The notes under the pieces are model-generated. The model was not told where the DNA came from, did no database searches, and saw only the letters and a list, made by a program, of their open reading frames with translations. The position numbers and the translations under genes were made by a program. A stretch of 64,000 bases of DNA, from positions 1-64,000 of IMG/VR virus record IMGVR_UViG_3300005264_000255; one strand, written 5' to 3'. This DNA comes from a virus. Of this stretch, positions 1 through 64,000 are shown in pieces (position 1 is the first letter of the stretch; every line of letters begins with the position of its first letter).

Positions 1-663
1 TTTTTTACTATCTTGGTTATATAGAAACATTATTAAGTTCTTAGTATCTATTTTAATATGTGACCATTGTTTAGCTAAACTCTGAAAATTAATCTTACCC
101 TTACTATCCTTAACCTGTACATGTGGACGAAAACCTAATTCAAAATGTTCTTTAAAAACTTCTTCAGTAAACTCGTATAATCCATCTATATCGGATAAAT
201 TATTAAGTTTAATAATTGTATCTATAGTGTTCTTATTACTGAGACCTTCCTCCATATTTACTTCGATGACGTTACTACTGGGAATAATGTTACATTTACT
301 ACCACATACATCAATAACCTCATCTTCTATAACTACATAATCGACTATGTCATTATCATCAATAAATTTCATGATCTGATTACCACGATGAGTTAGTTTA
401 TGACTAGTCTCTCCTAAGATCCTTTCCATATACTTAAAATTTGCTTCTGATAAACGTTCTTTTAATATATCCATTCTCCATGAACTGGAAACCACAATAA
501 CTGAATCCTTTACTCTTTTAAGTATGAATTCTAATCTACGCATTAGATGCCGCTCTATGGGATCATTACCTAAATCGTCATAATTACAACTACGATAGGT
601 ATTACTGAGTATGTTAAGTACTCCATCAACATCCAAGAATATTACTTTCTTATCTTTAAACAT
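1..663 (-). CDS. HAD-superfamily phosphatase (Swiss-army-knife RNA-repair HAD-like), runs off the window edge
   Basis: Not in the ORF track. Manual translation from ATG 663 (SD AGGAG at 671-675): MFKDKKVIFLDVDGVLN...VIVVSSSWR...YVVIEDE, i.e. DxDGV, SSSWR and acidic HAD motifs. Open to position 1. Confidence 0.8.
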   Translation of the reverse strand, partial: MFKDKKVIFLDVDGVLNILSNTYRSCNYDDLGNDPIERHLMRRLEFILKRVKDSVIVVSSSWRMDILKERLSEANFKYMERILGETSHKLTHRGNQIMKFIDDNDIVDYVVIEDEVIDVCGSKCNIIPSSNVIEVNMEEGLSNKNTIDTIIKLNNLSDIDGLYEFTEEVFKEHFELGFRPHVQVKDSKGKINFQSLAKQWSHIKIDTKNLIMFLYNQDSKK

Positions 664-678
664 CTGTATTCTCCTATT

Positions 679-1506
679 TTAAAATTTAACCTTTGGTAGT
701 AAGTCTGCTAATATCTTACCTATAGAAGGGTCTTTCATTTTAATACTCGCAATTATATTCACAGGAGTAGCTTGTGGTCTCCAGTGTAACTGTAGTGCTA
801 ATTTATATAACAAACTTCTAAACTTGATATTCTGTGGTTTGATTAATGTTGCATCTCCTAATATAAAGTATAGTAACTTGTTAAATGGAAAAATAGCCAT
901 AGATTTAGTACCTATTTTACTATATTTAGTATACCATAAACTACTGTCTTTTATAACACCTGTATTTGATTCTATTAATGAAACTTTCTTATTAACAAAG
1001 TTTAATAAGTCCATACCTATATGAGTAGCTATAAATGAATTTTCATAATACGGTAGAATATGTGTTGTTTTAAAAGTAATACCTTTATTCTTCTCTAATA
1101 ACAGATTACAAGCTTGATCTTCTGTAATTAATATAAAATGTTTAAGTCCTTTAAAATCTTCCACCTCTCGGAAGTTAGCCCAATCATTATATACCTTCTT
1201 ATAGTCAGGTACATATATATGTATGTCGATAGCTACAGTAAAACAAGCTTCTGCAAATTTAGTAGTATCTGTCAGGAACATATTATATATATTGTTTAAA
1301 CTTGTTTTATCCTTTAACATCTTTATCTTCTCTTCTGCGTTACCATCTAAACAATTAATAAAATTACGATACATAGTCTTGGCATTGAAAAGTAAATGTT
1401 TGTTTTTTATACCTGCCTCATTTAGTTTCTCTACAATGATACCTGTAGAGATATTACATCCAAAATCTGATGTAGCATCAGAGTTTAATAAAATCATTTT
1501 ATTCAT
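679..1506 (-). CDS. Conserved phiKZ-like hypothetical protein next to SbcD, possibly nuclease-related fold
   Basis: Motifs THIGMDLL, IESNTG..WYTKY and PFNKLLYFILGD resemble the conserved jumbo-phage gene downstream of SbcD. Likely start is ATG 1506 (SD AAGGA), not the TTG at 1560. Confidence 0.55.
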   Translation of the reverse strand: MNKMILLNSDATSDFGCNISTGIIVEKLNEAGIKNKHLLFNAKTMYRNFINCLDGNAEEKIKMLKDKTSLNNIYNMFLTDTTKFAEACFTVAIDIHIYVPDYKKVYNDWANFREVEDFKGLKHFILITEDQACNLLLEKNKGITFKTTHILPYYENSFIATHIGMDLLNFVNKKVSLIESNTGVIKDSSLWYTKYSKIGTKSMAIFPFNKLLYFILGDATLIKPQNIKFRSLLYKLALQLHWRPQATPVNIIASIKMKDPSIGKILADLLPKVKF

Positions 1507-1537
1507 GTTAGTCCTTTTAATAATTTCACACTGTTTA

Positions 1538-1565
1538 AGATATTGACAGTACGCCGTCAATATCT
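1538..1565 (-). terminator. Intrinsic-terminator-like hairpin
   Basis: agatattgac-N8-gtcaatatct inverted repeat. Confidence 0.6.
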
Positions 1566-1720
1566 ATTATTCAGGAATTTTTATATCCATTAAAACATTA
1601 CTAGGAATAGTAATATTAACATAAGAACCATTATGATAATCTCTTTACCAACATATGGGTTATAGTCTACATATACTAAATCAGGTATGACTACTTTCTC
1701 AGGTTTCATGTTTTTTCATT

Positions 1721-2083
1721 TTAGTTACTTTCTTCTGACAGATGAGATCCGACCAATACATGGTCTCTAACATATTGTTCAGAGTCATTTACCAATATAT
1801 TGGTATGCCTACCATTACTAGCAACTAATGCTCTGATTATCATATTGTCATTTAAGGATAATTTACACCATTCCTCCTCATGAATACGATTAGCTTTTCT
1901 ACCATTCTTTAACTTACTAACTATAATATCTTTACGTTTATTTACATTAAGGTACATGTCATCAGTATTAGAATAATGTTTTATTCTATTATCTATCGTA
2001 TGGATCTCTGTGTTTATAGCTACATACTCACCAATAATAATACCGTCTCTGTCTAGTCCATCTATATTTTTAATTACAGTCAT
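1721..2083 (-). CDS. Hypothetical early protein with C-terminal HEAT/LRV-like repeats
   Basis: LSLNDNMIIRALVA and LVNDSEQYVRDHV repeats; preceded by a TATATTAC promoter. Confidence 0.5.
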   Translation of the reverse strand: MTVIKNIDGLDRDGIIIGEYVAINTEIHTIDNRIKHYSNTDDMYLNVNKRKDIIVSKLKNGRKANRIHEEEWCKLSLNDNMIIRALVASNGRHTNILVNDSEQYVRDHVLVGSHLSEESN

Positions 2084-2124
2084 TCTTTACCTTTAATATT
2101 TAATTTATTTGTTACTTCATATAA

Positions 2125-2132
2125 GTAATATA
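2125..2132 (-). promoter_or_regulatory. Early promoter motif TATATTAC
   Basis: Matches the phiKZ early consensus; about 40 nt upstream of ORF 1721-2083. Confidence 0.7.
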
Positions 2133-2161
2133 CAAGTATTTTTACATAGACACTATCATAT

Positions 2162-3283
2162 TTAACTATAGTTATCTATAAATTCTTTCTCGATACTATG
2201 TACCAGACTTTCATCATTAAGTTCAGTATTCTTCTCCTGAATATACTTTAGTATAGTGTTGTAATCTAACCTACTTACTCTCTTGGGTATAACCTCTATA
2301 TTAATAGCCGTAGTCACATCATTCTTATCAGAACTCTTAAATGTGATATTTAAGTTAGTATAATTCTTAGTTAACTCTAACATATTCTGTCGAATAGGTT
2401 CGTTTATATCCGCATGTAGTCTTAAGTTAAACCTATTTAAATCATTATGATTATTATATCGTTCCAGTTGTTTGTAAATATATGATAGGTCTTTACCTCT
2501 TACATCTATAGTCTTAAACTTTAAAGCCTCTTTATTATCCAAAAATCTAAATCTAAATTTACTATCTTTTATGGTATAATTAATATATACACCACCTTTA
2601 GTATTATCGTCACTATGATTCATAGCATCGAAGCTACCTGGGGTTATTATTCTTTTGTAATTACTACGACTATGATGATGCCCTATTATAATAGGTCCTC
2701 TTACTATATCTAAATAATCTTTAGGTATATGTACATTAGGTAGAGGTATCGGTAGCTGATAATCAAATGTACCATGCATAACTGCTATATCCACTTTATC
2801 AATAGCAAGTTCTTTTAATTTAAACTGTACCTCTTGATATATTTCTGCTGTAGTAGGTTTAGCTTCATCTGGTACATATAGTACTGTCGTCATTAACTTC
2901 TCTATATACTCTATCTCTATCTCTTCTACATACCTAAAATCCACATCAATGTCTAACTTGTCTAGTATAGTAAAGATTAACTTAACCTGTTTCCAATCAT
3001 GACCAGGAGTTCCTTCTAATATACGTAAGATGATATCCTGTTCTTTACAAAATAGTATAAGTTCTGTTAACCATTCTAAAGCAAGATTAATTTCTAACCC
3101 ATTACTAGATAATAATTTATCGAATACATCTCCACTGATTATTATCAGTTTAGTCTTTATGATGTCTTTACGATATTTGATAAAGAATTTTCTTAGATTA
3201 CATATAATGTTATCAGTATGATTTAGTGCATGTCCTAGATGTATATCAGATAAACCTAAAATTGAATATTGTTCTAATTTCAT
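2162..3283 (-). CDS. sbcD: SbcD/Mre11-like metallophosphoesterase nuclease
   Basis: SDIHLGH, SGDVFD, EGTPGHD, MHG and GHHH motifs. Confidence 0.9.
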   Translation of the reverse strand: MKLEQYSILGLSDIHLGHALNHTDNIICNLRKFFIKYRKDIIKTKLIIISGDVFDKLLSSNGLEINLALEWLTELILFCKEQDIILRILEGTPGHDWKQVKLIFTILDKLDIDVDFRYVEEIEIEYIEKLMTTVLYVPDEAKPTTAEIYQEVQFKLKELAIDKVDIAVMHGTFDYQLPIPLPNVHIPKDYLDIVRGPIIIGHHHSRSNYKRIITPGSFDAMNHSDDNTKGGVYINYTIKDSKFRFRFLDNKEALKFKTIDVRGKDLSYIYKQLERYNNHNDLNRFNLRLHADINEPIRQNMLELTKNYTNLNITFKSSDKNDVTTAINIEVIPKRVSRLDYNTILKYIQEKNTELNDESLVHSIEKEFIDNYS

Positions 3284-3340
3284 TTACTTCCTTTTAATAG
3301 TAAATCTATTTTCTTGATAAAAAGAAAATAAGGATATAAG

Positions 3341-3754
3341 ATGGCTATTAAAACCGTACCGTCGTTAACTACTGATGGTTTTTTAACACATATACCCACC
3401 ATGATAGTTAAAATTTATGAATATTTTACTATATCAGATTATTCACAATCTGTATGTTTTTTTGGAAATATATCCAGTCTAACATACATAGTTAATACAT
3501 ATAGTACCAAGCCTGATATGGTAAGACTAGAATTAATGAATACATTAACTAAGTTATATAATAACTATTGGGATAACATCGATATAGATGTTGAGATTAA
3601 ATCATTTATCAATGATGTTTATGACATCAATGTAGATGTATCTGTTACTGATTCAGATGGTAATGTCCATTCACTTAGGAGAAATTTAGTTTTAGATGTT
3701 AAGTCTTTCTTGAACAACTCCATAAATTTAGAATTTATTAAAGGAAACACATGA
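3341..3754 (+). CDS. Conserved phiKZ-like protein, possibly gp25-like baseplate wedge
   Basis: PSLTTDGF..YF.ISDYSQS motif; divergent from sbcD as in phiKZ-like phages. Confidence 0.5.
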   Translation: MAIKTVPSLTTDGFLTHIPTMIVKIYEYFTISDYSQSVCFFGNISSLTYIVNTYSTKPDMVRLELMNTLTKLYNNYWDNIDIDVEIKSFINDVYDINVDVSVTDSDGNVHSLRRNLVLDVKSFLNNSINLEFIKGNT

Positions 3755-4317
3755 ATTTAAATAAAGCGATTAGTGTCGGTAGACAAGAAGAACTGTCTAT
3801 TATTGAAGAACTTGGTAAAAGTTTAAAGACCATTTGTAATGTATCTAAAACTATAGATCTTAGTACCTTTGAAACATATTTCTTACCTTATATAATTGGT
3901 GAGTTAGAACATGATGATATTAACAATGCTGTATTTATAGATAATTATAGTACTGTATCTGGAAGTATTCGTACAGGTATTAATGTTGTTGATAGTAATG
4001 ATGATGTACTATATGAACTACCACCTTTGTTAGCCGAAACTAATGAAATGGATTTAGGTATTAGTTTTAACAAGATTATTCAAAAATGTAATAGCCCTGA
4101 GTTACTAGTTCAACGAAGTGGACAGGGTAATTTAAATACTGCCTGTAATGTAATAGAGAAGACTTTTAACGATAGTAATAAGATAGAGGATGATATTGTA
4201 AAAACCATAACACAAATTCATATTGATTACAATGATAGAAAGTCCCCTGATAAGCAGATTAGCAATGTAGCTACTAGTGTTAAAGATGATTACGATGATG
4301 ACTTTATAGACTACTAG
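3751..4317 (+). CDS. Hypothetical protein (phiKZ-like conserved)
   Basis: 188 aa, ATGA-coupled to the previous gene; FETYFLP and YELPPL motifs. Confidence 0.5.
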   Translation: MNLNKAISVGRQEELSIIEELGKSLKTICNVSKTIDLSTFETYFLPYIIGELEHDDINNAVFIDNYSTVSGSIRTGINVVDSNDDVLYELPPLLAETNEMDLGISFNKIIQKCNSPELLVQRSGQGNLNTACNVIEKTFNDSNKIEDDIVKTITQIHIDYNDRKSPDKQISNVATSVKDDYDDDFIDY

Positions 4318-4343
4318 TATAACGCATATGCGTTATACTAGTA
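4312..4343. terminator. 32-bp perfect palindrome between convergent genes
   Basis: tactagtataacgcat|atgcgttatactagta. Confidence 0.75.
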
Positions 4344-4659
4344 ATGTTTTACTAATGGTATATCCATTATTTTCTTTCATCCCTACAATATTAGCTAGAT
4401 TAAATACATAGTTCTCAGAACCCATACTAATCTTAAGTATATAAGCACGATTACTATCTAACTTAATATTTTCCATTATGTTTTTTAGTAAACTATATCT
4501 AAGAGATAGTTCATAGAACTCTACTTTAAGTGTATTGCTTTCCTCTAATGATGGAAAAGCATTCATCTTACTCTTAACCTTTTCATCAAATAGATTAACA
4601 TCGATACATACACCGAATAACTTACCCTCGTTAACTGTAATTTTAAATAGATTATACAC
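4333..4659 (-). CDS. Hypothetical protein
   Basis: 108-aa ORF overlapping the upstream stop. Confidence 0.5.
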   Translation of the reverse strand: MYNLFKITVNEGKLFGVCIDVNLFDEKVKSKMNAFPSLEESNTLKVEFYELSLRYSLLKNIMENIKLDSNRAYILKISMGSENYVFNLANIVGMKENNGYTISKTLLV

Positions 4660-5986
4660 TTGTTACTCCTTTTTCAATTCGTTTAAATGATACGAATAAT
4701 ATCGAGATGGATACTTTTCTTACCATGTCATATGACCGATTACATCCTTGTAATATACCTGTAGTAGTAACCACCTTATCTTTTTCTAAGAACATATATT
4801 TAACAGCCATTCCTGGTATTAAAACTTCTGAATTAATGTTAGGTAGCTTTATAGTAGCTAACACACTCTTATTCTTATTTATATTACTATAATAGATATA
4901 TTCATTCTCTTTTTGATTTATTTCAATATACTTAGCATAATCAAGAATCCTATTATCATTATGATAATCAAATGTTTCGTCACTCTTAAACGTAATTTTG
5001 GTATCAGTTACATTTACTAACGACTTATCATTAAATAAATCTTTCTTTATAGAGATAACTCCATTTCCTTCATTGTATCTATTATGTTCATTAATATCAT
5101 TAAACGATATCTCTGATATAGCAATCTTATAGGTATTAACGTCATAGAATGCATTGTTATCATTTTTAGTTACATTTGGTAAATTTGGATTAATTAACAG
5201 AAGTCTAGGTAAATCTAACTCTTCTTCGTATCGTTCATAGTTAAATAATGGATAAATATATATATCGTAAGTGGTAGCTAAAGTTGTCGTATCCAACTTA
5301 CTAAAATATATACCTATATCTCCTTTATATAATCCATAACTATTATGTTGTAATTCGTATGGTAATTTGATAATCTTTGTAAAGGGCTTAATGATAATGT
5401 TATTAAACACCTGATCATTATCACTCTTATATATATTTAGGTTATATATCAACTTCTTACCTATAACCGTAATATCTTTTAACCCATGAGATAATATCCC
5501 TTTCAATAACTTGGTTAAGGTAATATCGTGATATATTCCTGAAGTAATCTTGTTCTTAAGTGCTAGTGTTAAAGGGTCGATACACTGTATATTACATTCA
5601 AACATATCCTGTTTATCTAGTTCAGTCATATCTAAATTTGAAATAGTAGAGTTATATTCCGTAGGTAGTTTATTTAGTATAGTACCCTTATACTTATTCT
5701 TAACCTTTTTTGTACCTGTTTTAATTTCTATAGTAACTTCCAGACTATCCCTCTGAGCATATATATCTCTGATAAATGTACCCATAGGTATCATAAAATC
5801 TATAAATATTATATCTGATATATCAGTGTTATAATTACATTCTGTTCTATATGTTTGTAAATGACCTACAGTCATATTCATGGACTCAGTATGTATTATC
5901 ACCGCTACAGTCGGTATTACATATGGCGTAGCATTATCAATGATACCTAATACCTCGGTATCTATTAAATTCTGTTTCTGTAACAT
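4652..5986 (-). CDS. Virion structural protein (phiKZ gp101-like, possible baseplate hub)
   Basis: IIHT...D.IFIDF.IPMG.F...IY..RDSLEVTI and LIPGMAVKY motifs; position in the structural block. Confidence 0.6.
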   Translation of the reverse strand: MLQKQNLIDTEVLGIIDNATPYVIPTVAVIIHTESMNMTVGHLQTYRTECNYNTDISDIIFIDFMIPMGTFIRDIYAQRDSLEVTIEIKTGTKKVKNKYKGTILNKLPTEYNSTISNLDMTELDKQDMFECNIQCIDPLTLALKNKITSGIYHDITLTKLLKGILSHGLKDITVIGKKLIYNLNIYKSDNDQVFNNIIIKPFTKIIKLPYELQHNSYGLYKGDIGIYFSKLDTTTLATTYDIYIYPLFNYERYEEELDLPRLLLINPNLPNVTKNDNNAFYDVNTYKIAISEISFNDINEHNRYNEGNGVISIKKDLFNDKSLVNVTDTKITFKSDETFDYHNDNRILDYAKYIEINQKENEYIYYSNINKNKSVLATIKLPNINSEVLIPGMAVKYMFLEKDKVVTTTGILQGCNRSYDMVRKVSISILFVSFKRIEKGVTSV

Positions 5987-6015
5987 TTAATTTCCTTATA
6001 GAAAAATGCTTATGA

Positions 6016-6043
6016 AACATAGGATACTTTTGTACCCTATGTT
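6016..6043 (-). terminator. Hairpin terminator
   Basis: aacataggatac-tttt-gtaccctatgtt (the mismatch is a G-U pair on the minus strand). Confidence 0.6.
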
Positions 6044-6045
6044 AT

Positions 6046-6879
6046 TTAACATTTCTTATATGTCTCACGCTTGAATATTTTTTCAATAGTACTTTCACTA
6101 CGCTTAAATTCAATAGCAAGTTTACTAATAGACTCACCCTTACCTACTCGTTTACGTATTTCCTTAATAGTACTACACGGTAACGCTTTATATATGATGT
6201 TTTGTTTTTGTTTACTCACTTTCTGTTTGGTTACTGGAACAACATTTGATTTCTTTAACCCATTTAATTCGGATAGTAGTTTCCCATTACTTTCTTGTAA
6301 CTCTGTTATCAGAAGTAGATTAGCGTCATTCTGTGCAGATGTTTCATCTAATGCCTCTTTAGCCTTTTTCAGACATTCATCAGTAACCTCTTTAGTAATC
6401 CTAGCATGTACTTCAGCTAACTCTGTTTTATGTTTAGTTATAAGTTTTTTCTTCTCACTAGTAAATGATGCTACCTTACCTCTACTACGAACTAACATCT
6501 CTTCAAGTGTCATTACCTTCGTAGTTAAGTTTATGTTTTCATTACTATGTTTTTCAGTAGTCTTTTTCAGTGAAGTAAAACGCTCTTGTGTTAATTCGTT
6601 TTCTTCAGTCATGACAGTTAACTCATCAGTTAACTTTTGAATTTCCGTAGTATACTTATTTTCAGACATAATACTGTTTACTCTATCTACATTAATTTGT
6701 TGTTTTAATTTTTTAATATCACTTAAATGACTTTCATGTTCAACCTTGTAGTCTCTAACCTCTTTTTTCAACTCATAACAATCACGTATTAGACTTGTAA
6801 CATCGCTATATAGAACAACACTACTAAACCATCTTTTCCAAAAACCTACTTTCTTTATTTTACTAAGAATGTTTTCCAT
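6046..6879 (-). CDS. Coiled-coil protein with N-terminal amphipathic helix and C-terminal HTH
   Basis: KKVGFWKRWFS N-terminus, long heptad region, IKEIRKRVGKGESISKLAIEFKRSESTIEKI HTH. Confidence 0.65.
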   Translation of the reverse strand: MENILSKIKKVGFWKRWFSSVVLYSDVTSLIRDCYELKKEVRDYKVEHESHLSDIKKLKQQINVDRVNSIMSENKYTTEIQKLTDELTVMTEENELTQERFTSLKKTTEKHSNENINLTTKVMTLEEMLVRSRGKVASFTSEKKKLITKHKTELAEVHARITKEVTDECLKKAKEALDETSAQNDANLLLITELQESNGKLLSELNGLKKSNVVPVTKQKVSKQKQNIIYKALPCSTIKEIRKRVGKGESISKLAIEFKRSESTIEKIFKRETYKKC

Positions 6880-6893
6880 TATAATTCCTCTTT

Positions 6894-7520
6894 TTAATTA
6901 ACTAATAAACTGTCTACGTCAATGACGCTACTACTTGACTTAACACCATTTGACTTAACACCGTCCATGGCACTAAATCCATTACCTAAACCAAGTATCA
7001 TTCCACTATTACTAACTTTGTTAATACTATTTTTTATATTATTACTATTTATTTTAATCATATTAAGATAAAAATCGTTTATATATTCATATACTTCATC
7101 AGCGTTCTTAACTCTTCCATATTCAGCAATAGCTTCTAAGTCGTTCAAACATGGTGTAAGGATATTCACTATACGACCTACATCATCACGATTTACAGTA
7201 CGTACACTATATCCATTATTAAAAAGATCTATAATGTTTGCTAAGGGTAAATAAACATTCTTCATATCGTTTAATGAATCTTTATTTACTACATTATTAG
7301 TTACCGATGGTTCTAACTTACTATATGTATCTTTACTCGTACCATTTCTGATATTAAGTTTCCTAATGGGAACACCATCCAGAAACTCAATGTCTTCTTC
7401 GTCAGGAGCTAACTCAGTTTCACTCATCAGTGCGATGTATGGAACACCGACCATAAATCTATGACTATGTAACTCGTCTAGTATAGAAGATATACTTGTC
7501 CTTAAAAAACCTTTATTCAT
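6894..7520 (-). CDS. Conserved phiKZ gp100-like protein
   Basis: LANIIDLFNNGYSVRTVN..DV motif; gene order gp98-99-100-101. Confidence 0.5.
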   Translation of the reverse strand: MNKGFLRTSISSILDELHSHRFMVGVPYIALMSETELAPDEEDIEFLDGVPIRKLNIRNGTSKDTYSKLEPSVTNNVVNKDSLNDMKNVYLPLANIIDLFNNGYSVRTVNRDDVGRIVNILTPCLNDLEAIAEYGRVKNADEVYEYINDFYLNMIKINSNNIKNSINKVSNSGMILGLGNGFSAMDGVKSNGVKSSSSVIDVDSLLVN

Positions 7521-7530
7521 AAAGTTCCTT

Positions 7531-8790
7531 TTAAATAAATTTAACAGTAAATGTTGTTAAGTAATATTTTACAATATATATCTGTATTGGTATAAAATAA
7601 AACAACTCTTTTTCATCTAGGTTAAACACTTCCTTATTTAAAACTAGCATATCAGACATATTAATAACCCCACCTGTCATCATTGACAGAAATACGTTCT
7701 CAAACAGAGTTAATTCTTCCTTCTCTACATTAGTTAAAGTCTCTCCTCTTAGTACCTTATAAATAGATTCTCTAAATATATAATACTTATTATCTACCAT
7801 AGGAAAGAATTCATTAACAGTTGTATTATTACTTATAACTAAATCATCAGTTGTATTACTATTCTGTATAACACTACTAACACCTGTAAACATCATAGCC
7901 ATTAAGTAAGGATTAGTACCAAAATTATTACTACTCACATGTGTCATATGTTTACATAATCTACCAGTACTATAGTTATCATTAAGTATATAATCCAAAA
8001 CAGTGATAATATTGTAATCAAAATCTATTATCTCTATAGAGTTATCTAAATTATTAAGTCCTACTATATTTCTTATAAACTTTTCCAAGTAAGGATCATA
8101 TAGTAGACCATTTAATTTATTCTTAGTTACTACATAGAATCCATGTTCAGGTATGATAAACATGTTGTTCCAATGAATTAACAACCGTTCTAATGTACCA
8201 GTTAACTCTTTACGATTTCTTACTTCAGTAGTAGTATAAAGAGGCTTTACCTTATCAATACGAAAGTCTTTGTTATATATCAGTTCCTCATAAATAGAAT
8301 CCATTAACTTTATATATATAGGATCTTGTATATCATGTATCTCTGCATAAGACTTATAACTAATTTTAAATAAACCTTGATTGTTATAGTTTATTCTCTC
8401 TATCTCAGTTATACTAAAAATAATGATACGACCATCTGGTAATTTAGATAGGATTATATCATTAGGATTTGGGATTATATCAATATCTATTATACCACTA
8501 CCTCCTAGAGCATCCTGAGTACCGCTACCTAAAGGTGAATCTACACGAATTATCATGTTGGATATCTTTATATATTCCTGTAGAGTAATATCTACATTAA
8601 CATCAAACTGAGTTACAGGTGTTGTTTCATCTACCTTTCTATGTAGGTATGTAACATCCCATGAATAACCTGGTAGGGTTACTAAGATACTTGCATCTAC
8701 TCTCTCATTATCGTACAGCGGTACAAGTGAGTTATCTTCTTTATTTATTACAATCTCTTCTATCTCTTCACGTAATCCAAAAATTGCCAT
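7531..8790 (-). CDS. Virion structural protein (phiKZ gp99-like)
   Basis: GYSWDVTY, LQEYIKI, PNPNDI and YDPYLEKF motifs; synteny. Confidence 0.6.
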   Translation of the reverse strand: MAIFGLREEIEEIVINKEDNSLVPLYDNERVDASILVTLPGYSWDVTYLHRKVDETTPVTQFDVNVDITLQEYIKISNMIIRVDSPLGSGTQDALGGSGIIDIDIIPNPNDIILSKLPDGRIIIFSITEIERINYNNQGLFKISYKSYAEIHDIQDPIYIKLMDSIYEELIYNKDFRIDKVKPLYTTTEVRNRKELTGTLERLLIHWNNMFIIPEHGFYVVTKNKLNGLLYDPYLEKFIRNIVGLNNLDNSIEIIDFDYNIITVLDYILNDNYSTGRLCKHMTHVSSNNFGTNPYLMAMMFTGVSSVIQNSNTTDDLVISNNTTVNEFFPMVDNKYYIFRESIYKVLRGETLTNVEKEELTLFENVFLSMMTGGVINMSDMLVLNKEVFNLDEKELFYFIPIQIYIVKYYLTTFTVKFI

Positions 8791-8826
8791 CTTATATCCT
8801 CATATTTATTTAATCAAAAAAATAGA

Positions 8827-8852
8827 TATGTTCTAGGGTTTCCTAGAACATA
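8827..8852 (-). terminator. Hairpin terminator
   Basis: tatgttctagg-gttt-cctagaacata, followed by a T-run on the minus strand. Confidence 0.7.
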
Positions 8853-10142
8853 GCCACTTGATAATGTGTACTCCATTAATCCTACTATTGGTATATGGTA
8901 TATTTAACTTGTTACATAAATCAATATCATCATTTAAGCTACCTACAGAATTACTAGTATAGTTTATATCATCAAGATCTGTTAACATGGTTATAAGTAT
9001 ATGATATGTAGATTTAGGATCTAGTGGTATCGTAGTTTTAATAATGTTATCATCTGTTTTATATAATCCTAAATCTCTAATATATTTAAACTCATAAAGT
9101 TCAATTAGAAATAGTGATTGTCCACATATAAAAAGTTTATTACCTGTATTTTTCTTTAAAGCCTCTATGATTATTAAAGGTAAGTTAACATATTATTATG
9201 TTTACTACCATTATCAGGAACTCTGAATGTGTCATATGTAGGTATAACTGATAACGCATCCGTATAGTTTTTAGTATCGTTAATGATGGTACTATACATA
9301 TTAGAAATATCTAATTCATTCTTAGAGTTCAGAATAGGTTTAACCCTCTCAGTCCTAGGTATCCATATATCATCTAGGCTTCTATTATTAACTAATATAG
9401 GATAGTCTATTCTAACTCCTGTAGGTTTGTCTATACTAAAACTAATCTCAAAGGTTAAGGAATATTCCGTATCCTCTCTACTGATAACAATATCCTTAGG
9501 TTTGGTATTAATATTACATATACGATTAGTCTGTATACCTCTAAATACAGGTCTTCTATATGTATTTTTCTTATTACTCATATAGTCCAATTTAAAGACC
9601 GCTATAGAGTTTAAGTATGATTCTAGACTATCTATTCCCTTTAATCTTTTAATGTTCTCTAGTAGCACTAGAACGTTGTCTGGTAACATATAACTATATG
9701 GTATATCTAGTAATAATGTATAACCACTATGATTATAGTAATTTAATAGACTATTCTTTATATTTAGTAACTTTGCTTTGGATTGTGCTCTATATTTAAA
9801 TTCTATATTAATTAACGTAGATAAGTAAAGAGGACGTATCTTTAGTTTATTATCTCTATCAGCTAGTATTATTCTGTTAATAGGTTTCATAGTACTATTC
9901 TTTAAACTAAGTTCTTCATTCTCACTAACAGTTGTAATAATATCTACAGTACTACCTCCTACTGGATTATCATAAACATTATCAGGTACTGAAACACCCT
10001 CTTCGTTATACATCGATACCATGTTAAGAAACATGGTATCATCCTTAATTATTTTTTCATTAACAAATGCTACTGCAGTATTTACAGCAGGGGATATTGT
10101 TAATTGTTCTATACCGTCCAATGTAGCCAGTTTAGTAACCAT
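8833..10142 (-). CDS. Virion structural protein (phiKZ gp98-like), frameshifted near 9180
   Basis: ORF 9174-10142 (IDYPILVNN, IPTYD) continues in another frame (NLPLIIIEALKK...PLDPKSTYHILITMLTDL...) to TAG at 8833. Confidence 0.6.
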
Positions 10143-10151
10143 GATAAACTC

Positions 10152-10685
10152 CTAATCCATTCTATTAATATTTTTAATATTACCAATAAAAAAACAAATA
10201 TACTTATACCCCATTACAGGATGTAATATACTTACGATATCCTTAAATTTAATTAGGCTTACTTCTGGACTGGGTTCCGACATAAGAGTTACATCATTTC
10301 TATTACCTTCAGATAAGCTATGTCTGTCTTGTTCTATCCTATTCTGAACTACCACTAGTTGGCGTATATATCTTTCACAATTAGCAGTACTGTCTACAGT
10401 AAGCTCCTCTAGTATATCTATTAGTATTTTAAAATATACTTTCTGTCTTTCTACATAAGGTTGAAAATCTGGACAACTATTAATTTTTAATATTGCGTCT
10501 CCAACTGTTTGTACATCAGCCACAGCTTCTTGACTAAAACTTAATAACACATCAATAATACCTAACCTACCTAACTTATTCTCGCATCCTTTGATGTATC
10601 TGACAACCTCATCATATGACGCATATGTCATATCCATTTTAGGTACTGCATATTCATCATCTATATTTAAATCTACTTTTATCAT
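10152..10685 (-). CDS. Hypothetical protein
   Basis: 177 aa, SD AAGGA. Confidence 0.55.
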   Translation of the reverse strand: MIKVDLNIDDEYAVPKMDMTYASYDEVVRYIKGCENKLGRLGIIDVLLSFSQEAVADVQTVGDAILKINSCPDFQPYVERQKVYFKILIDILEELTVDSTANCERYIRQLVVVQNRIEQDRHSLSEGNRNDVTLMSEPSPEVSLIKFKDIVSILHPVMGYKYICFFIGNIKNINRMD

Positions 10686-10741
10686 TATTCTTCCTTATTA
10701 AATTTAATCAAAAAAATAAACATTAATTATTTTAAAGTTGT

Positions 10742-10767
10742 AGTAAGGTAGGAAAACCTACCTTACT
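10742..10767 (-). terminator. Hairpin terminator
   Basis: agtaaggtagg-aaaa-cctaccttact overlapping the stop of 10763-11275. Confidence 0.7.
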
Positions 10768-11275
10768 TTCTACCTGTTATTGCTTTTACTTTTGATACAA
10801 AAACTTCATCGTTTATATCGTTAGGAACAGTCCGAAGAAATTCTATAAAATCCGCATCTCCCATATTTGGTTGTTCTCTTAGTATGTTAAGATAATCTTC
10901 TGCAACCTTAACAGTTGCCGTAGGGATAACCTCTTCATTTTTAACACTAGGTGAAATCTCAGCAGCGGCTACAGCGTTTAAGTTATAACTCTCTTTAGAA
11001 GGAATTTCCTTTTTCAGACCTGCGATCACATTAGCTACAATTATTCCTGTTAACTTATTCACCTCCATACCCACTAATTCACGTATTTCCTGACGTGTTG
11101 TTTCAGATAATTCTGAAGACTCTTCAGACTCATCCTCTCGAACTGCGTTAATGTCAACATTAATTTCAGTTACTTCTTCATCCAACACTTCCTCAACTGT
11201 AAAGTCTATCTCTTCACCACCACCATGTTGTTGTGCTATTGTCTCTACTGTTTTATTTCCTGTATTTAAACCCAT
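10763..11275 (-). CDS. Acidic hypothetical early protein
   Basis: 170 aa, E/D-rich; own TATATTAC promoter and terminator. Confidence 0.6.
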   Translation of the reverse strand: MGLNTGNKTVETIAQQHGGGEEIDFTVEEVLDEEVTEINVDINAVREDESEESSELSETTRQEIRELVGMEVNKLTGIIVANVIAGLKKEIPSKESYNLNAVAAAEISPSVKNEEVIPTATVKVAEDYLNILREQPNMGDADFIEFLRTVPNDINDEVFVSKVKAITGRK

Positions 11276-11280
11276 AACCT

Positions 11281-11352
11281 ATCCTTTGCTATTTTTCATA
11301 GTCTTTTAATTTTTAACTATAACAAGTAACTATAGTCTATATGAGTAATATA
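11281..11352 (-). promoter_or_regulatory. Early promoter plus conserved hairpin leader (copy 1)
   Basis: TATATTAC at 11345-11352, then GACTATAG-ttacttg-TTATAGTT hairpin and AAGACTATGAAAAATAGCAAAGGAT; similar to 59493-59564 and 31317-31362. Confidence 0.75.
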
Positions 11353-11374
11353 TAAGTATAAAAGAATAGAACAC

Positions 11375-11403
11375 CAACACTATGGCTAAATGCCATAGTG
11401 TTG
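11375..11403 (-). terminator. Hairpin terminator
   Basis: caacactatggc-taaat-gccatagtgttg. Confidence 0.7.
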
Positions 11404-11418
11404 ATGAGAAGCATAAGC

Positions 11419-12849
11419 TTATTTTTTAACGTAGTTTTTAATAGACTCTTTGATCACATGACTAAAACGACATCTAGCAAGTTCAGCAGCTAATAATGTA
11501 TTAGCAGTAATGTTAGCTTTCGCTACAGTAGTGATTGCCTTACGTGAGAAATCATTAATACTATTAACAATCTCACCAACTTTACGTGCATCATCATTAA
11601 GATTTTTATCGAAAAGTTTCTTTTCAATTTTCTTCTCAACAGTAGCTAAGTCTTTTTCAAACTTATCAACAACTTTACTATAGCCTATTAAAGTCTTATC
11701 AATGTTCTTATTAACACCTTTAAGTTTTTCAGCAATAGATTTAGCATCAGTATACTCAAGTGGTTTTACATTTTTACCAAATTCTTTAACATCTTTCTCA
11801 GGTACAGTATAACTACCCTCTTTGATAGATACAGCAGAAAGAATACCTTTAACTAATGTACGTACAGCAGAAAGATCTTTAATATCTGAAGTAAATTTCT
11901 TAGCTGTTTTTAAAGCAGTTAATTGTGTAAGTTTTTCTTCAAGACCATCATCTTTAACACATGCAGCAATGTATTGTATTTTTCTAGGAGTTACAGCAGT
12001 GATACTAACCTTAACAGAGTCATAACCAGAAAGTTCATTTTCTGGTAGTTTATAATCTTTACCTATCTGAATAGTATCAGTAACTGAATCAAGTAACTTT
12101 GTAATGTTTGCAACTGTATCAGCTTTATTAATACTTAAAACTTTTTTACCTGCATCTTTATCACTAATAGCAGTAAGCATCGCAGTAATACTATCGCTAA
12201 TAGCAGAATCAGTCAAATCTTTACCATCAAGCATTTTTAAAGTTACTGGAGTTTCTTTAGCAAGTCTGTCCTGTACAGCTTCACCAAAATCTTTGATAGT
12301 AAGTGTAGTACGACCATCTTCTTTAGCGTCATCCAACAGTTTTATTAATGTTTCATAAGTATCTTCTTTTTTACCAAAAAGACTTTTGATGAAATTAATT
12401 GTTTTTGTAAGAAGCTCTTTAATCCAAGCCCAAATTTTAGCACTAACCTCTTTAGCTTTTTTCCAAGCAGTTTCTAATAAGTTAGAACCCTCAGCACCAT
12501 AAGTAACAGACTCTTTACCAACAGTAAAATCATCAATCATATTAGCTTGTCCAATTAACGACAAAGATGTTACTAATGTTTCTCTACCAACAGCCGTAGC
12601 TAAATCATTATCACCACTAGCGTCACTAACAGCAGTAACCATAGCAGAAGCTTTTTCGATACCAGCAGCAGCCTTCTCAAGCATGTCTAATCTATGTGAT
12701 TCAAGTGTTAACCCTTCTACAGCTGCAACAATACCTGCATACGCATCTAATGAATCTTCCATTACAGCGTTATCATATTTTCTAGACTCTAATCCTAAAT
12801 CAATTCTCATTTTTATCTCCTGGATATGTTTATTTTTTTTATAAGTCAT
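11419..12849 (-). CDS. Inner-head/ejection protein (phiKZ gp93-97 paralog-like)
   Basis: Acidic propeptide with LGLES, VGKES and YGAEG sites, then the amphipathic W..IKELL...IKSLFG segment. Confidence 0.7.
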   Translation of the reverse strand: MTYKKNKHIQEIKMRIDLGLESRKYDNAVMEDSLDAYAGIVAAVEGLTLESHRLDMLEKAAAGIEKASAMVTAVSDASGDNDLATAVGRETLVTSLSLIGQANMIDDFTVGKESVTYGAEGSNLLETAWKKAKEVSAKIWAWIKELLTKTINFIKSLFGKKEDTYETLIKLLDDAKEDGRTTLTIKDFGEAVQDRLAKETPVTLKMLDGKDLTDSAISDSITAMLTAISDKDAGKKVLSINKADTVANITKLLDSVTDTIQIGKDYKLPENELSGYDSVKVSITAVTPRKIQYIAACVKDDGLEEKLTQLTALKTAKKFTSDIKDLSAVRTLVKGILSAVSIKEGSYTVPEKDVKEFGKNVKPLEYTDAKSIAEKLKGVNKNIDKTLIGYSKVVDKFEKDLATVEKKIEKKLFDKNLNDDARKVGEIVNSINDFSRKAITTVAKANITANTLLAAELARCRFSHVIKESIKNYVKK

Positions 12850-12956
12850 TATGACTTTTTTACATAGCGGACATCTACATCCATATAATCATTGAATAAT
12901 GATATCTAAAATTAAACTATTATTATTATATCAACTATATTACTGTAAAAGATTAT

Positions 12957-14885
12957 TTAAATTACTCTTGTTGTGTTCATCTCGGCTATTAGTCTTACAA
13001 TATCTGAGATGTTACTTCTTGACTCTACCTTAGTTACCTCTATAAAAATCTTAGCTATATTAGTATAGTTAGTACTCATCAGTGTAGCGTAGCTAGTAAG
13101 TATACCTGATAGTCTACCTAACGTTTTACTATGTGTCTTATCTTTTTTAAAGGCTTCTTTTAATTCCATAATTTCTTCAGAGAAAACTATCATGGCATCT
13201 TTATTATCATCCTGAGCTTTATCTAAAAGGTTCTTATGTGCAATAGCGTTTGTTCCAATAGAAAGTAACTTATTTCTAACAGCGAACATCATTGGTAGAA
13301 CATCTCTTTCTAAAACACCATCTTTAACAATACTTGACTTAGTTAGATACTCACCTTTAATCTTCTTATGTTCTTCTTCTAAGTAACTACTAAATAACTG
13401 ATTAACATCTATCACCTCCGTAGTATAAGCTATCTTACCAAGTACTATATCCAAGATATCTAAAAATAGGATAATTATCTCATGTGCCTCTTGAGCAAGT
13501 TTATCAAACCTATTTCTAGAAATTTTACTAATCTCCCTAGATAATTCCTTAGGTGTTAAATTCCTACCTTTAAACTCATTAAGTAAAGTAACATACTCTT
13601 GTGCAACTTTATCATATTCAGGTATATACTTTTCAATAGCTTTAACTTTTTCTTTTAACTCTTTAAGTATAACAGATGACTGTGGTACATATGCTACATA
13701 TAATTTATCCTCAGATACTGCCATAATATTAAATAAATACTTAATAGACTTATCTTTAGTTTTAGCATACATCTTATCATGGATGTATGCCTTCACAACA
13801 TCAAAGACTTCAGGCTTTAACTTACAAACATCAGTATTACCTTTAAAGAACGATAGCTCTGATTTAAAACTATCCTGAGGTTGACCATTATCTATAGTGA
13901 TATATCTTTTAGCTTCGTTTAATAGTAATGTGAAGTTAAACTCACTTATATCATCCTTTGGTCTGTCATTCTCGTTAGGATTTACTAAAGGGTCTATGAT
14001 AGTTGTATTAGGTGTTTTCATATGCTCATAAAAGAATTTAACATAATCTACTATGTTAACACGGTTATGATTGTCAATACCTCTATGAGTCATAATATCG
14101 GATAACTTATCTCTATTTAATAAATAATCCATGAGACTTAAATCTCTATAACCTCTAACCTTATTGTTATTAAGATTAGTCATTGATTCATCTATAGCTG
14201 TTATAAGCATCTTAAGACTCTCGTTAGTGAATCCTTTATCCTCAGTTATACAATCTTCTATCAAAAAGAGCATAGGTACTTTCTTAATAGAATTTACAAG
14301 CTTATCTATAATACTCGCTACCTGTGCAGTATTATTACTCTTAAAGTTTACACCTAGAGAATCTTTATTTACTACATTTTCCTTTATAGCTTCTTTTACT
14401 TTCTTTATCTCAGTTTCAATCTTAGTACTAGCCTTGTTTTCATCTTTATCAGACTTATCACTGAAGATACCTGTAATGAAGTCAATAACAGCTGTTATAA
14501 ACCTACCCATACTTTCAATAATTTTTTCTATAAGAGTTAAGATACCTGTAAAGATAGCTTCAATACCACGACCAATAGAATCAAATATGGATTCATTACC
14601 ACAAGAAACATCTATATAATAACTACGTGATTCAATACCTATTATAGACATAGAGCTAGATATACCATGATTAACTACATCAGTAACTAAAACACCATTC
14701 CCTTCTAGAATTTCAGTTACGTAATCATCTACACGCTGTAAACCAGTAAGACTTCTTTTACATTTATCTAACTCTAGTAAATCTTGTTTAAGAATACTTT
14801 GTTCATTGATAAGGTTCATCGCAGAATCAGTATAGTTAAATGATATTTTAGAATTAATCCTTTTTTTACGTTGTACAGTAAACAT
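12957..14885 (-). CDS. Inner-head protein, paralog of the previous gene
   Basis: IGIES and CGNES sites followed by IFDSIGRGIEAIF...FITGIFS amphipathic segment. Confidence 0.6.
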   Translation of the reverse strand: MFTVQRKKRINSKISFNYTDSAMNLINEQSILKQDLLELDKCKRSLTGLQRVDDYVTEILEGNGVLVTDVVNHGISSSMSIIGIESRSYYIDVSCGNESIFDSIGRGIEAIFTGILTLIEKIIESMGRFITAVIDFITGIFSDKSDKDENKASTKIETEIKKVKEAIKENVVNKDSLGVNFKSNNTAQVASIIDKLVNSIKKVPMLFLIEDCITEDKGFTNESLKMLITAIDESMTNLNNNKVRGYRDLSLMDYLLNRDKLSDIMTHRGIDNHNRVNIVDYVKFFYEHMKTPNTTIIDPLVNPNENDRPKDDISEFNFTLLLNEAKRYITIDNGQPQDSFKSELSFFKGNTDVCKLKPEVFDVVKAYIHDKMYAKTKDKSIKYLFNIMAVSEDKLYVAYVPQSSVILKELKEKVKAIEKYIPEYDKVAQEYVTLLNEFKGRNLTPKELSREISKISRNRFDKLAQEAHEIIILFLDILDIVLGKIAYTTEVIDVNQLFSSYLEEEHKKIKGEYLTKSSIVKDGVLERDVLPMMFAVRNKLLSIGTNAIAHKNLLDKAQDDNKDAMIVFSEEIMELKEAFKKDKTHSKTLGRLSGILTSYATLMSTNYTNIAKIFIEVTKVESRSNISDIVRLIAEMNTTRVI

Positions 14886-15805
14886 TACTTCACCTCTAAA
14901 ATTTTAGTTACCTTTAGTTTTAATTTGTTAACTTTATCCTCATAGTACTTTATAGCTTTAAGATTACCACTATTAGACTTAAGCTCTAAAAGTCTTAACT
15001 CTAATAACTTAACTCTAGCTTTATGATAATCTGCTCTTAACATATCAATATCTACTAATAGTAGTCTTATATGCATTATAGGATTACCTATAAAAGAACG
15101 AGATAATTCTGAATGATGTTTATTTTCATCTTTATAATTAAAGAATCCTAAAAATCTTTTAATAGTAGCCTGTGTATAAAAATCAGATATTTTAAAAGTA
15201 TCTTTAAAGAAACCCATAATTACGTCAGTTGGAATAACAGACATCTCTTCATTACGTAGTGTTTTTATCGTTGGTATGTTACCGATAGTTTCGACAACTT
15301 TATCTAAATTACTCTTTTCAAACTCAGGTATTAATTTTACTAGTGTTAATAAGTCGTTACCCGCTTTAGCTTTAATAGAAGTATCTAACTCACTACTTTC
15401 CTCAGTATAGAATTTATCTACTATATAAGTTAGAACATCTGTAATAATCTCACTAAAGTATATACCCTCTGATAACACAGCTAATAATATCTTATTATTT
15501 AGATTATATGTACTCGTAGAAATTGTATCAGATACCTCTGATAAAACCTTCTTTTTAAGCATAGGAATTATCTTAAGATAACTTTCTTCTATCTTTATCA
15601 ATTTCTCGAAGAACTCTTTATCATCTTTTAAACATAATTGTGCAAATGGTAAACTATTAGATAAAATAGTCTGGTCACCGACTTCCTTTATCAGAGTATT
15701 CAGACTAGGAAGAATGTCACCACTTATGGTATCTTCTACACTGTCTATTAGTGTCATAATTTCATCTTGTTGTAAGATGATTGTATTAGTAAAACGTTTT
15801 CTCAT
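14885..15805 (-). CDS. Inner-body head protein (phiKZ gp90-like)
   Basis: FIGNPIMHIRL...LELRLLEL motif; synteny. Confidence 0.6.
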   Translation of the reverse strand: MRKRFTNTIILQQDEIMTLIDSVEDTISGDILPSLNTLIKEVGDQTILSNSLPFAQLCLKDDKEFFEKLIKIEESYLKIIPMLKKKVLSEVSDTISTSTYNLNNKILLAVLSEGIYFSEIITDVLTYIVDKFYTEESSELDTSIKAKAGNDLLTLVKLIPEFEKSNLDKVVETIGNIPTIKTLRNEEMSVIPTDVIMGFFKDTFKISDFYTQATIKRFLGFFNYKDENKHHSELSRSFIGNPIMHIRLLLVDIDMLRADYHKARVKLLELRLLELKSNSGNLKAIKYYEDKVNKLKLKVTKILEVK

Positions 15806-15818
15806 AAGTTTCCTTTTC

Positions 15819-16940
15819 TTAAAATGGTTGTTTATTGTTTAACATATCTTTTAGTAATGATGTAACATCACTCTCTTTCTCTTTTTTAAGCATATTAAAG
15901 TTAAGTACACTAAAGCTAGGAATACTATCTATTAACATTGTAAGTTCTTCATTCTCCACATCTACGAAAGTAACTGAGAAAGCCATTAACAAATTAGTTA
16001 AACTATCTTTATCTTTATCTTTTAGAATATTACCTTTAATCAGTTTGTTTATTGTAGCTATAGTAGAGTTATCTAGTATATAGATATTAAAGTTCTTACT
16101 AAATGTATTCTTATTATGTATCAAATCTTTAATACCATGTACCTTATCTACTTTGTTAAGATACTTAGCAAATGTACTTTCATTAGAAACCTTTTTATCT
16201 TTATACTTTTTAACTAAATCTGTAGCAAAGATTAAATCAGATAAACCTATCATACCTGCACGATACTCATCTATTCTAGCAAATAAGGTTTTATCAGCAT
16301 TGCTATCTAACATATTGTTAATTAAAGGATGAGCATCTACATATGTTATATTAGGATATACCACTAATGGCATAGTGAACACTGCTTTGTTACCACTGGC
16401 TGTTTCAAACCCTAGTTGTAATTCATATGTATTAACGAAACTACTAACATCTTTTTGTATATAGTTATTGTTTTCTAACTTACTAGAAACTACTCTATCT
16501 ACTTTCTTAGCCTCTGTAGCAGGTAAAATACCATCTATATCTAAAAGGTCTTTAACATAATCAAAACTCTCAGTACCCTGGAAGATATCATACAACTCAC
16601 CAGCATCATCCATTAAGCTACTTTTACTAAGCTTATCTATGGCAATACTCGGTTTAATACCATACATCTCCACCATCACTCTAACAGCATTAGTAACAAT
16701 TGCTGTAAACAGAATAACCTCAGTTTTAATCATATCTCTTAAAACTGATTTATCCATATATTGTAAATTTTTGTCTATAATAATATTAGGAGTAATTATA
16801 AATTTTGATAATAGTTTTGTCATCTTTCCTGACGATGAAATATCAGGCTCTAATTGTAAAACGTTCTCTTTCTCTTCATAAATATTCTTAATGATATTAC
16901 CAATAGTAAATATGCCACTTTTTGTACCACCTAAAGCCAT
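15819..16940 (-). CDS. Inner-body head protein (phiKZ gp89-like)
   Basis: YRAGMIGLSDLIFATDLVKKY motif, C-terminal QPF, QGTES processing site. Confidence 0.6.
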   Translation of the reverse strand: MALGGTKSGIFTIGNIIKNIYEEKENVLQLEPDISSSGKMTKLLSKFIITPNIIIDKNLQYMDKSVLRDMIKTEVILFTAIVTNAVRVMVEMYGIKPSIAIDKLSKSSLMDDAGELYDIFQGTESFDYVKDLLDIDGILPATEAKKVDRVVSSKLENNNYIQKDVSSFVNTYELQLGFETASGNKAVFTMPLVVYPNITYVDAHPLINNMLDSNADKTLFARIDEYRAGMIGLSDLIFATDLVKKYKDKKVSNESTFAKYLNKVDKVHGIKDLIHNKNTFSKNFNIYILDNSTIATINKLIKGNILKDKDKDSLTNLLMAFSVTFVDVENEELTMLIDSIPSFSVLNFNMLKKEKESDVTSLLKDMLNNKQPF

Positions 16941-17029
16941 AACCTGTCCTTAAATTAAATTTATTCATTTTATTACTTTAGTATAGGTATTTTTTAAATT
17001 GAAATACTATATTTAAAAGGAAAATAAAC

Positions 17030-18094
17030 ATGACAGAAAATTTAAACATCTATGACCATATTAATAATAACACTGTTGGTTTTAATGAGAAAGAAGTAGG
17101 TGACATGTTATATGGATTTAGTCATTCCGATCATATACCTTTCTTACCCTCTAATAAGGATAGAAGTGGTATTACTTTTTTTACTAAACCCCAATTAAAT
17201 CTGACTGATATGAATATAAAGAATCTTCCAGGATTATATAGATTATTAACTAAAACACAAGCCTCTATCGGTAGGTTCGTCAGAACAACCTTAGATCCAA
17301 GGTTATCATTTAACTTTAGTGATCCTCTATATCATCATGAGAAATTGAGTTCTCCTCTTGTTGATAAGTTTAATCCATTCATACCGATACTTTCTAATAC
17401 ATTATTATCACTAAGTGGTTGGCCAGACGTTACTGTACCAACATTTACATCTAGTCCAGGGTTACGTAAAGAGCAATATACTATGGTAGATGGGATTTTT
17501 GAAACCTATGATGCCTTTGATTTAACTGCTACATTTAAGAATTTCGTGAATGAACCTTTATCATTACTATTTGAAACTTGGTCCAGAGTACCGTCAGCTG
17601 TCTTTGAGGGTACTATGAATGACTATATGGATATAATGTTAGCTAATGAATTTAGTTATAATACAAGAATATATAAATTCATTATGGACGAGAGTAATAG
17701 ATTTATAACTAAGGTAGCTACTACAGGAGCATCATTCCCTAATACTGCTCCTATGGCTAGTTATTTTGATACCGATAGAAGTAAATCTTATACTGGACAG
17801 AATGAAGAACTGTCTATAACATTTAAATCTGTAGGTGCTATATATAATAGTGATTTATCGTTACTGGAGTTTAATATGGTGGCAGCATCTTATAATAGTG
17901 ATGTATATAACTTACTCATGGGTGAAGAACATAATCTAGTTAAAATAGATTATGAGGTATTATCTTTATTCAGAGGTCGAGGTTATCCTGTTATCGATTT
18001 GGAGACTAATGAATTATGTTGGTATATAAATAAAGATAGTCCTACATTAGCTAATGTAATTAAGGAATTATCTGAAAGTAAGGAAAATAAATGA
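17030..18094 (+). CDS. Baseplate/tail-tube-like structural protein (phiKZ gp88-like)
   Basis: GITFFTKPQLNL, RTTLDP, FIPILSN.L.SLSGWPD and YNTRIY motifs. Confidence 0.7.
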   Translation: MTENLNIYDHINNNTVGFNEKEVGDMLYGFSHSDHIPFLPSNKDRSGITFFTKPQLNLTDMNIKNLPGLYRLLTKTQASIGRFVRTTLDPRLSFNFSDPLYHHEKLSSPLVDKFNPFIPILSNTLLSLSGWPDVTVPTFTSSPGLRKEQYTMVDGIFETYDAFDLTATFKNFVNEPLSLLFETWSRVPSAVFEGTMNDYMDIMLANEFSYNTRIYKFIMDESNRFITKVATTGASFPNTAPMASYFDTDRSKSYTGQNEELSITFKSVGAIYNSDLSLLEFNMVAASYNSDVYNLLMGEEHNLVKIDYEVLSLFRGRGYPVIDLETNELCWYINKDSPTLANVIKELSESKENK

Positions 18095-20848
18095 GTATCA
18101 GTGAATCAACATTATTAGAAATGCGTAAGTGTATCTATGACCCTAACTTAGTACAGATAAAAAATCTGGAACTTTTAACTAAAGGACTAGAGAGTACGTT
18201 AGACATACCAGACCCGACTAGTCCATTCATGTTCTTACTAGAGAATAATGCTTTAAATACAACAGCAGCAGTACAGGAGATAAGTAGTAACCTTAGAAAG
18301 AATTATCCTGAATTAGCTACTACTAAACTAGACTTATATAACCACGTTAATACTAGTGAGATAGATGAGTATTTCTCTAAACCTAGTACTGCTGAATTTA
18401 ATATATATTTTAATAAGAAAGATTTACTTTCTTTTGGTGAAACCGTTAATGGTAACACTACTATAACGATACCTAAATATAGTAGTATCCTAGTGAATGA
18501 TATAACATTTACGTTAATTAATGATGTACAATTAACTATTTATAGTAATAACAAGATATTCACTAAATACATACATAATGAATTAGCTATTAGTTATAAT
18601 GTAGACCGTGCTGCGACTAGTACTATAGTTACTGATAGTAATGGACTTGAATGGGTTATGGTAAGTATAACGTTTCACCAATTAAAGAGATATTCTTTTA
18701 GAGAAACCTTAATGCAATCAGAATCTTTTAAAAGTACTATAAATTTTGATACTAATAACAATTACTCTTATATAGATGTTAAAAGTATAAACAGACTCTA
18801 TAGACCTAGAGATTCCGATTGTATATAACCTTAACAACCTAATCTCTACATATCTGGATATAACTGTTTTCACTACGTTAGGTGTATTAGACATACCTTT
18901 AAGTCATTATGAAGTAAGTGATTTCGTTTTCACGATGGAAATACCTGCAACTACTGATGCTACTATTATAGGTATTAGTAACATATCCACATTCGCTAAC
19001 TCTGATGACTTTACTGTAGGCGGTGTTGCTGAATTATCTTTTGTAGATTTAAAAAATAAAATAATTAACTATAGTACTGGCGATAATAATCTACCGATAA
19101 CTATAAACGAAGTTAAAGATACATTATTGAAAAATGACTTTACATTTATTGGTATAGAGAAAAGTCTATTAGAGAGTAAGATTTTGGCTACTAGATATAT
19201 AGGTAAGTTGAATAATAAGGTAACGGCTACTTTCGATGATATTAATACTGAATTAAAATTTATGATTAATGATGTTAATAGTGTCAACTGCATCAAGAAC
19301 GATACAAGTATTGTTTTTAACCCTTATCAGATGTTTAGTTTTAAAGATGGGACTATGAGAATAGTTAACGATACCGAACAGGCTGAAATATTATCAATTA
19401 TTGAAAAGAAACCTAGTGATTATAATAACTATAAACTCTTCTTTAATCTATTTAAGTATGTACTAGATTACGGTAACCATCTGAAGACAAGGATATACGA
19501 TGTAAATCAGTCTAAAGTAACCAATCCTTATACTAAGTATGTTAATACTGATTTAGCTACTACGTTTAATATAACTACTAGAAGTTTAATATTCTTAAAA
19601 GATTCCTATAGTCTTAGAATAGCTATTGATATAACACCTGAACTAGCTACACTTAATATTGATCGATTATATTCACAATTAAGTTTAAAATTACTTAATA
19701 ATGATATAATGTATTTTAAAGGAACTTCAGCTATTGTTAATAATCAAATAGTTATTACTACTACGATACCTATTGATGGTTATATTAATGATGAACATTA
19801 CTTTATCACTGAAACACCTGATGGTCCTGTAAAACGCAATTACCTAAGTATTCTAAATAAGGGAACTTTAGATATTTATAGTACTGATACATCTATAAGT
19901 AAATATAACACTATAAGTATTGATGACATTATCATAGATAACAGTACTTGTATTTTCTATAAGGAAACATTATCACTGGAGTTCGCTACATATCTGAAAC
20001 ATCTATATACAAATTATAAAATAGAATATACACCTAGAAAGTATTTAAAATATACTGAAATAGAATACTTAACTTATAATAAGAATGTTTATAAATTGGA
20101 TAAGGATGGATTAATAGAAACTACACCTGTAGTTGATGAAGATGGTAATACTAACGATGTAGTAATGACTGTGTTACACGAGGAGGGTTCTTATGTATTA
20201 GATGGTAATGGTGAAAAGATAATCCTTCATAACATCGGTGACACCATCTTAGATGAGAACGATAGTCCTATAATTGATAAGGATATTGGTATAATTCATA
20301 AGGTTAATATGTTTCTTTTGGAAGACATCTTCCTAAGAGTGAATGAACCTACATATAATAAGTATAGGATAGATTACTTTCTTAAGATAACTGATACCTT
20401 AAAAGAAGACATCTTACCTATAAATGATAATTTGTTAGAAAATACTGCATTACTATATAAGAGTCATAATACTGATAGTCCTGTTGAATTAAAGTTTAAT
20501 AACATTATAAGTGCTTATGATAATTACATCAGTCCTACTATAACTTTATATACAAACTCTGATGCATCGTTAATTATTGATGATACTCTAATTATAAAGG
20601 TTTATGATTTTATTAAGGATAGAATCACTAAAGATGTGATTATTGCAGATATAGAGAAAGAACTAATGAAGACTCTGGATAGTGACATTATATCAATTAA
20701 CATTAGATTGGTAGAAGATGAAAATATTACTATTATTAAATACAACGATAACAGTAGTAGATTTATTATTAAAAAGAAATTAACATTAACTGTTAACAAA
20801 CTTTTAGGTATTATACCAGATATAAAAATAAATAGTCTAACACTATAG
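18091..20848 (+). CDS. Large baseplate structural protein (phiKZ gp87-like), split by a frameshift near 18795
   Basis: N-part 18091-18828 (DPTSPFMFLLE, YPELA). The frame of 18935-20848 is already open from about 18793 (DSIDLEIPIVY...VFTTLG), so the two ORFs are one gene. Confidence 0.65.
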
Positions 20849-20867
20849 GGATATCCCTATAGTGTTA
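20838..20867. terminator. 30-bp perfect palindrome between convergent genes
   Basis: taacactatagggat|atccctatagtgtta. Confidence 0.75.
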
Positions 20868-21347
20868 ACAGTTTATAATGTGTCTGTATATCATCATAAC
20901 TCGAGCTCTATCACCATTTAGTAAAGTAAGAGTATCTGTAGCCATGATATCACGAATACCTACGAGAGCTGATTCCATCATATTACTGGTTGGTTTAAGA
21001 TAGGCAACTAGTCTATGTTTTAGGAGTATCTTTAACTGTGATGTAAATTTATCAAAGTCGATACCAATCTCTTCATTGATTTCAAGACCCATAGTATTAG
21101 CGAATATCGCCATATAATTGTTAACTTCATTAACGGTATATTTCTCTTCATAGAATTTTCTCATATCAAACTGTACCTTATCACAGATACCTATTACAAT
21201 AGTCATAAGTATACGTTCACGATCTACATAAGGTAGTGTTTCATAATCAGGAACTGTTTCTTTAATACAATTAAGTATACAACCAGCTATATCCCCTACC
21301 TCATATTCTTTCTCACGGCATAAATTAATTCCACTTAGGTATAACAT
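20865..21347 (-). CDS. Hypothetical protein
   Basis: 160 aa, SD AAGGA. Confidence 0.55.
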   Translation of the reverse strand: MLYLSGINLCREKEYEVGDIAGCILNCIKETVPDYETLPYVDRERILMTIVIGICDKVQFDMRKFYEEKYTVNEVNNYMAIFANTMGLEINEEIGIDFDKFTSQLKILLKHRLVAYLKPTSNMMESALVGIRDIMATDTLTLLNGDRARVMMIYRHIINC

Positions 21348-21365
21348 TTCTTTTTTCCTTTATTT

Positions 21366-22826
21366 CTATTTAAGATTTTTAAATTTAGCACCATATAAAT
21401 GCAACTCATTTTCTTCCATTTCTTCCAGATAATCCTCTAAGGTTTTCCCAGTAGAATAATCTACAGCTTCATTACCAAAATACTTATCACTAGCAATCGT
21501 AGTGATGCTCTTCTTCAGGTTATCTATAACCTCTTTTATATTATCTATTTTATCTATAAGTATATCGCTATTACTCGTCTTATCGGATTTACGTAATTCA
21601 CGAATTAATTCCAATCGAAGCTTAACTAATCTTCTACCCATATTATCAAACTTAATAGTAGTATTTGTTCCTGTAGATATTGTAGCTATAAATATACTTA
21701 ATATAGATTTTATTATGTAACCTATAAGATAAGATAGTAACTTAACACTAACGTATATGACGAATACTAGTAAACCTAATGTACTCATTATTAAGTAAGA
21801 CATTATAAACGCCATTATACCAATTATCATCATAATTACTTTTACAAACTGTGAACTAGTATCATCCTCACTATTCTGAATAATCAGTTTATTATACTTC
21901 TGTTTAATCAAGGCTTTAGCAAAAACATCACCTAAACCAAATCTAGCAACAAACATATCTGATAATTGATTAAAATCAATTCTTACAGAGTTAGTATTAC
22001 CATCTATACGGTAAGTCTTTAACATAAGTACCTCTAACTCATTTAGGACAGCCACAGAGCCTTCTTTCTTATGTACACCACCATTTGCCTTACCAACAGC
22101 AATCGATAGGGAATCAATAGCCTCTGTATTCTTATCAAACTTCTCATTTAAAAAAGTATCTATTAACGTAAAGTTAGTCTTTGTAGTAGTATGCATATAT
22201 TCTAGGTAAGTAAATATTTTACCTACTTCAAACAACATTAGACTAACTACCTCTTCAGCTGTCATTGATACTAAAGTAGTTGTTAAAACATCTAAGCTGA
22301 TATTAAACTCTGAACCAGTTAACCCTGATATCCTAGCATTTTTTAAATCTAAAGTAAACCCATCTGATTTTAATGCTTCGGTAATATCAGTAAGAGTCTT
22401 GTGAAGTATATTCTCTTTATAAGAACTCTGTGTAGACCATAAAACACTATCTTCTTTTCTTTTAGGAAACAATTCATCCATACTATTTAAAGCTACGTTA
22501 ACAGTACGATAATTTAGATTAGGCATTATAAGACTTGTTATCCTACTATCCTTCATTTTTTTAGCATCTACGGTAATCTTAATGCCAAATCTTTCACTAA
22601 GTATATTAGACATCTTAGTGAAACTACTATCATAAATAGAATTCTTTATTAACCTACTGTATTTATCATAATTTTCATAAGAAGTATTAGTATCGTTAAG
22701 TGATATATCCTTATACAAGAGAGTTTTATTTGTTGTTTCCTGTAATTCATTTACTAAGGCATTCAGCTCCAATATATATAAATTATTTGTTTGTTTTTGA
22801 ATAGATTCAGTACCATATGTAATCAT
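21366..22826 (-). CDS. Membrane-spanning head protein with degenerate zincin motif (phiKZ gp84-86 family-like)
   Basis: YGTES N-terminal site, FEVGK in place of HExxH, DMFVARFG, hydrophobic segment at about aa 328-385. Confidence 0.65.
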   Translation of the reverse strand: MITYGTESIQKQTNNLYILELNALVNELQETTNKTLLYKDISLNDTNTSYENYDKYSRLIKNSIYDSSFTKMSNILSERFGIKITVDAKKMKDSRITSLIMPNLNYRTVNVALNSMDELFPKRKEDSVLWSTQSSYKENILHKTLTDITEALKSDGFTLDLKNARISGLTGSEFNISLDVLTTTLVSMTAEEVVSLMLFEVGKIFTYLEYMHTTTKTNFTLIDTFLNEKFDKNTEAIDSLSIAVGKANGGVHKKEGSVAVLNELEVLMLKTYRIDGNTNSVRIDFNQLSDMFVARFGLGDVFAKALIKQKYNKLIIQNSEDDTSSQFVKVIMMIIGIMAFIMSYLIMSTLGLLVFVIYVSVKLLSYLIGYIIKSILSIFIATISTGTNTTIKFDNMGRRLVKLRLELIRELRKSDKTSNSDILIDKIDNIKEVIDNLKKSITTIASDKYFGNEAVDYSTGKTLEDYLEEMEENELHLYGAKFKNLK

Positions 22827-22922
22827 GACAATTCTTCCTTTTTTTATTTAAATCAATCTATTTTTTCTTTTTCCTAATGTTATGTAATCATTTTCTTGAT
22901 TTAGATATTATAAGGAAATTAA

Positions 22923-23294
22923 ATGGCTACTTTTAGTATAGATGATTATATAGTTTTTAATAGTTTTAAAAACATTGATAGTATCTCGTGGGAAGTATCT
23001 GAAACGGATACTTTTGAGGTTCTTATAGACCAGACATATAAGAATAAAGATATCAAATCTGGATGGTATAGTAGGTTAAATAAATTAGATGGTTCTGGGT
23101 ACTACGATGAATTTACTACCCTCTATGCTAGATGTAAGATACACACAGTTAATGGTGAGTTTATAACTGAGTCAGATTGGTTTACTAAGGCAATTAATCA
23201 GACTTTAGAAAAACGAGTTAGAATAACTAGAAATGGACAAGTAGTCGGTGAAGTATCTATAGACGAAAACAATAATTGTACAACCATATGGTAA
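22923..23294 (+). CDS. Small Ig/FN3-like virion structural protein
   Basis: SWEVSETDTF..LID...W.S.L...LYARCKIH...SDWF motif. Confidence 0.5.
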   Translation: MATFSIDDYIVFNSFKNIDSISWEVSETDTFEVLIDQTYKNKDIKSGWYSRLNKLDGSGYYDEFTTLYARCKIHTVNGEFITESDWFTKAINQTLEKRVRITRNGQVVGEVSIDENNNCTTIW

Positions 23295-23327
23295 CTAACA
23301 TAACAGATTACTCTGTTATGTTAGTTA
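23292..23327. terminator. Bidirectional hairpin
   Basis: taactaacataacaga-ttac-tctgttatgttagtta. Confidence 0.7.
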
Positions 23328-25461
23328 AGTCGTAGTCTGATAACTCTTCTAGTAATGTTGAGTCTGTCTTAACATAATATCCTAAAGTCTCTAATATCAT
23401 ATATAAGACCTTAACATTATCTTTTATAACTCTCTTATAATCTATCATGGATAATATCTCTTTAGGAATACCATTATTATAGACAATAATTAAAGGTAGT
23501 CTAAATGTAGTTACTTTATCCTTTTTAACTTTACCTAAAAATCTCCTTACATCATCAGCAAACTCTTGATTAGGCATATTATCTAATACTAATGCCATAC
23601 TTCTCTTAGAGGTAACCGTGGTTGGTAATTTAACAGCCATATACTGTGGGTCAGGAGCATTACCATATCTACTACTGAAAACATCCTGCCATAACATATA
23701 ATGCATATAGGGAGAGTCACTAGGTCCTTTAGCATAACCAGCAGGTTCTTTAATCTTTTCTAATTTTAATACATCAGGAGAACCATCCTTTATTTTATTC
23801 AGTATCATCATCTCAGCATCAAGTACCATATCGATGAAGTGTTGTAACGGTATCTGTTTATTAGTTCTAACTAACTCCATTATCCCAACCATCATTTTCT
23901 CAGATAACTCCCTAATAGGACCATATACATTAGGAACTATTAGATTAACACCTTTCTTCTCTAGGTTCTTCATTGGATCAGATACCTGATATACATTACC
24001 CTCCTGTACATTAACAGTAGCATAATAATGTTTACTAACATTTGTATTAACAAACACTGACCAAAAGAACTCATTCTTCATTGCTAAATGTTTAGCCTCT
24101 TCTGGATTAATATTCATGTTTGCTGCAAACATCTTAATATAGTGATCTGTTGATTGTGTAACTATTGTCATTATTGAAGCTGTTAATGTTACTGCCTCTT
24201 CCATAAATGTTACCTTACCATAATACCATTCCACCCATTCCTCATATGTAGCACAAGTACTATCTGTATCAGATAATACTATAGACTCTCTTACCATATC
24301 CTTTATGTACGCTAATGATGGTGGAAATACTTCAGTTATTAAGAAAGCTTTTATTAAATCCTCATACTCAGTAAAAACATTATTTAGGTTAATAATAAAA
24401 CTAGCTATGTGTTGTTTATGCTCCAAGGTAAACTTATCTTTAGAGATACCCATTAATAATTTTGTATTTGCATGTACAGCTAGGTTAACTGCCCATTCCT
24501 CACTATTACTAATAATAGCATCACACTTGTCCATAGGTATGTCTTCTAAATGTTTACGTAATAAATCATTCATCAAAGACCTAGTAATGTCCTCATTATG
24601 TTTTCTAAAATGATAAAGGTCATTATGATAGGTAACATACGCTCTTTCTATCCCTGTAAGTTTAGTTAAGTATTCATAAATAATAGCCTCTTTCTCGAGG
24701 TTTCTCCAATACTTAGAAGTAGACTTCAATATACAATTCATTGTCTCTTGTGGTGTAGGTATCTTTAATCTATATTTAAGTACAGTATCACGTATCTCTC
24801 GTTCATCCATAGTTGAGACTATCGTAGCTATATGATTAAAAGTTATATCTGGATCTCTATAATGTCGATTACCTGAAATAATAGACTCTGATAAAACATT
24901 ACCTATACCAGATACTGCTCTTGTTATGGATGTAAGTGTATAGTGGGCTGATAGATTATACAGGATAGTTCCCATACTTGCGTAAGCACCTGATAACGAG
25001 TTATTAAAAATCTTCATTACTTTCTGAATAACATTATGATATGTAGACTTAGTCATATCACCTGCCATCTTGAATTTAAAAGCTAGTTTCTTATTCTCAC
25101 TTCTTTTTTTAACATTGATATTAATAAATTCAGCATGAAGTGAACGCTTCTTATCCTTAGAGAAGTATACTGTAAAAGATGGTACAATTATATCACCCTT
25201 CTGTTTAACACTGGCTATGTAATTTAATAATCCTAATGACTTCTCTACACGGATACCTTTTAAATCCCTTTCGTAAAACTTTACAGTAGGATTCTTGAAA
25301 CGATTCTCATCCTTTATATACTTACGTAATCTCTCTTCTGGATTTTTTATTTTATTCATTAAGGCTAAGACTTTTGAATTAATCTTAAGATAATCTTTGA
25401 TAGGGTTAATCTTGCTTGTATAAAAGGATTTATCCCTCTTAAAAATATTTGATAATTTCAT
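23308..25461 (-). CDS. Family-B DNA polymerase catalytic subunit (phiKZ gp50-like)
   Basis: QKVMKIFNNSLSGA (KxxxNS), LSDTDST and MKNEF...KHYYA motifs. Confidence 0.85.
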   Translation of the reverse strand: MKLSNIFKRDKSFYTSKINPIKDYLKINSKVLALMNKIKNPEERLRKYIKDENRFKNPTVKFYERDLKGIRVEKSLGLLNYIASVKQKGDIIVPSFTVYFSKDKKRSLHAEFININVKKRSENKKLAFKFKMAGDMTKSTYHNVIQKVMKIFNNSLSGAYASMGTILYNLSAHYTLTSITRAVSGIGNVLSESIISGNRHYRDPDITFNHIATIVSTMDEREIRDTVLKYRLKIPTPQETMNCILKSTSKYWRNLEKEAIIYEYLTKLTGIERAYVTYHNDLYHFRKHNEDITRSLMNDLLRKHLEDIPMDKCDAIISNSEEWAVNLAVHANTKLLMGISKDKFTLEHKQHIASFIINLNNVFTEYEDLIKAFLITEVFPPSLAYIKDMVRESIVLSDTDSTCATYEEWVEWYYGKVTFMEEAVTLTASIMTIVTQSTDHYIKMFAANMNINPEEAKHLAMKNEFFWSVFVNTNVSKHYYATVNVQEGNVYQVSDPMKNLEKKGVNLIVPNVYGPIRELSEKMMVGIMELVRTNKQIPLQHFIDMVLDAEMMILNKIKDGSPDVLKLEKIKEPAGYAKGPSDSPYMHYMLWQDVFSSRYGNAPDPQYMAVKLPTTVTSKRSMALVLDNMPNQEFADDVRRFLGKVKKDKVTTFRLPLIIVYNNGIPKEILSMIDYKRVIKDNVKVLYMILETLGYYVKTDSTLLEELSDYDLTNITE

Positions 25462-25516
25462 TAATATCCTTTAAATGTACTTTTTCAATTAAGACCTATT
25501 TATAATAAACTTATTC

Positions 25517-25544
25517 GATACTATACGGGCAACCGTATAGTATC
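25517..25544. terminator. Hairpin terminator
   Basis: gatactatacgg-gcaa-ccgtatagtatc. Confidence 0.7.
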
Positions 25545-25548
25545 TCTA

Positions 25549-26505
25549 TTAATCGAGTATTTCTTTCTTATACATACTAATGACAGCCTTACTAACCTCA
25601 CTAGCATTATGTTTTCTTTTGTTATTATTAACTATTTTTCTAAACGATGAACGAGAATTAATACCCTCACTAATTACCATAGTTATAACTGCAATGAATG
25701 ATGGAACATCTTCAATTATTGCGAATGATAACTCTTTAGCATCAATACTAAAGAAACCCCTAGAAATACTTTGTAACAGAATATCAACAGTAATACCCTT
25801 AGTTCTTTCAGCATCACTTACAGCTTTAATATTAGTAACTAAACTACCTATGGTTGTAGATGGAAAAACTACTTCTTCGTTATCCCTAGCTATAATAATA
25901 GACTTATATAGGTTAACCATACTACCCTTAGTTAATTCATGAACATCCTCTCTAGGTAACATCTGTATTGCTTTTTCGATAGAGAGTTCTTCGTCATCAC
26001 TAAGTAATGAGATAAAATGTAGTTTAGCTACTATCTTAACTGTCTCTGTTATAGTATGGTCATATAGTATAATAGAAACTATCGTAGATACCACACTAGC
26101 AAACATCTCAGTGAGTGAACCCTTGATTGGATTTAACCAATGTAAATCTTTTTCTAATATAAGTCTAGTCATAACCATACGATATAAAAGGATAGTACCA
26201 TTATATTTATCATCTAACTTTTCTCTGATAGATAATATATCCTTTAAATTAGACTTCATATATGGTCTAAGATCGATAGCTATAACATCTTCGTTAGATG
26301 TATCCTTAAACACAAGAGGATGACTCCAAGGAATCAAATCCTTCTCTATATCATTTCTACCTGTAATTATCATTAACTTAGTACGATCTTCCATAAACTC
26401 ATAGTTAAGATTATCTTCACTCTCTATATTATATTCAGTAAGTTTATATACTAGTTTATCTCTATCAAAAAACGTACCTAATGTACCACTGTAAACATCT
26501 GACAT
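25549..26505 (-). CDS. Conserved phiKZ-like protein (possibly virion-associated)
   Basis: IPWSHPLV...IAIDLRPY and AIIEDVPSFIA motifs. Confidence 0.5.
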   Translation of the reverse strand: MSDVYSGTLGTFFDRDKLVYKLTEYNIESEDNLNYEFMEDRTKLMIITGRNDIEKDLIPWSHPLVFKDTSNEDVIAIDLRPYMKSNLKDILSIREKLDDKYNGTILLYRMVMTRLILEKDLHWLNPIKGSLTEMFASVVSTIVSIILYDHTITETVKIVAKLHFISLLSDDEELSIEKAIQMLPREDVHELTKGSMVNLYKSIIIARDNEEVVFPSTTIGSLVTNIKAVSDAERTKGITVDILLQSISRGFFSIDAKELSFAIIEDVPSFIAVITMVISEGINSRSSFRKIVNNNKRKHNASEVSKAVISMYKKEILD

Positions 26506-26567
26506 ACACTCTCCTTTTATTTAATTATTTCAGACTATTAATTCATTGATTTTTTAAAGGATGATAC

Positions 26568-26918
26568 ATGACAAAACAAAAGAAAGATAAGAAACAGAAT
26601 AATAATGGTTTAACTACTACATTATACAAAATACCTAAATGGGTAAAAGATGTTGATGATATGTCTGAGTTTCTTGGGATTGATGGATTTAAATTTAATA
26701 TACTAAAAAGCTTATTCTCAGCTAGAGGTGCTAGACATGCAGGTACTAATCAGTTTCGTGATAATAATAAGATATTACATTATGGTATACGAAATGTACT
26801 AACTGAAGCTAGGAAGTTAAAGAAACATACTACCGTATCAGATATATTATTAACTGTATATGATAAGTTATCGAAGAAAGAACGAAAGAAATTTAAGAAA
26901 CTAATTAACAACACATAA
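26568..26918 (+). CDS. DUF3310-like small protein
   Basis: Y.IP...DVDDM...F..NILK......H....RD.NKI.HY pattern. Confidence 0.45.
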   Translation: MTKQKKDKKQNNNGLTTTLYKIPKWVKDVDDMSEFLGIDGFKFNILKSLFSARGARHAGTNQFRDNNKILHYGIRNVLTEARKLKKHTTVSDILLTVYDKLSKKERKKFKKLINNT

Positions 26919-26942
26919 GATAGGGAAACCTATCTTATGTGT
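26911..26942. terminator. Bidirectional hairpin
   Basis: acacataagatagg-gaaa-cctatcttatgtgt. Confidence 0.75.
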
Positions 26943-26957
26943 AAATGTGTGTTATCT

Positions 26958-28642
26958 CTATCTATAACTATTAATGAACTGGTTATTATAATTAGTGTTA
27001 GTGTTATTGAAATTGGTATTTTGTGAACCAAATGACATATTACCTACAGCTGAATTATTGAATGATTGTAAAACAGATTGTAAGTTACTGTTATTAATGT
27101 ATCCAATATTAGGAGCTTAATTTCTAGATTTAACATACTTGATAATTTGTTAAGTACTTCTAGTTTTAATGTATATGGATCTTTACCCGTACATCCCATA
27201 CATATACTAGTTGATGTATTTGAAGTGTTCCAGTCATCAACTAGTTTTGCATCATTTGTATTTTCAGTAATAAATACTACATCTATTTCAGATAAATCTC
27301 TTACATTTTGTTCACCATCTAGGAACTCACCTATAGGAATATAAGAACCTTCATTAGCAAGAACTTTTATGTTTGGTAAATCATAACCAATAAGAGCACT
27401 TGCCTCATTAAGGATAAGGTCATTTGCAGCAGCTTTATGTTTGTTATCTAATAACGCAACAAATGGTTTCATAAATGAATAATCAGCACCATATAGTTCA
27501 ACCTCTAATACAAAGTTTGGATTAAGTCTAAAGTGTGTGTTAATGATGTCCTGTATCATTTGTGGTTGAGCACTTTCATCTCTGAATGAAATCTTTTCAC
27601 CTAGAGCGTTTGCGTCACCTTTGTAGTTAAGTATGTAGTTTAACGGTCCAGCATCATTAGCAATAATAAGTTGTTTCAAAGTTTCTTTGTTAGTAAAGAT
27701 AGCAGAGTTAATTAAACCAAGTAAAACATATGATAAACTTGTACCAGCTGCACTAAACTCATTGAACTTGATGATTGGCTCAGCTATATTTCTATCTTGA
27801 CCAGTGTACTGTAGATTTTCTCTACCTAGAATGAAGTCTAATACACCTGTTTGATTTACCAAGTTAATCTTTTTACTACTTGTGTTAAAACCTCTAATAT
27901 TATTTTTAGACGATAACGATGTTAAAAGATTGAAGTCAGTTCTAACTGGTCTACCAATCTTGTTATAAACTGTACCAGTAGTTAGTGATAACTCTACATT
28001 AACACCTGTTTGGTTAGCAGTACAATAATCCTGTATACCTGGAATAGTAGGGTTTTTAAAGCTACCTACTTCTAAGTAGTATTTAGTAGCAATGACATTG
28101 TGAATATATCTTGCGATACTTATACCTGTTGTAGTCATGTCGATAGAATGTGATAGTACGAAACCATCTAATGAAACATGTGGTACATTTGGATACTTAG
28201 AGTTGACAATTTCATTAATTTTATCATAAGTACCTTTTACGAATACATCACTTGTTACAAGACCAGCATCACTATTTCTAATTTGTTGTTCAGCTACAAT
28301 TTGAGTTACATTTAATGGCTCTCTACCTGTTGCTTCAACGATAGCTAAGAAGCTATAGACAACATTGTTTTCACCTTTGTAAGCATATAACACACCACCG
28401 AACTCGCCATCTAATATTTCTTTTTCTAATTTAAAGATTTTGATTTCAATTTGAAAATCTTTAGCTGCCTCTACAGAAGCTAATGATAAATCGTTCAATG
28501 CTTTATTGCTACCAAAGTTATGAAGTAGTCCTGAACCAATACCAGATAAACCTAGAATACTTATGTTTGTACCATTGTTAGGAGTCTCTTCTTTAATGTC
28601 GTTAGTCTCGCTGCGAGTTTCATTCACGTTTGTTAACTTAGC
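26958..28642 (-). CDS. chmA: Chimallin (phage nuclear shell protein), with lesions at the start and near 27117
   Basis: FLAIVEATGREPL, GRPVRTDF, GVLDF and RDLSEID motifs; divergent from a gp52-like gene. An N/Q-rich C-terminal tail (APNIGYINN...QFINSYR*) lies in another frame at 27116-26958. Confidence 0.75.
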
Positions 28643-28713
28643 TCTTAACGGGTTATATAAATAAATTTATTTTAATGATTTTCATTTTCTTTGAAATAAA
28701 TTTATATATAGGA

Positions 28714-29796
28714 GTGGATATGTTTAACAATCTTTGGGATAGAGATAGAAGATACCGTACACATGTATACGGTAACATGGAAGTTATAAAGCAAAATATT
28801 AATGATTCCCTTTTCACAGTACGTAATTATTATACCGATAAAGACCTGTTTGTAAGAAAACCTAATATTCTAGTCACTTTAATTAATTCTTTAAATATTG
28901 ATTTTACTAAAGATCCAACAGACGTATTCATTCATTTAACAGAAACTGCATACTACCGTGCCAACAGTTTAAAGTTGGTTACATCTAATAATAAGAATAG
29001 TTTCTCTTTTAACAATACGGTTATTCGTAACATGGATGAGTATTTCATCTATACAGAGGATACTTTCGATTATACTGACGATATTAACTATTTTAACTTA
29101 ACACCTATTAAATGTATACATAATACGCTAGACCATGTTTTCCTTACACATCCACAAAAGTTTAATGATACCTTAAAAGGATTTGATTACAGTATATACA
29201 GTATAGATGTTATTATGTTAGGAATGCAATATTATCATTGGTATAAATATAGGATGTTTATGTCTGAGTCTACAGATGCTGCTAAGTTCATATATGGAAT
29301 ACCTTTAGTAAATAGTATAAATAGTATATTTGATATAAATTTAAGTAATAGGTTTATTAGGAAGATGAATGATGAGGATGTTAGTGATTATACTAATCAT
29401 AACGTTTTTAATCTTAGAGATGATTCTAAGAGGATTGATAAGCTATTAGACTTCTATGTTAAGCAAATGTCTAAGGATAATAGAATATACTACTCAGAGG
29501 CTTTATATGGTATTCCATTAATGATTACTAACAATGCCTTAGATATTATAAATATTCCACAGATACGTTATAATACGAATAATAAATGGATGGCTTGGTT
29601 GTTACGTATTGACTACTTTATATTCCTTTTAACTTTTATAGACAGTAAGCTTAACAGAGATACTATTAGTGAAATTAAAATGTTACTTAATTATGATATT
29701 GGTAATAGGGTATTTGATATACCTAATAAAGATTTAAAATTTACTTTACAAGAAAAGATATACAATTTAACAAAATTAATAAATAAGGAGTTATGA
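28714..29796 (+). CDS. Conserved phiKZ gp52-like protein
   Basis: NILVTLINSL..LKLVTS and IDVIMLGMQY..W motifs; adjacent to chimallin; likely start near 28714-28720 behind SD GGAG. Confidence 0.55.
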   Translation: MDMFNNLWDRDRRYRTHVYGNMEVIKQNINDSLFTVRNYYTDKDLFVRKPNILVTLINSLNIDFTKDPTDVFIHLTETAYYRANSLKLVTSNNKNSFSFNNTVIRNMDEYFIYTEDTFDYTDDINYFNLTPIKCIHNTLDHVFLTHPQKFNDTLKGFDYSIYSIDVIMLGMQYYHWYKYRMFMSESTDAAKFIYGIPLVNSINSIFDINLSNRFIRKMNDEDVSDYTNHNVFNLRDDSKRIDKLLDFYVKQMSKDNRIYYSEALYGIPLMITNNALDIINIPQIRYNTNNKWMAWLLRIDYFIFLLTFIDSKLNRDTISEIKMLLNYDIGNRVFDIPNKDLKFTLQEKIYNLTKLINKEL

Positions 29797-30377
29797 TGTC
29801 AGTTATAAAACATGCGATAGATAGAGTGCTATTAACAATACCTAAACATATACTTAAACTAGGTTTCTTAGAGGAGGTAAAAGCCTATCGTATAGAAACT
29901 ACTCTTGAACAACAGATAAGTAATTTAGTTATAGATAACATAGTACTAACTGATATAAATTTACTAGGAGGAATTACTGTAAAGATTCCCATAGATAAAT
30001 GTTATACATATGAGTATAGACATGCTAGTAATGTATGTAATCGTATCATCAAGGTACCTTTAACTTTAACTGGTAATAAAAAAGGACAAGTATTTAGTAA
30101 CCTTGACCTGATAGCTACTAATACCATTTTAGTTAATGATAATGTTTATAGTATATCATCAGGGTACATAGAGGTAGTCCTAGAGAACAATAAGAACCTA
30201 AGTAATATCAAACGTGGTAATCAGTTAGATTTCAGTGAGATGGTTATCCTAGCTACTAAATCATATATCTATAATAAACTAATCATTGATTTAGATAAAG
30301 GTTCTTTATACTATGGTCATGATTTAAATAAGGTATCCGATATAATAAGTAGTTACGAAACAGCCTACCCTGATTAG
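29793..30377 (+). CDS. Conserved phiKZ-like structural protein (gp49-like), apparently deleted internally and truncated
   Basis: AIDRV..TIPKHIL..GF, LATKSYIYN.L.I.LD.G.L..G motifs; runs directly into the convergent gene. Confidence 0.55.
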   Translation: MMSVIKHAIDRVLLTIPKHILKLGFLEEVKAYRIETTLEQQISNLVIDNIVLTDINLLGGITVKIPIDKCYTYEYRHASNVCNRIIKVPLTLTGNKKGQVFSNLDLIATNTILVNDNVYSISSGYIEVVLENNKNLSNIKRGNQLDFSEMVILATKSYIYNKLIIDLDKGSLYYGHDLNKVSDIISSYETAYPD

Positions 30378-30805
30378 GCATACTCCTTAGATCCATTGTA
30401 GCGTTCCCAGACGATCATCCAATTACCATAAAACTTATATGCTCTTTTTAACTTTTTTATAACATAGTCCTCAGCTATCTTAGGTTTCGTTAATAGAAGG
30501 GTACCATACTTCGATCGATTGTATCGAGTATCTGGTATTTTATGTTCCTTGAAATACCAGTAAAGACTTACGTTATATCTACTATAATCATTATGATCTA
30601 TAGATATCTGCCATCTACCACCTTTAGACTCTTGCCAACAAATTGCACCAAGAGACCATCCTACATCATATTTTACTCCAGTAATATATGAATTATAAAT
30701 TACTATCTTTTCATCGAAGGATAGGGAATTCCAATCTTTCTCTTCTGGTGACATAGCACCAAGTACTCCACATATTAACAATATTGTCAAAATTAATTTT
30801 ATCAT
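30374..30805 (-). CDS. Secreted lysozyme/SLT-like protein, C-terminus likely truncated
   Basis: Signal peptide; LGAICWQES catalytic-Glu motif; GNW..VWERYNG. Confidence 0.7.
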   Translation of the reverse strand: MIKLILTILLICGVLGAMSPEEKDWNSLSFDEKIVIYNSYITGVKYDVGWSLGAICWQESKGGRWQISIDHNDYSRYNVSLYWYFKEHKIPDTRYNRSKYGTLLLTKPKIAEDYVIKKLKRAYKFYGNWMIVWERYNGSKEYA

Positions 30806-31299
30806 TTCCTCCAGTTATAGTATGTCAACCCCAATCTACCTATCATTTTCATAATAGCTTTTATTTCACGTACTTCTATATCTGAGTAATTGGGTAACTC
30901 TCGTCTTATAGAAAACTCATTAGAATTAATGAGTTCATTTAATTCTCTATATAACCTAGACTCATTAACATACTTAGGTTCTTTAAACGAACTACCGATA
31001 CTATCGTTTAGTTTAACTAACACCTTTCTATTAGCTAGAATATATTCAATTAATGAAGTTTTCATTTTTTCTATATCATTATTATCAGATAAGATTTTAT
31101 CTATAGGAATAATAACCTCTTTCAAAGGAATTACATGTCCAGATGATGAAGACTCCTCCGTGATTACAGATAACTCTATGTCATCTAAATCCTCGGTTTC
31201 TATTGTAGCAAGTTTGTCCATAAAGACAAACTTGCCGTTCTTGGTTTTAAACATTAACGGATTTTGTAATGTCTTTTTTGTGGTCACTATGAATTTCAT
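30802..31299 (-). CDS. Hypothetical early protein
   Basis: 165 aa, SD AAGGAG, behind an early promoter. Confidence 0.55.
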   Translation of the reverse strand: MKFIVTTKKTLQNPLMFKTKNGKFVFMDKLATIETEDLDDIELSVITEESSSSGHVIPLKEVIIPIDKILSDNNDIEKMKTSLIEYILANRKVLVKLNDSIGSSFKEPKYVNESRLYRELNELINSNEFSIRRELPNYSDIEVREIKAIMKMIGRLGLTYYNWRK

Positions 31300-31316
31300 A
31301 GCATCTCCTTTTAACT

Positions 31317-31362
31317 TAATATTTAACTATAATATTTAACCATAGTCTATCTAAGTAATATA
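31317..31362 (-). promoter_or_regulatory. Early promoter plus hairpin leader (copy 2)
   Basis: TATATTAC at 31355-31362, then TTAGATAGACTATGGTTAAATATTATAGTTAAAT. Confidence 0.75.
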
Positions 31363-31382
31363 TATGTAATAAAAAGTGGAGA

Positions 31383-31943
31383 TTAGGATATTTCTAATAT
31401 CCTAACAACATTAAATAATGTTAATATCTCACTTACTTCCCCAAGTTTCTTATTCTTAAAGAAGATATTATTATTAATAACTCTAATATTTAACTTTTTA
31501 CCAGAATGGCCAATAACGTTAACATCATAACGTTTATTATTCTTAAAAACATTTCTATCTGTAACATCAGATATCTTCCTGACGAAGTTCTCTTTATTCT
31601 TTATACATATGTTAAACTCTGGTACTAAGTAATTCTCACGAATGTTACCTATAGTTCTTTTAATTGTTGCTCCACCTGTACCCATGATAACCCCTCTATC
31701 TTTAGGGTCAGTAAATACCTGTACATTCTTATTTTCTAATATACGATTTAAAGGTATGACTGTATAGATATCAGCTATATCAGCCAGTCTAATACATACG
31801 TAATCATCCATGGATAACATTTCATCGTACAGATAATGTTCTAACATATCATATTCTAACGAAGGTTGAGTCTTATGTATTTCTTTTAGGGTAAATGTAT
31901 CGCCTAATCGTATTTTAGTATTCAGAAGTTTAATTGTTTCCAT
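31383..31943 (-). CDS. KH-domain RNA-binding protein
   Basis: DRGVIMGTGGATIKR GxxG loop; second VIGHSGKKL motif. Confidence 0.65.
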   Translation of the reverse strand: METIKLLNTKIRLGDTFTLKEIHKTQPSLEYDMLEHYLYDEMLSMDDYVCIRLADIADIYTVIPLNRILENKNVQVFTDPKDRGVIMGTGGATIKRTIGNIRENYLVPEFNICIKNKENFVRKISDVTDRNVFKNNKRYDVNVIGHSGKKLNIRVINNNIFFKNKKLGEVSEILTLFNVVRILEIS

Positions 31944-32142
31944 TTGTAATTCCTATTAATAATTTATATCTCAGTTAAGATGGTGTATTTAATAAAAAAA
32001 TAAAAGGAACTTCAACATTCCTTTTACTGTATTTTAGAGTATATTTTAAAATATAGGTTAACTTGTTCACAAGTTAACCCTACCTTAACTAATCCCATAG
32101 AGACTAGCCAATCTTTAAACCTTTTCTTAGCTAACATAGACA

Positions 32143-32457
32143 TTATAACATCTCCGTGGGTATTACCCTGTTTTTGTGTGAGTTAGATATAAACTCGTTT
32201 AGTTTAAAATCATGTGGTAAACTTCTACCATATGTTTTAATTAAATATATATCTAAATCATTAATATTATTAAACTCCTGTGTATTACATACACGACTAC
32301 TTTCCTCATATTCGTTGATAATGATACCACCATCTATACCGACAGACCCTGTTACTATATACTCTACGTCACTATACATAGTTGGATATTTAACATCTAC
32401 AGTAACAAATGTAGATGACTTTAGAGATAGCTCTATTTCATCTAACGATTTTAACAT
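32143..32457 (-). CDS. Hypothetical early protein
   Basis: 104 aa, SD AAGGAG, early promoter upstream. Confidence 0.55.
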   Translation of the reverse strand: MLKSLDEIELSLKSSTFVTVDVKYPTMYSDVEYIVTGSVGIDGGIIINEYEESSRVCNTQEFNNINDLDIYLIKTYGRSLPHDFKLNEFISNSHKNRVIPTEML

Positions 32458-32512
32458 AACCTACTCCTTATGTAAGTGTGATAACGTTAATGATTAACTG
32501 TTATCTATATAA

Positions 32513-32520
32513 GTAATATA
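32513..32520 (-). promoter_or_regulatory. Early promoter TATATTAC
   Basis: TATATTACTTATATAGA followed by a GATAAC..GTTAAT-C-ATTAAC-GTTATC hairpin. Confidence 0.7.
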
Positions 32521-32546
32521 TAAGTGAAAAGAAATGGACGTTAGTA

Positions 32547-32579
32547 TACCTGACATTACCATTACAGTAATGTCAGGTA
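32547..32579. terminator. Hairpin
   Basis: tacctgacattac-cattaca-gtaatgtcaggta. Confidence 0.6.
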
Positions 32580-32835
32580 GGTTTAGTTTGTTTCTGGATG
32601 AGGTGTAATGTACGGTATGTCGTATAAATAAAAAAAACGCATAATTCACAATGTTGTCTTAACTGTCTATCTGGAACTTAATGCTCATTGTTGTGTTAAC
32701 TACATAACTGTCTATCTTGTGTTATTTAAATTTTATCCTTAAAATTTGTTTATAATATTTACCTAAAATTTACTTAAAATTTGTATATAATTTTATTTAC
32801 TTATATAATTAATTGAAATATAATATAATATAATA

Positions 32836-32863
32836 AAGAGGACTTCGTCCTCTTATTTTTTTT
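32836..32863 (+). terminator. Intrinsic terminator within the long intergenic region
   Basis: aagaggac-ttc-gtcctctt followed by a T9 run. Confidence 0.6.
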
Positions 32864-33088
32864 CTTTATTTTTTTTCTTTGTTGTGTGTAGGTACAGGTT
32901 AGGTATGGTATAGGCTGGACAATAGTCTGATCAGTCTTACTTAGCTCTCCCCCAATGAAATGGTCATTGGTCCAGTCTTCACTTTAGCATGATAATTTAT
33001 ATATCATATTATATATATTAGAAAGTTAAATATTTTTATATAAAATAGATAATGATAAGATTTATTGAATATACTATAAAGGAACATA

Positions 33089-36007
33089 ATGGAAGACTTT
33101 AAGAAGATAAGATATGACTATAATCATAGAACAACTAGATACACATTCTATATGAATAATATAAAGAAGTTTAAGAAAGCATTAGAAACAGTAACAGGTA
33201 AATCATTTACTAAATATTTGTTTAAGAATGAAACAACTAGTAAATTTGAGATAAGAGAATTCTTTCTTTTAGAATTACATTTTGTATTAAAGTTAATAAA
33301 ATCAGATTATCCTAGTGTAGGATTAGATATAGGTGGTATCTACCTTAATAACCTAATAGAGTTCTTAGAGACAGTAACATGGTTACGTAATAGATATATT
33401 GTAGATACTGATAAGTTGTTTGATTTAAACCATCTAAAAAGAAATATGAAGTTCTTACCTATGAAACACCAACTAGAAGGTTTTAAGAAATATGAGGAAG
33501 TTAAAGAAATGTCTAATCTATCTGGGTTCATGTTAGATGCAGAACCTGGTACTGGTAAAGATTTAATAAATGGTACTAAAGTATTAGTACCTAATGGTAG
33601 TAGAGTCATAGAGTCATTGAAAGTAGGTGATGTTGTTATAGGTAATGATGGACTACATACTAAGGTAACTGGTGTTTATCCACAAGGTTATAAAGAACAG
33701 ATCAAACTTACGTTTAAAGATGGTAGAGAATCAATATGTGGACTAGGTCATCTATGGGAGACCATTGTTAACGATAGTACTATGTTATTAGATACCTATG
33801 AAATTATAACTCTAATGGATAACAATATGAAAGTTAGTATCCCGTTATATAAACCAGAATTAAGTATTAGTAAAATAGATGTTATACCTACCTCTTTTAA
33901 ACTAGGAGTATTCATAGATGCTACTACTAAATTAAAGTCTATACATTCACCTATAGGTGATTATTTTACTTTACCATTATCTTATAGGTATAATCTATTA
34001 CAAGGTCTTCTAAGTACTACTATGATTGATTTTACTGGTAACACATTAATCTACAAGGTAAAGGATATACGTTTAGCTAAATCACTTATTGAAGTTATAC
34101 ATAGTATTGGTGATATCGCTACTATGGAGAAAAACAAAGATGATTATGATTTACACATAACATCTAGAAATCTTAAAGTTTATAGAAAAGGTTACATCCT
34201 AGATATAAATGATTTTAATAATGATTTAAACTTAGAGTTAGTTAGACATGAAAGTATCGGTAAATTTGAATCTACATGTATAAGCGTTGATAATGAAAGT
34301 AAGTTATTCGTTATAGAAGACTATCTGGTAACTCATAACACATATATGTCATTAGCCTTAAGTGAGTTATTAGATTATGAATTAGTTATCATTGTAGCAC
34401 CTAAGAATACTCTACATGAGGTTTGGTTAAAGTCAGTAACCGAAACATTATATAAGAGAAAACAAACTGCTGTAGTGCTTGGTACGGACTCTAAAGAATA
34501 TAATGATGAGAAGTTTATCATAACTCACTATGAGTATCTTAAGAAGTTATCCCTAGATAAGAAATTAGCTAGAAGAATAAAGAAACTAAAACCTATGTTA
34601 ATAGTAGATGAGTTCCATAACTTCAATGAGATAACCTCTGGTAGGATACAAGTCTTAAGAGACTTTGTTACATATATGAAATTTACTGATATAGCACTAC
34701 TTACGGGTACTCCTATAAAAATGAGATTAAAAGAATTAATACCTATGTTATATCTGGTAGATAATAGATTCCCTAAGGCTAGAGAAGACTTTGAGGACTA
34801 CTATGCTAATCTACAAGGAATAAAGATAGATATGATTAGGCATAGGTTTAATCTTTATAAGAAACGTATACAGAGTACTAATACGAATAAAGGTGAGATA
34901 GAAATTAAAGAGTTTAAGATATCTTTGAAAAATGGTAATGATTTTACTATGGAAGCCATATCTTCACGGATGACTGAATATAAACATACTCGTTTATTAG
35001 AATTAGAAAGTAATATGGATTCTTATAAGATAGAATTCAATAACTTAATTACCCAAGCCAGAACAACTATGATTAATAAGGGATTACTTATTAAGGACAT
35101 AGACGCTACATTAAAAGAATATAGAACCTATGTTAAGACTATTAAGAGTTATTCTGATAAGGGTAAGTTATATCGTATATACGATATAGTAAATAAAGCT
35201 AGTACCATAGAAAAAGAATTTATAACTAAATACTTAGATGGTGGTTTTAAGAAACACTTCAGACATATAGCATCTATAGTTAAGTATCCTAAATTTAAAG
35301 TACTTGGTGAAGCTTTAGGTAAAATCCTCTTAGGGTCTAGAATAGAGTGTTATAAGGGATTAGCTGAGAATTTAGAATATAAGAACTTACTAGGTATAAC
35401 TAATAAGAAAGGTTTAGTATTTAGTAATTATGTTAGTGTTTGTGATGCAGTGATTACAAAATGCAGATTAGAAGGTTTTAATCCTATTGGTGTTTACGGC
35501 GAGCATATGGAGAATCTTAATAGTAATGTTAAGTTATTTAATGATCTATCCACAGATGTAAATCCTATAGTAGCTACTTATAAAGGTTTAGGAACTGGTG
35601 TCCCGTTAACTTCTGCTAATGTGGTTATCCTTATAGATACAGCTTTAAGAAGTTTCACATTAGAACAGGCAATCTCTCGTTCTTATAGAATAGGTAATAA
35701 TCATAAGGTAACTTGTATTTTTATTAAATTAGATACAGGTACTGAATATAATATAACTGAAAGAGATTTATATATCGTAAACACCTCAGAATACAACGTA
35801 GAGATGATAACTGGTAACAAACCGATATATGATATACCTAGACAGACTTTGGAGTCTCCTGATGATGATACAGATGTTATCTCTGAAGAATTAGAGGAAG
35901 AGTTAGAGGAAGTAATATCTACGACTTTACTGAATGCCAATTTAATGGATACCAATATTATAATTGATTATGTAAAAAAAATAATGAAAACAATAAAAAT
36001 AATATAA
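33089..36007 (+). CDS. SF2/SNF2-like helicase precursor containing an intein
   Basis: EPGTGK|T Walker A, VDEFHN, LTGTP, GTGVPL and EQAISRSYRIG motifs. Confidence 0.88.
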   Translation: MEDFKKIRYDYNHRTTRYTFYMNNIKKFKKALETVTGKSFTKYLFKNETTSKFEIREFFLLELHFVLKLIKSDYPSVGLDIGGIYLNNLIEFLETVTWLRNRYIVDTDKLFDLNHLKRNMKFLPMKHQLEGFKKYEEVKEMSNLSGFMLDAEPGTGKDLINGTKVLVPNGSRVIESLKVGDVVIGNDGLHTKVTGVYPQGYKEQIKLTFKDGRESICGLGHLWETIVNDSTMLLDTYEIITLMDNNMKVSIPLYKPELSISKIDVIPTSFKLGVFIDATTKLKSIHSPIGDYFTLPLSYRYNLLQGLLSTTMIDFTGNTLIYKVKDIRLAKSLIEVIHSIGDIATMEKNKDDYDLHITSRNLKVYRKGYILDINDFNNDLNLELVRHESIGKFESTCISVDNESKLFVIEDYLVTHNTYMSLALSELLDYELVIIVAPKNTLHEVWLKSVTETLYKRKQTAVVLGTDSKEYNDEKFIITHYEYLKKLSLDKKLARRIKKLKPMLIVDEFHNFNEITSGRIQVLRDFVTYMKFTDIALLTGTPIKMRLKELIPMLYLVDNRFPKAREDFEDYYANLQGIKIDMIRHRFNLYKKRIQSTNTNKGEIEIKEFKISLKNGNDFTMEAISSRMTEYKHTRLLELESNMDSYKIEFNNLITQARTTMINKGLLIKDIDATLKEYRTYVKTIKSYSDKGKLYRIYDIVNKASTIEKEFITKYLDGGFKKHFRHIASIVKYPKFKVLGEALGKILLGSRIECYKGLAENLEYKNLLGITNKKGLVFSNYVSVCDAVITKCRLEGFNPIGVYGEHMENLNSNVKLFNDLSTDVNPIVATYKGLGTGVPLTSANVVILIDTALRSFTLEQAISRSYRIGNNHKVTCIFIKLDTGTEYNITERDLYIVNTSEYNVEMITGNKPIYDIPRQTLESPDDDTDVISEELEEELEEVISTTLLNANLMDTNIIIDYVKKIMKTIKII
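33560..34339 (+). mobile_element. Intein (260 aa), class-3 WCT signature, degenerate LAGLIDADG region
   Basis: Inserted at GTGK/T; starts DLINGTKV; HLW in block B, STCISVD in block F, LVTHN/T in block G. Confidence 0.88.
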
Positions 36008-36035
36008 CTACATAGGGACATCCCTATGTAGTTAT
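36004..36035. terminator. Bidirectional hairpin
   Basis: ataactacataggga-ca-tccctatgtagttat. Confidence 0.7.
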
Positions 36036-36040
36036 TAATA

Positions 36041-36832
36041 TTATAAGTTATAGTCATATACTCCATGATTATCTAACTCTTCAATATTGAATTTTCTAAT
36101 ACTATATGTACCTTCTCTTATAAAAGTTAACATATAACAAATATCATCGCTATAAAGAATGTTTTCTAATTCACTATCTAATACATTAGTATCAAGAGTC
36201 TTAGTACTAATGGTTAGAGTTTCACCTAATGATAAACGGTTATCATCTAACTTAGGTAATTTTTGATTATATACGAAGTTAAACTTCTCTAAATAAGTCA
36301 GAGGTAATGCCTCTGATAGCGTAGGTTCATCATCAATACCTGTAATAGTATCCTCAAGGAAAAATGCATCTAGTTGTGCTTCAATATTATCAGAAGAGTC
36401 AAAATCAATAGCATAGTCTATCTTAAATTTCTCTAATGCAGCAGAAACATAAGGATGTGTTTCAGAATATTCTATAAGTTTTGGCATGTCTTTATCATAT
36501 TCATCTATAGTAACTCTAGTCTGTATAGGTATATTATCTCTTAGAGTTATTATAGACGCTCTATTAGCAAGTAAACGATTAGTATAGTTAGTTAACTTGT
36601 TTTGGTAGAATTCCAATACAGCAACGGTATGGTCCTTAGATAGTTCAGGTATCTGTTTATCTGCATCTACGATTACTTGTTCCTTATCGATATAAGCAAC
36701 ATCATAGTTACCTCTATGGATATATTTAGAACTAACATAACAACATACTTCACTTACTACAGTGCTCTTATTTAAAATAGCTAATCTATCTTGGTTGTTT
36801 TTAATGTCAATTATACTTCTGATTAATCTCAT
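36041..36832 (-). CDS. Hypothetical protein
   Basis: 263-aa ORF. Confidence 0.55.
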   Translation of the reverse strand: MRLIRSIIDIKNNQDRLAILNKSTVVSEVCCYVSSKYIHRGNYDVAYIDKEQVIVDADKQIPELSKDHTVAVLEFYQNKLTNYTNRLLANRASIITLRDNIPIQTRVTIDEYDKDMPKLIEYSETHPYVSAALEKFKIDYAIDFDSSDNIEAQLDAFFLEDTITGIDDEPTLSEALPLTYLEKFNFVYNQKLPKLDDNRLSLGETLTISTKTLDTNVLDSELENILYSDDICYMLTFIREGTYSIRKFNIEELDNHGVYDYNL

Positions 36833-36835
36833 GGT

Positions 36836-37579
36836 CTATCCTTTTATTTTTAAAATTCTATAAGTTTTATTTTGGTCATTAACGACTAACTCTAGTGACT
36901 CATTTTGATTACCAATATATGGTAATAATGGTAGTCCTGTATCATCTGAGTATTCAGCTAGATTAATTACGGCTGGTGTATCCATTATAGGCGTTATAGT
37001 TTCCGCCATAGGTTGTACTGAGTTTCTATTTGTTTTTTCAGGATGAATAGATTTACGAGTACTACCTAATTCTGAGGTTGGACCATTAATGAATATCTCA
37101 CTACTGTTACCCTGTGGGTTAAATGGATTACCACTACTATTTAATCCAGGGATAGTAACTCCACTAGTATTACCAATTTGAACACCCATAGGCTGTTGTT
37201 GCATATTATTGTTATTATACATAGGGTTGACGTTACCTATATTTTGTCGCATACCTGGTTGTTGTATCGGATTACCATTTTGATCTATCTGATAAAACTG
37301 AATATTATCATGCATATATAAGTTACCCTGACCATCTTGCCATACATCTGGATTACCCATATTGTTTTTACGAATAGGAGTTAATCCATTGTTATTTTGC
37401 TGTTGCGTATATTGTTGTGTATTTTGGTACATACCTTGTTGCCTTTTTATAGGATTACCGTTTTGATCTATCTCAATTAGGTTACCCGAATTATCCTTAG
37501 CGTATAAACAGTTATTGCCATCCTGCCATACATTAGGGTTGTTAAAGTTATCGTAATTTACTGGTCTCATGCCATTCAT
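36836..37579 (-). CDS. Q/N-rich low-complexity protein with a duplicated NPxVWQDG...IDQNGNPI module
   Basis: Direct inspection of the translation. Confidence 0.6.
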   Translation of the reverse strand: MNGMRPVNYDNFNNPNVWQDGNNCLYAKDNSGNLIEIDQNGNPIKRQQGMYQNTQQYTQQQNNNGLTPIRKNNMGNPDVWQDGQGNLYMHDNIQFYQIDQNGNPIQQPGMRQNIGNVNPMYNNNNMQQQPMGVQIGNTSGVTIPGLNSSGNPFNPQGNSSEIFINGPTSELGSTRKSIHPEKTNRNSVQPMAETITPIMDTPAVINLAEYSDDTGLPLLPYIGNQNESLELVVNDQNKTYRILKIKG

Positions 37580-40001
37580 GTATATTCCTTGTATTTATTT
37601 TTTTGCAAAAAAATAGAGCCGTCGTTGTCATTAGGTTCTTCTTCCATAACAGCGTCTTCATCTGTTTCAGTATCTAATGTATCATCATCATCAACAACTT
37701 CCTCCTCTATATTATTTATCTTTTCAATCTTCTCATCAAGTTCCTTTTTAATCTTATTATTATTCTTTAAGAATGGTATTGCAAGTACTCCAAGGTTTTC
37801 TATAAAGTAATTAAATTCTTCCAATAAAGTATCATTAGGCTTACCATCTTCGTCATGCATAAACATATTAGTAAAGTCAGGCAGTAGATTATTTTCATCT
37901 ACAAACTTTCGTAGTAATATTGCTTTAAATGCATTTTTAATATTATCTATATTATCACCTAGAATACCAGCATTTTCATTAGTTATAAAATCAGTAGTAA
38001 ATAACTTATCTAAAATGATATCTAACATATCAGTATAGTTTTCTACCATAGCAGTAGATCTATCCTCCTCTACCTCTTGTAGTGTAGGTAAGCTTACTTT
38101 AACATGTTTCATTACAATTTTACTTACATTAGTCACTAGTGCTTCATCAGTAATACTCTTTAATACGGCATTATTAACATTCCTATCGTTTTTAATAAGG
38201 AATTTTCTAATCTTCTTTATGTTATTTAAAGTAATACCCTCTATAACACTAATAAGTTTTTTATCTACTAACATCTTCTTAGTAAGGTCTCTAACAATTA
38301 ATTTATTAAAACCTTTCTGTAATTTCAGGATACGCTTATTCAACAGAGCTCTATTGTTTTATTGTTTTTAACTGTTGTAGCTAACTCAGGTCCTTTTGTT
38401 TCATCTAACAATTCAGGTGTTACATATAGTGTTCTATAAATCTGTTTATCAATATCCTCGATTAGCTGAGTATCTACAGGATTAATCTCATTCTTTTTTT
38501 CTTCAATTTCAACATTAACATCAGGTAAGTTAGGATGTTTAGCTTCTACAGCAAATCCAAGACTATGAGCCCAATCTACGAAACTATTAACATCTAACAT
38601 ACCTACAGGTAAACCAATCTTACGATTGTTCATCACGTTAGTAACTATCTTTCTTAAGTTTTGTTTATAGTTAGCATCATCAGGATCTAAATCTATCTTG
38701 ATGTTAGTTGTACTTATACTACTTTTAACATATGCTAGTAAATTTGTAAACATTAATATAGATCTAATACTAACCAAAGTAGTAACCTTTTCAAGTAACG
38801 ACTTCCCAGTACCATTAGGTCTAAAGTTAATAGCATAGTAACTAACCATTTCAGCAGGTACATATATCACGTTTAGTTTACTCTTATCCAGTATCTTATC
38901 ACTTATAGCTAATAAAAGATTATCATCAATTTCATATGTAGCATCTAAGGTATTTATGCCATGCTCATTTGTAATAAATTTATCAATATCTTCTTTTATT
39001 ATAGTATTTCTTAGACCCTCTAAGTTTTTTAGCTTAGGTATAAGAGCGTTTTCATTTTGGTATTTTTTACGTATTTGAGTAAGTATATCTTTATTGGCAT
39101 CCATAGCATCATCAATACCACTACCATGTAATCTATTAGGTGAGATATTACTACCATTTAAGTTACTACCATCTTCATTAAGTATTATAAAATAACCGTA
39201 ATGTACCTTAACATCAGACTTGGATGTAATAGGGACTACTGTACTAGTATCAAGTTTCTTAATAATAGTTTTTGATACATCATTGTTAAAATCAAGGATA
39301 TCTTCATTATTATCATTTTTCTTACCATTAAATAAAGCTTTCTCTAGGGCTATTGTTACCTTAGATAGGTCATTGTGTTTATATACCTTTTTTTCCATAC
39401 CAGTACGAATGAATTTCTTCTTAACATCAATGTCAATGAGTTTATTTAAATTATTAGTAACAGTGACATTAGTATGTGTATTATTAACAGAGTTTGTTCC
39501 ATTTATATTACCTCGTTTAAGATACATAGAATTTTCCGTACCACTGGCAATTTTCTTACCCCTATCCATTATACCTTCTAAATATTCTTGAGTTAAGTTT
39601 AACTCAGCATATGAACCTCTAGTATATAAGGTTTCTGTAACGATCTCACTTAGTTTTTCAACTATTCCATATTCGTTAACAGCATGTTCTTCAATGACAC
39701 TGATATAACTATTAACAATATCCGAAGGTAGTGTTGTAATTGATAATTCAAAAAATAATGATTCTGTCTCCATATCATTGGGTGTTAAAATAAGTGAAGT
39801 TATGGTTTCCATAATTAATTCAAGTTCTGGATATAACTCAATCATATCATCAACAGTTTTACATATATCACTACTATATTTACTTACAGCCGATGCCTCT
39901 CTATAATCCATCATTACGTCAGTATCAGGGAAGTTAGTCTTCGCCTTATCCATGAATCTACTCTTCTTTACATTGGGTTTTTTTATATCCGATTTACTCA
40001 T
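37576..40001 (-). CDS. Portal protein (phiKZ gp129-like), split by an 8-nt duplication
   Basis: YPELEL...ILTPNDM, LYTRGSY, HYGYFIIL, GTGKSLLE and IDLDPDD motifs. Removing one ATTGTTTT copy at 38353-38368 fuses the two ORFs (TTVKNNRALLNKRILKLQ). Confidence 0.72.
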
Positions 40002-40053
40002 TTTTTAATTCCTTTTTCATTTTTTTGATTACATAATTACCAATGGAGTACAA

Positions 40054-43000
40054 ATGATAACTTTAACAACATACTATAAGAATATTCTAAACTTTATAAA
40101 TAGTTTAACCATCAAAATAGATGATATTCAAATACATCAAAACTATCAGACCTATGTTAAGTATAATAGGATGGTACCTGAACAGAGTGACTCTAAGTAT
40201 TATCAGAATATTTGTGGTATTAAAAATATAAATGACTATACAGTTTATATTAATGCATATGAGAATATTGAGTTAACACGAGAGTATCTTAACAATGATT
40301 ACCTACTTAAGGAGAGATTACGATTATTTAGTACAGACTTTAATACTCTATGTCTAAACAATCCAGGGATGACAGATTATATTAGGGGATGTCTGTCTGA
40401 CAATGAAATGTCAGATGTTCTTGATGCACCTAACTATACTATCCTAGATTATGATAAAACTTTTTTACTTAGTAACGAACTAAGTATCATATCTGAACTA
40501 AACATATACATTAAACAATATATGTCCAGATTCCATAATGTTAAGTATATCACTGAAGAGTTATATATGCCTTCTTTATTATCAGGACTATATAACGCTT
40601 TATTCCTAAAAGTAATTTCATTAAAGGTTAAAAACATACTTTCATATAAAACTGACGCCTATCATAGGGAAGTATTCTTTAAGTCATATAAGAGTTTAAA
40701 TAATGAAATGGACCTATTTAATTTAGAAACAAATATTTGGGTATATGGTAACCTAAAAAGAATGAAGAAAAACATAGGTAAGAATAATATACTAGATAAT
40801 ATACTACTAACTATATTTGATAACAATAGTATAGGTGTTAATAATATTAGATATGTATCTGATTTACCAACACTAATAACTAATAACCTAGAGAAGTATA
40901 ATAAAGAGTATTATAAGAATAACTATACCCTTCTAAGTATAGATGCTAACTTAAGTGGTTACAGTAAAAGTAATACTAATTATCCTTTAGAGAAACTAGA
41001 GAGTCTTCTTTATGAGAATGAGTTAGTTGGTAACGTTACTAGTGATTTAATCATAGACGAGATGGATGAGATTCTAGCTGATAAGAGTCCTACGACTGAG
41101 AACGCTAGTAAGTTATTTATATTAGATACACCAGAAAAACTTAATACGTATTATTATAATAGTCTAATACTAGCTATAAGTAACTTTATCAATATCAAAG
41201 ATAAGAATATGTTTACATTTACTTTAGATTATCGTAATACGGTAGACTCTAAGATATATAAATTAGACATGATTGATGTAGAGAATATTATCATCTATAC
41301 TTTAGCTAAGTATTACAAGATGACTAGTAATGAATTTACTATTAAATTTCCAGGAGTTTATGATAACCCTAATAAAGAAGTCTTAATGAAAAAGACTTGG
41401 TATAAAGATAAGTTAACACCTATCGTGGACTACATTATGAATGCTAAGGATCTAAATTTAAATATTTATAATAGAGAAACTATGAGACGTAAGTTTAAGA
41501 GTATCAGAGAGATAGATACTAAAACTTGGTATGTTTTATCAAACATAGTAGATAATGTTGCTAAGACAGATATAAATTACTTATACAGTGGTCTTTTAGT
41601 TAATAAAGAGATTACATATGACATGTCAGTTATAGATGAATATCTTGGTGATAAAGATTTATATAGACTAATAGATTCAAATAGTTTGGATATTGTAACT
41701 GAGTTATTATGTGAAATAACAGGAATACCTGTAGACCATGACAGTCTTATTATAGATAAATTTAAAAAGACTATTAGGTTTTTTAATAAGGTAACATCTT
41801 ATACCATAGATTTATTATTAGATGATTCATTTACCAGAACAGATGTTGATAATAATACGTTAACAAATAACTTAAATCTTAGTTATAAGTCATTGATGGA
41901 AGTTAGGGATATTAATTGTAAGTTTTATGAGGATTTAAAATTCTGTATACGAGATACTAATTTCTTAGATTACGATATTAGACAAGTAAGAGACAGTCAT
42001 ATTCATAATACCAATGAATATACAGAACTACCTTGTGTATTAGATTATGATAGAGTATATACGATACCTATGTTAACAGGAAAGTTTTCTCGTACTATGG
42101 GTAAAAAGTATACATTAAATATTGATGAGAATGTTTTTAGTGACCGTGGTATTGGTTATTATAATAGTGACCAATTAGCTAATACTAATGAACATATAGA
42201 CTACTCTCCAGTTGTTCAATTTGGTTCAAGTCCTATGACACCTATTAATGTAACGACTAAGACTAACATAGATGTACATCCTAAGAAATATAAATTAGAA
42301 TATACTAATATAGAGAAGATAACAGATCATCTTCATGGTGTCGATATATTAGATACTGATAAGAACAATATCTTTAATATAGGTAGTACAGATAAATCTA
42401 GTTTAAATACACAGTCAGCTATATCCCTATTAACTATAAATGCTAAGCATAAAACATTTATAAATAATCACTATATAAATGGTTTAAAATATACTGTCCC
42501 TATAGGTAAGGAACTAGAATACTTTGAGAATAGGAATCTATTGGAGATTAATCCTCATATGGAGAATATACCATTACGACAGATAGGTACCCCTTCTGTA
42601 TCACAATTTAGCATAGTTACTGATACAGGTACGAGATTTACAACAACACCATATAAGTTAGCCTATATTAATATAAAACGTATCATAGATAATTTATCTG
42701 GTATACATATGGTTGATATTAATAAGAATAGTATCTTTAATACAGGTAGTGTGGATAACTTTAGCTTAAGTACACAATCACCTATGTCGTTAATATCTGT
42801 AAAAACTAAACAGAAGATATTTAACAATCACTATATAACTGGAATGCAAAGTGGTACATATACAGAGACAGGTATAACAGACGTTGATACTGTTACTAGT
42901 AATGTATTTACAGATAAAACAGATAGTATTTCTCTTAGTAGTATTCCTGAAATAGGTAGTATTCCTATAAGTAGTAATATTAAAGAATATCCCGATAGTT

Positions 43001-43065
43001 TTGAAGATGTGGATTTTGAGATAACCAGTGATGATGACATCGTTATTGATATAGTAAGTAATTAA
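40054..43065 (+). CDS. Large virion structural protein (phiKZ gp128-like) with a C-terminal internal duplication
   Basis: SKYYQNICG, YIRG, W.YGNL..M.KNIGKN and SYTI motifs; divergent from the portal gene. Confidence 0.6.
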   Translation: MITLTTYYKNILNFINSLTIKIDDIQIHQNYQTYVKYNRMVPEQSDSKYYQNICGIKNINDYTVYINAYENIELTREYLNNDYLLKERLRLFSTDFNTLCLNNPGMTDYIRGCLSDNEMSDVLDAPNYTILDYDKTFLLSNELSIISELNIYIKQYMSRFHNVKYITEELYMPSLLSGLYNALFLKVISLKVKNILSYKTDAYHREVFFKSYKSLNNEMDLFNLETNIWVYGNLKRMKKNIGKNNILDNILLTIFDNNSIGVNNIRYVSDLPTLITNNLEKYNKEYYKNNYTLLSIDANLSGYSKSNTNYPLEKLESLLYENELVGNVTSDLIIDEMDEILADKSPTTENASKLFILDTPEKLNTYYYNSLILAISNFINIKDKNMFTFTLDYRNTVDSKIYKLDMIDVENIIIYTLAKYYKMTSNEFTIKFPGVYDNPNKEVLMKKTWYKDKLTPIVDYIMNAKDLNLNIYNRETMRRKFKSIREIDTKTWYVLSNIVDNVAKTDINYLYSGLLVNKEITYDMSVIDEYLGDKDLYRLIDSNSLDIVTELLCEITGIPVDHDSLIIDKFKKTIRFFNKVTSYTIDLLLDDSFTRTDVDNNTLTNNLNLSYKSLMEVRDINCKFYEDLKFCIRDTNFLDYDIRQVRDSHIHNTNEYTELPCVLDYDRVYTIPMLTGKFSRTMGKKYTLNIDENVFSDRGIGYYNSDQLANTNEHIDYSPVVQFGSSPMTPINVTTKTNIDVHPKKYKLEYTNIEKITDHLHGVDILDTDKNNIFNIGSTDKSSLNTQSAISLLTINAKHKTFINNHYINGLKYTVPIGKELEYFENRNLLEINPHMENIPLRQIGTPSVSQFSIVTDTGTRFTTTPYKLAYINIKRIIDNLSGIHMVDINKNSIFNTGSVDNFSLSTQSPMSLISVKTKQKIFNNHYITGMQSGTYTETGITDVDTVTSNVFTDKTDSISLSSIPEIGSIPISSNIKEYPDSFEDVDFEITSDDDIVIDIVSN

Positions 43066-43074
43066 TCTTAAATA

Positions 43075-43107
43075 TATAACTATACAGGCAACGCCTGTAT
43101 AGTTATA
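43075..43107. terminator. Bidirectional hairpin
   Basis: tataactatacaggc-aac-gcctgtatagttata. Confidence 0.7.
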
Positions 43108-43759
43108 AGTCAATTTTTAAATGCATTGCGTTAAAGTATGCTTTTAGTGTATTAGTCGTTCTAGTAGGTTTAGCATATTTCAGTATAGTCTCTGTATCAA
43201 TAGTACCATACTTTTTAATACCAGATATCATTAAGTTACTGGTATCAGCATCAGCACGAAGTTGATTCATCTCTATAGCTGCTTCAGATAAGTCCATACT
43301 GACCAATAATTGTAACTCACTATTACTCATCTTACTGGATCTACTGTCACCACTAACCTGCCCAGTAATACTATCTGTACTTTTATTGTTTTCAGCAACA
43401 GAAACACCTTTATCTACAGTCTGTTTTGTTCTTCTAAAAGGTAAAATATAAATAGCATTCTTGTTAAGTGTTTTTCTAGTAGGACCATCTACAGTTTCTC
43501 TATATAGATGTTGTGTTAACGGTCTTCCAAACCTCTTTAATAGTTTTAGATTATTCTCAACACTTATATTAGATATCTTAGCATCTACAGGAACTATTAC
43601 ATTTAATATATTATCTTCTAAATTTAACATAAAAGAATCGAACTCTTTATTATTCATGCGTTTAAACATATTAGTATAGAGTTCTATGTTAATCTTATCA
43701 GCCTTCATATCACCGATAGTCTTTAAAATCTCTTTCTCAATATCTCCTCTTTTACTCAT
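43103..43759 (-). CDS. Virion RNA polymerase beta subunit, C-terminal part (phiKZ gp149-like)
   Basis: LPFRRTKQ...TGQVSGDSRSSKMSNSELQLL...E...LRAD...TLKAYFNAMHL, the beta C-terminal region. Confidence 0.78.
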   Translation of the reverse strand: MSKRGDIEKEILKTIGDMKADKINIELYTNMFKRMNNKEFDSFMLNLEDNILNVIVPVDAKISNISVENNLKLLKRFGRPLTQHLYRETVDGPTRKTLNKNAIYILPFRRTKQTVDKGVSVAENNKSTDSITGQVSGDSRSSKMSNSELQLLVSMDLSEAAIEMNQLRADADTSNLMISGIKKYGTIDTETILKYAKPTRTTNTLKAYFNAMHLKIDL

Positions 43760-43763
43760 ATTG

Positions 43764-44480
43764 TTATCCTAATGGAATATATATCACATCTTTATTAACA
43801 CTACCAACATAGGTTAGTTCTTTACTTTTATCGCTGTTATTAATGATTGTCCATAATTTAGGTATATCTAAACCACTCCAGTTAATATCAGCTGTTTTAA
43901 TAGCCAAAACATCAAGTACCTTTACATCGTGTCTTAACTGCTTAGTCGGACCGACAGCTGTGTTAAGTTGGTCAGATAAATTTGCCATACCTAATCCAGT
44001 AATATCTAATGTGATTCTTTTAATAGTTTTCCCTATAAGACTCTTAGCTACTATAATATCATTTTCGACTTGTGTCTCTGGAAATGTTAAATTACTCACA
44101 TACTTATCTGTATATCTAATAGAGTCATATATTACTATATCACTTACTAATGTTTTACGGATAAAGTCATCAGCATCAATATCTTCTATCATAGGGAGAT
44201 TAACCAATTGATTAGTTAAAGAATCAAAGAAGATTACATTATTAAAACCTTGACTATTCAATGATTTACATATATATGTTAAGTTAGTCTTAGCAATATT
44301 AGTATCCACTACATTATTTATAATATCCTCTATAACTATATCTGTAGTCTGTATTAATGAATTTTCAATGAACTTAGGAGTAAGAGTCAATATTGGTAGA
44401 AACTTTTCCTTATTAACCTTGATTACACAATTCTCTTCAGAATTAATTGTGTTTACTATTTTATAAACCTTGTTACTCAT
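43764..44480 (-). CDS. Hypothetical protein
   Basis: 238-aa ORF in the uvsX operon. Confidence 0.55.
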   Translation of the reverse strand: MSNKVYKIVNTINSEENCVIKVNKEKFLPILTLTPKFIENSLIQTTDIVIEDIINNVVDTNIAKTNLTYICKSLNSQGFNNVIFFDSLTNQLVNLPMIEDIDADDFIRKTLVSDIVIYDSIRYTDKYVSNLTFPETQVENDIIVAKSLIGKTIKRITLDITGLGMANLSDQLNTAVGPTKQLRHDVKVLDVLAIKTADINWSGLDIPKLWTIINNSDKSKELTYVGSVNKDVIYIPLG

Positions 44481-44481
44481 T

Positions 44482-44811
44482 TTACAACCTTTTATGTTTT
44501 ATTAAGAATGGTATAACAGTATCTCTCAATGAAGATAACCAGACGTTATTTGATTGTCTTAAATCAAGAAGTGCCAATGATGAAGATGCATCGCTAATAT
44601 GTAAACTTGCAGCTATGAGTACTTTACTTGTTAATATTCTATTAATAAGTATTTTCTGAATCATATCATTTCTAGTTAATACGGTTTTATCCATTATAAG
44701 CATTTCTATATATAGATTATCAGCACTGGTCTCATCTATCTCTTTAACTAGGTTTAAAAAACTATCACCAATAGTTCCTGCTACTTCCTCATTTATCTTC
44801 TTTTTACTCAT
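44482..44811 (-). CDS. Conserved hypothetical protein
   Basis: 109 aa, ATGA-coupled to uvsX. Confidence 0.5.
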   Translation of the reverse strand: MSKKKINEEVAGTIGDSFLNLVKEIDETSADNLYIEMLIMDKTVLTRNDMIQKILINRILTSKVLIAASLHISDASSSLALLDLRQSNNVWLSSLRDTVIPFLIKHKRL

Positions 44812-46139
44812 TTCTTCTCCTTAATTTCTTTTTTAAACCAATATGGTTCATATACACCAGCGGCAGCTTTTAATATATCTAATGTTGAGAATGGTAGTAA
44901 TTCTGTTTTATACTGATTGGGAGTATGCCATGTTCTAGTTTTACTTAGAATAAAATCCCAATCATAACCACGCTCTATCATTCTAGTATATAACTCCTCT
45001 GGTGTACATAGATACTTTGCGTATTGTTTCATAAATATCGTCATCTGATACATTTCACCTATAATAGTTAATGCATTTCTTAATTTAGGGTCATTATCAA
45101 TTTTACTCCTAACTGTAGTTCTACCTAATTTAACCTCAGGATAGATGGCTACAGAATAAGAAAGGTTATTTCCTACTAAACCATATTTGTTAGTTTTAAT
45201 AAGGTGAAAATATGAAAGTTCTGATAGGACACCCTCACTCTGACTAACAAGTATCTCTATGACATAACCGCTAGGTCCTGACTTACTTCTTAATTGTTTT
45301 AATTTAACTATGTTTAAATCAGTAGCTACATCTTCCTTACCCCTAGGATACTCAGGCATCTTAGTAGTATTATTCATAAAAACACTACTGTCAAATGCCT
45401 GCCAGAATGATGTCGATAAAAATAATAACTTATCTGATATACCTTTTATCTTTTGTCCTCTTTTAACATGTTGTAGTGCTTTATTTGGTTGTGGTGCGTA
45501 TGGTCCACTTGCCATGTTTATCTCATTACCAACATGTGCAGTTAAAATAAAATTAGTATCTGTGTTATATGAAAGATTTGGTAATTCTCTAACTACCTTA
45601 GTCTTGAATAATCCTTGTTGCATAAATAGAGTATTACTATTATCAACATCACCTCTTTCTACAACATCAGTAGTTTTACTAGATTCAAATTCAGAGAAAC
45701 TATCTATCTCTATAAAACTAGGTATTTTAACCTCTAAAGGTTTGTTAGTTATTCTGTTAACAAAACAGGTATATACCATCTTATTAGACTTATCTTTCTT
45801 CTTCTCTTCAGCAGCTTTATATACAAGGTCTAACCAGTCATCAGCATTCATATCAGCTTTCATTATGTATGACCATGTATCAGGGTTAAATAGTGGTTCA
45901 GGTTTGATGTATTTCATTCTTACTGATAAACTGTTTATCCTGTCTAGGTTCATAACCATATTGTTTTCAGTATCATAGGTATGCATAGTTACTTGTTTAT
46001 TATCATTTTTTAGACTGTAGTTTAATCTATCAGCAGCAGTTAACATTATGTAGTGAGATATAGTAGATTTAAAACTGTTACCTATTCCTGCTATTGCTGT
46101 TATGTTAATTGATACTGGGTTAGTTGATTTAATTTTCAT
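44808..46139 (-). CDS. uvsX: UvsX/RecA-like recombinase (phiKZ gp152-like)
   Basis: GIGNSFKS Walker A, YDTE, IDSFSE Walker B, TAHVG and RSKSGPSG motifs. Confidence 0.82.
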   Translation of the reverse strand: MKIKSTNPVSINITAIAGIGNSFKSTISHYIMLTAADRLNYSLKNDNKQVTMHTYDTENNMVMNLDRINSLSVRMKYIKPEPLFNPDTWSYIMKADMNADDWLDLVYKAAEEKKKDKSNKMVYTCFVNRITNKPLEVKIPSFIEIDSFSEFESSKTTDVVERGDVDNSNTLFMQQGLFKTKVVRELPNLSYNTDTNFILTAHVGNEINMASGPYAPQPNKALQHVKRGQKIKGISDKLLFLSTSFWQAFDSSVFMNNTTKMPEYPRGKEDVATDLNIVKLKQLRSKSGPSGYVIEILVSQSEGVLSELSYFHLIKTNKYGLVGNNLSYSVAIYPEVKLGRTTVRSKIDNDPKLRNALTIIGEMYQMTIFMKQYAKYLCTPEELYTRMIERGYDWDFILSKTRTWHTPNQYKTELLPFSTLDILKAAAGVYEPYWFKKEIKEKK

Positions 46140-46247
46140 TGAATTTCCTTTTAGTTTACTATTCAGTTAAATTAATGATGTTAAAAAAGGAAATAAACTT
46201 AGTTATTATTTTTTAATTTGAATTAAATATATAAAGGAGTTTATGAT

Positions 46248-48059
46248 ATGTTATATAATATTGGTGAATGGAAATCTGAAACAGGACTTATTCACAACAA
46301 AACATCTTGGAAATTAACCAGAGATGTGGACGGTTTAATGATTGAAGAAGAAGTTGTAGAAAGTGATACATCTCTTAATGCATGGGAAGTTAAAAAGATT
46401 ATCCCTACAGGTGAGATATGGTATGTTAGTGCCTTGAGACACTTAATAGATACTGCAGGTAATGATATATCCAATAATAAATGGATAGGACCATATCCTG
46501 TCATTAGTGATGAGTCTAATGTTAGTGACTATTTAGCTCCAGAGTTTTACATATCTGAACCTTATATAAACAAGTTGGCTTATGTACCAGGTATGGGCAT
46601 TAACTTATCTGTTAATATGTACGAGAGTAATGTGGCATATGATCGTACTCTTCTACTAATAAAGGATGATAATAACATCATTATCTATAAGGCAGAGTTA
46701 AATCTAACTAAAGATACATTGGATTATCAGATACCTATTAGTGCTTTCAATTTTACAGATAAAAATGTATTACAAATTGAAATAGTTAATATTGCTAAAC
46801 ATTCTACGGTATCTCCTATATGTAGAGAACATATTATTTTAAAAGATGTTTATTATAATATAATCGGTAATACGTTAGGACTGAATCCACTTGAATCTAA
46901 TTCGTTTACAGTTAAAGGTACAGCGTCGTTACCTGTTATTGTTAATAGTGTTAAGCTATTAAATACTAAAAGAGAGTTTATTTGTGATTGTATTATTGAG
47001 ACAGATGGTTTTACAGTTCCTGCTGTCATGACACATAACCAAAGTTACCTAGTAGAAACAGTTTTAGAGTATACTGATGAGAATATTAAAAGTAAATTAG
47101 TAACTGATTATCTTTATTTAAGTACTATGTTACTTACTGAAAAGACCAATATAGATCCTAATTATAAATACGAGTATACACTTAGTCAAGTCAAGTCGAT
47201 TAACTTGGGTACTAGTAATGATAACTTAGTTAGTGATATAGGATATAATACTGAAGAAATGTTTAGTAATCTAATACCTATTATAGGTAAGGTTAGTAAT
47301 AAGTTAGATAACTATATATATGACTCAGAATTAAATAACTTTATCGTAGGTAAATCATCTACATATGATTTTGATATGCCTCATACATTTAGATTATTAA
47401 CTAAAGATAGAGGTTACTTATCTTATAGTCTAAACGATAGACTTGTTATTGAAGTACTTAAATATGATGCCTATACAAACACCTTTACTAATCTAGTTAC
47501 TATAACTACAAATATCCGTACATCTAGTGGTAACATAGGTAAAGTTGTAGAGATGAATGATGAGTATTATGTATTTGGTTTAAATCCTGATAATACACAA
47601 GAGATAAATGTCTATAAGTTAGACATCATGTCGTTAACATTAACTTTAATTAAATCAGTGATTATAGATAAACCTTTAACCGATTTAACGGCTACTTCTT
47701 TAAGTGATACAGAAATCATTATAACACCGTTTGGGGAAGATGTTAATAGATTATATAAGTATAATATCACACAGAACAATATAGATGTTACATTAGCAAT
47801 GCCTTATAGTTTTATAGGTACTGAGCAAATGAGTGTTAAATTAAGAAATGGTAATATTCTTAATGTTAAGACTAATTATGTAACTTCTAACCTAGAAGTT
47901 TTCTATATGGATACTGTTAAAAATGTTATTGAAGATATGTCATATGACCTAGGTTTAAATGTAGGAGTTACTATCCAGAACATATCCATGTTAAGAAATG
48001 GTAAAGTACTTTTAACTACTAAAACAGATAATCATGTTTATATATATGAATTAAAATAA
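46248..48059 (+). CDS. Virion structural protein (N-terminal Ig/FN3-like, C-terminal beta-propeller-like)
   Basis: HNKTSWKL N-terminal motif, beta-rich LRNG repeats, directly upstream of the sheath gene. Confidence 0.5.
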   Translation: MLYNIGEWKSETGLIHNKTSWKLTRDVDGLMIEEEVVESDTSLNAWEVKKIIPTGEIWYVSALRHLIDTAGNDISNNKWIGPYPVISDESNVSDYLAPEFYISEPYINKLAYVPGMGINLSVNMYESNVAYDRTLLLIKDDNNIIIYKAELNLTKDTLDYQIPISAFNFTDKNVLQIEIVNIAKHSTVSPICREHIILKDVYYNIIGNTLGLNPLESNSFTVKGTASLPVIVNSVKLLNTKREFICDCIIETDGFTVPAVMTHNQSYLVETVLEYTDENIKSKLVTDYLYLSTMLLTEKTNIDPNYKYEYTLSQVKSINLGTSNDNLVSDIGYNTEEMFSNLIPIIGKVSNKLDNYIYDSELNNFIVGKSSTYDFDMPHTFRLLTKDRGYLSYSLNDRLVIEVLKYDAYTNTFTNLVTITTNIRTSSGNIGKVVEMNDEYYVFGLNPDNTQEINVYKLDIMSLTLTLIKSVIIDKPLTDLTATSLSDTEIIITPFGEDVNRLYKYNITQNNIDVTLAMPYSFIGTEQMSVKLRNGNILNVKTNYVTSNLEVFYMDTVKNVIEDMSYDLGLNVGVTIQNISMLRNGKVLLTTKTDNHVYIYELK

Positions 48060-48061
48060 TT

Positions 48062-48094
48062 TTATAAGGAATGGATAATATCCATTCCTTATAA
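48062..48094 (+). terminator. Hairpin terminator
   Basis: ttataaggaatggat-aat-atccattccttataa followed by a T-run. Confidence 0.75.
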
Positions 48095-48160
48095 TTTTTT
48101 AACTTAATACAATGATGATTTTAAATCTAATCATAAAAAATAAATAAATGAGGTAAGATT

Positions 48161-50287
48161 ATGAATGTTAATATAACTAATGCGGCTTCCCAAGTAATAC
48201 ACCTAGGTACGCTGGATAGTAGTGCGTTACCTGTTGTACCTACTACGGTTACTGTATCTACACATGTTCCTAGTGTTTTAGGATTTGGCAGTATGGGTCC
48301 TGATACTAAAGAATTTTTAGATGGTACTAGACTTAAGGCGTTATATGGTAGTGATACTTTTGATAGAACAAAAGATTTCTTTACACATACAACAAGACTA
48401 GCTGAAATTGTTACTGGTGCTGGTAACTCTATTATGTATACTAGAATTATCCCTGAGGATAACAAAACTATTGCTAATACAACATTATATTTAGATGTTT
48501 TAAAAGATACTGTAAACGTTTACAAACGTTATGCTGATGGTAGTTTTGCTTACGATGGCAATGGTGATAAGGTAGTCGATAAGACTGTTGAAGGTTATAG
48601 ATTAAAACTGATAGCTGAGTCTTCTGATACAGATGATATTTTAACTGACTTTGGTGCTAAGGTATCTAAACCAGGTTACATGACTGATATGGATGGTAAA
48701 AAATCTACTATGATTCCTATCATAGAAAGACGTGCTAAATATAAAGGTAAAACTTATAATGACTATGGTCAAGTATTCTCAGTACCTACTATAGAAGATG
48801 TAGATAATACTATTATAACTTCTAATTTAGCTTTACCATATGAATTTGGTATGTCTAAAAGAGCTGATAAAAATAGTACTGGTTATCCTGTTGCTAATAT
48901 ATTCGGTAGTAACTATAACCAATTTGTATTTATGAAAGATGCTGTTGATAATTTAGATAGTAAAGTAGATTTTACAAGTACTTGTAAAAAATGGTATAAC
49001 CTAACTAACAAGTTATATTCTTTGGTATATCCTAGAATGGAAAAACCATATGTTTATTTCAAAAACTTAGATGGTATTTTAGAAGATCTAATGGTTGCTG
49101 AAGCTGAGTATGTTAACGGTATGGTTACAGATATTGAAGGTGTAGAAACATCTACTTTTAGCTGGATGGACTTTGTAGAGGGATATACTGCTTCTGAACA
49201 ATTTCGCTTATTAAATCCTTTTACAGCTATGTCGATTAAAAAGGTACCTAACTTTACATTCTATATGGATGATAGTGTTGTTGAAATGGCTCCTAATCAT
49301 AAAGAAGCTTATTTTAGTAGATCAACTCCTATCTATTTAGATAATGGTGCTGATGGTACTCTTAGTCAAGAAAACCTTGAGAAAGGTGTTAGTTTATTTA
49401 TGGAGAAATATTTAGATCCTAACAGTAACGTTATGAGTGTTGCTAACAACCTAGAAAACGTTATGTACGATTCTGGTTTTGAAATTGATACTAAGAAAGA
49501 TTTAATTAACTTTATTAGTCTTAGAAAAGACACATTCCTAGGTTTAAGTACTAGAGTAAATTCTCTAGGTGATGATAAAGTAGATACTCTTGTTAAGCAG
49601 AGAGCTATAGGTGTTTCTTTAAAAGCTGCGTTAGCTTTAGCTCCTGAATCAGTTTTCTTTAATACAAGTGTAGCTAGAGCTATTATAGTTGTAGGTTCTG
49701 GTATAGATGTTTTAGATCCTTCTGAACATAGATATCCTTTACTTATGGATATTGTTGCAAAAGCTGCTAAAATGATGGGTGGTACTAGTTGGAAATCTGA
49801 GTTCTTATTTGATCGTGGTGGTAAGAATGAAATTATTAATTATTCAGATATTGAACCAAAAGAAATACCAGCTGGTGTAATTGCTGATTTATGGAACATT
49901 GGATTAATCTGGCCACAATACATCGATAGAGGTAAATATTGTTTCCCAGCTATGAATAGTGTTTATGATATTGACTCATCTGCATTAGGAAACTTCTTTG
50001 CAGGTATTGCTTTAACTATTACTACTAAAGAAGCTGATGCTGTTGGTAGATTATATAATGGTGACATGTCATTGAGTCCTAATGAGTTTATCGCAACTAT
50101 TGAATCTGAATTGATTACTCGTTTAGATGGAAAGTTTGGTGGTATATTACAAACATCTACTAAAGCACGTATTAGTGATTTTGATGCATTACGTGGATAC
50201 AGTTATACTGTTAATACACAATTAACTGGTGGTATCATGAAAACAGTTATGATTCACTATAACGAAATGTTAAACAACATAGAATAA
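48161..50287 (+). CDS. Contractile tail sheath protein (phiKZ gp29-like)
   Basis: LYGSDTFD...THTT, GADGT, YDSGF, PES..FNT.V.R and DALRGYS motifs. Confidence 0.82.
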   Translation: MNVNITNAASQVIHLGTLDSSALPVVPTTVTVSTHVPSVLGFGSMGPDTKEFLDGTRLKALYGSDTFDRTKDFFTHTTRLAEIVTGAGNSIMYTRIIPEDNKTIANTTLYLDVLKDTVNVYKRYADGSFAYDGNGDKVVDKTVEGYRLKLIAESSDTDDILTDFGAKVSKPGYMTDMDGKKSTMIPIIERRAKYKGKTYNDYGQVFSVPTIEDVDNTIITSNLALPYEFGMSKRADKNSTGYPVANIFGSNYNQFVFMKDAVDNLDSKVDFTSTCKKWYNLTNKLYSLVYPRMEKPYVYFKNLDGILEDLMVAEAEYVNGMVTDIEGVETSTFSWMDFVEGYTASEQFRLLNPFTAMSIKKVPNFTFYMDDSVVEMAPNHKEAYFSRSTPIYLDNGADGTLSQENLEKGVSLFMEKYLDPNSNVMSVANNLENVMYDSGFEIDTKKDLINFISLRKDTFLGLSTRVNSLGDDKVDTLVKQRAIGVSLKAALALAPESVFFNTSVARAIIVVGSGIDVLDPSEHRYPLLMDIVAKAAKMMGGTSWKSEFLFDRGGKNEIINYSDIEPKEIPAGVIADLWNIGLIWPQYIDRGKYCFPAMNSVYDIDSSALGNFFAGIALTITTKEADAVGRLYNGDMSLSPNEFIATIESELITRLDGKFGGILQTSTKARISDFDALRGYSYTVNTQLTGGIMKTVMIHYNEMLNNIE

Positions 50288-50311
50288 ATTAAATAAATAA
50301 AAGGATATGTT

Positions 50312-51106
50312 ATGGCAAGAAATAATGTTAAGACAATAAACGTAGATAACAGTTATTTAAAATCTGATGATATTAATGACTATGGTGTTACTGACTTACC
50401 TAGTATAGATATTAGACATGGTGGACAGTGGGGTAGATTACCTCGTATTGGTGGATTAGATAACGATGAAAACATTCATGAATGGATGCATGAACAACGC
50501 TATCAAAAGCGTGATGTTATTCCAATAGTACTTAACGCACCTAGAGGTTTTGATTTATTTCCTAATGGAGGTACATTTAAACAAGGTGTCAAGGCTATGC
50601 TGGAAGTTCATGCTAAAACTATTACAGGCATAGATAGCTCGTTAACTATGGAAGTTAAGGAACATGACCTAGGTATCAATGGTGGTAAGTTTAGAGAGGT
50701 CACAGGCTCTACAAGAGCCTCTACTGACATAACTATTACTGTAGAAGAAAAAGAAGGTAACCCTTTTGAAATTCTTTTAGATGTATGGTGTCGTTATCTA
50801 TTAGATGATCCAGATTTACATGCACCACTTATTACTAGATTGTTAGATATTGGAGAAATACCTGCTGTATGGTCTGATGATTATAAATCAATGACTGCCT
50901 TATTCATAGAGCCAGATGTACTATTAAGAAAACCTGTACATGCATGGTTAGTATGTAATTTATTCCCAGATACTAATCCAGACATCACTGGTAGTAAAGA
51001 CAAGATGGCTGCAAATGAGTTTAAAGATATGAAAAAAAAACAAAAAAAAACTATAACAATAGTCCTTTCGGACTATTGTTATATAATTATTACTAACCTG
51101 CAATAA
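50312..51106 (+). CDS. Tail tube protein (phiKZ gp30-like), C-terminus lost near 51030
   Basis: GGQWG, APRGF, E.H...I.G.D..L and LFIEPD motifs; the last ~25 aa read through poly-A and a terminator. Confidence 0.75.
   Translation: MARNNVKTINVDNSYLKSDDINDYGVTDLPSIDIRHGGQWGRLPRIGGLDNDENIHEWMHEQRYQKRDVIPIVLNAPRGFDLFPNGGTFKQGVKAMLEVHAKTITGIDSSLTMEVKEHDLGINGGKFREVTGSTRASTDITITVEEKEGNPFEILLDVWCRYLLDDPDLHAPLITRLLDIGEIPAVWSDDYKSMTALFIEPDVLLRKPVHAWLVCNLFPDTNPDITGSKDKMAANEFKDMKKKQKKTITIVLSDYCYIIITNLQ
51052..51083 (-). terminator. Hairpin terminator
   Basis: tataacaatagtcc-tttc-ggactattgttata followed by T9-G-T9 on the minus strand. Confidence 0.75.
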
Positions 51107-51575
51107 GTGCTTGTAATCTTTTCTCAGCATCTTTGATAACTTTTTTATGTATACCAAAACGACTAGATGTTGTTGTCATATTGATTTTAGGTCTACGTAC
51201 AATGTCTTCAGGTTTCTTACTACCAACAACCAGACTAATCTTTCTAGTCATATCGATATCATACTGGATAGTATCTTTTTTATCCAATCCAAATGGCAGT
51301 TTAGCATGAATACTTTTGTTTTCCTTATTTGCTTTATAAATACCCTCAGCAGCATCAACAATTTTTGCATAAGAAGAACTTAAATAGTCTTTATCGAATG
51401 TAGCAACTTTACTTAACGTTTCTTCATCGATACCAGCTTCTTTAGCTTTTTCAACATATAGTTTTTTATCGACAGTGATTGTTGTAACATTATCTTCAGT
51501 TTCTTGCACTAACTCTACATCTGCAAAGCTCACAGGTTTAATTTCTTCAACTTCTACTTTAACATCAGTACTCAT
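51093..51575 (-). CDS. Hypothetical early protein
   Basis: 160 aa, SD AAGGAG, CATATTAC promoter at 51630-51637. Confidence 0.6.
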   Translation of the reverse strand: MSTDVKVEVEEIKPVSFADVELVQETEDNVTTITVDKKLYVEKAKEAGIDEETLSKVATFDKDYLSSSYAKIVDAAEGIYKANKENKSIHAKLPFGLDKKDTIQYDIDMTRKISLVVGSKKPEDIVRRPKINMTTTSSRFGIHKKVIKDAEKRLQALIAG

Positions 51576-51629
51576 TGGTACTCCTTTTTTGTTTATGTAT
51601 TAACGATTATCTATAATAGACTCATTTAA

Positions 51630-51637
51630 GTAATATG
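51630..51637 (-). promoter_or_regulatory. Early promoter variant CATATTAC
   Basis: ACATATTACTTAAATGA matches the extended consensus. Confidence 0.55.
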
Positions 51638-51706
51638 TATATAAAAAAATATAGAAATAAAAAATTACTTTTATCTTGACCGTAAATATGAATATAAAGG
51701 ATTACC

Positions 51707-52583
51707 ATGTCACTAACAATACAACAAGCAATACCTCAGGGTGTGAACGATGCGTTAACTATGACAGGGAGTATAATCAAATCTGTTGATGTTGCTAGCA
51801 CTGCTGTAAGTAATATTAACAGTATAGTTGATGAGTGTACAGGTTTTAGTCTATCTGGTATGGTAGACACTAGTGGTCTGTCTGATATGTTAGATACTAG
51901 TAATCTATTAGGATTACTTGATCCAATGGATAAGTTATTAGGTAATATGTTAAACATTGATTTACCTGAGATTACTCTTGGCAAGTTAGAGTTAACTGCA
52001 CTTAAGGGACTCACTAGTGGGTTTGAATGTGCCTATAAAAATTTAGCTAATCCAATTAATAAAAGTTTATCTTTTATGGATAATTATGATAAATTAACAA
52101 ACATTAATTGTCAGGATAGTAGTGCTAACACTGATACCCCTACCAGTAGACATAATGCACTAAAAGCAGCTGCAGGTATGGTCATTACTTAGTACTGTAG
52201 TTAGTGATAAGTTTGATTTAAATGTAAGTAGTAGCTTATTAGACGATGTTAGTTTAAAGAGTTTTTTACCTGAACTTATAGCCCTAGATGAAAAACCTAT
52301 TAGTAGTATATTTAAAATTGATAATAGTGCTAAGTTATTACCTGATAAATCTTCTATGTTAAATTTCGGAGTAGACCTATCTACTCCCTACACGATGGCT
52401 ATTGAAACAAGTCCTAAGATACAAGAAATAAGTAGATTAGCCACAATGGATTCTAACTTGTCAATGCCATCTTTACCTAAGGTAGGTAGTTTAGGAATTG
52501 GACAAAAACTACATAGTATAAATATTGCTAGTAAAATAACTAAACCGCCTAGTTTTGGTTCATTAAAATCTATGATAGCTTAG
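51707..52583 (+). CDS. Probable single structural gene split by a frameshift near 52165-52190
   Basis: The frame of 52356-52583 is open from 52164 (SLLSTVVSDKFDLN...) and overlaps the end of 51707-52192. Confidence 0.5.
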
Positions 52584-52602
52584 GAATTATCCCTAAGCTA
52601 TC
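52574..52602. terminator. Bidirectional hairpin
   Basis: gatagcttagg-N7-cctaagctatc. Confidence 0.6.
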
Positions 52603-52604
52603 TA

Positions 52605-54688
52605 TTAATATAGTTCACTATAATTAATTTGTTTATGATCACTCATCGCAGATAAAACACTAAACATACCACCAGATGAAGCCATATCACCAGTCTTGGC
52701 ACCTAGAAATTCAGAAGTATACATTAAATCATGATCCTGTAAAAATCTACTAAATTTAATTTTAGCTTTATCAAATACATGCGTAGTCGAAAACAAGTCT
52801 CTGCCACATAATGTCTGTATGTACCTACTTAACCCACCTTCATCGTCATATAACACACTACCAGATGATAATAAATCAGTTGGTGTTGGTGCTGATATAA
52901 CACTAGCAAAATCAGTTACAGTAAATGTAACGTCAAACGCTAATGGTCTTCTTGCTTTATTATATGGTAAGTTAGAACTACCTGCAGTAATGGTAACCGA
53001 GGTAACCATACCCTTATCTATTCGTTCTAATCCACGCACAAAGGCATTGCATAAAAAAGGACTAGTATAAGACTTGGGTCCTGTAGATTTAGGTAATACC
53101 GTAGCTAGTACAGCAGATAACGGTATATAAAGATTTTGTAGTTGTGCTACTGGATGAGCCGATGGACTTCTTAATGGCATTTTAAATGTATGATTAGGTA
53201 ACGACGCAGTACTACCATCCCATCTTTTATTAACCTCTAATGTAGAGCCTGCTATAAAACCAGCTACTACATTTGTAAAACCTAATGTTAAGCCATCAGT
53301 AGCACCAACTACAACATCCGTAACGGATCTCATTATATCCGAAAGTATAGGTATTTCACCACCACCTAGGTTAAACTTCATATCTCTAAAGGTTTTACCC
53401 ATATTGTTAACTTTCTCATCTAAACCAACAGTAGTTGTAGTATTAGAAAAACTAGTCGTTGTACTACCTACATGATCTACTCTAAAGACAGCATATCTAG
53501 CACCTTCATTAAATACAGATTGCATGGTTTCTGTATAGTTATCTAACCAACTCTTACTATCTTCTTCTCTTAACTCACGATTATATGTACCATCATCATC
53601 TGTGGCGAATGCTTTACTAATACTTTCAGCAGTAGCAGCCGCAGCATCCGTCAGCAAGTCTTTTAAATCTTTAGGCTTAGTACCGCTGTCATAGGTTTTA
53701 TCTTTCTTTAAATTTTTAGACAATCTAGTCCATAAGTTATTATCATCACTATCGGCAGTTACATCATCTACCTGTAAGTCTTTTACAGTATATAGATATT
53801 TCTCACCATCAGCTTCAGTTAATGTTTTATTCTCTATAGCCGATAATAAGGATAATCTATTAGCTCTGTGTTGGTTAATTCTCTTTTGTCCTCTAGTTAT
53901 CATAGCATGAATATTAATACCATTCTGAGAAGTGATAATGCCAGGCATTATCTTTTTAATAGCAGCCAAATCTGTACTAGTAATACTAAGTGGAGCACCC
54001 ACCCTTTTACTATCTTTTTTATCATCTATAAACATTGAGAGGATAACATATTATTGGCAAATCCTATAGTCATTTTTAAAGCTAAAACAGCTACAGTTAC
54101 AACAGGAAAAGCTATCATCAATGCTGCTATGCCTGTAAACTTACCTACATTATATGCTAATGGACTTCTACCTGAGTTAGCAATAACCGCTGTCTTATAA
54201 TCAACACTAGAGAATAGATAATATAGAACATTATTAAATTTAGCAAAACCTAGTTCCATATACACATTGGTGGAGTTATCATCTATCGCTGTACCATAGT
54301 AGTTACCCATTCCTACATTAACATTCATCTCGTTAACTTTAACCCTGCGATTACTACTTAATAACCCTGGATTTCTAACATCACAATATCTTGTAAACTG
54401 TGGACTAACATTAATACTAATGTTTCCACCCATACTAGTATCGACTACTTTACTACTTACGTTAGTAGTAAATCTCTTTCTCTGATATACGTTAGATAAA
54501 TCCTTAGCTCTTATCATAAACCCATTAGAGACCCAATCATTATCTATAAACTTTACTTCATCATCTATCTTCTTTTCACTCGGTAATGTTATATCATAAC
54601 CATCATCAGGTATCTTAGTATTACCAATAGGAGCACCTACTCCTTTACCTAATAATGATTCTAATTTCTCTGTAGTTATATTTCCCAT
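52605..54688 (-). CDS. Conserved jumbo-phage virion (tail/baseplate) protein, split near 54035
   Basis: N-part DTSMGGN...PQFTRYCD...IDDN; C-part FRVD, YIPL..LP...G..SYTSPFLC; the two ORFs overlap out of frame. Confidence 0.6.
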
Positions 54689-54705
54689 ATTTCATCCAAA
54701 AAAAA

Positions 54706-55104
54706 TTAAAGTATATTAATATTTTTATAATTCTTAAGTCTTAAAAGATTAAGTATTATACTAACATCTGATGTAGTAATATCCGATATCTCTAATTTAA
54801 GAGTTACTGCAGACACTATCATGATAGTGTCAGGTAATATCCAGTCATCTGCTAATATTACCTCATTTCCATTTTTATCTTCAAATAGATAATACATAGC
54901 GTCCTCAGCACTTACTAGAGTTAAACCTGTCTCAGCTACAAGTTGTTGTCTAACTGTAGTAACATCTGTAAATACACCAGATGTTTTTATCATCTGATGT
55001 AACCCGCCTATCCCTATTACTTTCATATCCTTATACATGTTATCTATTACAGTATTCGATATTGTAGTAAAATTATATATAGTATTAAAACCTAACATTA
55101 ACAT
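54706..55104 (-). CDS. Conserved small phiKZ-like protein
   Basis: YYLFED.NG..VILADDWI..DTI motif. Confidence 0.5.
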   Translation of the reverse strand: MLMLGFNTIYNFTTISNTVIDNMYKDMKVIGIGGLHQMIKTSGVFTDVTTVRQQLVAETGLTLVSAEDAMYYLFEDKNGNEVILADDWILPDTIMIVSAVTLKLEISDITTSDVSIILNLLRLKNYKNINIL

Positions 55105-55775
55105 CCTTTAATTTCATATTTAGTCAAACCATTCTTTTTATTATACATTAGTAGTATAGTTTTAAAGATTATGTCATCACCATTTTTGATTTGACCTATA
55201 ATAAGTAAGTCCATTATTTCAGTAAAATTAACAATACCTAAACCCGCTTGAGATCTTAATACATCAGTAATATCACTACGGTTAGCCATTTCAGCTATAT
55301 CTGCTTGAAATTCGTAAATCTCATCTAAGAATATGTCATCCTCAAATCTATCGTTAACGAAAACATTACATAAATCATTAACAAAGTGAGTTATTGAGAT
55401 ACTACTCATATCGTGATTACTATATATGACCGACTCATTATGACCTTCATCGTCCTCCTCGTCGTCCATATACCCAAGTATAGTAAAGATCTCGTATAAT
55501 AAGAAATGAGAGATAGCGTACTCATATACCAATGATTCTACTTGTCTATAATAGGTATTATATTTATCCTTATCTGAATTTCTTATAACCTCAGCAGTAC
55601 TCATTATAGAACTTATAAACTCGTCAACAATTAATACAATATTACATAAACGAATTTGAATTAATACACTTCTATCATATTTCTCACATATAAGTCTTTT
55701 ATATAGCATTTCTGAAACAATCGTAATGGGTCGTTTCAGTTCATGAATATTAATCTGATACATCGATACTCTCAC
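55098..55775 (-). CDS. Hypothetical protein
   Basis: ORF in a tightly overlapping operon. Confidence 0.5.
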   Translation of the reverse strand: MRVSMYQINIHELKRPITIVSEMLYKRLICEKYDRSVLIQIRLCNIVLIVDEFISSIMSTAEVIRNSDKDKYNTYYRQVESLVYEYAISHFLLYEIFTILGYMDDEEDDEGHNESVIYSNHDMSSISITHFVNDLCNVFVNDRFEDDIFLDEIYEFQADIAEMANRSDITDVLRSQAGLGIVNFTEIMDLLIIGQIKNGDDIIFKTILLMYNKKNGLTKYEIKGC

Positions 55776-56187
55776 TTATTAATCGATTAACAAACATAAC
55801 TGTCTCAAGTGTACGATGTTGATTACCGATTACATTTTCCCGCTCAGTAACTAACTTCTCTGATAGGTTAGCCTTCTTATAGAAATCTTTTATTTTAGTA
55901 TTTAAAAATCTTAAATAAACTATTGGACATACATGTAGATTTTTACTAAGATCGACATGTCTAAGACGCATCTTCTTACTAGCATTATCAATAATAGAAC
56001 TACTCATATATACATCAGCTAGATACTCCTCAGTACTTATTACTTGTCTCTGTTTTGCTATACTTTCTTTTATATGCATGAAAATCTTTTTACATATACG
56101 CTTACCTTTATCATGTCGTTTATGCATCCCATGGATTAATATAAACGATGCTGGTATTACTAAAAAATCTTGCTTTGTTAAGGCCAT
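55750..56187 (-). CDS. Hypothetical protein
   Basis: 145 aa, SD AAGGA. Confidence 0.5.
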   Translation of the reverse strand: MALTKQDFLVIPASFILIHGMHKRHDKGKRICKKIFMHIKESIAKQRQVISTEEYLADVYMSSSIIDNASKKMRLRHVDLSKNLHVCPIVYLRFLNTKIKDFYKKANLSEKLVTERENVIGNQHRTLETVMFVNRLISESIDVSD

Positions 56188-56207
56188 TCTTTCTTTCCTT
56201 TAAATGA

Positions 56208-56531
56208 TTATTCGTAACTATATTCTATATCTATAAATAGATATTTACCTTTATGATATATCCTATCTATTTTAACACCAGTCTGTACCTTGTTGGAAAC
56301 TGGACTGTTTATCGCTATAGTTCTTTCTAAATTAGTTATTACTGTAACTAACTGATTATAATTTATATTAGTGACATCGATATTTTCTAGATTACTTATA
56401 AAGTCATTTATATAATCACGTGTCCCTGGTTTTCTATATCTACCTAAAAGTATTAATTCAGATTGATAGAACGGTACTACCTTACCTATAAAACTTTTAA
56501 ATAATGTAATATCTACGGTGACAATCTCCAT
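56208..56531 (-). CDS. Hypothetical protein
   Basis: 107 aa, SD AGGAG. Confidence 0.5.
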   Translation of the reverse strand: MEIVTVDITLFKSFIGKVVPFYQSELILLGRYRKPGTRDYINDFISNLENIDVTNINYNQLVTVITNLERTIAINSPVSNKVQTGVKIDRIYHKGKYLFIDIEYSYE

Positions 56532-56533
56532 AA

Positions 56534-57127
56534 CTACTCCTGCATCTTTAATATGCCTATACTATAATTATTATATAATTTACTTAGAATAAAACAATTC
56601 CTATTTAATCCTCTATCTTCTAGTGTAAATATATCATGTATAACACCATTATACTCGATTTGTAAATCTTTAAAGTATAGACTTATACTCTCTGTTACAT
56701 ATTTTATACAATGATTTATCATTTCGTCATTACTTATAAAATATTTATACATATATGTTTTATCTAATGTAATCATAAAACTCTCATTAACTAAGTTAAC
56801 GATATTCTTAGCGATACCAACGGAATTATTATCTAAACCACATAACATAATTCCTTTACATATATCCTTATATAATAACTTACCATAATCTAACAAAATT
56901 TTATCTGTTTCCTTAGCAGTAAAAACATCTTCTAATCCTGAAAATAACTTATGTATGTTAATATATACAATATCAGGATTTATTTTAATAATATAGAAAC
57001 TATCTATATCTTCCTTACGTATATGTAGTTCCTGATAATCCTTAAAGAGTATCTCACTTAACATTTTATTTATTGGGGTGTCATGCATAACCAAAATTAT
57101 CCTCTTCATATAGTGGTCTATTCTCAA
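56534..57127 (-). CDS. Hypothetical protein
   Basis: ORF; true start probably ATG 57088 (overlapping the upstream stop). Confidence 0.45.
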   Translation of the reverse strand: MRIDHYMKRIILVMHDTPINKMLSEILFKDYQELHIRKEDIDSFYIIKINPDIVYINIHKLFSGLEDVFTAKETDKILLDYGKLLYKDICKGIMLCGLDNNSVGIAKNIVNLVNESFMITLDKTYMYKYFISNDEMINHCIKYVTESISLYFKDLQIEYNGVIHDIFTLEDRGLNRNCFILSKLYNNYSIGILKMQE

Positions 57128-57938
57128 TTTTTACTTTACCCTCATAACTTACCAACGCATTGTTAATCATTTTAGCAAATTCCTCAGAATTTTCAAAAGT
57201 ATTATCGGATAAATGTTGTTCGGATACTTCATTAACAACTGTGCCTGTTGATTGATCCATTAAATATAATTCTTCATTTAATAAGTATCTACGTGATGAC
57301 GGGCTATTATATAGATAAATACCTAAAGAACAACCATTTGATTTTATTCTAATAGTACTATCATCTTCCATGTCCAATGTACGCTTTACCTCATTAATCA
57401 CTAAATCAAAAATCTCTACCATTAGGTATACTGCATTATCGTTTAAGTATGTTAATGATCTAATATAATCCGTAACATTATGATAAACTATAGCACTTTT
57501 ATTTACTAATATAAACCTATCCGATATGTTAAAGATATCTTTTTTAACAATGTTAGATTCGCTATGTATATTTAACATATAATAAGACTCCATATAATGG
57601 AATATGAATTTAAGGATACCTGTAATTGAGGGTACATCATTAATACACTTACTAATGTATCGATAGTTCCCACTAGTTAACGATAGGGTATCGTGGATAG
57701 TAATTCTTCTGTTCTTTACAAAATCTACCAGCATAGCCTTATTCGATATATTCATATGGTTATCATTATACAGAAGAAACGGAGTTATCTCATTGTTAAA
57801 AAATAACCCTATAGGATTAATACTTAACTCAGTTAAAATCAACTTTACTTTATACATGATCTCTGATAGACTGCGTAGTTCGATGAAGCTCTTAACCTTA
57901 CATCCATCCAAGTCATCTTTAACCTGCTTTTTTATCAT
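57081..57938 (-). CDS. Hypothetical protein
   Basis: 285-aa ORF. Confidence 0.5.
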   Translation of the reverse strand: MIKKQVKDDLDGCKVKSFIELRSLSEIMYKVKLILTELSINPIGLFFNNEITPFLLYNDNHMNISNKAMLVDFVKNRRITIHDTLSLTSGNYRYISKCINDVPSITGILKFIFHYMESYYMLNIHSESNIVKKDIFNISDRFILVNKSAIVYHNVTDYIRSLTYLNDNAVYLMVEIFDLVINEVKRTLDMEDDSTIRIKSNGCSLGIYLYNSPSSRRYLLNEELYLMDQSTGTVVNEVSEQHLSDNTFENSEEFAKMINNALVSYEGKVKIENRPLYEEDNFGYA

Positions 57939-58228
57939 TACGGTACCTCTTCTAATAAAATATCGATAGCTCTACCAGGAGTTAGATTAACAGTAATATC
58001 CCTTAGAATCATGTATGAAACAGGATGACCAACATTATCATCTAACATCATATGGATTAGAGTATAAAGACCATTCATAACTTGTATAAAAATACTATCG
58101 TTAAATGAGTTACTAATTACACATAAAGACTTAATACTTAAGGCTAACTCATCTTTAGTCTCTAAAAGGATTAAATCCTTATTATTAATACATATATGAT
58201 GTATAACTTTATGTGTTATTAAATTCAT
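57938..58228 (-). CDS. Hypothetical protein
   Basis: 96 aa, SD AAGGA. Confidence 0.5.
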   Translation of the reverse strand: MNLITHKVIHHICINNKDLILLETKDELALSIKSLCVISNSFNDSIFIQVMNGLYTLIHMMLDDNVGHPVSYMILRDITVNLTPGRAIDILLEEVP

Positions 58229-58275
58229 CTATTTCCTTATATACTATCATTTTAATACGTTATCATACAAAACTA

Positions 58276-58305
58276 TATCTTACAGGACTTAAGTCCTGTA
58301 AGATA
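58276..58305. terminator. 30-bp perfect palindrome downstream of phuZ
   Basis: tatcttacaggactt|aagtcctgtaagata. Confidence 0.7.
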
Positions 58306-58325
58306 GCTTAAAATGATTCTAAACG

Positions 58326-59372
58326 TTATTGTAAAATACCTAAACCAGTAATATCATCATTCAAATCTATATCATCAAATGGATCATACTCTACCTGTAG
58401 TAATTCATCCATCTTAATTAACTCTGCATTAAGAATTTTAGTTTCTTTTTGTAAGATGTTTTTTCTAAATAATAGATATAATGGATACTGTTTATATGTA
58501 CTTGCTAGCTTTGCTGGAATCACGCTAGTTTTGTTATGAAATAATGGTACCTGAATATCAACAGCTTCCTTATCAGAAATGATAGTTCTACTCATCAGCG
58601 TATCTACATCACCAAGTGTACCAACATTTATACCAATACTATATATACCTGGAGGTACTGTAAATGTAGTATAGTTAGTAGCATTAAAGAAATTAATCAT
58701 ATCCTGATCATCAACACCAGTTAACGTGCCAGATGTAAAAACTGATATAGTTGATAACAGAGTAATTATCTTCTTATTTACATTTTCTTCAGAGGTAACA
58801 GTAGTGTTGTTCTTTACAGTATTATTATAGTATATAACACATAAAGCTTTCTTGTTAGATAAAGCAGCCTTTTGTAAAGTACGTATCGTATGTATGGTAT
58901 TCTTAAGATTTAAATAATTACTACTATCACCGATTGTAGCTACAATAACATTGTAACCTTTACTTAACATAAAACCTGTTAATAAAGATGCTATATTACC
59001 ACCAGAACCACCACTAGCTGAACACATGATTACATAGTAATTATTTTTATTATTTTCAAACTTCTTTTTATCTAAATATCCTTTAAGAAAAGTGAAGATA
59101 TCAGTAGCTAAATCCATATCCTTCTTCTCACCACCAGCACCATCGATTTGACTAGTAGCGATTCTATCTGTTGTGATTTTGGTAAATTTTGGTATAAAGT
59201 CTGTATAGTTATGGATAGTTTTATGTGTTGTATCTAATAACTCAATATCTACTTCACTATATCCTTCACCTAATTCTTTTAAAGTATTATGTGTCGTTAT
59301 ACCTAAATTAATACCTGCACCACCACAACCGATTATAGTTAACTTACCTGTTTTATTATTCATTATTTTCAT
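58326..59372 (-). CDS. phuZ: PhuZ phage tubulin
   Basis: IGCGGAGIN, SGGSGG tubulin signature, VDDQDM T7 loop, acidic C-terminal tail. Confidence 0.88.
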   Translation of the reverse strand: MKIMNNKTGKLTIIGCGGAGINLGITTHNTLKELGEGYSEVDIELLDTTHKTIHNYTDFIPKFTKITTDRIATSQIDGAGGEKKDMDLATDIFTFLKGYLDKKKFENNKNNYYVIMCSASGGSGGNIASLLTGFMLSKGYNVIVATIGDSSNYLNLKNTIHTIRTLQKAALSNKKALCVIYYNNTVKNNTTVTSEENVNKKIITLLSTISVFTSGTLTGVDDQDMINFFNATNYTTFTVPPGIYSIGINVGTLGDVDTLMSRTIISDKEAVDIQVPLFHNKTSVIPAKLASTYKQYPLYLLFRKNILQKETKILNAELIKMDELLQVEYDPFDDIDLNDDITGLGILQ

Positions 59373-59492
59373 TCCTTATTTTTTGTAGAGATGTTGACTC
59401 TACTATATGATTATCAGAAGTAATATCTGGACCTGTTGACACATTACTACTTACCCCTATATGACTGGTAAAAGTAGTACCATCAGCTAATT

Positions 59493-59564
59493 ATCCTTTG
59501 CTATTTTCATAGTCTTTTTAATATTTAACTATAATGTTTAACCATAGTCTATCTAAATAATATA
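59493..59564 (-). promoter_or_regulatory. Early promoter (TATATTAT) plus hairpin leader (copy 3)
   Basis: Closely similar to 11281-11352 and 31317-31362; upstream of phuZ. Confidence 0.72.
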
Positions 59565-59596
59565 TGCTTGTTATGTATTCGAGTTAATTATAACTA

Positions 59597-61708
59597 TCAC
59601 ATATCCTCTTTTTTATCTAATTTATCATATGGTATATTAATTATATTAGATTCTTTTAATGCTAGTTTCCTAGAATTATATATCGGATCAATAAGTATTA
59701 CATCATTATGCATATTAACTCCCCAGTTACCAGTATGTGTATCTATACTAGGACTTGTATCATAATGATTGTAATTTGTTTTTAAGTAATCAAGAAGTAA
59801 TGTTAATTCTTGATTTACCGACTTAGTGAGTTTCTTTTTACCTAGTTGTAATGTCTTCTCTATCACATCAACACTACCAAGTTCACCATAATCTATGTAA
59901 ACCTTTTGAAGTATTTCAGTATGTACATTAAGTTGTTTGTATTCCTTTTCACTAGGTCGTTTTAAATATTCTATTTCTAATATGTATAATACCTTTTCGT
60001 TATTTATTGGAACAACATCCACTCTATATACCTTAATTCTCGGATTAAATATCTGCCATAGTACCTTATCAGCTTCTAGTGTCAGACTTACAACACTGGT
60101 ATTAGTCATATCTTTTCTATCTTTTAAAACAGGAACTAAAGCAAAACCTGCTATACCTCTTCTCATTTGTAAAAGATGACTACTCATAATAGCTAAGATA
60201 CTATCCTCTTTATTATACATAATCTCCATATCATATGTTTTTAGTATATCGTTTATCGGTTTAATAATATTCTTATTTTTAAATGCGTTAGCAATAAATG
60301 TATTATAAAAACCGGTGTTATTATCAGGTATATTAATATCTGTGTAATACTTATCGACATCCTTGATATAGTTTCTATGTTCTAGTCCCACAGTAAACTT
60401 AGCACTACTTAAGTATATATCATTATTTATAAGACTATCCAATGTAGCACCCAGATTATCACTTATGTTTAAATTACTACCTAGTGTACTATGTAGAAAA
60501 GAACCAAAGAAACTATTCATAAAACTCTTATCTAGAATTTTTATCTCATTATCTATATCTTCTATATCTTTCAGTAATACTTTAATCTCATCTTTATCTA
60601 AATTAGAAGTTCTTAACATAAAAATGATGGATGTTCTTATCTTAACAAAACGTTCTGATAATGTACCATGTTCATCGTTACTATAGTTACGATGTTGTTG
60701 TAATTGTATAAACCTATTAGTATTACCTATTATGGTTCCTATGAAAGAGAATAACACTAAATTAAAAATATACAATGGAGATGCTGTTATAAATAAGATT
60801 AAGGTTATTATTATAGTATTAATTAACCATATAAACATTCCCAGAATAAGAAAGTTTTCATAACTGAGTTCTTTAGTCTTACTGAGTTTGTTTAATGTTT
60901 TAGTTAACTGAGCACCATATCCAAACTTACTTACAAAACTATCGGCTTCATATTCAACATCGGTATCATCAGTTTCTCTACCACTAGTTAATAGTATACC
61001 ATCAAACTTACTTGTTAGTTTACTGTATACCTTAGTAATACCATCTTTACTATTAAGTTGTTTATCTCCTGTTATTACCAACTCATTAACAACTACATCA
61101 GCGTCATTTAGTAGTAAGCCATTTAACAATGAGGATATACTTTTATTAGTATCAGCATACATTTCTAATAGTGTAAATATATGACCTATTTCATGGAGTA
61201 TAATGGCTATGAAATCATCCTTGGTAACATCCATAGACATACTTCTTAAAGAAACTAATAAGGTAAAACTGTAATCATCACTTAATCCGTTAATCTTACA
61301 TTCTTTTAAATCTATGTCTATTCTATTCTTCTCTATATACTTTTCAAATTTAACTAACTGTTTACTAGCTTTGTTAACATCTTTAGATAAATCGTTCATA
61401 CTAAAATTACTTTTTATCTGCTTAGTATTAAAAATAGGGAATACTGCGAATGTATTGGAATTCCTTAGATTAATGTTTAGATTAAAACGTTTCTTTAACA
61501 TCTTATTAAACATTTCATTTATGTTTTTTAAATCATTAGTAAGCTCTTTTTTATCAATACTTTTCTTTCGATAGTATAATGTACCTACCTTTCTAAGTTT
61601 ATCGTATACTATCGATATATCGTTGATAACCTCATCGTTTAATTGTGCCTGTATAATAGACTCTAAACCTACTTTAATCATATCTGTTCCTTTGTCTTTA
61701 GTAATCAA
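59597..61708 (-). CDS. Inner-head HEXXH membrane protein fused to a C-terminal protein-kinase-like domain
   Basis: VGLES N-terminal site; ILHEIGH...EYEAD zincin; hydrophobic hairpin; internal VGLE site; C-domain DTHTGN...LIDP. Likely start ATG 61681 or nearby behind AAGGA. Confidence 0.7.
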   Translation of the reverse strand: MITKDKGTDMIKVGLESIIQAQLNDEVINDISIVYDKLRKVGTLYYRKKSIDKKELTNDLKNINEMFNKMLKKRFNLNINLRNSNTFAVFPIFNTKQIKSNFSMNDLSKDVNKASKQLVKFEKYIEKNRIDIDLKECKINGLSDDYSFTLLVSLRSMSMDVTKDDFIAIILHEIGHIFTLLEMYADTNKSISSLLNGLLLNDADVVVNELVITGDKQLNSKDGITKVYSKLTSKFDGILLTSGRETDDTDVEYEADSFVSKFGYGAQLTKTLNKLSKTKELSYENFLILGMFIWLINTIIITLILFITASPLYIFNLVLFSFIGTIIGNTNRFIQLQQHRNYSNDEHGTLSERFVKIRTSIIFMLRTSNLDKDEIKVLLKDIEDIDNEIKILDKSFMNSFFGSFLHSTLGSNLNISDNLGATLDSLINNDIYLSSAKFTVGLEHRNYIKDVDKYYTDINIPDNNTGFYNTFIANAFKNKNIIKPINDILKTYDMEIMYNKEDSILAIMSSHLLQMRRGIAGFALVPVLKDRKDMTNTSVVSLTLEADKVLWQIFNPRIKVYRVDVVPINNEKVLYILEIEYLKRPSEKEYKQLNVHTEILQKVYIDYGELGSVDVIEKTLQLGKKKLTKSVNQELTLLLDYLKTNYNHYDTSPSIDTHTGNWGVNMHNDVILIDPIYNSRKLALKESNIINIPYDKLDKKEDM

Positions 61709-61842
61709 TCTATGAATATGTTGTTATTTTTTACTACCTTTTCCTAATAAAAAGGATTTCTATTAATTAATACGATATACCTTTATTACCTTGATTATTT
61801 TTAAAGTAATAAAAATATAAAATTTATACACAAGGAACGACT

Positions 61843-62667
61843 ATGAAAAAACCTTTAATTAAATGGATCAATGGTAAGCAACAGTTACTAGGTGAATTAA
61901 GAAAACTAATGCCAGAGAAGTATAATCATTACTACGAACCATTCTTCGGTAGTGGTGCGTTGTTCTTTGATGTTAAACCTAAAGATGCAACCATTGGTGA
62001 CCGTAACAAGGAGTTAATTAATTTCTATACTGTAGTTAGAGATGCTCCTAAAGAACTCTTAGCAAATGTATTAACACATAGTAATACTTCCGAATACTAT
62101 TATACTATACGTAACCTTGATAGGAATACTGTATTCTTTAACAAACTATCTGACATTGTAAAGGCTGGTAGATTTATATACTTAAACAAATCCTGTTTTA
62201 ATGGACTTTATCGACTTAACAAGTCTGGTCATTTTAGTGTACCTTTCGCTAAGTACGATAAACCGATATACTGTATTCCTGAGGATGTTTTAGAAAGTAG
62301 TAAATTACTACAGAATACTAAAATCTATTCTGGTAATTTTGATAAAATTAAAAAGGATATTAAGAAAGGAGATCTTATCTATCTTGACCCACCATATCAT
62401 CCTTTATCTAAAACAGTAAGACCTATAAATCCTGCGGATAATAAGTTTAATGAAAAGAACTATAACGATGTAAAGAAATTATGTGATTACATAGATAGTA
62501 TTGGTGGATACTTTATGGTATCTACTACGTATTGTAAGTTTATTACTGATTTATTTAAATCTGATAAATATCATTTACATAAGGTTACGAATGTTTGTGG
62601 TGCTAAAATATCCTTAGTAGGTAGACAAACAGTACAAGAGGTAATCATTACAAACTACACTAACTAG
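61843..62667 (+). CDS. dam: Dam-family (D12 class) DNA adenine methyltransferase
   Basis: EPFFGSGA, FNGLYR.N and YLDPPY motifs. Confidence 0.85.
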   Translation: MKKPLIKWINGKQQLLGELRKLMPEKYNHYYEPFFGSGALFFDVKPKDATIGDRNKELINFYTVVRDAPKELLANVLTHSNTSEYYYTIRNLDRNTVFFNKLSDIVKAGRFIYLNKSCFNGLYRLNKSGHFSVPFAKYDKPIYCIPEDVLESSKLLQNTKIYSGNFDKIKKDIKKGDLIYLDPPYHPLSKTVRPINPADNKFNEKNYNDVKKLCDYIDSIGGYFMVSTTYCKFITDLFKSDKYHLHKVTNVCGAKISLVGRQTVQEVIITNYTN

Positions 62668-62689
62668 GAGCAATGCTCCTAGTTAGTGT
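62657..62689. terminator. Bidirectional hairpin
   Basis: acactaactaggagc-aat-gctcctagttagtgt. Confidence 0.7.
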
Positions 62690-62871
62690 CTGTATAAATG
62701 TAATCTATCGTAACGCATATTCCGTTATTTTCCAATATAATATGGCTCGTTACTTTCAACAACCTACCATAATATCTCCTTCATTTAATTTTTAATCTGT
62801 AAGGTTTAAGATACATATCGCCCATATGTGCTTTATGTTTCTTTCCTTATAAGTATAGTTCATATTAATTA

Positions 62872-64000
62872 CTATTTAAAAGTAATATATGTAGAATTTA
62901 ACATTATCTTATTATGGTTTCTAAATGAGTTAATTCCCATTGTATATACCATTCTAATAAACTTGTTATTCTTTATGTTATTCTCAAACTCTTCAAATTC
63001 TTTTTCTTTTATAGTATAGAAAGCACTAAACACTGTTTCACTCTCAGGATTAAACTTTATATTTACAGATAGGTAATTAGCACTCTTTTTAAAAATTCTG
63101 TAACTATCTATATAAAAATCAGAACAAAAGCTAGGTTTCTCAAAACCAATACCATATGGACCTATATCTACTATGTCGAATAAACTTAATATAAGATGTT
63201 TAACGCTGTAAATATAATCATCTACATAATGGTTAGCTATCCCTTCCAATTCATGAGTACTGACCTCTTCTTGAAGTAGCTTATAGAATAGTTCTATATC
63301 AGGTAGTATCTTCGCACCTATGGCTTTAGGATGTCCACCATGACTAACTATTATATCACTCTTTTTAGCAATATCGTCTAAAAGTAATTTTATATTAAGA
63401 TTTTCATCCTGACTTCGACCACTACCAGAGTAATAAGTTTTACCTTTCTCAGTAACCTTAGTAAAAACTATAACTAACTTAAGATTATCATCATACATAA
63501 CACCACTACTAATGATACCCTGTACTCCATTAGAGTTATCAGCAAGTATTACTTTTATGATACCATCTGTAAATTCTTTATTTTTAGGATTATGTCTAGC
63601 ATCAGATGTCTTCTTTTTACGTTTATCATTAATCTCTATAGCACTATTAAGAAAACTTTTACTATCCTCTAAAGACTTACTAACAAGTACTTCATAACTT
63701 AGTCTAGGGTCAGCAATTCTACCTGTAGCATTTAATATTGGTATAACATTAAACCCTAGTATAGTTTCATCTATAATATATGATGTGTTCAGATGTGTTT
63801 TAATATACTCCCAGAAAGGTTCATGTTTAATTTTACTACTATTAATATCTACTAAAGCTTTAATTACTATCTTCCTATTAACATAGTTCCTTAAATCCAT
63901 ACAATCTGATATAATAGTTAAACCTACATAAGTTAACATATAGTAAATATAGTTAGTAGTCTCTATAGGAATATCTTTATTAAACTGTTTATAGGCATGT
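62872..64000 (-). CDS. recJ: RecJ-like DHH/DHHA1 ssDNA exonuclease, 5' part outside the window
   Basis: TIISDCMDL, PILNATGRI, GSGRS, GGHPKAIG and PYGIGFEKP motifs; frame open to the window edge. Confidence 0.85.
   Translation of the reverse strand, partial: HAYKQFNKDIPIETTNYIYYMLTYVGLTIISDCMDLRNYVNRKIVIKALVDINSSKIKHEPFWEYIKTHLNTSYIIDETILGFNVIPILNATGRIADPRLSYEVLVSKSLEDSKSFLNSAIEINDKRKKKTSDARHNPKNKEFTDGIIKVILADNSNGVQGIISSGVMYDDNLKLVIVFTKVTEKGKTYYSGSGRSQDENLNIKLLLDDIAKKSDIIVSHGGHPKAIGAKILPDIELFYKLLQEEVSTHELEGIANHYVDDYIYSVKHLILSLFDIVDIGPYGIGFEKPSFCSDFYIDSYRIFKKSANYLSVNIKFNPESETVFSAFYTIKEKEFEEFENNIKNNKFIRMVYTMGINSFRNHNKIMLNSTYITFK

Follow-up and report, generated by a model that had tools for sequence, protein, structure and literature searches.

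The window analysed here is a stretch of 64,000 nt from an uncultured, nucleus-forming giant phage of marine sediment. On its minus strand it carries the gene of a fusion protein (P0001) in which a module of a phage head-protein family is followed by a predicted protein-kinase-like domain (Table 1). In the preliminary description the reading frame had been given as 703 aa. This length holds for the listed ORF (59597-61708, minus strand) if it is counted from its TTG, but the protein probably starts at the ATG at 61681, nine codons inside this frame, and would then comprise 694 aa. We consider the ATG the likelier start because the sequence AAAGGAA, a good ribosome-binding site, is located 7 nt upstream and because the relatives of P0001 begin at the same point with MIKPG[IL]E. 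The placement of V-G-L-E at the junction, of D-T-H-T-G-N followed by LIDP, and of the boundary of similarity to a paralog within the window was confirmed. No match was obtained when the phage collection was searched at nucleotide and protein level with the locus, the entire P0001 and its C-terminal domain, and P0001 itself did not match any Pfam family at E≤1.

Table 1. Position of the fusion gene, its domains and motifs, and two further genes of the same phage. Coordinates refer to the window unless stated otherwise; aa numbers count from the ATG.
Feature	Coordinates	Strand	Basis
Whole gene, fusion protein P0001, 694 aa	59597..61681, stop codon included	-	ORF list, ATG and ribosome-binding site, N-termini of relatives
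N-terminal MIKVGLE, 7 residues, putative propeptide (cut expected before Ser8)	61661..61681	-	aligned with SPN3US gp45
Carrier module, aa 8-430, phiKZ gp84 / SPN3US gp45 head-protein family, M48-like	60392..61660	-	phrog_2767, HtpX hhalign
HEIGH, aa 163-167, predicted zinc-binding HExxH motif	61181..61195	-	kept in every active-type family module, lost in paralog
EYEAD, aa 243-247, ExxAD third-ligand motif of M48	60941..60955	-	conserved; aligned with HtpX EFHAD
Hydrophobic helical hairpin, aa 274-327	60701..60862	-	sequence; model helices 274-296 and 302-327
Junction V-G-L-E, aa 431-434, putative internal prohead-protease site	60380..60391	-	joint conservation, low pLDDT on both sides
T7-kinase-like domain (predicted), aa 435-694	59600..60379	-	AF2 model, PDB and BFVD kinase-fold matches, hhalign
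Lys539 (K108 of domain), candidate displaced ATP-binding lysine	60065..60067	-	near-invariant, n=19 sequences
Catalytic loop D-T-H-T-G-N, aa 647-652	59726..59743	-	D and N invariant; aligned with T7 gp0.7 D195-N200
D-P-I, aa 665-667 (in LIDP), counterpart of the T7 DPV motif	59681..59689	-	aligned with T7 gp0.7 D213-P214-V215
Paralog, 486 aa, without kinase	21366..22826	-	without HExxH or ExxAD: reads FEVGK and NQLSD
gp175-type prohead protease homologue	contig 77685-78437, outside the window	-	35-38% identity to gp175, E 3.4e-35

P0001 matches phrog_2767 with E 1.1e-31 over profile positions 39-439 of 442, and the same profile is matched by phiKZ gp84 (E 1e-121), which is annotated as structural head protein, and by SPN3US gp45 (E 4e-169); these two represent the family in their respective genomes. 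The paralog shares 24% identity with P0001 (E 8e-12). The similarity ends at NNDIYLSSAKF versus ENELHLYGAKF, which is also where the paralog ends, and for either protein the match to phrog_2767 extends as far as profile position 439-441 of 442. The paralog adjoins the DNA polymerase gene, the same place that gp84 occupies in phiKZ. phiKZ gp84 and SPN3US gp45 share HExxH, ExxAD and the hydrophobic hairpin with residues 1-430 of P0001, and the family ends with ...NNDL-x(5)-AK[FL]. They stop at this module end (413 and 450 aa), whereas P0001 goes on into the kinase. The phiKZ and SPN3US members were identified as head proteins by mass spectrometry, and in SPN3US gp45 a 20-residue propeptide is removed by gp245 (PMC5694885). 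By analogy with these homologues P0001 would also be located in the head.

To this extent the earlier assignment of the N-terminal part as an inner-head carrier is retained. The preliminary description had missed, however, that the carrier is likely not a passive inner-head protein: its motifs suggest that the module is an M48-like zinc metalloprotease, and it also has a hydrophobic hairpin. HExxH, ExxAD about 80 residues further on and H-x-x-L-x-x-R of P0001 align with E. coli HtpX, a member of the M48 family like Ste24. The hhalign score of the carrier against HtpX was 43.3, with shuffles reaching at most 18.6. In every kinase-bearing module HExxH, ExxAD and HG-x-L-x-x-R are conserved. Of the 19 members, 7 matched PF01435 with a best E of 1.1e-5. 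Two of these were looked at singly and scored 15.6-16.5 bits, which is below the cut-off of 20.3; a precomputed PF01435.25 annotation is found on four relatives and P0001 itself remains unmatched. In contrast to the M48 proteins compared, the hairpin of P0001 follows ExxAD and does not lie between the motifs. Structure searches with the carrier model (pLDDT 71.9) were uninformative: the best Foldseek match had an E of 0.26, with Ste24 and ZMPSTE24 appearing only amid noise, and the VIA fold search list was filled by helical hairpins. A PDB sequence search with the family profile gave chance-level matches only (TatC and Ste24, E 0.05-3.5).

The C-terminal part had been described as a kinase-like domain of the T7 gp0.7/RIO/APH-like pattern, and modelling supported a kinase fold. 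The AF2 model of the C-terminal 260 aa (pLDDT 87.5, pTM 0.86) has a two-lobed kinase fold. In the Foldseek search against the PDB, kinases filled 46 of the 46 rows shown (APH(2''), CcrZ, PknB, FN3K and others; best E 7.6e-4); APH(2''), APH(9), FN3K and LicA were among the top matches, and the TM values against solved kinases were modest, only 0.25-0.30. Kinases also made up nearly all of the top 50 rows of the VIA fold search, again with modest Z values of 4.3-5.6, i.e. below 6. The BFVD search yielded 34 matches at E≤1e-3 with T7-like phage protein kinases first (best E 2.2e-6, probability 1.0), and the ESM look-alikes of the domain include a cluster in which 42% of the members carry Phage_T7_kinase. 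When the domain profile was compared with the T7 gp0.7 family by hhalign, the score was 54.3 (probability 92%) against 9.6-18.5 in 20 column shuffles. This alignment pairs D647 and N652 of P0001 with D195 and N200 of T7; its N-lobe part, with the placement of the T7 'VIKV' lysine, is unreliable and we concluded nothing from it. The D-P-I of P0001 corresponds to the DPV motif that replaces DFG in the T7 kinase (PMC13645617).

These results support residues 435-694 as a predicted protein-kinase-like domain with putative activity, a distant member of the T7 gp0.7 lineage. It is a distant relative and not a member by model, since PF27024 never occurs in the precomputed Pfam annotations of the relatives (P0004, P0007, P0011 and others), although PF27024.1 is shown on T7 kinases. 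Our own Pfam search with the C-terminal domain and its relatives found no kinase family; the library used has no PF27024 model and T7 gp0.7 itself was also unmatched, so this search is no test of T7-kinase membership. A further PDB sequence search gave chance-level matches only (protein O-mannose kinase, E 1.2). Among 19 sequences with an identity of only 20-39%, G509 of the nucleotide loop, D647, N652 and D665 are invariant, and K539 and the proline following D665 are near-invariant. The His of D-x-H-x-x-N is missing in four distant members (P0018-P0021). The preliminary description had also cautioned that the beta3 lysine is lacking, and indeed the beta3 strand, V-[IV]-x-[IL]-T, is without Lys in every family member; the near-invariant K539 follows five residues later. 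From this pattern we infer that K539 may replace the beta3 lysine in ATP binding, in which case catalysis would depend on it.

S80 prohead proteases such as phiKZ gp175 and SPN3US gp245 cleave after Glu in [SAG]-x-E. In P0001 the tetrapeptide VGLE is found at aa 4-7 and is repeated at aa 431-434. The first copy (GLE-7/S, the slash marking the cut) is in register with the mapped site of SPN3US gp45, ...AVASE/SIGF (ASE-20/S), and residues 1-6 have a pLDDT of <50. By comparison with this homologue, P0001 would be cut after Glu7. Of 17 fused proteins, 16 have [SAG]-x-E at the joint to the kinase; the background frequency of G-x-E is 0.0047 per position. What follows the Glu of the joint varies among the fused relatives, and the linker is predicted to be flexible or disordered, with low pLDDT on both sides. 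Relatives with two modules carry [SAG]-x-E at the joint between the modules as well. The conservation of G-x-E at the joints could have structural reasons instead of cleavage. A gene for a gp175-type prohead protease is present on the same contig. Its product carries VGIE/N, aligned with PALE/N in the C-terminal autocleavage region of the phiKZ protease and of the same tetrapeptide type as VGLE of P0001. The SPN3US protease was shown to cut itself at E203 in its C-terminal region, and the phiKZ protease is reported to do likewise (PMC5694885). The prohead-protease site proposed earlier is consistent with both the alignment to gp45 and the protease gene on the contig; at the kinase joint it is a putative site.

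The preliminary description had named a chimeric join as a possible source of the fusion. Independent metagenomes contain about 20 distinct proteins with the same fusion. Of the 18 other proteins found, 17 have the fused architecture; two are stand-alone kinase domains. Relatives consist of one or two tandem carrier modules and the kinase, with G-x-E at nearly every joint. In P0013 and P0015 the kinase is followed by an additional domain of about 240 aa. In a syntenic relative the same fusion is located between RecJ and PhuZ. Furthermore, the frame is open without a stop, and a Logan contig, assembled separately from the source run, covers the entire gene. There is accordingly next to no chance that the fusion arose through chimeric assembly or through read-through from one gene into another, and we rejected this explanation. 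In a second sample no contig extended across the junction, which is uninformative, and IMG/VR scans with P0002 and P0004 as queries gave no relative. The phage of P0001 and those of all fused relatives are uncultured.

On balance we lean towards a model in which P0001 is a three-part precursor that is cut by the prohead protease and whose kinase is ejected with the DNA onto host proteins. The precursor would consist of a 7-residue leader ending in G-L-E, a gp84/gp45-type M48-like module and, after the second V-G-L-E, a kinase of the T7 gp0.7 lineage. The gp84-like module would bring it into the prohead, where a gp175-type protease (MEROPS S80) would cleave after Glu7 and Glu434. The soluble kinase freed in this way would remain in the capsid, leave it alongside the DNA and phosphorylate host proteins of defence or takeover ahead of any phage gene expression. 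The cut at the junction, the ejection, the catalytic activity and the substrates are the parts of this model that we infer.

The M48-like motifs and the hairpin of the carrier open two other readings. If only the leader were removed and the junction left uncut, the kinase would stay on the hairpin-bearing module and could be anchored in a membrane after ejection, e.g. the inner membrane or an early infection vesicle. The hairpin is conserved within the carrier, and the gp245 cuts identified in SPN3US, except for the protease's own, all remove N-terminal propeptides (PMC10052503). Against this, the motif at the joint agrees with the N-terminal site in its tetrapeptide type, is kept in 16 of 17 proteins with variable residues after the Glu, recurs at each module boundary in the double-module relatives and lies in a linker predicted to be disordered; we regard an uncut junction as unlikely, while giving it some weight. 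The M48-like module could also process P0001 itself without any involvement of the prohead protease, as was proposed for some polyvalent phage proteins. The active-site motifs conserved in every kinase-bearing module and the precomputed PF01435 on four relatives would fit such a role, yet the unfused phiKZ gp84 and SPN3US gp45 keep these motifs and have no cargo to free. Moreover, S80 prohead proteases are specific for [SAG]-x-E, which they cut after the Glu. The aligned site of gp45 is attributed to gp245 (PMC5694885), and we give self-processing little credence.

Two further alternatives concern what the C-terminal domain does. It may be a pseudokinase or have a structural or assembly role in the head, or it may act on phage proteins during assembly and not on the host. 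The lack of the beta3 lysine throughout the family, the lack of the His of D-x-H-x-x-N in P0018-P0021 and the modest similarity to solved kinases point in this direction. On the other hand the Asp and Asn of the catalytic loop, the Asp of D-P that binds the metal and the Gly of the nucleotide loop are all invariant, and K539 is near-invariant at 20-39% identity, a pattern typical of active enzymes, which makes these readings improbable. That the domain is a small-molecule kinase of the aminoglycoside, choline or sugar kinase type is suggested by APH(2''), APH(9), FN3K and LicA among the top Foldseek PDB matches. It is nevertheless very improbable and was rejected on three grounds: the sequence profile resembles specifically that of the T7 protein-kinase family, D-P motif included, the best BFVD matches are T7-like protein kinases, and the ESM look-alikes include the Phage_T7_kinase cluster.

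The favoured model, cleavage by the prohead protease and injection of a kinase, can be compared with several known systems. T7 gp0.7 (T7K, PF27024) and the domain of P0001 have in common the two-lobed fold, D-x-H-x-G-N and D-P-[V/I] in place of DFG (PMC13645617). A further common point is the restriction of T7K-type kinases to phages. T7K is synthesised after infection as a free early protein, whereas the kinase of P0001 is the C-terminal part of a head protein and is preceded by a protease motif. Unlike T7K it is without a shut-off or DNA-binding domain and without the beta3 lysine, and its divergence puts it beyond the reach of the curated Pfam model PF27024, as the annotations of its relatives show. 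Diverged jumbo-phage homologues of T7K without the shut-off domain are encoded by the phages Munch and G17 (PMC13645617). Neither of these phages is known to form a nucleus.

T4 Alt and the T4 internal proteins carry a capsid-targeting leader, are cut after Glu by gp21 and are injected (PMC5694885 and general knowledge). The logic proposed for P0001 is alike: an enzyme loaded into the prohead, trimmed after Glu and delivered with the DNA would modify the host at time zero. In contrast to Alt, this enzyme would be a kinase and not an ADP-ribosyltransferase, the protease would be of the S80 (gp175) type, and targeting would be achieved by a whole carrier domain instead of a leader of 10-20 residues. 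A similar arrangement is found in the polyvalent proteins of phages and conjugative elements, reportedly described by Iyer et al. in 2017, in which several enzyme domains, often with a zincin peptidase, are combined in one delivered protein with processing between them. P0001 differs from these in having only two kinds of domain in fixed order; in addition, relatives of its carrier were placed in the head experimentally, and one of its sites is anchored to a mapped site. Overall P0001 would be a combination of known kinds, a T4 Alt-like head cargo and a T7 kinase.

The T7 kinase requires transcription and translation before it can act. A capsid-delivered kinase of the same lineage, if the model is true, would act at time zero, the phase in which a nucleus-forming phage is considered most vulnerable. 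According to recent work, many bacterial defences are disarmed by the T7 kinase through mass phosphorylation (PMC13645617). Extended to the group, our tentative proposal, which we see as possible rather than probable, is that nucleus-forming giant phages of marine sediment preload a T7K-like, possibly hyper-promiscuous kinase as the releasable C-terminus of a gp84-type protein and inject it with the DNA, so that defences would be phosphorylated before transcription and before the shell exists. No earlier case of a protein kinase delivered by a bacteriophage virion is known to us; its counterparts would be the virion and tegument kinases of poxviruses and herpesviruses. The M48-like metalloprotease suggests a likely enzymatic nature for the conserved and so far unexplained head protein represented by phiKZ gp84 and SPN3US gp45. 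Proteins of this type may serve as a platform with cargo fused behind a putative protease site, which would provide a simple rule for finding other ejected effectors.

The ORF of the fusion protein is listed with a TTG start, but an ATG at 61681 is most likely the start codon, as judged from an AAAGGAA 7 nt upstream and from relatives with the same N-terminus (MIKPGIET..., MIKPGLES...). Residue numbers of the resulting 694-aa protein, P0001, are counted from this ATG. The junction motif V-G-L-E (60380-60391, aa 431-434) and D-T-H-T-G-N (59726-59743, aa 647-652), followed downstream by L-I-D-P (aa 663-666), were found where the preliminary description had placed them.

We searched for homologues of the C-terminal 260 aa by exhaustive HMMER over 1.84 billion representatives and found 18 other proteins besides P0001. 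Two are stand-alone (253 and 262 aa), while 16 are fused, carrying either one (640-730 aa) or two (1150-1360 aa) modules of phrog_2767, the family of the head proteins phiKZ gp84 and SPN3US gp45, ahead of the kinase-like domain. A chimeric assembly, considered earlier as an explanation of the junction, is excluded because the fusion recurs across relatives. In the alignment (domain numbering, P0001 in brackets) G78 (G509), N115, Y135, D216 (D647), N221 (N652) and D234 (D665) are invariant and T103, K108 (K539), P235 and N248 nearly so. An AlphaFold2 model from the family alignment (pLDDT 87.5, pTM 0.86) had only kinases among the PDB matches listed by Foldseek (APH(2''), CcrZ, PknB, APH(9), FN3K, LicA), although weakly (E from 7.6e-4, TM 0.25-0.30); VIA-align against 48,161 chains gave nearly all kinases among its top 50 matches, at Z 4.3-5.6, values not convincing by themselves. 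Among predicted viral structures there were 34 matches at E<=1e-3, with T7-like phage protein kinases on top (E 2e-6 to 3e-5, probability 1.0, TM ~0.4), and the ESM Atlas look-alikes include one cluster with Phage_T7_kinase on 42% of its members. Compared with the alignment of T7 gp0.7 relatives, the domain profile scored 54.3 (probability 92%, E 5e-7, 141 columns), against 9.6-18.5 for 20 column shuffles, 12.8 for the reversed alignment and 10.0 for HtpX. D647-x-H-x-G-N652 lies opposite F-D195-M-H-S-G-N200 of T7, and L-I-D665-P-I opposite I-T-D213-P-V; D-P-V in place of DFG is a hallmark of T7 kinase homologues, of which diverged jumbo-phage forms without the shut-off domain exist (PMC13645617, Nature 2026). 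The fold matches and the profile alignment together bear out the proposed kinase-like domain and show it to be distantly related to the T7 kinase lineage. It has diverged beyond the reach of the curated Pfam model PF27024, which is present on T7 kinases and absent from the precomputed annotations of all relatives.

The carrier aligns at residues 107-429 with the 486-aa paralog at 21366-22826 (-) (24% identity, E 8e-12), ending as claimed at NNDIYLSSAKF versus ENELHLYGAKF. Both proteins match phrog_2767 to profile positions 439-441 of 442, so the similarity stops at the exact end of the family and of the paralog. In phiKZ and SPN3US the profile picks out one gene each, namely gp84, whose annotation reads 'structural head protein', and gp45, respectively. 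The idea of an inner-head carrier therefore holds as far as the family is concerned, but the module, judged by its motifs (see table), is not inert. Of 19 relatives, seven match Peptidase_M48 (PF01435), with E 1.1e-5 at best, and it is a precomputed annotation on four relatives. Against E. coli HtpX the carrier profile scored 43.3, with 20 shuffles and the reversed sequence at <=18.6, and HExxH, ExxAD and the H-P-P-L-D-K-R of HtpX were all in register with the carrier motifs. Both domains of P0001 are identified at superfamily level; M48 membership of the carrier is likely rather than settled, since a Pfam search with P0001 itself gave no match and fold searches with the carrier model (pLDDT 71.9) gave no informative one. 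The paralog has FEVGK for HExxH and NQLSD for ExxAD, whereas phiKZ gp84 and SPN3US gp45 retain both. Like gp84 in phiKZ, of which it is the positional counterpart, the paralog adjoins the DNA polymerase. The copy in the ancestral position would thus be inactive and the relocated, kinase-bearing copy active.

Features of the fusion protein, its surroundings and candidate protease substrates
Feature	Position	Strand	Remark
Fusion ORF as listed	59597-61708	-	703 aa from TTG
HEIGH	aa 163-167		conserved in every family module except the window's paralog
E-Y-E-A-D	aa 243-247		conserved likewise
H-G-x-L-x-x-R	aa 338-344		conserved likewise
Hydrophobic helical hairpin	aa 274-327		C-terminal to ExxAD
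PhuZ	58326-59372		directly downstream of fusion gene
DNA methyltransferase (phrog_56)	61843-62667	+	between RecJ-like and fusion genes
Chimallin-like shell protein	27044-28627		marker of nucleus-forming phage
gp175-type prohead protease homologue (L007)	contig G000 77685-78437	-	E 3.4e-35; outside window
Candidate protease substrate	11419-12849	-	476 aa; D-L-G-L-E-S at residues 17-22
Possible protease substrate	9174-10142	-	L-D-G-I-E-Q; G-[LI]-E in first 20 residues
Possible protease substrate	contig 72387-73709	-	G-L-G-L-E-L; G-[LI]-E in first 20 residues

The window is part of a nucleus-forming phage and also holds phiKZ-type DNA polymerase and tail sheath genes. The source record (78.5 kb, ~29% complete) is from a marine sediment metagenome. 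The kinase-bearing copy is flanked by a RecJ-like gene and PhuZ. In the one relative compared (locus L011), which has the double-module version, the order RecJ, fusion gene, PhuZ, phrog_3181 is kept, but the RecJ-like and fusion genes are adjacent there. All relatives are metagenomic proteins; the cultured-phage records searched held no fused form. One double-module member, P0149 (DRJ25_02310, partial, 1017 aa), is labelled Candidatus Woesearchaeota archaeon at NCBI and probably comes from a phage contig that ended up in an archaeal genome bin. Two relatives, P0013 (1236 aa) and P0015 (1358 aa), share a further domain of ~240 aa C-terminal to the kinase, starting ...Y-H-[IM]-G-[AK]-K-G-Y, with no obvious G-x-E joint ahead of it. 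A repeat lies at 59493-59564, between the fusion-gene end and PhuZ. Its GACTATG motif was not seen by eye in the 160 nt upstream of the fusion gene, which would fit non-early expression if the repeat is taken as an early promoter or leader.

SPN3US gp45 is one of eight head proteins cleaved by the prohead protease gp245, and the only one of them with an N-terminal propeptide as short as 20 residues (PMC5694885). Its sequence around the site (slash) is ...A-V-A-S-E(20)/S-I-G-F, and the A-S-E/S column corresponds to G-L-E/S in P0001 and G-x-E/[ST] in most relatives. The 16,158 residues of the family contain 76 G-x-E motifs (0.0047 per position), yet 15 of the 18 fused proteins listed have one inside their first 22 residues, 15 of 17 proteins (16 with A-x-E included) have one at the module-kinase joint, and double-module proteins have one at module-module joints, 12-14 residues past an I-N-N-D-L motif. 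Two of the three in P0001 occupy N-terminal and joint positions, both as V-G-[IL]-E. The contig's protease has S-V-G-I-E/N aligned with S-P-A-L-E/N of phiKZ gp175 in the C-terminal autocleavage region, where self-cutting has been shown at E203 for the SPN3US protease and reported for that of phiKZ; V-G-[IL]-E is therefore a probable recognition motif of the protease that this phage encodes. Near the N-termini of other contig ORFs G-[LI]-E showed a small enrichment (4 seen, 1.4 expected). The candidate substrate at 11419-12849 has no PHROG match; its further G-x-E at 63, 88, 111 and 118 resemble the multiply cleaved propeptides of phiKZ and SPN3US ejection proteins.

The three-part architecture is conserved, and the phage has a prohead protease gene. 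By analogy with its homologues P0001 would be located in the head and cut after Glu7. A second cut may follow Glu434, where residues C-terminal to the Glu are variable and confidence is low in both models; alternatively the kinase could stay uncut and tethered to the carrier, which we regard as unlikely given the recurrent G-x-E at this joint. With its metalloprotease motifs the M48-like module might process the chain itself, a very improbable reading beside the gp45-type site and a phage-encoded protease. The caveat raised earlier about the beta3 lysine stands, as no family member has a Lys in this strand, and a pseudokinase or an assembly role would accommodate this; we give it a low probability, the catalytic-type D647, N652 and D665 being invariant and K539, in a conserved T-x-[DE]-x-x-K, being a candidate displaced lysine. 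That the domain is a small-molecule kinase, as the APH matches could suggest, is hardly to be expected with T7-like protein kinases on top. In the favoured reading, the freed domain may be retained in the head, be ejected, and act as a kinase on presumed substrates.

Injected enzymes that are loaded into the head and trimmed by a protease have precedents in T4 Alt and in the RNA polymerase of phiKZ-like virions, T7-type kinases are known anti-defence enzymes, and 'polyvalent' phage proteins that combine several enzymes have been reported before. What is new is that a nucleus-forming phage has a kinase-like domain of T7 lineage, that this domain is joined to a carrier with relatives experimentally located in the head, and that one of two putative sites is anchored to a mapped cleavage site.
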